Positions 1 to 64,000 of a stretch of DNA of 64,000 nucleotides are shown piece after piece. The translations under genes were made by a program, and so were the position numbers. A model generated the notes under the pieces. It did not search any database. It was given only the letters and a program-made list of their open reading frames with translations, and had not been told where the DNA came from. The DNA is taken from positions 1-64,000 of the forward strand of contig JALDTO010000136.1 in NCBI GenBank assembly GCA_023515725.1, in the 5' to 3' direction. Within the stretch, counting starts at the first letter, position 1, and the number at the start of each line of letters is the position of its first letter. Source of the stretch: Amoeboaphelidium protococcarum X5. Taxonomy: Eukaryota; Fungi; Aphelidiomycota.

Positions 1-1210
1 CCCTGCCTACCCTGCCCCTGCCCTGCTGGGCGAGACGCGCTTCTGAGGCTTCACGTTCTAAATGCCGTTACCGCTCCTCTTCTTCAAGCATGGACTGACG
101 GATGGCCTCATTCAACATTAAATCTTCAATCTCGGATGAGATATCCAACATTCCGGGAAAGAAGGTATAATTTGGGCTGGTAAGGACAATTTCGCTATCA
201 TGTGGCTGCCTACGCCGTCTATGTCGGTGCTGGTGCCGCATTCTCCGCATTGCCCTCTCGGATTCTTCAGCGGCTCTGGCAGCTAACCTCTATCGTTCCT
301 TAATCTTGGCCACCACCTCTGGTCTGACATCATCAGACAATACAATATAGTCCTTATCGACAAATGCTGCACTCTAAGACTTGGTCAGCGTGCCAGTATC
401 ATTGTGCCTCTAAGTAGACAGCGGAGATGTCAATCTTGCCTCCAGTACATCAGACTGAGAGCGCATCATTTAAGCAGCTTTAGCATCAGCTCTGCTCATA
501 GTCTTTGATGTCTTGCGTCCCTGTTCCATTGAATTTTTGAAATTATAAGTAACACCAAACTCAAATTCAACACAATAAGGACACGTGGCACTGCGACCAT
601 CTTCTGAGCGCTTAATCTGAAGGAAGCACTCGGTACAAATTGGCTAATTACAGCATCTAGTATAATTAATGTTGGCGGGATAATATAGGAAACAAATCGG
701 ACATTCAACTGGATTTTCCAAAGCTTGCATAAACTAAGAGTTAATCTACAACGGCTCTAACACATTAGAATCTGCAGCCGATGTATTCATAGTATTCCTC
801 CTAGAATAACTTAAATTTTAATTACTAACAGACTAGTTATTAGCGCTAATATGATCTGAAGATGTAGACTATAATCTATGAGATGAAGGCAGGCGACCGA
901 ATAAACCAAGCATTGGACTCTTTTTACTCTTCATATACTGCTTATTAGCAAAATTGATTCTGCTTGTCTCAACCTGTAACTATTAATTTTTATAAAATTA
1001 TCTCAATTCATCCTCATCTCCAAAGCCTTGATAAAAGGGAGCCAATTTTTTATGGATAATCAATCGTTTAACAATTCTGACATCGTAATCAATCGACTCT
1101 TTGGAGTAGAGTCCTTACGGCACCACTTGGCCACCATCGATATTGGTTATCTTATCCAACTCGTCATAACTACTACTATTTTAATCAAAAGCTGATGCGA
1201 ATTGTCCCAT
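1..1210 (-). CDS. SIP5: Sip5/DA2-like RING-type zinc-finger protein (3' end runs off window)
   Basis: With TAR=Gln one frame runs from ATG 1210: MGQFASAF...IDGGQVVPQGLYS..IDYDVRIVKRLIIHKKLAPFYQG...[33 protein letters not shown]...CPYC...EDLMLNEAIRQSMLEEE, the motif order of fungal Sip5. N-terminal MG is a possible myristoylation site. Confidence 0.85.
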
Positions 1211-1481
1211 TATAAATTGTAATTTGTATAATTAATTAAGCCCTGAATGATGATGATGCTTTGGCGACAAAAACAAACCAGATTTTGCTGAATGAAAGAA
1301 GGAAAACCCCACGAAATGATCGTAAGAAGTTCCCCTTCCGGCGTGCTTCAAAAAGAAAATCTCTTTTATAGTATGATCCTCCCAACATTTCTCGTCAAAC
1401 TTTTAACTTACGATATCGAGAGTCGTTTTACATTAGATTCAATAGAGATAATAAATAGTATGAATGGATTCAACAAAGAGT

Positions 1482-2641
1482 TCATTTCCCATTGACGCGT
1501 TCTTTCTAATCATCTTGTCTATCTTGCTGCTTACCATCTTCTTCAACTTGGCTGAACAAATCATGCAACGACCCGGGAGCCTGGTTATCAAATGGCCTAA
1601 GGTGTTTTTGTTTACGTTTGAATCGCCGAGCATAACGCTCCTTAGACTCAATCATACCATTACCCATATCAAATCCAATTAAAGATTGTACGCCTTCTCT
1701 CATATCACTCCAGTTCTTTCGCTTATGTGTGGGATCATGCAGATTCTTAGTGATCAACTACTGAAACTACGCATTATCCATTTACTATCGCTCCATCTCA
1801 AGATTAGACATTTCTATAGATTTAATCTCTAAATGAAAAGGCCCAGGAAGATTGTCCGCCAATAGCAATCCAAAACTTTAAATATTTTCCATATTAGGTG
1901 GATGTTGTCTCATGTACTCAACACCGCAATTTGTCCTATGAAAGTAATCGATAGGAAGCTACATTACTATAAACAGATGACAGCCTCACTCAACAATATA
2001 AGGTCTTAATCCTAAGAATAATCTTACAATGACGCGTTCCCATTCGTATGGAGTACTAAACTTGAACTTGCACATGTACAAGTCTCCAGAAAATGATCGA
2101 GTAGTCTTGAAATTGAATGAGTACGTCCGGTGATCACCCTTCATGTTCAGAACAATATAATTCCACTGAGAGCAATCATATGTACGTCTATCAAACAAAT
2201 GTTAACGTTTGCGCAACTACACATAGTAATGGTGATGATGTAATAACGATTAGGTCTGACACTGTAGATTCATAATCTTACGCGTGATCGCAGGGCAACA
2301 TAACCAGAGTATATGGCATCAGATGATGGCTTCAGAGCAAGAGACAAAGTTCCATTAAATTTTAAAGCGCCATCATCTGAGAATCCAATCCTAGCCTGAC
2401 TGTATCCACCAATATCTTAATCGCATCCAAATCCCCATGATTTTACAGATTCTGGCGTATCAAACCGAAATAAAACTTTCTCTCGATCCAGCGTAGCGGC
2501 TTACTTTAGGAACAAAGCTACCTGATAACAGCAGAATAAATTGGATATGATATAGAATATAAAGATATTATGTAATTTACCTTCTTTGGACACGCTTTTA
2601 ATGTATGCAAACGTATTTCTAACAAACGAGGTCGCGGTCAT
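1482..2641 (-). CDS. CIA30: Complex I intermediate-associated protein 30 (CIA30/NDUFAF1 family), 4 exons, 320 aa
   Basis: Exons 2641-2581, 2517-2282, 2216-2028, 1958-1482 (GT-AG introns of 63, 65, 69 nt) join in frame. Motifs WGFGCDQDIGGYS, FNGTLS, SGYVALRS, MKGDHRTY, GLLLADNLPGPFHLEIKSI. TGA at 1484-1482. Confidence 0.85.
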
Positions 2642-2807
2642 TATTATAACTGACGTGTGTTTCCTTTAGATCAAGAAATCAGCAAAAGAGAACTACAGCG
2701 AAAAGACATCACTGAACGATTGTGTTTTGTGACTCTGAACACATTGAACTGCTCTCCAAAGGGATTGAAAAAAAATGAAGAACTCAAACATATGATAAAT
2801 ACGATAC

Positions 2808-3383
2808 TCAGATTAATTCAACTTGCTTCATAAAATTTTCACACGACCGGAGACATTACTGGAAATTCACTTCAAAATCTGACATGTCGCCATAGTAAGG
2901 ATCGACTATAATTTTTTAGTTTAGCGGATCATATGAGCCCAAGAGCTGAATTTTGGCTTTGCTGTTAGCAACATTAGAAGCACGCTATTTAGCATTGGAA
3001 AGATTAGAGTCATCCATGCACAGTATATAATCAAATCGCTGAAAGTCTTCATCCACAAGTTGACGCGCGCGATGTTCCACTTTTACGCCATTGCTCTTAC
3101 ACACTTTTATGGTTCTACATTAGATGGCGTATTCACATCAATATAAAAACATTACGAAATAATATACCTGTGATCAGGAGAAGATCCGATGTGATACGAA
3201 CTAGTGCCAGCACTGTCAACTTCCACCTCAGACTGTAAGCCGTTTTTATCGACCAGGTGTTTCATGACGGCCTCCGCCATTGGGCTACAAACTATTAATC
3301 GCGCAATTCGTATATTATAGTGCTTTTTCTACAGTATACTACCTTCTACATATATTTCCTAAACATATAAACAAAATCTTCAT
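2808..3383 (-). CDS. LTP1: Low-molecular-weight protein tyrosine phosphatase, 3 exons
   Basis: MKILFICLGNICR/SPMAEAV P-loop (split by intron 3342-3285), VDSAGT, HRARQ, FDYILCMD, DPYYG. Second intron 3167-3115. TGA at 2810-2808. Confidence 0.93.
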
Positions 3384-3536
3384 TATTCTTTAGTTGACTG
3401 AGAAGATTTAGGTAGAAATTCTATTCGGCAAGCATGAAAATCAAGTTTTGAGATTTAAATGAACAGTAGCTGACTCCGGGTAGTCTTTGTATCATCAAAA
3501 GAAGTTGGAAAATTAGACAAAAATTCACACAAAAGT

Positions 3537-5644
3537 ATGGGCAAGAAGACGCGTCAAATCACATAGGCAAAGGTATGTATTGATACCAGCAGTATTATAT
3601 AAGTATTAAATTATTGATGTATATGTAGATTAAGCTATTGAATAAGCCATTGAAAGGGTAAGTGGCTGCTCATTACTCTGATGAAGATGAAGATTTGGAA
3701 TTGAACAAGGAAGATTTGGAGTTTTTTCAATCAAGCCAAGTCGATATGGATAGCCTCGAGATGTAATCAGATGGTGACGATAAAGAGGAATTTAATTTTG
3801 AGAATGGTCATAAAGCGAAATCTTTTGATAGCAAGTTGCTCAACAGAGATCAAGGCTTGATGATAAAGACACCTGCTGGTAAATGGATCGCGAATGATCG
3901 TCGTCTAAATGACGCGAAGTAAGTAGATTAGGAAGACCTTGTTGGAACTGATAAAACATGTGATAATAACAATGCTTAAGTTGTTGATCGATAGACGATT
4001 AGTACCGATATATCGAGCGGTAAAAAAGTAGCCTCCTTTGCAGATAAAAAGATCGAGATTGGCTCTACAGCTGCTCTGATATTGCAGAATAACGAGGAAT
4101 ACATCGGTAAATTGAAGGTAATCCGGGCGCATTTGAAAGATGATGATAAGCGCGTGGTCAAGTTAGCAATGCTCAGTCTGTGTGCAATCTTTGCAGATAT
4201 TGTGCCGTCTTATAGAGTCAGAGAGTTGACGGAGAAGGAGCGCGCTGAGAAAGTGTCGAAGGAGGTGCGCAAAGTTCGCGACTATGAAGAAGCTGTGGTC
4301 AGTAATTATAAATAATACGTGGATCAGCTGGATTAACTGGCCAGTAGAAATACATTCTCTGGTAAGGAAAACTCTGCGAAATCTAGTAGCTAGGATTATT
4401 CTATTTTGTACACTGCGGTGAAATGTCTCTGCTAGTTGGCTGTCTCCCTGTCTCATTTCAACCATAGTTCTCGCGTTATATCTGGCGTTGTAAAGCGCAT
4501 GAATTTATATTTTAATGATAAGGAGCGAGCAGCCATACATGGCTTTACTGTAGATGCTGTATCGTCTCTGTGCTGTGATTGTGCAAAGAAAATCATCATG
4601 AACGATACGGATGGAAGGACTAGCCTTGAAATTGTGAAGCTAATTGCAGACTTGGTGAAAGTGAAAGGGGCAAAGATTCGACCATGCGTGCTTGAACCTT
4701 TGCTTCTCCTTGAACTCACCACTGATCTCAAGTAGAATGAGAAGAATGGTGGTAAAAATAATAAAAGAAAGATGGGTGCCCAGGATAAGAAGGCACATTT
4801 GTCCAAGAAGTAGAAGAAGCAGTTGAAAGTGTAGAAGGAAGTGGAGCTTGAACTGAAGGAAGCTGACGCTGTGGTTAGTGCTGAAGAACGCGGCAAGTAT
4901 TAGGCTGAAATTTTAAAGCATCTCTTCTCCATCTATGTTCGTGTGTTGAAGTTTAACAATAATAGTCATCTGCTCCAAGTTACGCTGAAGGGCCTTTCAA
5001 AATTTGCGCGTCTAATCAATGTAGAGTTTTTTCAGGAGCTGGTGATATTTTTGCGCAAAATTATCGCGAATGATGATGAATTATCTCCTCTTGATGTAAT
5101 GCTTTGTGTGTAAACTAGTATGAAGTTGCTGTGTAGCTTCCAAGCCGTGATTGTAAATGTTGAGTATAATGACTTCAAGGTTGCCGCATACAGGGCTCTT
5201 AGATTAGCGATTCCGTATATGCAGGAGAGTCAGAACTCGTATGAGTGTGAGTTGGAAATCACGCAGGCTGTAGAGGAGATGATGAGCAACATGTTCTTGG
5301 GCAGGAGAACGTCCGAATTGAGTGCTAATTCAATGGCGGCCTTCATCAAGCGTATCGCCATATTAACTACTGCTTTAACCTGGCATCAGTCGTAGCTTTC
5401 AATGATATCGCTGATACACAGAATGCTCTTGAAATCTCCGCAGAAAGTTCTCAATATGATCCAAGAAGAGGAAGATGACGCGTCAGTGTTTCATTAATAT
5501 AATGCTGAGACTGACGATGTCGATAAATGCTTTGCCTTGGAATCAAAATTGTACGAGCTGAGCGTATTATCGAAGAATCCGAATGCTCTTATTAGAAAAG
5601 CAGTACACAACATTGGATAGTTGACGTAAAATGGAATAAATTGA
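3537..5644 (+). CDS. NOC3: Nucleolar complex protein 3 (NOC3, CBF/Mak21 family)
   Basis: ATG 3537, intron 3573-3628, then one frame to TGA 5642-5644. KLAMLSLCAIFADIVPSYRVRELTEKE..KVSKEV, HFNHS, GLSKFARLINVEFF. Confidence 0.92.
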
Positions 5645-5881
5645 AATTATACTTATTTGCTCAGACTATGATTTTTTAACTATTTTTTTTAATATCTTGA
5701 AAATTTAATATCGAATTTTGGTAAAGTCCCGTATGATGCCGGCATTACGACCAGAGCGTTGTGACGTTGTCGATGGATCTACATTGCAACTGCGAATAGG
5801 AGGCTATTTTTAGATTTACTCCATTTCTTTTCTTACAACATGTGCTTTACGTTAAAAATTCGACAAAAATTGCAGTATATC

Positions 5882-6024
5882 TAAGAGAAGAGATATGTCG
5901 CCGGATACTGTTTGGGTCAAATTCGGAATGGGCACACCTGTAAAGATTGCGATATCTTCGTGCATTGATGTTGCTGATGTGATTCGCGCCACCAAAGAGT
6001 AACTAGAGTTACAAGATCGCTTAG
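5882..6024 (+). repeat. 143-bp direct repeat, copy 1 (copy 2 at 10892-11034)
   Basis: taagagaagagatatgtcgccgg...acaagatcgcttag matches 10892-11034 except one base (accaaagag vs accaacgag). Offset 5010 bp. Confidence 0.97.
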
Positions 6025-6029
6025 GATGA
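5895..6029 (+). pseudogene. Truncated copy of the Crinkler-like ubiquitin-type N-terminal head
   Basis: MSPDTVWVKFGMGTPVKIAISSCIDVADVIRATKEQLELQDRLG then TGA at 6027-6029, right after identity with the 10905 gene ends. Confidence 0.7.
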
Positions 6030-6179
6030 TTATGACTTTGTCAAAGAGTGCCTGAAGTTTCTTAGTGAAATGATGATTGCTTGTCACTTTAGAATAAGGT
6101 AACAGTACAGTATATAGAAGCCCGAAAATGTACAAAGAGTTATGGCTAAATGTTCATTAAGATTCACAATAGCATTACT

Positions 6180-7913
6180 TCAGTTCACTTCTTCCAAATC
6201 TTCATCATCATCATCGCGCAAATTAATACATTGATATTGGGTCAATCCTGAGCTTGATTCAATGTCATTACCTCCCAGAGCAATTTCCTTGACCTAAGCA
6301 AACGATCCGGAATCGAGCAACTACTTCAATGCATCAGAAAATGCGGGCTCCAGATCATTATAGCGCAAATCGATCATCTGCAACTCTGACTTCTTACTCA
6401 ACTCAATTATCATCGGAACGGCGTGCGTAGTATTCAAAGAAACGTCTTCCAGGTTCAGACTCTTTAGATGATCCCACTAAGCCAACGCGGCCACCAAATC
6501 TTCTCCAGCGTCGACAAAATGGCACCCATTCGGAGAGTCGACAGACATGGCGAGAAAATTGTCAGAAAGGTCCACTGATTTAAGACTGCATTACTTAAGC
6601 GCTACCAATAGAGATTACATCGAAGGCGCAGAGAGAGAGCAGCCTTTAAATGAGACAACAGATAAACTTTTCAAGGAATTTGGCAGGGGATTCAACAAGC
6701 TAAAATCGCCATCTCGTATCTTGTTAAGTGACAAGTTCAAGTCCTACAGTTTGCATCTCGCCAAAGATAAAAGATTGCATAAACGTGGAATTGCCTCCTC
6801 AGGAATTCCGCAATCTTCGCAGTCCAGATTTTGCAGGGAGCGCAGCTCTGCGAGGAACCCAAAAACCAATTCCGCACCCGATGCTCCAAGTGCATTCCTT
6901 GATACAGACAGAAATTTCAAATTAGATTATTGGGTAACACTGGCAACAAGTACAGACAACTATGCCAACAATGAAGGCTGCGTTTTAAAGCAATCACACA
7001 GCCACAACTCCTCCAATTAAAGTAATTCTCTGAATGCATTTGCCAATTCCAGACAAGCTTCCAGATTAAAGCTTGAACCAGTGAGATACACCTTTTTCAG
7101 TGACCTCTAATAAAGTTGAAGGCTTCTGCAAAAACTTATCACCTCAAATCTGCCGACAACTTTTGTTGCATCAACAGGGAACTTTGCTTAAGTAAAGTCA
7201 TCAAACGCGTCAGTTGAGACCTAAAGATTTCGCAGCACGCGAATCAGTCCAAGAGTATCATGCTACTACATAGCATCCATGACGGGGTAAGTTCTTAGCT
7301 CCAAATTTTCAGATACTTCAGCATTAGTAGGAGGCTAGCAAATTTTCACTTGCAATGATCTTTCTTCAGGAATTAAACACTATTCCGCACTTGCCGCACA
7401 CTTCTCATTCACATCTGCTTGTATAACTTGCTCATGGTCATCGAGTATTTCAACTTCAGATGAATGATGGCCTAAAAAAGGTTCAGTTGAATCCTCGCCG
7501 GGCTAACTAGTAGACTGAGTGTTCGACTGCGCAATCAGAGTATTGGATACGAAAGAATAACCAAGTTCTTCAAACAACGAACAATTGGCTGCCTTGCACA
7601 GTGGAATTAGCTGCAGTTTATGTACAGATCGTAAAGTATGAGTTGTCCCACGAAGCTCCTCCACTTTCACACCACATGATGAATACACGTCTGACCCTAA
7701 TTTTCCTCCATACTCCTTAACACCCGATCTTCTCAAATTGTCCAAGAATGTACCAAACTACTGATTTGAAACCAGCTTGCCATTCAAAGGTATAATAGGC
7801 ACCAACTTCTTGTAATCAACGAACCCATCATCATCTGGTGTGATGCCGTGTTTCGTCAAGAAAGCATTTACTGCACCAGTTCTGAAAAGCAATATGTCAG
7901 TTTAATTCATCAT
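6180..7913 (-). CDS. RNI-like leucine-rich-repeat protein (divergent RanGAP-like) with long N-terminal extension, 577 aa
   Basis: Single TAR=Gln frame from ATG 7913 to TGA 6182-6180. LRRs: LKFLSVSRNALGASG, LQDLNLSLNKI, LKSVDLSDNFL, WDHLKSLNLEDVSL, LQMIDLRYNDL, IALGGNDI. Acidic tail DDDDEDLEEVN. Confidence 0.8.
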
Positions 7914-9030
7914 CAAATAAAGACAGAAAATTAATAGATAGGCAATGTTGATAGGAGGAAGAGGGATTGGTCAATAGCGCGTCTTATGAAACGGGAGGTA
8001 AATCCCAGATTGGAAATGATTTCGATTTGTTTCAGCGCGTTGAAACGACATCAGACGGACTTTGATTGCAAAACTGAGCGCTCGTCACTCAAGCAACCAA
8101 AGCTGGAGGTTGTATGCCGATGACTCTTACAAAACATAACTTGAGCACAATATTTTCTCATTTAAAAATCTGATGTCCATTAACAAACATGATCAGTGAG
8201 GCTGACTTTTGTCATATTCCAACAATTTACATGACATAGTAGAAAATAATGAGTTCGCTATTGTACTTGACACTGTTGATCTAATCTCAAACCAACATTC
8301 TCTAAAATGTCGGCCCATTATAACCAGCATTCTTTAAGAGAAAATAGACTTGCATGCCAGGGCGTTCTTCCAATTAATCCGATAAAAAGGTCTCATTCAT
8401 AATCAAACAAGCTGAAATATACAGAGTGAAAAGCGTCGGAGTAGCCTGAATCAAGCCGGAAAATTGCTGCAAGAGATACAAGGAGAAAAGACCCGCGTAA
8501 GCTCTAGTTAGCGGTTCTCCAGATATGGCTACAAAACGCTCAAACGCGGAACTAATGACGTTACTAAATTCATGTCATGGCTTCTCAATAGGAAGCTCTG
8601 GAAGCAGTGCATTAAGTAAAATGGAGAAGAATCTGTTGGAACTGTAGGAGAGCGGTGAATAGTTTTGCAAATTCTGTGATATATTGTGATGTGTCGTGAT
8701 CTGATAGTGTCACTGATTGAGTCAGAGCTATCCAGGTTCCGGTCCTCGAAAGAGGACTGTGCTTAATAATTTTCATCCAGAAGGTCAGTTGATTCTTCTT
8801 CCTGCAAGGGCGGCTGATATAAGCTCGCCAAGAGGATTCAGACGGACAATAAGTCCTGTGAATAAGCTACTAATAAAATTTACGTATAAACTGATTGAGT
8901 CATAGAAGATAAAGTGTATAATTTGACAGGCTATCTCTCTATTACAGGCAGGTTCCGTAAGAGAAAATATAAGTGATTAAGCAGGAACCGATATATCTAC
9001 TACTACTTCGCCTTTTGCCCCAAATATTAA

Positions 9031-10010
9031 TTAACAGCGCTTTCAATTTAACAGCTTTCAATTCAACAGCGCTTTCAATTTAACAGCATTCAATTCAACA
9101 GTACTTTCAGTTTTACAGCTTTCAAATTCACAGTACTTTCAGTTTTTCAGCTTTCAATTTAACAGCTTTCAAATTCACAGTACTTTCAATTCAACAGCTT
9201 TCAATTTAACAGCTTTCAATTTAACAGTACTTTCAGTTTTACAGCTTTCAATTGAACAGCTTTCAAATTCACAGTACTTTCAATTTAACAGCTTTCAAAT
9301 TCACAGTACTTTCAGTTTTACAGCTTTCAATTTAACAGCTTTCAAATTCACAGTACTTTCAATTCAACAGCTTTCAATTTAACAGCTTTCAAATTCACAG
9401 TACTTTCAATTTAACAGCTTTCAAATTCACAGTACTTTCAGTTTTACAGCTTTCAATTTAACAGCTTTCAAATTCACAGTACTTTCAATTCAACAGCTTT
9501 CAATTTAACAGCTTTCAAATTCACAGTACTTTCAGTTTTACAGCTTTCAAATTCACAGTACTTTCAATTTAACAGCTTTCAAATTCACAGTACTTTCAAT
9601 TCAACAGCTTTCAATTTAACAGCTTTCAAATTCACAGTACTTTCAATTTAACAGCTTTCAAATTCACAGTACTTTCAGTTTTACAGCTTTCAATTTAACA
9701 GCTTTCAAATTCACAGTACTTTCAATTCAACAGCTTTCAATTTAACAGCTTTCAAATTCACAGTACTTTCAGTTTTACAGCTTTCAATTTAACAGCTTTC
9801 AAATTCACAGTACTTTCAATTTTACAGCTTTCATATTCACAGTACTTTCAATTTAACAGCTTTCAAATTCACAGTACTTTCAGTTTTACAGCTTTCATAT
9901 TCACAGTACTTTCAATTTAACAGTACTTTCAATTCAACAGCTTTCAATTTAACAGTACTTTCAACTTAACAGCATTCAGTTTAACGGTACTTTCAACTTA
10001 ACAGCTTTCA
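9031..10010. repeat. ~980-bp minisatellite of mixed 15- and 17-bp units with a 126-bp higher-order repeat
   Basis: Units cagctttcaatttaa, cagctttcaaattca, cagtactttcaattcaa, cagtactttcagtttta. The same 126-bp block starts at 9272, 9398 and 9635. Units at both edges are diverged. Confidence 0.97.
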
Positions 10011-10891
10011 TCAGAAGCAGCACAAATGCGTTGCTTGAAAGACCAACTAGCACAGTGCTTCCGCCGAGCCTGGGCAGCTCTTAGGCGCCGCCCAACATGC
10101 TCATCTTCTACTTTTCATAAAGATAGTTTTTATATCCTTCTAGCTACTTAACTTACTCCTGCTACTTGAACTACTAGGAATGGCGAGTTTCATTTTGAGG
10201 CTTACCTGTGGCAACTTTCTCAGCTTAACAATGCTCCTACGTTAAATCTGTTAATCAACCTTATTCATATTCTTCTAGCCATCGTTCTGAACTCGGCTCG
10301 CAATTTTCTAAGAGTGCAGTGTTCGTTGATTCATTGTTCTGTGTCCTGCTGAAGATCTGGTAGTTTAGAAATGATCATAGCAGGTGGAAGGATATTAAGT
10401 ACAAAATCAACTGGCATAAGCGACGTAACTAGCTGGCACATCAGAAGAGGTGGAGAATAGTCGATGAGGAGGGAACCGCATCAGAGAACGCTCACCATTT
10501 CCTACCGACGAACCGCCATGTACTGCATCGTATTATTATTGTAAATTTTTTTCATATGACATATAATATAGTAGGCTACAATATTAGAGTAGTATCATCA
10601 TCTTCAGACACAAAAGACGTAATTATCTAATCGATATCGAAGTCATCCATATGATGATAATCGTAAAAGGTATAGACGTCTTAAAGAGAAAGAGACGAAA
10701 GTTTCATATGTGGCTCGTTAAATACGCGCGTCTTAATTTAAGTTGAAAGTTGGATTGACGCGTTGATCCTCTCAGATCTTCATATCTTGACTTATTTTTA
10801 GATTTTCTCCATCTCTTTCACTTCAGCAGCAAGTGTATTACTTTAAAAAGTTTGTTACAATAACGTAATAAGACGTAATAATAAAAGAATA

Positions 10892-11034
10892 TAAGAGAAG
10901 AGATATGTCGCCGGATACTGTTTGGGTCAAATTCGGAATGGGCACACCTGTAAAGATTGCGATATCTTCGTGCATTGATGTTGCTGATGTGATTCGCGCC
11001 ACCAACGAGTAACTAGAGTTACAAGATCGCTTAG
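10892..11034 (+). repeat. 143-bp direct repeat, copy 2
   Basis: 142/143 identical to 5882-6024. Covers the 5' UTR and first 43 codons of the rhomboid-fusion gene. Confidence 0.97.
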
Positions 11035-11945
11035 ATTAGCTTTACTTTTTAGTTCAAGAGGGTCATAGTTGGAAATTGTAGAGACCCGGTATGACTCTCA
11101 TTAATTTGCTATAGAAATATCCTCAAGCCGGATAATCAGATTCTAATTGCATCATGATTAGGAAAATCGCAACTGCTTCAAATCACAGAGAAGAACATTA
11201 TGATTTTGGCCGTGATATGTTTGATAGCGGATTAGAACAGGAGCGTGAAGATAAAGATTTATTGATTAAATCATTGAATTCTGCTGTGGAAGTAGCTTTA
11301 AAATTTCTATATGGGATTTTTGGAGTCTTTCGCCGTGCCACAGTCGATCTACATTGGTCCACTATGGCATATGTGGTTGTACATCTTGATGACTTGAGGA
11401 AATTCAATTTATACTCTTAAAATGGACTTTGCATTGCGCTGCTATTTAGTCTTTATTGTTGGCTTGACTCAAAGCCAGCAGATTTTGCGCGTAAGCACTT
11501 CACCTCTTCGCAAAGTAATATGGAACGCGGTAGGTACATGACTCTCCTCACATCATCGTTTGCACACGTTGATCTTGATCATTTGATATGCAACGTGATA
11601 TCTCTCGTATTATTGGGGCCTGATTTTGATATGCTTTTTAACATCGAAGGCTACGTTTTATTTGTGATACTTAGTAGTGTATTTTCCAGCTGGGTAAGCG
11701 TCAAGACACACGGCAAACCGTCTATGGGGTTTAGCGGTGTCATATGCGCTATGGAAGGATTTCTACTCTTGGCACACCGTGAAGACGTCCGTCATATATT
11801 TACTAACTACATTATTTATTGTATCGCTCGATGGGATGATCAAATCGATCATGTCGCGCATTGTGCAGGTTTCGCATTTGGAGTCGGTTACTTCAAAGTG
11901 CTTTAGAGAAGCTTTAGTAGACAGAATTACATTCGTGCATACTGA
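10905..11945 (+). CDS. Rhomboid-family intramembrane serine protease with N-terminal Crinkler-like ubiquitin-type domain, 346 aa
   Basis: One frame from ATG 10905 to TGA 11943-11945, joining track ORFs 11154 and 11520. Rhomboid motifs TLLTSSFAHVDLDHLICN, catalytic GFSG, IDHVAHCAG. N-terminal ~85 aa: VWVKFGMGTPVKIAISSCIDVADVIRAT...RPGMTL..L...AGQSDSNCIMIR. Confidence 0.85.
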
Positions 11946-12262
11946 GCAAAGTGAAGAATGATTGTTTACTTATATGCAATAAATTAAAAAGGGTACGTGT
12001 TTTAGTGTCAGGTTTAAAGTGCGAATTTTCTCTCTCATTTTAAGGTAGTCACGGACGTACTATGATAACTCAAACTCTCGCCTTCGACTTCTCGCGTAAA
12101 ACTGGGTCACCCGTAGCGCACGCTTTATCTTCAAGCCTTTAAATTTTCTTGTGATCTACGGAGCTCGCTTATCTTCTTTAGCTTCCACATCTCTCAGAGC
12201 ATCTTAGTAGATTCTTCAATCAAATAAAACTAAAGATTTTCCGTTTATTAAAGAGACACGCA

Positions 12263-15157
<2,895 letters not shown>

Positions 15158-15234
15158 TCATCACAATATGATAACATAGTAAGTATAAAGCCATAAAATT
15201 TTGATAGTTGCATTATATTTTCAAGAGTATTTTC

Positions 15235-16236
15235 TCACTGTCTAAAAACTTCGTCTACAATGTCCATCTCAGTCTTTGGAATATGAGCCTCAGACGCCTT
15301 GAGAGCCTTGTGCTGATTAGCCTTCATTCTCTGCACGTATTTCTAACTACCGGCAGCCTTCTGCATAGATCTGATAGTGTTAGGTGACACGTAGTCAGGA
15401 TTCTCATACATCACCTATCCACTGAAGCTACCATCGAACACCTTGATAGGATTTAACACAAATCGAGGTCCAATCTCAACCAACGAAGGAGGATCCTTCT
15501 TCTCTTTAGCGGAGCTTGCACTAACAGCTGCAGGCACAATTTAAAAATTACGGAACCAAACGCGTCCATCCACAATGCTGAAAGTAAACACATGGTCATG
15601 GAATGGCTTACTCTTCCTATGGCCACGAGGAGTACCGAAATTGTGAATGAGGAGCTATTTAATCACCGACAGGTGAGCACATTCATCAAACTGGGCATCA
15701 AACGACAGAAGCGGACGCGATCCTTTAAGACAGTTTCCAGTCATCTTCAACTCATCCATAGTGTGCAGATTCTAAACTAAAAATTTGCATGATGGTCCAT
15801 TTGGCGTCTTACTGAGCCACATGTACAAATCTTGTCCTTTGCGAATCTCAAGATAGAGTGTGTTGTTGCAATTATTCAGCTCTGCCAGCTCATTCAACAT
15901 CTTGATATCACCCTTCGCGTCAAACTTGGAGTCCTTCTTTGCATGCGGCAACAGAGCCTCCAGATCTTTCAGAAAATGCCTCTATCTCTGATTAATACCA
16001 CGAGAAGATAATAGCATGACGCGTTATTTATTCTTGAAAAATGTACCTGCTGCCGCTGCTGATTATGAATCGTCACCATCATGCAATGATTTCTTTTCAT
16101 CCGATTTTCTCACTGAAGTGGTAGTAGATTAGCCACCGGTTGCCAAAAGTGCCTTCTTACCAGTCAGCACAACTTCCTCTGAAGCATCAGAAAACTCGCT
16201 CTCATCAAACTCGTCACTATACTACGCCTGATCCAT
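15235..16236 (-). CDS. BRX1: Ribosome biogenesis protein Brx1 (Brix domain), 333 aa
   Basis: RVMLLSSRGINQRQRH, LLPHAKKDSKFD, ELNNCNN, PNGPSCKF, ELKMTGNCLKGSRP, SLVEIGPRFVLNPIKVFDGSFSG. Confidence 0.96.
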
Positions 16237-16630
16237 AATAAGTGTATCTTTGTATTTTGATTCAATCAATAAATGCTGTGGCAGTCACTATATCGACGGA
16301 GTAAAAGTGGAATCTCTTTATGATATTTTCCACTTTTTCTCTTCTCGTCGCGCGTTTCTTCTACAGACGTTTGTATTGTCCTCTTTGCCTTCGTTCGTCG
16401 CGTTGATGAAGCTAAAGCTTCGCTGTTCTGATCTCTCTTCTCCGCGCTAAGACTGTCGTAACTTTTCGAAACGATCGCTGCTAGTCTTTCTCTCTTCCCG
16501 TTTCGGCAAACGTTTCTCTCTAAAAACTGTTTCTTTCTATAGTCGTATCTTATCATATCATTTCCCTGAATTGAGTTGTACATTCTGTATTTCAACTTGA
16601 GTCAGATATATATCGCTGTATAATAATAGT

Positions 16631-19162
16631 ATGGATTTAAGTGTGGAAGAAAAGACTGTTGTGCATCGCCTCAAGTCTCCGGTGAGAGATGTAGATTTTG
16701 ATTTGCCTGTTCCGAGAGGTGAGAAGCAGCAGTCCGGTGATAGTCAAGATATGGATGTTGAGGGTAACAATGAAGCTGAAGATGCGGCTGCTACTACTGA
16801 TTTCAGTTAGGCAGAGGATACTGAATAGGAAGAAGATTATGAGAATTCTGAAGATGAAGAAGACGAAGCTGATTAAGATGAAAGTGATAATGGCGAGTCT
16901 ACAGAAGAAGAAGAAGAAGAAGAAGAAGAAGAGGACGATTACAGCGAAGATTAAATGGCATAAAAGTCGAATTAAAAGTCTAGATAGTCTCAAAGTGTTA
17001 ATGGTATTAATAAAAAGAAGCGAAAAGTTGAGAGCGACAATGACAGCGAATGCAATGATGGTGATCAGTCTGCCATGGAAGATATCAAGCCCAATGGCAA
17101 AGGTAAACTATCTAAATCCAATTCATAAAAACAGAACAAGAAGGTAAATGAGAGTAATAAGGCAAGCAAGTCCAACAAGAAATTGAAGACTTAGAGCGAT
17201 GCTGAAGAGTCCAGTTAATCTCCATCTAAAAAACGAAAGTAGAAAGATGAAGATCAGTAAGAAGTTTATAAGTGGTGGGAAGAGCAGGATCACGATAATG
17301 AAATTAAATGGACTACGTTGGAGCATAAAGGACCTCAATTTCCGCCTGATTATGTTCCTCATGGTGTCTTAATGCGTTACGATGGTCAACCGGTGAAGTT
17401 GAGTCCACCATCTGAGGAAATTGCTGGATTCTTTGCCTAATTGCTTGGCACTCAGTACGTGGAAAATGAGACCTTTTGTAAGAACTTCTTTACCGACTTT
17501 CTAGAGTGTCTGAAGGAGAATGATCCTCAATGTCATATCATGGAGTTTGAGCTGTGCGATTTTACACCAATGAAGGAGCATTTTGACCGGCTTAAAGAGG
17601 AGAAGAAGCTTATGACTAAAGAGCAGAAGAATGAGATCAAGTTGCAGAAGAAGGCTATTGATGATGAGTTTGGATTTGCATATCTGGATGGTAGAAAGGA
17701 GAAGGTTGGCAATTTTCGTATTGAACCTCCTGGATTGTTCAGAGGTAGAGGTGAGCATCCGAAGACTGGTATGGTGAAGAAGAGAGTCATGCCTGAGTAG
17801 ATAACCATAAATATAGGTAAAGATGCCAAGGTGCCCGATCCTCCTGCCGGACATCAGTGGGGAGCTATTGTACATGATAACACTGTTGCGTGGTTGGCTA
17901 ATTGGACAGAGAATATTACTGGCGGAATCAAGTATGTCCGATTTTCGGATTAGTCATCTCTCAAAGGTATGAGTGATTTTAAGAAGTTTGAGAAGGCTCG
18001 CCAGCTCAAGGATCGTATTGATGAAATTCGTAAAGAGTACACTGAACAGTTGCGTGACAAATTGATGGTGACGAGATAACGCGCCACTGTGATTTGGCTC
18101 ATTGACAAGCTGGCTCTTCGTGCAGGTAATGAGAAGGGAGAAGATGAAGCCGATACCGTTGGTTGTTGTTCCCTCAGATTTGAGCATATCGCCTTGGAAG
18201 AGGATGAAGAGATGATACCTGATCCTGAGCGGCCTGGTGAGATGAAGAAGCACGTGAAGAAGATGGTTGTATTTGACTTTCTTGGTAAAGACTCGGTTCG
18301 TTACTACAACAGAGTTGAAGTTGATCCTATTATATGGAAGAATCTGAAGATTTTTAAGCGTCCTCCTAAGCGTGAAGGAGATCCTATATTTGATCGCTTG
18401 TCCACATCCTTAGTCAACGCTCATCTTAGTAAGCTTATGCCTGGACTCACAGCGAAGGTTTTCCGTACGTATAATGCATCTCATACATTCCAGATAGAGT
18501 TGGAAGACACTCCTGAGGATGCTACAGTTGCTGAGAAAATTCTTGCATATAACAGAGCCAATCGCCAGGTTGCTATCTTGTGTAATCACTAGCGAGCTGT
18601 CAGTAAGAATCACTCTACCCAGATGGAGAAGCTGCGCGAGAAGTTGCTCATGCTAAAGTACTAGCGACTTAATTGCAAGTAGTAAATGATTGAGTTGAAC
18701 GCCAAATTGAAAAAGAGTAGACCGGAACTAACTGAGCCTGAATCCGATCTGGATGAGGAGACTTATGCCAGGAAATAGAAGGAGGCTGCAGAGCTTGAAT
18801 AATAGAAATTGGAGAAGAAGTATGAGTCGCTTTGTGAAAAGGCTAAAGCAGCCGGTGGAGATCCACCTGCTAAAGAAGATGTGATGGCATCTGCAAGTCA
18901 GAAGAAGGACTCCACCATGGATCGCCTGGAAAAGCAGTACAAGTCGCTCTCAAACAAAATACTGACTCTCAAGTCTCAGTTAATTGACAGAGATGAGAAC
19001 AAGACCACCGCATTGGGCACTTCGAAAATCAATTACATTGATCCGCGTATTACCGCAGCTTGGGCAAAGAAACACGACGTGCCTATTGAGAAGATGTTCA
19101 CCAAGACTTTGCGCCAAAAGTTCACATGGGCCATGGATGTTGATGCAGACTGGGAGTTCTGA
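16631..19162 (+). CDS. TOP1: DNA topoisomerase I (type IB), 843 aa
   Basis: Acidic N-terminus. [57 protein letters not shown], catalytic [13 protein letters not shown] 19160-19162. Confidence 0.98.
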
Positions 19163-19519
19163 TTGACTGATTGATTAATTGCGTGATACCCGGCAGTGAT
19201 ATATGATTGTACTCTCTAATTATTTTCAAGGCTAGTTTAAACATCTTTTGCCTTCATTCTCCGCACGACAACGTATATGCAATGCTATAGAAAGAGCGGC
19301 TGGGTTCAACTCCCTCCAAGGTCTTGCTGCCAAGCTCTCGTCGCGTCTCTTATTGAGAAACGACGAAGAATCGCCGGGCGATAAATTGGCAGAGCAGCTC
19401 TCTAAACATAATAAGGTATCTACAATGCTATATAACACCTCTTTGCTCTCAAAAATACATTTGTTCAAGCGCAAGTTTAGTTCACTACACTAAACTAATG
19501 CTAAAAATTGCATTTCTAG

Positions 19520-19544
19520 TATATATATATATATATATATATAT
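19520..19544. repeat. (TA)n microsatellite
   Basis: About 12 perfect TA units. Confidence 0.9.
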
Positions 19545-20185
19545 TTGATATAGAGCAGCTAGTATCAACTCTCTTCCGAAAACTGGTACATTTGTCGCAA
19601 TTCAGAAATGCAGTTTTCGTTTGCCAAGTTTGGCAAACTTCACACACCCGCATAAGCTCACTGTTATAACTCAACAATTTATATAGAACTAGTATATCAT
19701 TGGATGCGCTACAAGCTTGCACAAATGGAATTGGTCATTACTTGAGTGGTGACATTGTTACCGCCAGTTGAACTCCAGATAACACAATGTGTGGCTACTT
19801 ATGCCCAATCAATCAACTATAGTGCCACCATATAACATTCTAACCACTCTAAGACTTGATAGAACTATGGAGTCGACCATCAAGAATCTATAAAGTCGTA
19901 CTTCAAGTGCTAAATCGCCAGCCTCGAAAGGTGAGATACTTTAGGCCATATTTTATGGCTAATCTTTTGACTTTAGCCAGAAAATGTGGCTAAAGTGTCT
20001 GACGTTATGAGGAGTGATCTTGAAACACTAATATTTGGTGGATAGGTGTAGTTTTGGATGTTCTTTAGAATGGTACTATTGAAAGTGGTCAAAGACTAAC
20101 TGGTTACCCTTGGATAGCGGCGAGAAGTCCAGTTTTGACTCCGCGCAGCCACTCATTGCGCCACTGCGAGCGTCTTGGTGTCAAA

Positions 20186-21275
20186 CTGCTCACTCACAAC
20201 GGCAAAACTCATGCCAAGCATTTGCCGACTGCTTTGGGAAATTCAGTATGGTCAAAAGCGTATATCCAAGTAATTTCCAACTGTGCTCAAGTTATCTACT
20301 CGATGTGCTGTTCCATTCTAACTGATAGAATTGCCCAGTCAGTTACCTCTAAGTAAGGCCGCGCGAGCCAGTGTCTAGCTATTAGAATTGCGCGCAGGCA
20401 ACATCAATACTCATGCTGCGCATTCGCTGGTGGCTCTGGGTGATTCAATATGCTTAATATTGTATGTCTAAGTAATTTTCAAGTGTGGTGAACTGGTCTG
20501 CTCGCTGTACTGTCACATTCTAACCTCTAGAATTTCTCAGCTGTATATTCTAAAAAATTAGACTGCTCACTCACAGCTTCAAAAAGAATGCTGCGCTCTC
20601 GCAGCTGCTTCATTTGATTTAGTATAGACAATATATTATATCCAAGTAGTTTTCAAGTGTTTAATGTTGCCTACTCAGTGTGCTGTTACATTCTAATCTG
20701 TGGAATCGCTCGGTTAACATATAGTGATGCGCTATGCTGATATTCTAATAACTAGACTCTGACCCCTCAACACCAAACGTCATGCTGTACATTTGCTGGC
20801 TACTTCAGATGATTCAGTATGGTCAATAATATATTTCTTAACAGTTTTCAAGTTCCCGCACGTTGTCTACTCAATGTACTGTCACATTCTAGTTTCTAGA
20901 ATTTCTTAGCCGGATATTCTGATATCTAGACTCTGCTCCCTCAAGACTGAACCTGAAGCTGCGCATTCGCTGGCTGCTTCAGGTGATTCAGTATGCTTAA
21001 TACTGTATATCTAAGACGTTGTCAAGTTTGCTAAAGTTGCCTACTCCGTGCGCTGTCAGATTCTAATTATTAGAATTTCTGAAGCGGATATTCTAAAGTT
21101 TAGCCTGCTCTCTCGCAACACCAAAACTCATTCTGCGTATTCGCTGACTGCTTTAGATGATTCAGTATGGTCGATATATTATGTCCAAGTAGTTTTCAAT
21201 TATGCTGAAGTTGGCGACTCGCTGTGCTGTTACATTCTACTCTTTAGGATCGCTCAGTAAACTCCAGGTGAGGCG
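20186..21275. repeat. Degenerate tandem array of ~174-bp units (about 6 copies)
   Basis: Recurring blocks ...tcatgctgcgcattcgctggctgct..gatgattcagtatggtcaat..tatatccaagtagttttcaag..ctactc..tgtgctgtcacattcta..tagaatt.., starting near 20186, 20400, 20563, 20757, 20931 and 21103. Confidence 0.85.
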
Positions 21276-21834
21276 GCACCTAACCAGTGACTATTAAGCA
21301 GCATGGGTAATAAGTAAGGTTACAACACCATAAAGCTGCCATTACTCAAAACTTAGTGTATTCTGATAGTGAAGCACCTGTCCACTCTCCGATCTCAGCC
21401 TGGAATGTACAGTTTGCGGTTTTATCACAACTCTGTCAACGGCCACAGGCGACAGCATTAAGTAAGCTACCGCGCAATATAATATTCGAAAATAATGCAA
21501 CTAAGGAAAGGAATATCAGTACATAAAATAAGGTGCTAAAATTTGAATTCACAACCATTGATGTGCTGATGAAATTTCGTTGGTGAGTGAGAATTTTCCA
21601 CTGTCGATATCATCAGTCTTTGTTGTTTCAGCTCGCAAATTCTTTTCTCGCTCTGGGCTCTGGGTGAAACAAAACGAACTCTGCACGTTATTTCTTATTG
21701 TTCCTGTTGTTGTTATTTGTCCAGTCCATTGAAGTGTAATAATAATAATAATAATAATAATAAGAGTGAGTGTACTGTGAGTTATCACAGTTTTTATTTT
21801 GAATTTATACACTTTGATATATACAGCTCTAATT

Positions 21835-24074
21835 ATGGCAGACGTTTATCCTGGAACTCGTGGACTGAATAAGGCTGATGGCGGTGCTGCAAAGCGTCGA
21901 GACAAACTTACCAAAAATGACGCTGACCTCCCACCGGTACCCAAGTATAATCAGAAATAGAGCTGTCCTTCACCTCCATCTGTTCTAAAAGACAAAAAAT
22001 CTACAGTACAGTTTACAAAGGGGAAGCTGCTTGGAGAGGTATGTGCTTTTTGATTATAATGCCTGAGTTTGATACATTTAATACTATGTAAGAGTGAGTG
22101 TAGGGTGGTTTTGCCAAGTGTTATGAAGTATGGGATTAGAATGGCACAAGATTCGCAGCTAAAGTAGTTCCCAAAGTGTCGCTCAAGTCTGAAAAGTCCA
22201 AGCAGAAGCTGTTCACAGAGATCAAGATTCACTAGAACTTGAAACATTCTAATATTGTCAAGTTTAAGCAAGTTTTTGAGGACTCGAGTAATGTGTACAT
22301 GATTCTGGAGTTGTGTGAGAATAAGACTTTTGTTGAGATGATAAAGAAGCGCAGAAAGTTGTTAGAAGCTGAAGCTCGGTATTATATGAAGCAGTTGTTG
22401 GATGCTCTGACGTATTTACATTAGAAGCGGGTTATTCATCGTGACTTGAAGCTTGGTAATCTGTTCTTGTCTAGTTCCATGGATATTAAAGTGGGCGATT
22501 TTGGTCTGGCTACTATTGTTAAGTATGATGGTGAGCGGAAGAAGACAATCTGTGGTACTCCGAATTATATTGCACCAGAGATTCTGTTTGACAGGGAGCA
22601 TGGACATAGTTTTGAAGTTGATCTATGGTCTATCGGTGTAATTCTATATACATTTCTAGTGGGAAAGCCGCCGTTTTAAACTAAAGACGTCAAGGAGATT
22701 TACCGAAATATCCGTGAAAATAATTACGTCTATCCAGAAGGCTGTGAAATATCTGCAATGTCTAAAGACTTGATTTCGTCACTTCTCAGCTCTAAGCCTT
22801 CAGACAGGCCAACTATACAGGAGATTTTTGACCATCCATGGTTTTAGCTGAATATTCCTAAACATATTCCAACTTCGGCTCTTTTGACAGTTCCTGAGCT
22901 GTTTGCGACGAATCAAATGCCAATGTTTAACAAGTTGCAAATTTAGAACATGGAGACTCCTTCCTCTGCCGTAAGTAAGAGGCTGCAAGGCATGTCGATA
23001 CAAAGAGAAGCTGCTGTACGCCGTACGCCTTTGTCTGATTTGAAGAATAAATAAAGTCCTGTAGTTGTGGCTGTGCGTGATGTTTAAGTGATGGCAACTA
23101 AACCAGTTACATAACAATCTCCGCTCTGGAATGTGCAAAAGGTACAGAGAGAGAATGTTGTCGTTGTACCAAAATAAAGTGTCACTCCAGTGCACAACAT
23201 TACCGGGACTCCTGCATCTTCGCTAGCAAGAATGAGTATAAACAGTGGTACTCCTTCTACACCAGTTAATTACGTGAATAGTTCTGACAAAGCTGTTTCT
23301 AAGTTGCATATCAGTCCTTAACAGGCTCCTGCTGGTGGTAGAAAGTCTATGCTAGAGTCTATGCTGTATCACATTAGTGAAGCTTTGACGTGCTCAAAAT
23401 CTGGCAAGTCATTCAAGTTTGGTGTCCCAGCATCATCCTCCATCACGGCTCCTAAAGTATTCATTAGCAAGTGGATTGATTACTCGAACAAGTACGGACT
23501 TGGATACTAGTTAACTAACGGCTCTATCGGTGTCCATTTCAATGACTCTTCTAGTATTATTTTGGCGGCTAATGAAAAGAATTTTGAGTATCTGGAATAT
23601 GCAAAAGGAACTGAGAGATCTGTGATGAACAGACATGCGTACGTTCTTGGTGATTATCCTCAGTCGTTGAACAAGAAAGTGACACTGCTGAAGCACTTTA
23701 CCGGTTATATGAACGAGAACTTGTACAAGGCTGAATACGCATTTCAAGATGTAGACAAGACGCAGAATCTGGATTTCCTTGTAAAGTATATGAGAACAAA
23801 GCACGCTGTGATGTTCCGTCTCACTAATAGGATTGTATAGATCAATTTTTTTGATCACAGCAAGTTGATTCTGTCACATGATGGACTTGTCGTCACATTT
23901 ATTAATCGTGATAGATAGCTCAAGACGTATTCCCTGGCATAGATTGTATCTACTGAGAAGGGTGACATTCTGAGTAGACTCAAGTATGCATGTGACATTC
24001 TGGATAATCTGACAAAGCCCAAGAGTTCCCAGAAAAAGGCTTGCTCTGATGAGAAATAGAAAAAGTTTTAATGA
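21835..24074 (+). CDS. CDC5: Polo-like kinase (Cdc5/Plk1)
   Basis: LGE/GGFAKCY (intron 22039-22103), [30 protein letters not shown]. Polo boxes [17 protein letters not shown] and FFDHSKL. Ends TAA-TGA at 24069-24074. Confidence 0.96.
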
Positions 24075-24704
24075 GTAGCTATTGATGGAAGTTGATGATG
24101 TAATGGTTTGATGAAGATATAAAAATGATGAAGATGATAATGATGAAGATGAAAATAAATTGGATTATTGTTACTTGAACTACCTTAAAATGGTTTACGA
24201 GCCTCTTTAATTCAAATCATCTGAAATTAACGACTTATCGATTTCAATGCAACTTCAAGTTTTGAATATTGATCACGGCAGTATATCAACTCACCAACAG
24301 CGTAAGATAGTGGTCTTAACTTTTAGCTGTGAAAAAGCTTCATATGTTCTACTCTTAATTATCTGTTACAGTACAACAGGCCAAAGGATAAATTCAAGCC
24401 ACACTTTCTGTTTCAAGATTGGAAGGTGGCGTTTTCCCTTTCCTGGATATCGCCGCTTAAGTCGTTGTCGTCAGTGTTGTCGTTGGTTGTTTGAACGGCA
24501 AAGCGCTCGAAACGATTTCCTCCGTCGTTCGTTCGTTGTTGAATTTGTTTAGGAAAACGCTCAGCTCACACACACTCACGAAGAAAGAGAAGTCTCTCAC
24601 TCACCGTTTCTCCCTCTCTCTCTCTCTGTATTCTTTGGTGTTGTTTAGTATAAGCATTGTCGTAATAATCGCCTCAATAACTTACGTTTAAATCTATCGC
24701 AAAT

Positions 24705-26250
24705 AGTAAGTTGTTCATATACAATATCTTTAATTAGAGTCCTCTCATACGCTTATAAGTGTAGTGTCCAAGTTTGTTCGTGCATCCAAGTACCGTAACT
24801 TTATTCATTCCACTTGGAGACAACAATTACAACATCTAACAATTACTGTGGTGTTTGTGTAGGTCACGTTTTTGGTACCGCTAATAAGAGAGAGTAGTGT
24901 TATGAGAATCTGAGAGTGTCCCGTAATGCTTGGGACACTAACTTGTGTAAGGCCAATGCTCGTTTCATTTCTGTAAACTTGGAGGCTGGCGGTGGTGGTC
25001 AGTTTGCTGTTATTCCACTGGAGCAGGTGGGCAAGTTGGCTAACGACCTTCCAGTGTTCAGTGGCCATACCGGTGCAGTCTTGGATACTGACTTCAACCC
25101 GTTTAATGATTACGTGGTTGCCAGTGGATCTGAGGATTGCAAAGTTTGTGTCTGGTCCATTCCAGAGGGTGGTTTGAAGGAGAACTGCAATGCTCCTGCT
25201 TTGTCTTTTGATAAGCACACTCGTAAAGTTGGACATGTTCTTTTCCATCCAACTGCTGAGAATGTTTTGCTGAGTTCTGGTGCTGACTTGTTGATCAAGT
25301 TGTACGACATCAAGAAGGGAGCAGAGTAGCAGGATGTCACTGGCCACCCAGATATTGTCAACTCCATCGTTTACAACTATGATGGATCCATGCTGGCAAC
25401 TACCTGTAAGGACAAGAAGATCCGTCTTGTTGACCCACGTGGCAACAAGATTGTGGCTGAAACTAATGGTCATCAAGGTGTGAAGGGAACTCGTGTCTGC
25501 TGGTTGGGCGACTCCCAGTACATCATTTCTACCGGTTTCTCCAAGACCAGTGATCGTCAGTATGGTCTGTGGGACTCCAGAAACATGAACGAGGCAATCA
25601 AGATTGAGAACTTGGACACCATGTCTGGTGGTCTGATGCCGTTCTATGACCAGGACACTCGCATGATCTACCTGGCTGGCAAAGGTGATGGTAACATTCG
25701 CTACTTTGAGTTCGAGGTGGCCGAGGATGGACCTCACATGTACTACTTGACTGAGTACAAGTCTGCCGACCCTCAACGTGGTGTTGCTTTCTTGCCTAAA
25801 CGTGCACTGAACATCAATGAGTGTGAGATCTCTCGTGTGTACAAGGTGCACCCTGATCGTGTTGAGCCAATCTCTTTCAAGGTGCCTCGTAAGTCTGATC
25901 AATTCCAGGCTGACATCTTCCCTCCAACTGCTAGCGATAAGCCAACTCTATCTGCTGATGAGTGGTTCGGCGGTAAGAACGGTAAGCCTACTCTGGTCAG
26001 CCTGGAGAAGGGATTCGTGCCTAGTGCAAAGAAGGAGTTCGTCACTGAAGGTATCTCCCCAGCTCAGGCCGCCAATGATCCTCTGAAGAATCCTCAGAGT
26101 GAGAAGGAGTACCAGGATGGTTTCCACGTTCTGCGCAAGGAGAATGATGCTCTGAAGAATGAAGTTGCCCAGAAGGATGTCAGAATTCGCCAGCTGGAGT
26201 TGCAGTTGGAGAATTTGATGGCCAACGGTGGCGGCAACAAGGGAAAGTGA
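24705..26250 (+). CDS. CRN1: Coronin (WD40 actin-binding protein), start codon split by an intron
   Basis: A(24705) + intron 24706-24764 + TG TCC AAG TTT GTT CGT gives MSKFVRASKYR. Intron 24795-24862, then HVFG..., LAGKGDGNIRYFE, PISFKVPRKSDQFQADIFP and a C-terminal coiled coil. TGA 26248-26250. Confidence 0.96.
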
Positions 26251-26442
26251 TTGGAATATTCTGCTGACTAGGAGGAGGATTCAGTTGCTGAATACTTTAA
26301 TAGTTTTGTGCGTGAAAGGTGAAGAAAATATGGATGGAAAATGGAAATTTTGAGTTGAATTCCATCTTTTTTATCTTGCTTATTTCCCTTAACATCAGCA
26401 AATATTAAATCAAATTACAATATTATAAATCTAATATATAAA

Positions 26443-27582
26443 TCAGTTCAAAATACTCTTCAGTGCGGACATTGTGATAAGAATTGCCTCTTCCGATCTA
26501 ATTGTTCTACTACCTTAATCAGGACAAGTGTTGAGCCAGAAATCAAACAAGTCACGACTATCCTCCGGGTTAATAGATGTGGACTCCATCAGATCCTGAT
26601 CACCTTCAACGCACACTTCAATACCTAGCAGTCCTCCAAACACAATCAGTAAGTGTTTAGCATCTGCGTACTTTGATTATAGAGCATCACGCACAGTCTA
26701 GTTGGATAGCATATCATCACCTCGCTCCGACGTACCAATAGTCATATCATAGCCTCCATCATAAGGACACGATTTGAATACATCGGAGAAACTACCAGCC
26801 TGCCTCACCTCATATCCCCAATAACTTCCCGACTGAGTGGGTATGCGAGGAGACACTATGGATACTTTAAGCTTCCTGCAAGCTTTCATCATTTTCAACT
26901 TTTTCTACTACGGAGAATCGTGTGAAGAACTGCTATTGCCGCCACCACTATGATGATGGTGTTGATTGTGACAATACTTATCCAGTGCCGCTTAAGGATC
27001 GCTAAGCTTGAGAGTGACGCGCTAATTTTGTTTAATATTCTCAATCAACAGAGGATCCACCTTTACCATGACATGTTTATCAAATCCACAATCAACCTCC
27101 ACCTAGGACTTGGCTTGATCAACTTTGATGACGAGACCTTCACGATATTCCGATAGCTCAGTCTTACGCAAATGATGTGGCGCGTCAATAGGATTGAGGA
27201 GGCCAGCGAATTTCAGATTAGGGTGATGAGGAAATAAACTTTTGCGCAGATACTGCGGAGTTTCCAGGTAGCGAAGAACATGCGTCATGAATGTCTATGA
27301 ATTGAATCGCTTGCTAGATGAAGGACTGAACTCTTCTCCACCATCATCATCATTATGCTAGTCACCTTCCCTCTTTTCGGATTATCCCTTGCTACTCTCC
27401 TACTAGAAAGCAATCACCTCGTCCACTTTAAATATCACCATACTACGCGCAATCTACCCAATTAGGTATGTTTTTAGATCTGGCGACTGAGCATTATCCA
27501 GAATTGAAGATGGAAAAGCAATTGACACTGTACGCGTCTATGGGGTCTACGATTTTTAAAATTAATAAGAAGCCACCGTCAT
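26443..27582 (-). CDS. SPOUT1: SPOUT-domain methyltransferase (SPOUT1/C9orf114, DUF171), 379 aa
   Basis: TVSIAFPSSILDNAQSPDLKTYLIGQIAR, YLETPQYLRKSLFP, AGLLNPIDAPHH, YWGYEVR, IGTSERG, IVFGG, NTCPDQGSRTIRSEEAI. Confidence 0.93.
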
Positions 27583-28001
27583 ATTAAATAATTAAACCCT
27601 AGCGTTTTCGTATTGATAAAATGTCAGCAGTATAGTTTTTATCGCTTTTTATTTCAATGAGAGACTGCGTTTCAAAGTGAGAAGCGACCCTTGAAGAGTT
27701 TAGGTTATTGTAAACGAAAGGCTTTCATACCACTGTAATCTTTGGTTATAAAATGAATCTCGTGAATAATTAAAGCAGATTAGACATACGAGCGAATAAT
27801 AAATTATTGTCTCACTCACTCTAAAAAGAACTATACAGTATTAGCCAATGAAGTGAGATAAAGTTCAGGTCTTTCACTTGCCGTCTGACCGTTTGTTCTC
27901 TCGTTAGTTCTCACGCAGTTTCCTTTGTCTCGGGCCTTTTCAAAGCTGTTGTAACGATTAATTGTATTACGTGGTGTAAATTAATCAAGTGACAATATAT
28001 A

Positions 28002-29261
28002 ATGCTGCACCGAAGATTGATTAGAAGCATTAATCCCAAGAGGGGATATTTTGTACTGCCTGAAAGTGTGTAGGAGTTGTCTAGCACTATAAGGCAGTGG
28101 GCGGACAAGGAGTTGGCACCGATTGCGAAAGATGTAGACAAGAGAAATGCATTCCCACTGGAGATGTGGCCTAAACTTGGCGAACTGGGCACTCTGGGAA
28201 TCACTGCACCTGAGGTATATGGAGGTATGAACATGGGCTACCTTGCTCATGTCATCGCTATGAAAGATATCAGTCGAGCATCTGCATCTGTTGGTCTCTC
28301 TTACGGAGCTCATTCTAATCTATGTGTGAATCAGCTGGTTAGAAATGGTAGTGAAGAGTAGAAGGAGAAGTATTTGCCCAAGTTGATTTCTGGTGAGTAT
28401 GTTGGAGCTTTGGCAATGAGCGAGCACTCTGCTGGTAGTGATGTTGTGTCTATGAAGTGTCGCGCCGAGAAGGTGCAGGGTGGATATAGACTGACGGGTA
28501 GCAAGTTTTGGATTACCAATGCACCGGATGCCAATGTTCTGATTGTCTATGCAAAGACTGATGTTCAAAAGAATCATATCACGGCATTCATTGTGGATGA
28601 TGATGTTAAAGAGGGATTTACGCGTGGTGAGAAGTTGGATAAGCTGGGTATGCGTGGATCTAACACGGGAGAACTAATCTTTGATAATACTTTCATCCCG
28701 GAGAAGAATGTATTAGGCAAGGTGCACCAGGGTGTCTACGTTCTAATGTCCGGTCTGGATCTAGAACGTCTAGTGCTAAGTGGAGGACCACTGGGAATAA
28801 TGGAAGCTTGCCTTGATGCAGTGGTGCCTTACATTAACGAGAGAAAGCAGTTTAATAAGCCTATTGCAGACTTTCAGCTGGTGCAGGGGATAGTGGCAGA
28901 TATGTACACTAAGCTGAATGCTTCCAAGGCTTACGTGTACTCTGTCGCCCAGGCTGTGGATGATATGATGGCGAGAGACGTGAGCGGTGCTGATGCATCT
29001 GCTGCCACTAAATAGGCGGAGAATGTGGACAAGTACAAGCAGTTGAGGAAGGACTGTGCCGGAGTCATTTTATATTCTGCAGAGCGCGCGACTGAATGTG
29101 CCCTCTCTGCCATCCAATTGCTGGGTGGTAATGGCTACATTGAAGACTATCCAGTGGCCAGATTGCTGCGTGATGCCAAACTGTATGAGATTGGAGCAGG
29201 TACCTCAGAAGTTAGAAGAATGTTGATTGCGCGTGAAATGAACTAGGAATACAGACATTGA
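28002..29261 (+). CDS. IVD: Isovaleryl-CoA dehydrogenase, mitochondrial, 419 aa
   Basis: Arg-rich presequence [77 protein letters not shown]. Confidence 0.95.
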
Positions 29262-29367
29262 ATTAGTAAATATAAAAGGGAATTTCTCTGAATATACTGT
29301 AGTTGATTAATTTTATTTTACAATTTAATTTATTTACTATGCTTCTAGTTGCAATAATAAAGATCAT

Positions 29368-29916
29368 TCATTTACTATGCTAGTGCGGGTAGTTAAACAT
29401 GGGTCTTACTTGGTACAGATTTTATGGGACAGCCTGTGCACTGACACCTTGCACCGCTGTACCCGTCAACTATCCATGAACATTATGCTATTTTTATTAC
29501 TACTATTATAGTGGTTATGCTGGCAGCTAATACTAATGCTATTATGTTTACTAAATCTAGAATTAATCCTACTACAACAACTATTACTATTACTACGGAA
29601 GCTATGTTGATTATTAATGGCTCTGAGGTTGATGCATTGAAGGACGCGTCATTAAAACACTGCCACCACCACCACCACTATTAAAATTATTATTAGCGAA
29701 AGGAGAAGACATTAAGGGCGGTGATTAGATAGGCGCAGGTGGAGGACGATTCCTGGTCATCATATCAATTGCCTGTTGAGCGTAGAATGAAGCAATCTTC
29801 GCATAATGATTCCGGACCATGTCTCGATGTCTAAATCCAGCATTGTGATCTCGCCTAGCTTTCATAGAGTCATGAGTGAGATGTTTATCACAGTAATCGC
29901 AATAGTACTTGGGCAT
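29368..29916 (-). CDS. SNRPC: U1 snRNP protein C (U1-C/Yhc1) with Gln-rich tail, 182 aa
   Basis: U1-type zinc finger MPKYYCDYCDKHLTHDSMKARRDHNAGFRH. The frame continues through many TAA/TAG codons to TGA 29370-29368. Confidence 0.92.
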
Positions 29917-30160
29917 TATTGATTGAATAATCAGATTACAGGTAGTAACTCAACGGGTACGGGAGACAAAAAAAAGACTTTCTGAGCGCGTGTTGATTCA
30001 CCAAGAAATATCTGGAGCGTTTTCTCTTCATTTTCGCGTTTCGTTTCGTTTCTTCTTTTCTTTTCTTATTCTTCAACAACTGACTGACTGGCACAGATTT
30101 TAGTCAATTCAAGTTGATTGTTGATATTTGGTGATATTTGGTGCTTGAAAATATCATAAT

Positions 30161-32320
30161 ATGGACTCTCAGCGGTTGGAAGAGATATTATCGGATGATT
30201 TTGACGTTTCTAAATTGACGATTCCTAATATAAAGAGTATCCTGCTGCACTTTGATGCTCTCCCTTAGAAGCAGTAGCTATCCAATGGCACACCTATGCG
30301 CAAGAATGATTATGTGCAGACATTTCGCTCTTAGATTCATGATAAAAGGCAGTAATTGCGTAGAAAGTATTTAAATGTCAAAGGATCTGCTCGTGGAATT
30401 TAGGCTGTGAATGAGCGTGGTAGTCCGTAAGGCGCGCTTGAAGATGTAGAGTATCAGAAGGAGAATGTACGATCATCCGCATCTTCAGTATCTAAATCTA
30501 GTTTTAACAGAAAGACTAAACAATCTCCTTAGCAGACTGCATCTGTAGATCCTTTTGACAATCCATTCTAGAGACGGCGTTCGCTCAACTATTAATCGAT
30601 GCTTGGTGATGGTAGTAGTGATGATAATAACATTGTTGAACACGCTGGCTATCAATCACCACCCTCTGATGAGATTGAGGTTGGGGGCCGTGGGCGTGGC
30701 CGATCATCTTCTCTTAAAACGCGAAAATCATTGGGCAGAGTCGCTCTGAAGGCAACAAAATAGGATACGGTCTCTCCTGCTCAAGACGCCTCTGCTTAGA
30801 CTCCTAAGGATGAACAAGGTTAGTAATCTGCGAATAGCGTCAGAGGCAAGTCTCCATCCTCTGCGAGACGAAGAAGATCTAGTTCTCGTAAATCTGGCCA
30901 AGGATTGCCTTTAAAGTTCATCAGCCCCACTATTCCATTTCCAATTGCCGGATATTCAGATGTAAGTGAGGTTTTGAAGAAGGCTAAGAAGGATGCTACC
31001 GTTGTACCTACTATGAGCGGTCATGAGAAGTTTGTCGTCTTGGCAAAGGTGGCGATTGCTTTATTAAGTCTAGTAATAGCGTTGGCATCAATTCACTTAT
31101 AACGCTGGAAAAATGTTCCTTATTGCGAATCAGATAGTCCTAGTGAACAGTATACTTTCAGGACGTATAGAGGTATTCCGCTTACTTGGGAATTGCCTGA
31201 ATGTAGGCCGTGTCCTCTTCATGGTAGCTGTCATCCACCATTTGGATTGAAATGTGAGGCTGGATATTTGTTATATCCTCAAGAACATGTTACACTGTTA
31301 TAGGCTATCAATCCGCTGACTTATCTTCTTCCGCCTCGCTGTGTTGCTGATACTATGAAAGGTGAATATGTTGATAAAATGGTCTCTGATGTAGTGTCTT
31401 TACTGGCTAATCATGATGGTGCAGTGATTTGTGGTGGATCTGATGGTGTTTAAGGAATGTCAGAGTCTGCTATTAAATTGTTAATGGAGAAAAAGTATAC
31501 CAAATTGAGCCATGAGAGATTTGAAGTCTATTGGAATGCAACTGTAAATGAGACCGAAAAGGAACTTAAACAATTACCTATCGAATCACACGCTTTTGGT
31601 GAGGAGACTATGTATGTTTCTAAAGAACCTAACTATCCTCCCTTGTGCCGGATCACTATATTTATAAGAGATTCTATTGAGTACTTTAAGTATCATCTGG
31701 TTGTATCGTTGGTGGCATTAATATCTCTAATCTTTGGTTATTACAAATACTTGTCTAGTGTTGCGTATTCTCAAATGGTTGAGCATTATGTCGATGCTGT
31801 GAAGACACTGTTGATAGAGTAGGAAAAGTTGTTTAGAATCCATAAGACTGTAGATTCTGCGGCTTTATCTCAGTATCAACTGCGCGACTTTGTCCTCTCT
31901 AAAGACTTTCCAAAGTTGAAAGATCGTATGAAGGTGTGGTAGTCCGTAGTTGAGGCTTTAATGAACAAGTATGGTGGTGCGTTCGTGAGGGAATGTAACG
32001 CCGTGATTGAAGGAGAGGTGCATGATGGCCTCCAATGGATTGGTGGTGGAGTGTTGAATGAGCATCATTACGCTGGTGGTACTACTAATAATAGTGCTGA
32101 CTTTGCTTCTGATCGCGGACGATCTGCAAGTAGAACTCCTAAGCGGGATTATTATCACTAGGATTAGTATCATGATTAGAGTGCTGCTTCTTATTATTCT
32201 TCTACCTATGGAGATACTAATGGATAGGATTTCGATGATTATAACACGCGTCACTCTACTCAGTAACAATAACAGTCGTACTATGGACCAGTAAATGGCG
32301 TTTACCCAACATTAGAATGA
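30161..32320 (+). CDS. SRC1: Inner nuclear membrane LEM/HeH + MSC domain protein (Src1/Heh1/Man1 family), 719 aa
   Basis: N-terminal DFDVSKLTIPNIKSILL (HeH), TM1 VAIALLSLVIALASI, lumenal YC..PECRPCPLHGSC..C..GY..PPRCVAD, TM2, C-terminal VRECNAVIEGEVHDGLQWIG. Confidence 0.85.
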
Positions 32321-32636
32321 ATTAAGAATGAGAATAACTGAATGAACTCTAATAAAGTTACTATACCAATTACAATTTTTATCTTTTACTTTAAAGTTTT
32401 GTCATTAGTTGTTAGTTGTTAGTTGTTAGTTGTTACAGTAGTAGGTGGAGAACTGGCAGAAATCGTTTCCATGACAGCCAGCAGGACCGAATTTGGCTAC
32501 TTTCATGATGGTGTTGGTATGGTGGATTCAATCAATGATGATTTTATATTGATAAATAGCTTGTTATTGCGTATACTTTTAACGAAATTTATCCCATTAA
32601 TCTTCTAGATAGCGTAAACAATATCAGTGATTTAGA

Positions 32637-35600
32637 ATGAATACCGATGAATTTTTGGCCAAGTACAGTGTCCCTAGTCCGTTGAAGTTTAAACGAGAAT
32701 CATCGAGAGCATCGTTATTATTTCAACCGTCCAATATAGACTTTTGGCTTCTTAGAAGTACTCCAATCTAGGAGAATGTAATCTTCTCTCCAGCTGGCGA
32801 TATTGATTTTGCGCTTCCACCTCCATTATCTGCGTCTCCTAGAGTTCAATAATAGGGATTTGCGTCACCGCTGCGTAAAAGAGATACCACCATGTTTGAG
32901 ATACCTTTCACGGTGGCTGAGAAAGTGCTCGCCGATCCTGATACTGTGCCGCCTCCTGAACCACTCAGCCCTGTAAAGATTCAAGAGTATAGGCTCTCTC
33001 GTATGCTGCCACAGGATATGCAGTTATCCACGTAGTAGTTGTTGTTGTATCCTGATCCTCCAAAGTCACCTCTGCCGCAGCCTTTGATTGAGTAGCCTTA
33101 GTTATTGATCATGAAATCTGGAGTGTTGCTTTCCCAAGTGTCTTCTTAAAATTCATTGAATACATCACAGCGCGGTGCTATTACCGCCGCTGTATCCAAG
33201 TTGTCACTGCCTGATGATGGCGCAGATGCGTATAGCACTTAGTTGAGCACGAGAACTGTGACACAGGGAAACTTTTATAGCTATGATGCCAATTTGAGTA
33301 GTATGGGCTTGGAAGTTGACCGCTCTGCCACTCAGTACTATGACTTCAATGATAGTGCTCCGGATGATGAGCCTTTGCCTTTAGTGACTGCAAAGAAGTC
33401 TTCTCCTACGCCCGTGGCTGAAAGTCAATTTCAAGATGCTGATACTCTCTTTAAGCCGTAGATTGGTGTTATCGCTACTCAAGATTAGATTTACGTATAC
33501 TCGAATGAAGGCGTCCCGTGTCTTTTGTGTGGAATAAGTGACTCCACCTCAGTGGCAGATATTGTTGCCAAGTGGGTCAGTGCTTAGATGGCAAAGTCTA
33601 CTGATAGAGCTGGTGATCAGGAGACTGCAATTCCGACACTTGCTGCTCAAGATTATGGTCTCGTTATCTTGTAAAAAGATCAGCTGAACAAGGTTGTTGA
33701 TTTCATCGATGAGACCAAACAGTATGGAAGCCTAACTCCAGAGTCTGTTGATGATTTGCTTATTATTCGACGCCGCTCACCTCAACTTTTCAATGTGAAG
33801 GTGTAATTTCCTGATAATCAGCACTTGTACGTGTAAAGTTCTCTGTTCACTACCACGGAGCAATTGGTGAGAGATCTTGTGAACTAAGTAGTCAGCTCTA
33901 GTAATGATGAGATGTAAGCTTTCATCTATGACCACGTACCTGAGGATGTTATAGAGAGTTCGAGTGCTGTTATTAAGTAATTGGGTATTTGGAGGCTATC
34001 GCTGGATTCTAGCGAATAAGTGACTGGGTTTTTAAAGATGGACGAGACACCATTCACGCCTTTAGATTCTCAGATTCGATACATTTTGAAGCCTATAGGA
34101 GCCGACAGTAGTATCGAGGATGTAGTCGGCAGTGTAGATCAAGATGAGAATTGTGTATATAGAGTTTATCTATCAACGGGGTAGTATAGAGGAGTCGTGG
34201 CTGCCAATAATACGTCTGCAAGTAATCTATTTAGCGCCTTTTGTAAAACTTTAAAGATTTAGAATGTATTAGGGTAGTCGTTTTAGTGGTCACTTGCTCT
34301 CATAGATCGCGACACAGACTAAATCTCTGAGATTAGTCAGCAGTCAGCTATAACTGAAATTGTCAACAACGGTGGCTAATAAGATTTGTGCCTTGTTAAA
34401 GATGAATAAGGCTTTCAATCTCTAGGTAAAGCATGCATGATCACTTACCATGAGGTTGAGCGTGTATTCTTTGAATGTGCTTCCAATGCTGTAGCAGACC
34501 AGTTTGCGGGTGCCATTTTGGAGGAACTTGCCTCGCTGGATGACATAAAAAGCGCACTGCTTAGCTATGCGTAGTCCATGTCGACTGGCCTGGTTGAGTC
34601 TGACGATACTTCAAGTCACAACGATTAGTCAGTTCAGAATTCTAACAGTGTCCAGATGCCTTCTACAATTACATCTAGTGCAACGAACGTGACTTCAAAG
34701 CGTACCTCTGTTATTGCCTAAGCTTTATCAGGCTAAGACAGTGATTTGATTAAGGACAAGTTGCGTAAGATTTATAGAAATTCTTCTATGGCCTCTAACT
34801 TCTCAGACTTGAAGCCACTTGAGGCGGATACAGGTAAATCTAGCAGGTCTGGTGGATCTGGTGGTATCTCTGCTCAATACGATTAGGATGCAAAGAGACT
34901 GAATAAATTGATATCTGTTCTGGGTCTGCAGGATGAGTCGGATTTAGTCAAGTATTTGCTAGAAAGTAATAATCCGGTGGGTAGTAGCGATAAAAGTAAA
35001 TAGAAAGTGGTGTAACTTCTAGGCCTCAATGATCCTGGTACATTCCGCAGTAGAAGAACTGCAGGTGTAATTTCATAAAGTTCTTTTATGAAGGGTGGCA
35101 AGTCGAGTAGTAAGAAGGGTGGGAAAAGTGGACAATCTTCACCCAAAGTGGAACCTAAAAAATCCAAAGCGAGCCTTCGTGTTGGAGGAGCTGTTACTGC
35201 GGATGAATAGAGTCAGAGTTCTAATTCTAAGCCTTCAGTTGTCAATAACCAGTTCTATGCTCGTATCTATCTGACTAATCAGACATACAAAAGTTTGAAT
35301 TTGCATAAAGACGCCCTGGTGTAAGATGTCATCTTATTGCTTATTGAGAGACTCAATATTAAGGATGATTATGAGCAGTATATGCTTTTCCAGGATGATG
35401 GTGTAACTTAGAAGGTTTTGCAAGCGACTTAAAAGGTGCTGGAAGTTTTAAATGCGTAAAGTGATGGCAGTATTATAGTTTTCAAGAAGAATAAAGCTGT
35501 TCAAAGAGCTTCATCGGAGTCTTTGGCATCTCTCATGTCCGCGTCATCCAAAGATAGGCCTGATATGCGTAAGTCTGTTCTGTTCAATAGACGCGCTGCG

Positions 35601-37124
35601 AAAGTGGCCAATATTCTGGGAGTCAATGACAAGAAGGATCAGTTTAATTCAGAGAATCCTGCTGTGAAGGACATTGTTCACATTTTGAAGACATCTTCAG
35701 TAGTCAAGGAGCGTAAAGTTGAAATTGAATCTATAACAAAGGAAGGATGGCTGGTGCTGGAGAACGGTAAAGATGGCGTTAAGCCGAAAAATAAGAGCCT
35801 TTGGTGCTATATTGAGAATTGCAAATTTATTGTTACCGAGAAGTCCCCCTCCAAAGAGACTGTATAAGTGCTGAAATTAGTTTTGAGCGATTACTTCATT
35901 CAGAAAGGCTAGTAGGGAAGATATTGCATTGAAGTAGTTTCCAAACTTAATGCCGCTGATGTGCATATATTTTACGCAGACTCGGCATCGGCTTGTGATG
36001 GATGGATATTGGCCTTAACGGAGGCTACTAAACGTAAGTCTGCTGGAATATCGAGTCAGTCGTAGAAGCTTAAAGAGCAAGCAGTTTCCATGGATGATTT
36101 TCAAGTGCATAAAGTTTTAGGACGTGGTAAGTTTGGTAAGGTACTGTTGTGTTAGAAGAAGTCCAACGGACAGATTTATGCAATCAAAGTTGTTAAAAAG
36201 TCTGGCATCAGAGATTCTAGAGAGATTCTGAACAACAAGACTGAGAATTAAATTTTGCGTGCCATCAGACATCCATTCATCGTTGGACTGCATTATGCTT
36301 TCTAAACTGATACTCGACTCTACTTGGTATTGGAGTATGTGAATGGAGGAGAGCTATTCTTCCATATTAGCAATTTTGGTAGATTTTCTGAGGAGAGAGT
36401 TAAATTCTATACTGCTGAGCTGTCTCTGGCGCTCCAGTCCCTGCATGGGAAAGGCATTTTGTACCGTGATCTAAAACTAGAAAATATTCTGCTGGATCGT
36501 GATGGCCACGTAAAATTGACCGATTTTGGTTTGAGTAAGGTTAATTCTGATGGAGTAGATAATGCTGATGGTGGTGGCGGTGATGACGATGATAGCGTCA
36601 TTGCCGGCACCTTTGAGTACTTGGCACCCGAAATTATTGGTGGTCTAACGGGAAGTTACGCGGCCGATTGGTGGGCACTGGGTGTTGTCATGTTTGAGAT
36701 GCTCTGCGGCTATCATCCGTTCTACTGTGAGGATCGTGATGAACTTTGTCAGAGAATCATGTACATGAAAATAGAGTACCCTCAGTACGTTTCTGCTGAT
36801 GCACGTGATGCTTTACATAGACTACTGCACAGGGATCCGAACAAGAGATTATGCTGCGGGTCGAAAGGTGCCATTGAGTTGTAGAAACACAAGTTCTTTA
36901 GTTCAATCGACTTTGACTTGCTGTTTAAGAAGGAGCTGCCTGTACCATTCAGACCAGAAGTCAATGATGATCTGGATGTGAAGTATTTTGATGATGACTT
37001 TCTCCAGCAGGACATTGGCGACACTCCAGATAGTGTCAATTCCTATCTCGCCGAGCGGCCGGGAGTGTTTCAAGAATTTGGTTTCAACCAGGACGCGCTC
37101 TCGATTAGATCAAAGAAGATATGA
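32637..37124 (+). CDS. Large AGC-group Ser/Thr kinase (PKB/Akt-like) with PH domain and several putative Ras-association domains, 1495 aa
   Basis: ATG 32637 (in-frame TGA at 32628 upstream) to TGA 37122-37124. PH: ITKEGWL..LWCYIEN..FYADSASACDGWILAL. Kinase: GRGKFGKV, YAIK, HPFIVGLHYAFQT, YRDLKLEN, LTDFGLSK, APE. AGC tail PVPFRP..YFD..FQEFGF. Confidence 0.85.
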
Positions 37125-37368
37125 AGTTTATTGAAGATAGTTAACTTTGAGTACTCACTCGTCTTAGTTTTATGATGACTTGAATAAATATTGCAAATCT
37201 ACAACCATCATCTTGACCTTTGAATTTGGAATGTCCTTTTCTTTTTCAATCTTACCAGCGATGACGACTCCTAGCTGATGAATCACCAATCGAATCTGTC
37301 ACGCGCGGTCGCCCTTACAGATCTTGTGTCTCGCAGACTAAGTCAATCCTACACGCGCGCAAAAGGAA

Positions 37369-37401
37369 TGAGTGAATGAGTGAGTGAGTGAGTGAGTGAG
37401 T
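37369..37401. repeat. (GAGT)n microsatellite upstream of the OSCA gene
   Basis: tgagtgaatgagtgagtgagtgagtgagtgagt. Confidence 0.8.
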
Positions 37402-37536
37402 AAATGTTGATGCGACATTTGATGTGATCGACCATAACGATTTTCTGCTTTTTTCGTTTTTTGATCCCTGATTATACCATCAACTGTTGATAGTAAACAA
37501 TTATATATTCATTAAATTTTACAAAGTTGTAATTTT

Positions 37537-40155
37537 ATGAACATCTTTGAGATTATAGAGAACGGTACTACACCTCAAGTCGCATCGCTAACAGTGGACT
37601 ATGGAATTCAGTTGGTCGGTATTCTCACAACTCTGGCTATTGTTCTGGTTGTGGCCACTACTCTTCTGGCAGTATTTGAATTTCTGCGTCATCGTCTACC
37701 CACTATTTATTGTGCAAAACCACATTATGTAAATGATTATGGATTAAAGCCAGTTAGAATGGGAATATTTGGATGGCTTATATCCGTTATACGATAGAAA
37801 GATGATGGACTGGATAGTATAATCGGATCCGATTAATACCTGCATTTGATGATGATGAAATATGGTGCCCTGTTTTATGCGATTATGGTGTTCATCACCT
37901 TTATTATTGTGATCCCTTGCAATAAATCTGGTGTTATGGGACTGGATGATTTGCAGGGATTGTCCATGTCCAACATAAGGTCTGGTTAGTCCATACTGTG
38001 GGTTCATTACGTTGTGTCTGTTATTATAGTCTCATTAGGATGCGGATATATGTTCCTTATTCACCGGTAGTTCCTTAGCGTTTACAGAAGATTTCTAGTG
38101 CGCAAGTACAACTCAAATAGACGCGATTCTAGGACTGTACTTTTAAAGCATCTCGACCGCGGTCTCCGAGATGAGGTGCGCCTTAGAGCTTATATCGAGT
38201 AGTTGGGCATCGGTGAAGTGGAAGAAGTTAATGTGCATAAGAGATACGGTGCCGTTAGGAGATCAATGCGAAGACGCGATGCAACAACTCGTAGGTTGGA
38301 AGGTGCATATTTCACCTTCTTCCTCAACATGTTGGATGTTAATGGGTAGATATTAAAGATTACTAAGGATAAATTCTAGTACATTAAAAGCAAATGCCCT
38401 ATTAAGCAGTTTGTTTAATATGTTCTGGAGGATTAGTCTATTTTAAGTCAAGTTGACCCGCAGTATGTTCCACTTGTTCGCAAGGGCTTTCCCTGTATAA
38501 ATTAGCGCTAATTAAATGCTTTATCTTATTATCAAGATCTTACAGAAAAGGCTGAGCAGGATCTTGATTACACTAGACAGGTCTAGAATCTGGATGCCAG
38601 GTGCTCCACTAATGCGTTTGTCACTTTTAAGACGGCCAAGTAAGCAATACTTGCATCTCAAGTCAACTTTGGTCTCAAATCTACTATCAAAGCATCTATG
38701 GCTCCGGAACCGCGCGATATACTATGGCCTAGTCTGGATGCATAGACGCAATTAAAGGATGGCCGTCGTTTTCTTATTCTTATTCTCTCTATCTTGATTA
38801 TTATCTTCTGGTTTGTACCGCTGGCATTCATAACTTCTCTCATCAGTCTGAATAAGTTGTCTATGCTCATACCAGGATTCGAGGAGTTTGTGAACAGATC
38901 GCAATTTCTTCGCAGTTTGATAACGAGTGTCCTGCCTCCATTACTGGTGAATATTTTGATGCAACTTCTCCCCATGCTTCTCTGGTTTGTCACTGGCCTG
39001 TAGAAACCAATGACATTTAGCAACTGGATGGAGAGTGCAATGAAGAGATACTATGGTTTCCTAGTGATAAATGTTTTGATATTCGTCAGTCTCGGCACCA
39101 CCTTCCTGGCATCTCTGTCCGTTATACTGAACAATCCTGCTCGGGTTATACCAATTCTCGGTGTTGCATTGCCAGCCGCCTCCGGGTTCTTTATCAATTA
39201 TATTGTGCTCACTTTCAGTGGATTCGCATTATAACTCCTATAGCCACCGAAACTTTGGAGTTTCTTCATCTGGCCGTTCCTGAAAACTCCTAGGTAGAAA
39301 TCCACCAAGCATATGCCACTGCTCCCCGTATTGATATTCATGGTTCCCATGGAAGCGTTGATATTCACCATTGCCTACGTGTATAGCGTGATTGCTCCTT
39401 TGATCACCATCTTTGCCGCCGTCTCAATGTCTCTAAAGTACCTATCATACAAGCACTAGTACATGTACGTATTCAATCCCGTGTATGAAGACGGTGGTCG
39501 CTGGTGGTTAAGTGCGCGATACTTCTTCTGCACTGCCATATGCATATTCATCATCACCATGTGTGGTATATTTGCCCTCAAGTAGGCGTACGTCTAAGCT
39601 GGTCTTATGCTGCCCTTATTTGCGCTTGTGACTGCCATCATGCGACACACTAATTATCCTCGCAATAAAATTCCGCTAGATATTTTTACTTATAAATAGG
39701 ATTGTATTATCACTTAGGCTTAACATGATTAAGAGAAAAAGAATTAGGATCAAGTCTAGAAAGATGTGGAGAGCGGAGAGTCACCACAATCTAACAACAC
39801 CAAAGTGACGGAGAATTTTGATCTACTAGTGGATGCTCAAGAAGGGCACACTAGCGCCGATAGTATGCTCACCTCGATCAAGTAGTATTATAACACCTCC
39901 ATAAATGACCGATATATCGATCCTTGCATGTACAAGGATATAAAGTTGTGGCTCCCCGATGTGTTGATGCCTTTAGCTGATGCGGAGATCAATTGGAATC
40001 TGTGCGGCAAATCTCTGGACAGCAGCAACACGTTAAGCTCTGATGCTTAGTCCAATCCTGCTGCTAATGATAGTAATGATGTTGGTAGTAGAAGTGGTGT
40101 TTTAGATGACCATAATATGAAAAGTGCAAACACTAGTGCAGAAACTCTAGTCTGA
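37537..40155 (+). CDS. OSCA/TMEM63 (CSC1/RSN1/PHM7-family) mechanosensitive channel, 872 aa
   Basis: Multi-TM. FEFLRHRLPTIYCAK, LSMSNI, AFVTFK, APEPRDILW, FWFVPLAFI, FFINYI, YSVIAPLI, YKHQYMYVF..YEDGGRWW, YIDPCM..LWLP. Confidence 0.92.
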
Positions 40156-40382
40156 TGCAGTCTTAAGACTATAATTGCCACTCTATCTCTCCACTGCACT
40201 ATAATTTGTAACTGAAATTAGTGATTATTAACATCAATCTTGATAAAAATTGTATTTCACATACATGACCATTTAATTACTCTCCTTCTTAATCTTCTCA
40301 TTGAATAGACCCAAGATCGCATATATTATACCAATAATCAAATCAGAATTAGAATCAATAAGAGCAATAGCAGAGAGGAATC

Positions 40383-40770
40383 TCATAGAGCCATCAAAGC
40401 ACCAACTGCCCCAGCAACTACAATAACGAGGGCCAGACTAGTCCACAGGATAATATTGAATGGGACCACGTAATCATTATAAGAACAAGCAAGACCGGTA
40501 TATCCAGGCTGACACTGACATTAATAGCACTGAGAGATGGAATTCTATGAACAACTTCCACGACTAGAGCAATTACCCGTATAAGATGAACATGAACTCT
40601 CTGATTTAAAGCAGAAATTGGACGAGTTTTTAGTATATCCATCAAAGGCCCCAAATCTCACCTATTACTACTACTATTATGAAGATGGAGGCGATCCACC
40701 AGAGGATGAATTGTCAGATTATTACTCTTACAAGCCAGACTCTGCTCGCTTATACACAGCGCCATTATAT

Positions 40771-40847
<77 letters not shown>

Positions 40848-41027
40848 TTAATTTCCATTATCCTTCTACTCGGCAGCGTACAGAGATTACAACAGAGCAG
40901 AGTGATTAGCCCGACGATCAGTAATTCGCAACTGCTAGTAATCACTCAAGTCAGAGGCGTCCAAGGCAGCCAACACCAAAAGTCCCAACACACTAATTAC
41001 TACAACTTGTACTAATATTCTCAACAT
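40383..41027 (-). CDS. Predicted single-pass secretory-pathway protein: signal peptide, poly-Gln, EGF-like Cys domain, C-terminal TM (DUF3844-like), 214 aa
   Basis: Signal MLRILVQVVVISVLGLLVLAALDA, then Q27, then CFKSESSCSSYTGNCSSRGSC..CYQCQCQPGYTGLACSYNDYVVPFNIILWTSLALVIVVAGAVGALMAL, TGA. Confidence 0.8.
40770..40850 (-). repeat. (TAG)25 coding microsatellite flanked by TAA (27 Gln)
   Basis: Plus strand (TAC)n at 40771-40847 is in frame with the 41027-40383 CDS as TAA-(TAG)25-TAA. Confidence 0.93.
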
Positions 41028-41423
41028 TTTCTAGACAGTCGCTTTATACAGGTAAAGTACAATTAGAGTTAGAGATGAATCTATAGGATTCTCCAATGGT
41101 AAAGACTAAAGAAAGAAAGAAAGAAAGAATGGGCGGGAGTTCCAAGTCTTTCTCGTTCTCTTTCTCTCCTCTCTCTCTCTCTCGTTGTCTTTCTCTCTTG
41201 GTTCTTTTTGTTGTCTTCCACTCACTCAGAACAAACGAACGAACGAATGAATGAACGAATGAAACGCGTCTCATTTTCTATTTTACAATTCTTCTTCCTC
41301 TATTTTGGGCGTTCTTTTACTGAGCCATTACAGGTCCTTCAATTCTTTATCACTTACTGACTGATTGACTAACAAGCGAACATACATATTCAATAAAAAA
41401 ATACAGAAAAAAGTTGTATAATA

Positions 41424-44400
41424 ATGTAGGGTGGAAGTGGTGAGAGTGGAATGCTTTATAGTATTGTTCATTGTGATGTGGTGCTGAGATTATTGGATAG
41501 GAACAGGTTTAGAGTGTAGGCAGAACTTTATCTGATTCCATCCACGGGAGATTTCAAGTCTATTTAGCTTAATTTTAATCCTCTTATCAAGATTGATTAG
41601 ATTCTAGTTAATGGTGGTCAGTGTAAGAATTTCAAATTGTAACCTGTGAAAAAGAGTGCCGGTAATGATCTGCATCAATTGCTCATAGCTGAGTACAATC
41701 ATCGAGAGTTGATTATTGACTGTGATGGTATCAACTTGGTCAAAGATTAGGAAACTATGGAATATGATCCTATTGTTATCTGGATTAATTATGATTTGGA
41801 TTTGACTACTGGCACTTGGATGTGTGTTCAAAGCGGTGAGTAATAGCTTTTATATTTTTGTCACGGAAGAATGAAGAATTGTAGACTTTGGATTCCATGC
41901 ATAGATAGTCAGTCTGAGCGTTATACATGGAATATCACGTTCCATCTGCCTTAGCATTTGATTGCAATTTGTTCTGGTGACTCTATAGTGTTACCTCAAG
42001 ATGAAGATAATACTCAGGATTAATAATCTATTGATAGAGATGAACACCCGGTCACTGTTAATGGCGATAGTGATGGAAATACTTTGAATTAAACATATAA
42101 AGCCCATAGATTCAAAATAGATTCCAATGTAAGTGTGTGGGATATATCTTGGGCTATTGCGCAGTTTCAAGTGGTATCTCTGAAGCCATTCATGAGCACT
42201 TCATCTAATCTTACAGTGGATTCCTTTGTCTTTACCACCGGGTAATCGCATCAAGTATCTGCAGATTTAATGACGCGGATTGGTAAGGCGTATGAGTTTG
42301 TAGGCTAATACATTGGTGTGTCTTGGCCATTCAAGAACTGGAAGTTGTGCTTTCTACCTGGGCTGGCTGAAAGTGTTCACGGTGCAGGAGTATCTTTTAT
42401 AAGCCAGGATCTGCTGTATGGTGATCGTGACATTATTGAGCAGGTGGTACCTACAACTCTGAGTATTGCATATTCAATTTGTTATCAGTGGTTTGGCGTT
42501 TACGCGTATGCTACACAGCTGAGGGATCGGTGGGTAGTTGAAGGTATCTGTGGATACGTTGCCATGTTGCACATCAAGGCAGTCTTTGGGTAGAATGAAT
42601 ACAAGTACCGCGTATGTGAAGATATGAAATACGTGACTGATAATGATTTTGAGCGATTGCCTTGCTGTCCCAAATAGGATGTGTTGGAGTTCAGTGATGA
42701 TTTTTATCGAACTAAAGCATCAGTAGTAATGTATATGCTCGGTCGCAATATTGGCCGGACCATGTTGTAGAAGGTGGTGAATCGCATAATGATTAGTGCC
42801 ATATCTGGCGAATTGGCTGAAGGTGTCAGCACTTAGATGTTTTTGCGGCTAGTTAAGAAGACTAGTGGGAAAGATACAAAGCTATTCTCGGATCAGTGGA
42901 TTTACACTGCCGGTATACCTAAAGTGGAGTCGTAGTATTATTTCAATCGAAAGAAGAATGTTGTGGAGGTGAAGATTGTTCAGCAGGTAAATAAAGCACA
43001 TCCTCTGTACAACGGGAGCTTAGTGATTAGAATTCATGAGCCGGACGGTACCTTTGATCATGTTGTGCGTATTGAAGATAGAGAGCATCAGTTCAATATT
43101 AATTATCACACCAAATACAAGCGTTTGAAGGCGAATAAGAAATCTCTTCTACTTGCTGAGAAACTGGCTGAAGAGGAGCAGGAAGAGACTCTGGAATTGG
43201 CACCGCCTCCTGGATGTGAGACTGACGAGGTGACGAACTTGACTGATCCGGAACTTAGTGCAGAGTTGTCCAAAGCCAAGTATAAAGAAACTGATGAAGA
43301 GTCGCAACTGGGCACTTCTCCCATCACTTGGATTCGGATCGACCCTGACATGGATCTGTGTTTCCGCGTTCCGTATGAGCAGACTGAGTATATGAATTGC
43401 ATGCAGCTGCTTAAAGACAAGGATCCAATAGCTCAGATTGAGGCGGTGTAAATGCTTGTACAATTTCCTACTGAACGGGCCGCCGCTAATCTCCTCTTTG
43501 CTCTGACCGATGTCCGTCTGTTTTATCGCGTGCGGATGTAGGCTGCTCTTTCTCTGGCTCATCCCGTGTAATAGCAACTAGATCATATTGGCTATCGATA
43601 TCTAATGATGGCGTTTGCTAAAAAGTTTTGCATACCAGAAAGTGGTGACGGTGACAAAGCAATGGATGGCGACTATACTCAAATACTGATGCCCAAAAGG
43701 AATGACTTTTCCGTCGTTACAGAGTATTATGTTTAGAAAGCGATTGTGGACTCCATGTCCAAGATACGAAACGTTGATAGTGGCAAGCTTCTGCCGTTTA
43801 TATGCTGGTAGCTGCTCACTCTCTTGAAATCTAATGACAATTCTTCAAACTAATTCTCTGATAGCATGTATGTTGCCACTCTACTTAAGGCTTTGGGTTA
43901 ATCTTTTATGAGTATAAGTGATGCATAGGATGAAACTTCTGCTATTCAAGCTAAGCAACATGTCAAGTTGGATTCAGAGTTGAAAAATCTTGTATAAGAT
44001 GCAGTTGCTGAATTGGATCGAAATCTATTTCTCGAAACTCAAGTACCAACATATCATAATGTGGTGGCATGCGAGTGTCTGTCTGTATTGTATCGTTGGC
44101 TTTTACATGGCAATATTGTAACACCAGAATTCATTACTCTGCGCCCTTTCATGATCTTTAGTGCTCCAGGTAATTTCTATCGAGTACGTTTAGTGGCTTT
44201 CGAGGCTCTGGTGACTTTCCGACTTTCTGATTAGACATATTGGGACTACATCATGGAGACTCTGCGTAATAAGGAGGAATGTGATACTAAACTAAAACTT
44301 GGACTCCTACAATTGATTTACCAAAAGTTCCGAGTACTCCGAGGCTCTTATTATCGAGAGCTAAAGGACAGAGAGTCTTAGACAAGGAAATAAAAGGCTA

Positions 44401-44834
44401 AAGAGGAGAAGATCAAGATTGAGGTTGAGGATATCGGGAGTAATAACAATGCTGTACAGGAACTTTTGTAATAGAAGAGGCAAGTGTAAGAATTCGATTA
44501 AATCAAGGCTCTGTTTAGAAATGATTTTATAATCACAGGTATGAACCGGATAGTGAAAGAGTGCGCAGACTTGTAAATGTAAATCGCGGCTCTACGCATC
44601 CTCGATGTGATGAATGTACGTGATGAAGTCGTGCTGGAGCCAATCAAAATTAAAATCCCACTCAGCTAGAAGAGTTCTGTGGCTGCAGAGATGACTCCTC
44701 TATCTGCCACCGCAGACAGTTTACAATAATCTCCTGTTCAAGTTAACAAAGTTGCTGCCGCCGCTCCAGCGCCCACAACGAAGCCTAAACTTACTTTTAA
44801 ACTCTCACTGGGTGGTTCTACCGCTAATAAATGA
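41424..44834 (+). CDS. TAF2: Transcription initiation factor TFIID subunit 2 (M1-aminopeptidase-like fold), 1136 aa
   Basis: WIPCIDSQSERYTW, QWFGV..DRWVVEGI, FGQNEYKY, FSDQWIY..G.P, IRIHEPDGTFDH, WIRIDPD, DKDPIAQIEAV, FYRVR, NDNSSNQFSD. Confidence 0.93.
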
Positions 44835-45012
44835 TCTTGGTATTCTATTTTATATTTTATGATTACGCGCTTTATACCCTTCACCATTTCGACTTAGTTT
44901 TTGCTCAGCGTTGACTGGAGGTGATCATTTCTAGTCATTCATTGAAAGAGATTGATTGTCCTGTGAAATTCCGTGATTAATTATTACATTGTGTAAGAAG
45001 TAAAGTGATAGT

Positions 45013-46683
45013 ATGAGTGATTAAGAGTTGACTTTTAGATATTTATTCCATAGACAATAAGTGTCTGAAGTAATGCAAAAGGGGAACTAGATTATGAATT
45101 CTTGGGTATTGAGAGATGAAGCACAGGGACAAGAGTAGTTGTAACAGTGGCTATTGGATGTGATCAACCTTACAAAGTAACACATGTGGTCTCTAACCAT
45201 GTCACAGTATCTTAGTAATATAGTTACTCCATTCATTGCTCAGCATCTATTGTCTTAAACTGCAAAAATGCCTTAATTGAGAATCTAGATTTACTCTTTA
45301 ATTAGATTACATTTACCATTTGTTGACTCGACCATCCTCTTAATGAACGCCCTTCGTAAAGATATGACTGTGATGACACGGATGCAGAATGCTGAGAATG
45401 GTGGTTGCAATGCTCAACTTTAGATTGAGGCTAGAATGACATACTGCGTAATTTTATTAAAATCCGGTGAATAGAATTTGGTTTAAGAAGTTGTAAATTT
45501 GATTGAATCTGAAAAGATAAGCTTTGGAGAGTCTCTTTAGATTATCACCTCTGTTCCTTATAATCCTCACCTATAACAATTGGCTAATAATTTGATTCTG
45601 AGTACTGATGCTTCTTGTTATAGCAATGATAATATCGGCCTCATTTCTAGATTATGTGAATAGTACAAGATTGCCGTACCTCCATCACATCTTGTGGATT
45701 GTATTAAAATTGCAGATGGTGGAAAAATCTCATCGGAATACTCTACTAAATTGGAAACATTGATGCAAATTAGTATTGCGTAATACACCTATGATTAGAT
45801 CTCATAATTTACGAAATCTTTGAGTAGTTGTTAGTTAAGTGGTACTGCGATTGCGACTTATAGATTATTGCTCAAGTCTGATATTGTCGATAGATTGACT
45901 TAAACTTAATATGAAGGTTTACACGAGGTTGTGTAATCCAACGTCTAACAGAGCATATAGGAGATTAAGCTTATAGATGATGAGTCATTTCATTAATTAA
46001 GTAGTTTGATAGCAGAGAATAATATTATTGTAAAGGTGTCTCAGTAATAGTCGAGACAATTTTTCATTAATCCATCTATTGATTAAAGTGCAGCCAATGT
46101 AATTAGTAAATTGAAGTGTATTTTTCTAGTGACTGGAGTGTAAGATCGAGAACTATCCATCATTCATCTACAATCGCTCCTCATAAACTCTTAAAGTATT
46201 CATAATGACTAGTATTTTATTGAGGCAGTGGTATCGTCTTTTGTCAAGTTGTAACCATCCACAGAGTAATGTCGTGTTGTATTCTAGCATCTGATGTAAC
46301 AACTAGTTGACACTAGTAAGAGAGGAAGTGATGCGTAGTGCCGAGAAAAGGTCATTTCAGCTCTAGTGTTATTGCTGTAAGATAGTAATGCTGATACATT
46401 TATTGAAGAAGATTCGATATTACGGTTAATCAAAGCTTGTCAGGATTTTCAATAACTTTTACAAGTGACAAGACTATTCTATGACTCTCAAGTGGCTCTG
46501 TAATGTCCTAATACTTTACATGCTATTCTTACTCTGTATAATGACCATATAACTGACACAAATTAGAATCATCAGTAGTAGTAGTAAGTAGATGCTGTTG
46601 ATATTGAGACTTTAACAATGATGGAATGGCAAGTCTAGTAATTGAGACAAGCTTATATTTTCAATTCTGAATCCAAGTAATGA
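45013..46683 (+). CDS. Hypothetical protein, probably alpha-solenoid (HEAT/ARM-like), 556 aa
   Basis: Continuous TAR=Gln frame from ATG 45013 to TAA-TGA ending 46683. Leu/Ile-rich amphipathic helices. Absent from the standard-code track. No family recognised. Confidence 0.7.
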
Positions 46684-46781
46684 TTAAAGTTGAATAAAAT
46701 CTCATGATATTTAATTGCTAAGAAATAACTTGAATGCATGTATGAAAGAACTTATCTATTATGATATAGAATCATAAGGTA

Positions 46782-47867
46782 TCATTAATGATTATGAGGA
46801 TGGTGATTATTATTATAAGTCAAGATTTATTTGGCTCTGCTCTTTCCATCTAATAGATTATCATTACTTGGATTTGATCTTTTATCACTGGCACTTGAAT
46901 AAGAAGATGCTGACGTGTCTTATTAAAGACTAGGAATCTGTGATAGAATCTCATCCAGATTGAGACCATTATACACTAGATCTATATCATCCCATTCTTG
47001 TTTACTGTCGCCATCTTAAGATTTATGATCATCATTAACAACACTATCTCCATTTGCAGCACTACTCTATACCGATTAATCCCCTTGTTATTATTAACTT
47101 TATTTTTCAATTACAGCCAAAAAGTCTATAACTTGATCATCCAATTATCCAAAATCAAAGGCAAAATTTTGCTCTATATTGCCATCATTCTTGATATGGT
47201 GATTATTATCTGATGTTTAACGGTCTACACCAGCTGACTATAACTATGCATCACCACATACTTAGGACCGAGGAGAATCTTCTAGTTACTAATTTATCCC
47301 TCTATATAATAGTGATTGCTACTATTATTATTGTAGTTACTCTGCAGGAGATGAAGTTTTAAATAACCGCTAGAACTTGAAAGCAAACTGGTCGAATTTG
47401 AGTCTATTGCCGCCAACACTACCATCCAACCTCTGCTCCAATAACTGCATTTACTCTAATCTACCCTAATTACCTTTCGGCGTAGATAAATCTGATATGA
47501 ATGTAGACTATGTCGGTTGACTCAACTGTTATAACTGTGTCGCAGCATTAATATACGACTTATTGATACTATCCATATTCAGATTGTTATTACCATCACA
47601 ACTCTATGCATTGAGTAATAATCGTTAGAGTGGATTCTTTGGAACTGCCCATTAAACCTCGTCATCATCATTATCACAATTATCATCACTGCTCTATCTT
47701 TTTACGTCATTATTAGGGTGAACATAGTAAATCTTTTTCTTATACGGTGCTACCCTATTAAAATTGTTATCATCATCATTATTATATTCCTCTGTATGGT
47801 CCAAACAATCCCAATGCCTGATAGATGGCCTCTTTTAGTAATCTTGTGAGAGATGTCGCCGCTTCAT
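46782..47867 (-). CDS. Hypothetical low-complexity (Q/N/D/S-rich) protein, 361 aa
   Basis: Continuous TAR=Gln frame MKRRHLSQDYQKRPSIRHWDC... to TAA-TGA, with an in-frame TGA immediately upstream of the ATG. No family recognised. Confidence 0.65.
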
Positions 47868-48421
47868 TCAGATTGTATATCGCTTTACTCCTTACAACTA
47901 TGTACTCTAAGTAGATTCAAAAGTCGGCCTATATAAACGAATTGCGATAAGAGTACTGTAGAGTGAAGTAAAGTAATGAGTGAGTGAATGCAACAATCTC
48001 CAGTGTTACAACAATGATGAAACAATTCAATTTTGATCAGAGAGCGCGGTCGCTTCAGAGCGAACTATTTAAGTCTTGTTTGATAGTGTTAATGATGCAT
48101 ATAATGGAAGCAATTGGATTAAATCTGACAAATTTAACATATGAAAGTACCGGTTCGAGAGTTGCAATTGATATTTTGTCAATAGTTTTTACTTATAAAT
48201 ACACTTGGCATTATCCACGCGTAGTTTAAGAGCGATATAATCAATCATGAGAACCTTCTTCAATGCAATGAACTATTCGCGACATGACACGTGGGGATAT
48301 AGCATAAAAATTATGATTAGTAAGTAGTTCAATACATTAAAGCGAAACAATAAGAAAACCTTATTTGAGTGTATACCTGGTGTATTTATTCAAATAATGT
48401 CAGACATGATGGCGGCGATGC

Positions 48422-49174
48422 TCATTACTTGCCAGCAGTGACATTGTCTGAGCTCTTTCTCAAACTCGACAATCTTCTCTTCTTGTGCAGCTCTGCCTTC
48501 TTCTACTTCTATTCAGCGACTCTCTTGGCCAACAGTTTAGCATAATCTGCAGCATCATCACGAGACTTTTGGATGGCGCGAATCTTGAGAGCCTGTCGAC
48601 GACGCTTACGCTGCAGAGTCAGTGGAGTGACAAGACGCTGGATCTTTGGAGCCTTAGTGCGCTCCTTCTTCCCCTCCTCCTTGGCAGGGATCTTACGGCG
48701 GATAACGTAGTGACGAACATCATCATCCTTGGTCAAGTTGAACATCTTACGAATGTGGTTGGCACGCTTTGGACCCAAGCGAAGAGGAACCTAACCATCA
48801 GTCAGACCAGGCAAGTCGTTCTCACCTTGCTTCACAACGACCAGAGACAGGGCGGACATGTCATTGCCAACGATGCAACCGCGCACAGACTTACGCTTTC
48901 TCTCACCGTGACGACGTGGACGGTAGCAAGAGTGACCCTCGCTCAACAGCAAACGGACACGGTGTGGCAGCAAAACGCCCTGCTTCATAGGGAAACCTTG
49001 CTTGTCGTTACCTCCGGTGATCTTTAACACGTATCCCTTAAATTCATCACCCAGAGCATCAGCCTCCACCTCAGCGGAAATACGCTTGTCGTAGAAAATA
49101 CGCAGCTTACGCTCGTCGTCAATCTCGTAACTCTTCTAAAGTCCAGTACTTGGATTAGCGATATTCAATTTCAT
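48422..49174 (-). CDS. RPS6: 40S ribosomal protein S6 (eS6), 250 aa
   Basis: [58 protein letters not shown], phosphorylation tail RRLSSLRKS. Ends TAA-TGA. Confidence 0.98.
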
Positions 49175-49694
49175 CGTGTATAATTTATTTCAAATGTATT
49201 AAAGAATTCCAAAATCCTACTTTAATTGTATTTTTATAGCGCGATGACACTAATATAAAGCAGAGTTTTGATGATCTTTACTGTTAAACTCTACTGGACA
49301 CGCGAGAAAAAGTTTTGAGCCAACGCGATCAGATCAATTCTCAACCTTAACCGACCGCGCGTAGATTGATTGGCTTTGTTAAGTCGCCCATTAATGCCTA
49401 TTGAAGCCTACAGCCAACGCATTCAATGTATCCAAGATATGGTTACTATTGCCGCGCTTAAGTAGTTGTAACTTTTATTTATATTTCTATCTAACGGAAG
49501 CTCTTGTTTGCGATAATATGTGAGATCTCGAATAAAGATTCGAATCGTGGACACGCTTCACGCCGATTCTACCTCTTGATTGGCCACTAGTCTTACTCAC
49601 CCGAGGACCCAGGTGGTATTGTATCTGTAGTTTATTTGCATTTTGAAGCAGTCTCTTTCTTTTACCATTAAAACAGAAATCGGTATCTTACAAT

Positions 49695-50936
49695 ATGACA
49701 AGGACAAAGGTCTTATAAATACACATTTTGATAGTCACGCTCCTAATTTTCCTTGCCTAGAGCATGCAATTGAGCTGCGGTAATATGAATGGCATCTCGT
49801 GTGATACTGGCTTTTGTTGTAGCTCTCGCGGCTACTGTGGTATTACCGCGGGTCATTGTGGCCGGGGATGTTAGTCCATCTTTGGATCATGCTGGCCTGA
49901 TTAGAACGCGTCTCAAGATCCATTACCATAGCCTGAATTATCATCGCTGCAATAAGAATAGCCTGTGGAATAACTGCAGCCCAAGAGATTCTTCTTAAGA
50001 CGTATATTCTCCAAGACGGAGAAGGCTGATGCACGCGTAGGGAGGCAGGTGACGTGCGGTCACATGAATGGCCAGTCTTGTGGTCAAGGCGATTGTTGCA
50101 GCTCTAATGGAATCTGTGGCAAGACTCTGGGTCACTGTGGCACAGGATGTCAATCCGCGTTTGGCCTATGCTGGAGTCCTAATGAGGTTAAACGTAAAAC
50201 TGAGAAGATAAAGAATGGTGGCGTCCGTATTCCTTATTATGACATTTGGAAGGAGCCCAATCTGGTTAAGACTGCAATGAATGCTAAGTTCGGGGATACT
50301 ATCCATTTTTCATCACCAGAGGATGATATCCATGTTCCGTAGACTTATAAACCGCGCACAATGATTCCAATGCTTCCATACGTGGCTCCATGTTAATTAG
50401 TATGTAACAGGGTCAAGAATAAAGCTTATCACGGCCTGGCGACCAGCGATATTGGATTAGTGGCCTAGGCTTATCTAAATGCCGTAAATGGCCTACCTCC
50501 TGTAGGTAAAGAAACTTTAATTCATGGCGCAAACCTAGTGGTACTGACAGCCGTTATTACCGCCATTCAATGCATGGGCATTATAGCTCTGGGGGCTTTT
50601 AACGCCTTTGCACCAGTTATTGCCGCCCCGCATTTGCTAATGGTTGCTCAAATCAGCGGCCCTAATTCGGTTGATTATTTGCGCATTATCCATGCATGTG
50701 AAATTTATTTAAAGAAGAGAGTAGGTAAGAAGGCATTGCAGGATTTAGCTGAAATTGGCAGGTATCGCAATCACGGCGGAGTTCCTTTTCAAATGTGGTT
50801 GATGCGGCAGCGCGTTTAGATAGAGATGAAAACGGATTCCAGTGGTTAGCAGTGCGTTGAGTACTAATCTGATACAGTGTAAGAGTATGGATAGATAATG
50901 GATGACTTGTTGCCTCAACAATTTTAAGAATAGTGA
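49695..50936 (+). CDS. Secreted protein with two hevein/CBM18 chitin-binding domains and an unknown C-terminal domain, 413 aa
   Basis: Signal MTRTKVLQIHILIVTLLIFLAQSMQ. First hevein CGNMNGISCDTGFCCSSRGYCGITAGHCGRGCQSIFGSC, linker ..VEQLQPKR-FFLRR, second hevein CGHMNGQSCGQGDCCSSNGICGKTLGHCGTGCQSAFGLC. Ends TAG-TGA at 50936. Confidence 0.88.
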
Positions 50937-50999
50937 TTAAATGATGATAATTAGATTGTACTTAACGCTTAATTCCATTCTTTGCACACTATAGTTGAC

Positions 51000-53900
51000 T
51001 CACTGTACTTATGGAGCTACAAACACTTTCAACATAGGGACATCGATTTCCGACATGCTTATGGACTTGGCTTCAGTATCCTTGTCTTGCAACTGCTGAG
51101 GTTATTGAAATTCAGCATATTTAACATTCAGACGAGGAGTTTTACACCAGCCCATGCTCAGAGGAACTATTTCATATTACAAAGGGACCACAGAGCGCGG
51201 CATAATCTACAGCATGGATGACTTGTATCCTGCCAGTGCAAAATTCTCATTCAAGTCAATCGACACGGCCAGAGATCGCAATTTATCAGAGTGATTATGA
51301 ATCAAATACTTCAACACCATTGGTTGATAGAGTACACTATTCAATTTCTACTTGCACAAGACGACTTCCAACTGACTCTAAAGCTTCGATGATAAACTCA
51401 AGTCAACCAAAGACTGATTCCATGTAACTGAAGTAGAATTCTCTCTCCTCCAATTGATCAGTAGTTACAACTGCTACAACTAGCTATATCGCATATTTTC
51501 CAATGTGCTAATTAAAGTGATGGACTACTACGGACTAATTGAGCAGCCAGCATTGTATCCAAACACTTGGATAGGATTGCCCCCTCGACCATTAGATATG
51601 TGCGCAGAATCGATAACAAGAGGAACAATCGAACGATTCTTCAATAGCATACGGAGATCATAAGATTTCGGACTGGCTATCTACGGGAGATTCTTATCGT
51701 TTGACGCAACGATTGTGCTAGCCAGCTTGGACACGATCGTAAAAGGACTTTAAGCATTAAGCAGTATAGATTCTTCCATGCTAGAAAAGCTTTCAGATCC
51801 ACCTTTAGCTGAGCTGATAATCTTTGAAGACACTTTCAAGTGCAATACTCTTGGCCCAGCCTTGTCTGAAAGTCTAATAAAAATCTTCTTGAGCATACTT
51901 TTACCCTTTTGAATAATCCCAAGTTCTTAATCCTCAATCATTGAACTACCACTCCCTTGGTCGCTGCTGAGATATATCTAATCATCAGCGAATGGTCTAC
52001 TAGATCCCTCATTATTGATTCTAGCACTAATACGAGTCATAAAATCAGTCTTTTCTCCATTAACAAGGCGTAATTCAACGGCATACAATTCAGATACAAA
52101 CACAGGCGCCTGAAGCACAACGTCAAACTTTAATCTGGGCTGATTGAGGTTGATCTTTATACTCTACGGATCAAACTCGGTGGTATAAATGCGCTTTCTC
52201 ACCTGACCAGATGACTTGATAACTCCATACCACTATCTGTCATAGAGATTCCTTGTTACCGCGGCAGTGCCATTATTGGTCGACTGGATCACTTCAACCT
52301 GATGGGGATGATTGACGGATCCAATGACACATTTGACAGCAACAACACTCAGCTGGAGTGGAGTGTCAATCTTGATCAAAAACTAAATCACATTCAATTT
52401 ATCGGACGCTTACAAATTGCATCTTGCTACTCTATCATTATCCGATATCTTTACCCGTTAAAGGGAAAATTTGTGCTTTGTATCAGAATAGACCTGGGCA
52501 TTTACAGTGGAATCATGCTTGAATTTCACGTTACAGTTAGTCGCATTGAATTAAATTTCCATTTACGATATTTGATATCCAGAAGAGGGTATTATCAACT
52601 GCACAGGTATAAAAGTGCCCACATATCCAATATGATGTTAGAACCCAGCTTTGATATTTAAGGGCTGCAATAGATATTCAGATTACAGAGCTAGAACTCG
52701 CTACTACTAGCTACTAAGAAATTAAAAGCACTGTTAAATAGAGTTCTTAAACTATACAGTATCTTATCGATAAGAGATCAGATCCACGTACGCTGCAAGA
52801 ACAGCTGATACATCACATAACTGAATGGCACAATGAGCCAACATTGCCTGACACTCCAATACAATCGATGACCAGCACTCTCTATGATAACTCTTGACAA
52901 TTTTATCCAACAACTTCATGGCAATGTCAAATCTATTATCCATCATGTGATTTTAAGCAATAAGCTTGGCTATCATGAAACCAATTCTCGTCTATTTCCT
53001 CTTTCTAAATATGTCATATGCATTCGTAAGATGCTCTATAATCAGCTGTCCAATATCCTCCCCCTCTCCAAAGACTTTAAAGAGCATCGATACAGCCGAT
53101 GTGCTAACCTGCCTCTATCTGGAAATGCGCATTTGATACAAACACAGCGCCGCCATTAAAAAATAATGCCCAGAGTGCTATAAACTGGCCAAGCACTCCT
53201 ATTTAGATGGCGCGAGAGAACGTGACTGCATTTGAGACCACTCCGATGCAAACTCCAAGCTAACGGGCACCTGAGAAATTATATAATTGACCGAGACATT
53301 GGCAGCAATCTGATGCTTTGCCACGATTGGCAAAGTGATACCTCGCCGTTCCATTGACTACACTATGCCGGCGAATAACATAAACTACGCCCCACACCAG
53401 CCATAATAAGAACCATACTGGTCCAATAAACCATATCCAAAGTTCAAGTGTCTATGCAACTGAAATAGACCATCCAGCGGACTCTCACTAAAAGACAGAA
53501 AACTACTAATTTTAAAACTTAAAGAAGATAGAATCTCATCATACTCCCTCCATCTGGATTGCTTAATGGCAGCAGGCTTCTAAACAAGTTCCTTAATCAG
53601 CTAACTCAACGCATTATAAGATTGAATGTAATGCTGAGTGGCCAGTTCAAAATCACGCATAAGCTCAGCAAAAGCACCCATCTTGTAATCGTACCTAATA
53701 TTCCACAATGAAATGGTGGTAGAATTAGCAGACTTGGCGGGATTCTATGATACTCTACCCTTCTTCTTTTTAGTCTTCTTCCCATGTTCTCTATAATAAA
53801 GAGCAGAATACTCAAGCATCGTCCGCTCCACCTGAACAATAAATTCTTGTAAATCTTACTACCGCGTTGATATAACAAAATAAGAGTGACGATAATCAAG

Positions 53901-54436
53901 ATTACACATCTTCTTAATATATGCACCACGCTCCTCCAGACTTTCATCATTCAAATCTTGATCTGTAATAAGTACAACGACAAACTTCAATTACGGATAA
54001 TCTGCAAGCTATTTCTTAAGAGAATTGATTTCCAAAGTGAGCTCAGTGTCTCGAGTCGATGGATCAAGTGGATTGAAGCTGATGTCCTCCTTAGTCAACC
54101 GAAAGTAACACATTACCACAGATGGCAGCTAATCTCTGTATTTAGGAATCCACTCTGGCTAAATAATACCATCAGGATACAGAGAACTCTGTGGATTCAA
54201 CGGAGACAATCGACTAAACACCTTAGGCTATCCCTTGACTTGACTCTATTACTAAGCACCTTTTCTTACAACAGGCAACTCTTTCATATTCTACAATACT
54301 TTTACAGTAAAACATATAATAAATTAAACTCAACACTAATAAATATAAATATTTTACTTACTTTAGACAGGAACATGTACCTGAATGAGGCAGTCTCAGA
54401 CCTAATTGTCACTTGAGGTAAAGGTGAGGGATCCAT
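51000..54436 (-). CDS. TRAPPC11: TRAPP complex subunit 11 (Foie gras/Gryzun family), 1121 aa
   Basis: Exon 1 54436-54362, intron 54361-54291, exon 2 in frame to TGA 51002-51000. SRLSPLNPQSSLYPDGIIQPEWIPKY..LPSV, YYREHGKK, RYDYKMGAFAE, YHRECWSSI, IVPLSMGWCKTPRL, VFVAP. Confidence 0.85.
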
Positions 54437-55195
54437 AGATGATGCAAGTTGATTACGACTCTAATACGCAGACACAAGTCTTTTCTCAAAGTCATCACTG
54501 CCACCACTATTACCAGGGACACCCCAAATTCCCATTAATGGATACAGATGAGCAAGAAGGTCGAAATTGTAACTCATCGTCTTTACTAATTACTAACAGC
54601 TATAAAGTGCGGTACGGTGATCAGTGGTCAAAAGAACGGTAATGGGAATGAAACACTGCGAGGAAAAGAGACGCGCGCGCGTGCCTGAAACTTCCAAAGG
54701 AAGAGAAACTCATCACACAGTCAGTCACACGTGTGCGGATACACATTGTCGTTAAGGTGTGTGCATGTAGTGTATACGTTGACTCCAATATAATAAGCGC
54801 ATATTAGTACTGGCATAACTGAATTAATTTTATGCAACGAGTTCATACAGCTGTATTTACAGCATAAATTAAAGAGAAACCTCCTTGGTGGTCAAAACTA
54901 GTCTGAAAACAATTAGGAAACCACACCGCGTCCCGACAGGAGTATTTGGAGATTATACTGTACATTGAATACTCTGCAAATCACAATCACATAATTGCCC
55001 AATTTATTCTCATCGACATTATATGAGTTGTTCGCTAAGACCGTCTTATCAAGGTCATATAACGGGCTAGGATTAATTTTATATACAAGTTCAGGAGTAG
55101 ATTTGCCCCTGATTACAATGCTGATATAGTTGCCGCGCGCCCGACTTTTCAACGATTGTACTCTCAATCTTCAGTCCGCCCATAAACTACCAAAA

Positions 55196-57511
55196 ATGAG
55201 ATTATAACTGCTATCTATTCCAATACTATACCTATCGTGCTGTGTGTCGGGTGGCTGGTTTGGAAGATCTTCTGGTAGTCGTGCTTCAGATACTGATGCT
55301 TTCAGTTTGAATCCTGGCTATTCGCTTAACACGGAGAATGCTCTCGGCGTGGCAAAGTAGATGATTAATCGCGTCAAAGAGTATCCAGATGCTTTGGATT
55401 CATTGGCCAAGCTGATTCTGGCTGCTGATACATCTCAGGCCAACTATGTTAGAAATGTATAGAAACACTGGAGTAGCTTAGTTGCATCTCTGAATAGTCA
55501 ATCTATGCCTTTTCCGCTGCTTTTGAAATCTGTGGTTGATCAGTCGCCGTTACCTGATGACTTGAAATTTCTGCTGCAATCGAAGATTTTGCAATAATTG
55601 TCCAGCCTTGTTGATTTATTGAGCCAAAGAGATGCTTCCAGTGGTGATGGTGAACTGAGCTTATTTACTTCTACTAGTATTGAGTATGCTGTTGCGTAAA
55701 TAAATGTTCACTTAAAGTTGATCAAGCTTGGCTTCTTCCAAAGTGTGATTGATGGCTTTATCGATCGCCTGTTGGAAACCATTGTCGCCGACAGTTAGGC
55801 GAAGGAATTTAAATTCGCGGATAAGGAGCTTATTGCAAATACGGTAAAGAATTATGCTCTGGCAGTGAAGAAGCTGACGATTGCCTATGTCGATAATGGC
55901 CCTGTGGTTATCAAGCGACGTATGATTGCTCAATTGCTGACCGCTGGTATTCATCAAGAAACAGTTGAAGGAATGGTGGCTCATATGCTTGTTGGCACTG
56001 GTGTGATGTTGCAGAAGGCGCTTTAAGTATTTTTGGGATTTGCTGAACAATCGCACCCTTCCATTGAGGAAGTCTCCAAGATTATGCGCTCTAAAGTACC
56101 GATTTTCAATGAGGACTTGCTGCCAGAAGTATTTTCACGCGTTTTTGTTGAAGGAGATCCGTTAAAGTCTGGCTTTGTCGAATTCGGCGATGAGCCTATA
56201 TCTCAGGGAACCGTAGGTATAGTGTACAAGGCCAAGCTTGGGGAGTCGGCTGCGGAGCTGTATGGCTTCGATGAAGTTGCTGTAAAGCTGAGAAGATCAG
56301 ACGCTAAGGAATTGGTATAGGCCGAGTTTAGCGCAATTGAAGGCTAGCTATCCAACATTCACCCATTCCTGGCTAAAGTCATCTTATCGCTCAAGGAATC
56401 GGTTGAGGAGGAGTTTGATTTTGATTTGGAGGCTGCGAATCTGCGCCAAGGCTATAAGGTGTTTGAGAATCGTCGCAAAAATATCAGAGTGACCCGTTTG
56501 TGGGGTGTACTACCTGTCAGAAAGCCATGGCTGAAGCAGTAGCCGGCTGAAGCAATTATTACTCAATGGGCGCCGGGCGTGGTTCTGGACAAAGAGTATT
56601 CTGCAGCTTAGAGGGAATTGGTGTCCTCATCTGTTGAGCCTGTTGACAAGTATTGTTCTCTGAGACTTCAGCTGACCTCACTCGGATTCACGTCGTTCTA
56701 ATCATCCTTAGGTGGCAGCGGTTTTTATCATGCTGATCTACATTTGAGTAATATGAAGTATGATTAGGAGACTGGTACTTTGTGGCTGCTTGACTTTGGA
56801 AATGCTGGTTACTTGAGACTTTCAGATAGAGCTACGTAACTAAGTGCTTCAATGAGTATGTTAAGGCTCAACGGCGACGGTATGTTCAATACTCTAAAAG
56901 AGTATGCCATCGAAAATAACGCTTATGAGGAAGCATCTCCATCTACGTGGAAGGCGTTTAGAAAGTCTCTGAATGAGTAGAGCAAGGAGTCTAAAGCTAA
57001 TATTGCAGAGTTAAAGCTTGAATAGCAGCGCATAGAAAAACTTTTGAAAAGTGCGCGTCTTCAGGTAAGCTCTGGTAGCAGCTAAACTGGCACAAGTGCG
57101 GATGAGGATACTGTTGAATAGTATGTGAACTAGTTATAAGACATTAAACTCAAGATTTTGCAAGCTAAAAGTGCTTTTTCTTCTGCTGTTATGAGTTAGG
57201 CCGTCTCTCTGCTCATTCCTATCCCGATGTGGTTCATTAATTATTCTCGCGGTGTTGCGTTGATGATTTCTACTATAATGAACGCATAGGTGTTCGCATA
57301 GGCTGCGAAATGCCCATCTGTTGATTATACGCTAACTGGTGTTGCGACTTTTGTAAAGACGTATGCTGGTCTAGGTGGACGCGTCTTTGGTCACTCGATT
57401 TGGAAGTCTATTACTTGGCCGTTTAGATAAGTGCGTAACTGGCTAAGAAATCGTCGCAACAAATATGGCCACGCTAATAGACTGGGACCAGAGTTCTAGT
57501 AGTACGAGTGA
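55196..57511 (+). CDS. Divergent ABC1/UbiB-family atypical kinase with predicted signal peptide, 771 aa
   Basis: N-terminus MRLQLLSIPILYLSCCVSG/GWFG. GVMLQKALQ, EPISQGTVGIVYKAKL, EVAVKLRR, EEEFDFDLEAANL, IITQWAPG, FYHADLHLSNM, LLDFGNAG. TGA 57509-57511. Confidence 0.82.
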
Positions 57512-57748
57512 GTAATGAGCGGGTTATTAAAGGAATTTTCTTGAGAGATATTTATGCGAATAGAAATAAAGTTGAAATTTAAAGAATATAATTTTTGGTA
57601 ATACTCCATTAACGTTCAACTAGGCCTTAAAGAGCCATCATAACCAGCCAATCTCAAACAAGATAAAATCTCAAAGTTACATTACGGTGTATCGGGATTG
57701 TATATTGAACACACATCAAATATTTTTATTTCATTTTAGATATCAAAA

Positions 57749-61108
<3,360 letters not shown>

Positions 61109-61501
61109 CTTCAATTTAAAATCTAATTTGTGTTTTATTAGAACTTGGAAGAATAAAACAATCGCGCGGCCCTTAGGATTACAGAGAGAGCGCGTGATCG
61201 ATCAAATCTTGCGGAATTTTACGCGCCTCAACACGCTCGATCAAGTCGCTTTCAGTCATTAGTCGCTTCAAGGAAAGAATCGCTTTAACCGAAGCCGCAA
61301 AAATCAACCGAAAATCTTTTCGTACTTGTCCAATTTGAATTTCTTATAAAGCATTGGATAGAAACACAGAACGTAAGATTTGTACTATATTTAGACTCTG
61401 TACTGCCCATTTAACGCGTTAAAATCGCGGAATTTGTGTAGTGCAGTGGTTATTTCAGAGGATTACTAATTACTTATTTCTTGTTTGTAGTTGAATTTAA
61501 A

Positions 61502-61763
61502 ATGGCAAAGAGCAAGAATCACACGAATCATAATTAGAACAAAAAGGCTCACCGTAATGGTATCAAGAAGCCATAGAGAAACCGTTATCCTTCATTGAAA
61601 GGTGTAAGAGTTTATTTGAAATTTATAGTCGTACTCATTTATACTCGTAATTTCAATCTTTGTCTGTATGTAGGTTGATCCAAAATTCTTGCGTAATCAG
61701 AGATTTGCGAAGGCTGGTAGTGCCAAAGCAGTAAGAGAGCAGAGAAAGTTGGCCAAGGCTTGA
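61502..61763 (+). CDS. RPL29: 60S ribosomal protein L29 (eL29)
   Basis: MAKSKNHTNHNQNKKAHRNGIKKP..RYPSLKG / intron 61604-61673 / VDPKFLRNQRFA. Possible 5' UTR intron 61373-61490 (gtaag...tttgtag). Confidence 0.97.
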
Positions 61764-62268
61764 GTATTGTCCGTGCAACCACTGATAAATACAATTGTCT
61801 TTTTAATATTTATTGAATTTGTGGATTTTGCCATTTGGGAGTTCTATGTATAAATGCCGTTCTGATTCATCAGTGGATCCGAGATTTCGTAGTGGTATTT
61901 ATCTACTACATCTACCTGGAGTTCTGTAATTAGCCAAAAAGAGCGTCTTCACAATTAATGATCACGAATGCGCGACTATCCTGGACGCGTTTAAAAAATA
62001 ATGTGCGCCTCATCTTATCACATCCTGTCTCTCCCTGAGCGATTTACGCCAGGGAAGTGTGAGTCATCACCGACGCGTGGCTTTTAACGTCGAATATTTC
62101 CTAAATGGGATATATGAGCCACAAAATGCTTACAAATACATGCGCTGCACGACTTCAGGTCCTGTTCCATCGTAACTTCCTTTCACATTACGAATCGTCA
62201 TTGTTTTACAAATCATCTGGTTTTAGTTTCTGATTATCTGTTTCATACAACTTACTCGCTTAATAAAT

Positions 62269-62487
62269 ATGTAGCTTCTGTCTGTGATTGCGTTCTTGTT
62301 TGTACTGTCTGTGAATATTGTTGTGGCTCTTCCTGCTCTTGCTAATCCTTATGTCGTAATTCCTAATGGAGTCAACTCTGGTTACCCAAAGGATCCTAAA
62401 GGTTATGACCCGATCAGTCAAATCGATGAGACTCCTGTCAAAATCGCTTACGCTGACATCGTTGACAAGGTTGAAACCAAGTTTTGA
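62269..62487 (+). CDS. Small secreted peptide, 72 aa, unknown function
   Basis: ATG TAG(Q) extends the track ORF: MQLLSVIAFLFVLSVNIVVALPALA-NPYVVIPNGVNSGYPKDPKGYDP...VETKF, TGA. Classical signal peptide, A-rich start context. Confidence 0.72.
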
Positions 62488-63224
62488 AAAAGTTCTTACA
62501 ACAATATGAACAGGTTTTAATTTAATGAATTTTTACATTGACTCTTCATTGCATATTATTTTCTCTTGATTCACTGATGAAGATGAGGCATCCTTCACAG
62601 CCCGCCGATAACGCGCCTTGATAATTGTTTGATCTGACACGTTAGTTCTGAAACTGGTTAAGCTGTGAATTCACTCACACCGCGAAACATACACAGAACT
62701 TGACGTGAATTCAAAATTATTGCCATGCTTTGTGGTAATTAATAAACATGAGCAAGTATCCTACAAAGCTTATAAAACCATCTCACAATTCTCCATTAGC
62801 AAAAAACGATATCTTATCAGAAGGCAGATGATGTACGAGAACAATGTGTGGGGAGAGAGAACAAATCCGATAAAGTACGACGCGCTCGCTTGCAAAGCTT
62901 AACAATCACACAAAACTCGAATCAATCAATCACCTGAATATCATCATCATCATCATCGCCGCTGTCGAGTGCGTACATTCTTGGAATCACCTCGAATCCT
63001 CTCTCCACTCATTTTATTATTAAAGCAACCGTAAGCGACTGCCAGCGTTAATCTCTCATTCGCTTTAGTTGTATTTTAATTTACAGCTTAGAGATTTTAT
63101 TGCCGGTCACTGACTGAACTGGAATCCATATTTGGTTGTGTGTCTGTTATCATCATTCCCGAACATTTAGTCTTTGAATCACTTACTGCAAGAACTGATA
63201 ATAACACTAGAAGACAACGCTATT

Positions 63225-64000
63225 ATGTAGCCTGTTCCGAATCGATATCCTGTATATGGTGATAAGTAAATGCAACCGGTAGCCTTCACGTAATAGCTGT
63301 AATTGCGCGATTTGTATCATTAGTAGCCTGCAATGCTGGGGTCATCATAGTCAACTGCATCCAACTACTCACTGCCGAGCTCGAATGAGCAGCATCGCGG
63401 TGGGGTCAACGTTATTAGCGATGATGTTCATTACTTGGAGCCTCTGCCCAGAATGCCGCTGTACGGCATTGATTTGTCTAGCAGCTAGTAGTAATACTCG
63501 TAGCCAGGATCTCTTATATACAACAATAACAGTGCCCTGACTAATTCATCTTCATGTCTGGCTTATGATGCTTTGAATCCACAGTTTGTCGCTGCACCAA
63601 TAGCTACTTCGTAAAGTCAGAATCTGTACTTGGCTCTCCCTAAGATTCCTGTGCCTAATCACGCTGATGTTGGTGGTAATCAATAGTTAAAGCGTAAATT
63701 GTTGCCACCATCTCCGGCGAATACTTATGATGAACCAGATGGCCATTATCGAATCATTTAGAATGATTATCTCACTCCGCGGTTCAAGATCATAAAGCTG
63801 TTGGGCCAAGGCACGTATGGAAAAGTTGTTGAAGCACTAGATAAAGATACTCAAGGTCGGGTGGCTATCAAGATTATTAAGGCTATTCCAAAGTATAGAG
63901 AGGCGGCCAAGATGGAGTTGAAAATTTTGGAAGTCTTAAAACGACAAGATCAGAGAGGTGATAAGTATTGTATTTAAATGCTGAACTGGTTTGATTACCG
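63225..64000 (+). CDS. LAMMER/CLK dual-specificity kinase (Kns1/Lkh1), 3' end outside window
   Basis: Low-complexity N-terminus, then YDEPDGHY..LTPRFKIIKLLGQGTYGKVV..VAIKIIKAIPKYREAAKMEL..CIQMLNWFDY. Confidence 0.9.

Follow-up and report, generated by a model that had tools for sequence, protein, structure and literature searches.

An apparently undescribed fusion of a Crinkler-like ubiquitin-type head with a rhomboid protease in Amoeboaphelidium protococcarum

Background

LxLFLAK is the classical motif of oomycete Crinkler (CRN) proteins, and many CR headers are without it. Crinkler/CR proteins (Pfam PF20147) start with a ubiquitin-like (Ubl) header, which is followed by an enzyme domain. 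This header may serve secretion, translocation or plain protein binding. The C-terminal domains listed for the CR proteins comprise NTPase, REase, kinase, HNH, trypsin, zincin, Ulp1 and GTPase; rhomboid is absent from that list (PMC5289972). The same source describes the N-terminal Ubl domain of the fungal proteins Ssk1/Mcs4 as related to CR headers; these response regulators are soluble, contain a receiver domain and have no protease.

Active rhomboids (GlpG, PARL/Pcp1 and secretases A and B; MEROPS S54) are defined by a GxSx serine motif together with an A/GH histidine motif (PMC12615303). About 80% of rhomboids carry a WR motif, which is found as WR in secretase A and as xR in secretase B, and its arginine matters for the activity of GlpG and RHBDL2 (PMC12615303). 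Soluble add-on domains are described as common on rhomboids and as regulatory (PMC12615303). Some rhomboid folds (RHBDL4, fission-yeast Rbd2, Dsc2 and UBAC2) are tied to ubiquitin or Cdc48 (PMC12615303), and one rhomboid of a parasite, SSPbP03 of Plasmodiophora brassicae, has been placed in an effector dataset (PMC9653874). In that protein the rhomboid domain begins at residue 35-83, and its listing contains neither a Ubl nor a Crinkler domain (PMC9653874).

Here we analyse a gene of Amoeboaphelidium protococcarum, a member of the aphelids, which live as parasitoids of algae (PMC7325670). Its product combines a predicted Ubl head with a rhomboid domain and represents a real and conserved domain architecture that is apparently undescribed.

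Results and discussion

One reading frame for both domains

Within the window (the whole stretch of 64,000 nucleotides that was analysed) the gene consists of a single 346-codon ORF at 10905-11945 (+), read with genetic code table 6: seven TAA/TAG codons are translated as Gln and TGA is the stop. The neighbouring gene for alanyl-tRNA synthetase speaks for table 6: its 964-aa product reads through 24 TAA/TAG codons and matches Pfam tRNA-synt_2c (E 9e-208). GC content and Gln codon use resemble those of the other window genes measured, and three annotated proteins of A. protococcarum (KAI3649181, KAI3645803 and KAI3636604) have the same length of 346 aa and are 86-87% identical to the window protein. 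A chance ORF of code 6 was ruled out, since the fusion is called as one ORF in metagenomes and two other phyla have it annotated in their NCBI records. The features of the gene are as follows:

10905..11945 (+), full ORF: single exon, 346 aa, consisting of Ubl head, variable linker and rhomboid protease
10905..11168 (+), predicted beta-grasp (ubiquitin-like) head: aa 1-88, without a C-terminal diglycine
11169..11399 (+), linker: aa 89-165, variable, with a hydrophobic W-T segment (aa 150-160) conserved at its end
11400..11900 (+), Rhomboid (peptidase S54) domain: aa 166-332, Pfam PF01694
11565..11594 (+), HxxxxHxxxN motif: HVDLDHLICN, aa 221-230, with H221, H226 and N230
11727..11738 (+), GFSG motif: aa 275-278, with the predicted catalytic Ser277
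11859..11861 (+), predicted catalytic His319: AHxxG motif within DHVAHCAG (aa 315-322), AH at 318-319

The conserved W-T segment may form an amphipathic or an extra membrane helix.

The N-terminal head

The head is clearly predicted to adopt a beta-grasp fold. From a 20-row alignment of aa 1-92, AlphaFold2 yields a model with pLDDT 88.8 and pTM 0.79, in which the elements follow the order strand-strand-helix-strand-strand-helix-strand. Searching the PDB with this model, Foldseek returns ubiquitin, NEDD8, FERM and RA domains as top rows. VIA-align gives the FERM domain of IDOL as best match (Z 10.5, rmsd 2.5, 84 aligned residues); Z 8 or more is reached by 83 of 48161 chains, none of which stands out. 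The fold alone names no lineage. In BFVD, a fold search met nothing but generic ubiquitins (E 0.001 or better in no case), three chance matches came from scanning PDB sequences with the head profile, and a comparison of the head with the RA domain of a kinase encoded in the window reached a probability of 3.9%. Pfam ubiquitin and UBX families stayed below cut-off on all proteins and heads scanned.

More specific indications come from the ESM Atlas, where the results concern two homologues (P0008 and P0009) and not the window protein itself. In the feature search with P0008, 28 of the 30 hits are Crinkler-bearing clusters; the best score is 0.93 (203 of 256 features in common), and in the top three clusters Pfam Crinkler is present on 18-48% of the members. 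The first structure row of P0008 is likewise a Crinkler cluster, at a score below the bar the tool sets for naming a family. Once Crinkler clusters were excluded, the feature search with P0009 returned no usable match. A response-regulator cluster appears in the top structure rows of both homologues, also below the naming bar, which is where the likeness to Ssk1/Mcs4 lies.

By motif, in contrast to these likenesses, the head is not that of a classical CRN. LxLFLAK is found in 0 of 33 proteins (the window protein reads LYFLVQ), whereas the shorter LxLF occurs in 14 of 30 head-bearing proteins, 13 of which belong to one lineage. The header-end motif HVLxxP is absent as well: the equivalent last strand reads NCIMIR in the window protein and HPLLIR in most relatives. 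Pfam Crinkler (PF20147; cut-off 24.6 bits) is never reached and gives nothing on the window protein; scores below the cut-off were obtained on two of 14 proteins (E 0.038 and 0.054) and on one of nine heads (E 0.14). What is shared with Crinkler proteins is the position of the Ubl header at the start of the protein and ahead of an enzyme domain, the LxLF that many relatives carry in the third strand, and a last strand of HxL type that resembles HVLxxP. Weighing these sequence comparisons together, we consider that the head probably descends from CR headers. Besides the motifs, the partner differs: the only one found is a polytopic membrane protease, and the protein, unlike Crinklers, would be neither soluble nor targeted to the nucleus.

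The rhomboid domain

Pfam Rhomboid (PF01694) matches aa 209-332 of the window protein with E 2e-15 and 57.5 bits (cut-off 22.6), and the family profile finds Haemophilus influenzae GlpG at E 4e-9 with the Ser and His motifs lined up. HxxxxHxxxN is unchanged in all six divergent family members compared, and GxSG is present in nine of nine full-length members scanned. The catalytic His is found in eight of these nine, the Paraphysoderma protein being the one without. GFSG and AH of the window protein correspond to the two motifs by which active rhomboids are defined in PMC12615303. With the serine-protease motifs intact, the domain is a candidate active protease.

In two respects the protein departs from known active rhomboids: a Ubl head stands where they have a presequence or an N-domain of the GlpG type, and the L1-loop WR motif is missing. 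The latter is absent from the whole family in our alignments, the window protein having MT at this site and its relatives WT or WV; this counts against both secretase classes, yet not against membership of the rhomboid family. The L1 and TM4 motifs may be PARL/RBL12-like. By charge count, the N-terminus, an acidic head predicted to be folded from residue 5 on, is unlike a mitochondrial presequence: its first 40 residues contain 1 R, 2 K and 5 D/E. The acyl-CoA dehydrogenase encoded in the window, for comparison, has a presequence-like N-terminus with 5 R and no D/E in the first 20 residues. A Kyte-Doolittle scan detects a moderately hydrophobic segment ahead of TM1 in four of nine members, giving topologies of 6 or 1+6 helices between which loop charges gave no decision. 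Full-length AlphaFold2 on the single sequence resulted in an unusable model (pLDDT 40).

A tree of eight fusion rhomboids and 10 prokaryotic rhomboids from GTDB loci splits off the fusion family at 100/100 and places no prokaryote of this set close to it. A close prokaryotic donor was not found in the GTDB scan, in which nine of 32 matches, a small sample, are distant rhomboids; the best of them reaches 63.7 bits in five genomes.

A sequence-only reading of this DNA had proposed a ubiquitin-like head of Crinkler resemblance in front of a rhomboid with intact motifs, and had noted that a basic presequence of the PARL/Pcp1 type is lacking. All of these points are borne out, with Crinkler N-terminal domains (through P0008 in the ESM Atlas) as the closest likeness of the head. 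It had further suspected that the pairing is undescribed, and this apparently holds: in the literature searched (the survey of Zhang et al. 2016 lies outside its scope) we found no description of a Ubl or Crinkler-type head joined to a rhomboid, and the text and one supplement file of a dual RNA-seq study (PMC8657485) mention neither rhomboid nor Crinkler.

Distribution and partners of the head

With the head alone as query, phmmer finds 15 matches in 1.84 billion representatives. Five of these carry Pfam Rhomboid and three run in frame into family sequence. Another four have out-of-frame tails that derive from the same gene: one tail matches a metagenomic locus of the family (L001) directly, the other three share their tails with proteins that match it. 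The last three comprise two heads that end with nothing recognisable behind them and one spurious repeat. Searching longer proteins with a head profile gives 10 matches, of which seven carry Pfam Rhomboid, two stop within family sequence and the tenth is due to chance (E 3.8). Taking both searches together (15 + 10 matches), no recognisable partner other than rhomboid is seen. Distant heads with other partners could have been missed, since phmmer used a single query sequence and the profile search scored the best 7997 candidates. A full-length alignment search among 3330 candidates retrieved four members, all of them already known. No match for the head-rhomboid family was obtained in a plasmid search, and in two IMG/VR scans none of the 93 and none of the 41 sequences that fitted the pattern is a relative.

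The fusion is carried by Amoeboaphelidium, by Gorgonomyces haynaldii (KAI8910114; Chytridiomycota), by Paraphysoderma sedebokerense (KAI9141357; Blastocladiomycota) and by metagenomes. The Gorgonomyces and Paraphysoderma proteins belong to the five phmmer matches with a full fusion. Three named species appear among the matches, though clustering can hide more. Two of the three named carriers are parasitic on algae, P. sedebokerense being described as a pathogen of algae; G. haynaldii is called a saprotroph (bioRxiv 10.1101/2023.06.28.546836), and its epitype comes from pollen bait (PMC11210171).

Compared to eight non-aphelid full-length members, the window protein is 35-45% identical in the head and 34-41% in the rhomboid, against 6-19% in the linker. 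Among aphelid copies the head is 90-93% identical. Identities of head and rhomboid are correlated (Spearman 0.77 over 28 pairs, which are not independent), and the head tree and the rhomboid tree contain identical shallow groups, with deep nodes that lack resolution. Judged from these identities, head and rhomboid have long been together, either by descent or by transfer as one unit.

Among the metagenomic members, L001 is the sole locus with DNA; it adjoins a COG6 gene and is thus eukaryotic. At positions 3-653 of this locus lies the rhomboid of a fusion copy that is degenerate around the last helix. One metagenomic lineage comprises many variants, the heads of which are mostly 81-93% identical and several of which are frame-shifted; assembly errors may contribute to such broken copies. 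A divergent head is found in the JGI protein P0017 (118 aa; 24-28% identity to the window protein), which ends soon past the domain; it could represent a head occurring on its own, a first exon or a gene that has been broken.

A truncated duplicate and a long upstream gap

A second, partial copy of the head was located upstream of the gene:

5879..6029 (+), truncated copy of recent origin: 43 codons of the head behind 16 leader bases, followed by Gly and TGA

Positions 5879-6024 are identical to 10889-11034 at 144 of 146 bases, whereas the flanks agree at 10 of 30 bases on each side. The fragment is situated in a 535-base gap on which the NOC3 and LRR genes converge, and has no partner domain. 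A spliced partner was ruled out, as the frame closes immediately and only about 150 bases remain up to the converging LRR gene. Residue 34 is Lys in the duplicate, as it is in the three annotated A. protococcarum proteins, but Asn in the full gene. Comprising half a domain and no partner, the duplicate is a recent dead-end copy and not a shuffled module. The head profile, run against 1361 six-frame segments, finds only the gene and this fragment in the 64-kb window. The duplicated header that the sequence-only reading had pointed to therefore exists, but as a 43-codon fragment it lends no support to shuffling, and the idea of a shuffled module itself is not supported, given that rhomboid is the only partner recognised in the 15 + 10 matches of the head searches and that identities track each other across three phyla.

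The gap upstream of the head-rhomboid gene measures 2991 bases, the second longest of 22 gaps between hand-picked long ORFs (median about 317). Long intergenic regions have been described around chytrid CRN-like genes (PMC5364385).

What the protein may do

Overall, we rate as somewhat better than even the reading in which the rhomboid, equipped with a domesticated Crinkler-type docking head, acts in the organism's own membranes and cuts the organism's own membrane proteins. The other readings rank behind it in the order of cell-autonomous defence, delivery into the host and quality control. The folded acidic N-terminus without presequence, together with several membrane helices, suggests that the protein would be inserted into own membranes with its head in the cytosol. 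There the head would dock a partner, and the rhomboid would cut membrane proteins inside these membranes. Such a role is favoured by the regulatory add-on domains of other rhomboids and by Plasmodium rhomboids, which cleave the parasite's own adhesins (PMC12615303). It is further supported by rhomboid being the sole partner that the head searches found, by a head that is as conserved as the catalytic domain and by the occurrence in a saprotroph. Against it stands the absence of the WR motif, given the importance of its Arg in GlpG and RHBDL2. Moreover, a conflict gene with fast turnover fits better than a housekeeping gene in view of the few named species (two of them parasitising algae), and the broken metagenomic copies, the Paraphysoderma protein without His, the partial duplicate and the 3.0-kb upstream gap point in the same direction.

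These latter features lead to cell-autonomous conflict or defence, which we nevertheless regard as unlikely. Here the CR-type head would sense, or be bound by, a cytosolic signal of an invader and activate the rhomboid, which would then cut own membrane proteins and so halt an intracellular parasite, a virus or an incompatible partner. Non-pathogens carry CR proteins too, and a role in conflicts between organisms has been proposed (PMC5289972, PMC5364385). Birth-and-death turnover would fit the broken copies, the single catalytic loss, the partial duplicate and the few named carriers, and delivery across membranes is not required. On the other hand, head and protease are strongly conserved in aphelid copies (90-93% for the head), the neighbours of the gene are housekeeping genes, and the broken metagenomic copies may in part be assembly errors.

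Still lower do we place a delivered effector that cuts host membrane proteins, as the sequence-only reading had envisaged: a role that is doubtful at best. The CR-type head would in this case route the protease into a membrane of the algal host. The head of P0008 resembles Crinkler N-termini, to which a role in secretion and translocation is ascribed (PMC5289972), and most of the named carriers (two out of three) parasitise algae. Peptidases of the trypsin, zincin and Ulp1 types are already known as CR partners (PMC5289972), and the headless SSPbP03 offers a precedent for a rhomboid in an effector dataset. However, the fusion is present in the saprotroph G. haynaldii as well, partner swapping is not seen in the 15 + 10 matches of the head searches, and LxLFLAK (0 of 33) and Pfam Crinkler (below cut-off) give no support. 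A multi-pass protein would also need transfer from membrane to membrane. Rhomboids are not known to cut outside the membrane that they occupy. Finally, the host nucleus is the destination of those CRNs for which a localisation is available (PMC5289972).

Quality control, in which the Ubl head would recruit the proteasome or Cdc48 to a rhomboid clipping damaged membrane proteins (modelled on RHBDL4 or Rbd2, the Crinkler likeness then being incidental), could draw on the broad ubiquitin-type fold matches without a standout and on the ubiquitin or Cdc48 ties of RHBDL4, Rbd2, Dsc2 and UBAC2, but is very improbable: P0009 has no usable feature match outside Crinkler clusters, Pfam ubiquitin/UBX never exceeds cut-off, and a core gene should be widespread whereas few named genomes appeared. 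The known proteins bear ubiquitin-binding modules or use Cdc48 as adaptor; here the module itself has the predicted ubiquitin fold, is N-terminal and is Crinkler-like.

Returning to the preferred protease of own membranes, its value lies in what it may tell about the Crinkler header. A header that is fixed on a membrane-anchored enzyme in three phyla, and in a saprotroph among them, lends itself naturally to such a test: since the head most likely does not travel in soluble form and is yet conserved like the catalytic domain, it must have a separable binding or regulatory job. This is less dramatic than a freshly shuffled effector that cuts host proteins, but provides a useful handle on header function. 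In addition, a rhomboid subfamily is added for aphelids, chytrids and blastoclads, two named carriers of which damage microalgal cultures. If host delivery were true after all, this would be the first multi-pass membrane enzyme among CR effectors; it would need a membrane-to-membrane delivery route, and the targets of CR proteins would be extended from the nucleus to membrane proteins.

Other features of the window

Several other genes of the window were noted. At 49695-50936 (+) a candidate secreted protein is encoded with a signal-peptide-like start and two chitin-binding domains; its C-terminal half has no Pfam match. The 577-aa leucine-rich-repeat protein at 6180-7913 (-) has an N-terminal region without assignment and is RanGAP-like by eye only. 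A 797-aa ABC1 atypical kinase-like protein at 55118-57511 (+) combines a hydrophobic stretch near the N-terminus with long regions that lack a Pfam match. The 1495-aa protein at 32637-37124 (+) has a Pfam RA domain (aa 872-952), to which more RA-like repeats may be added by eye, and carries at its C-terminus a kinase that seems to be of the AGC type; this is an unusual, Ras-effector-like layout.

Rfam gave no match in the window. Repeats are present at two sites. Between topoisomerase I and polo-like kinase a degenerate array is found at 20185-21293, with periods of roughly 175-200 bases and copies that are 65-75% alike. An AT-rich tandem satellite of about 1 kb (9039-10010), situated 0.9 kb upstream of the head-rhomboid gene, is built from units of 15-17 bases and shows higher-order periods of 32, 47 and 126.
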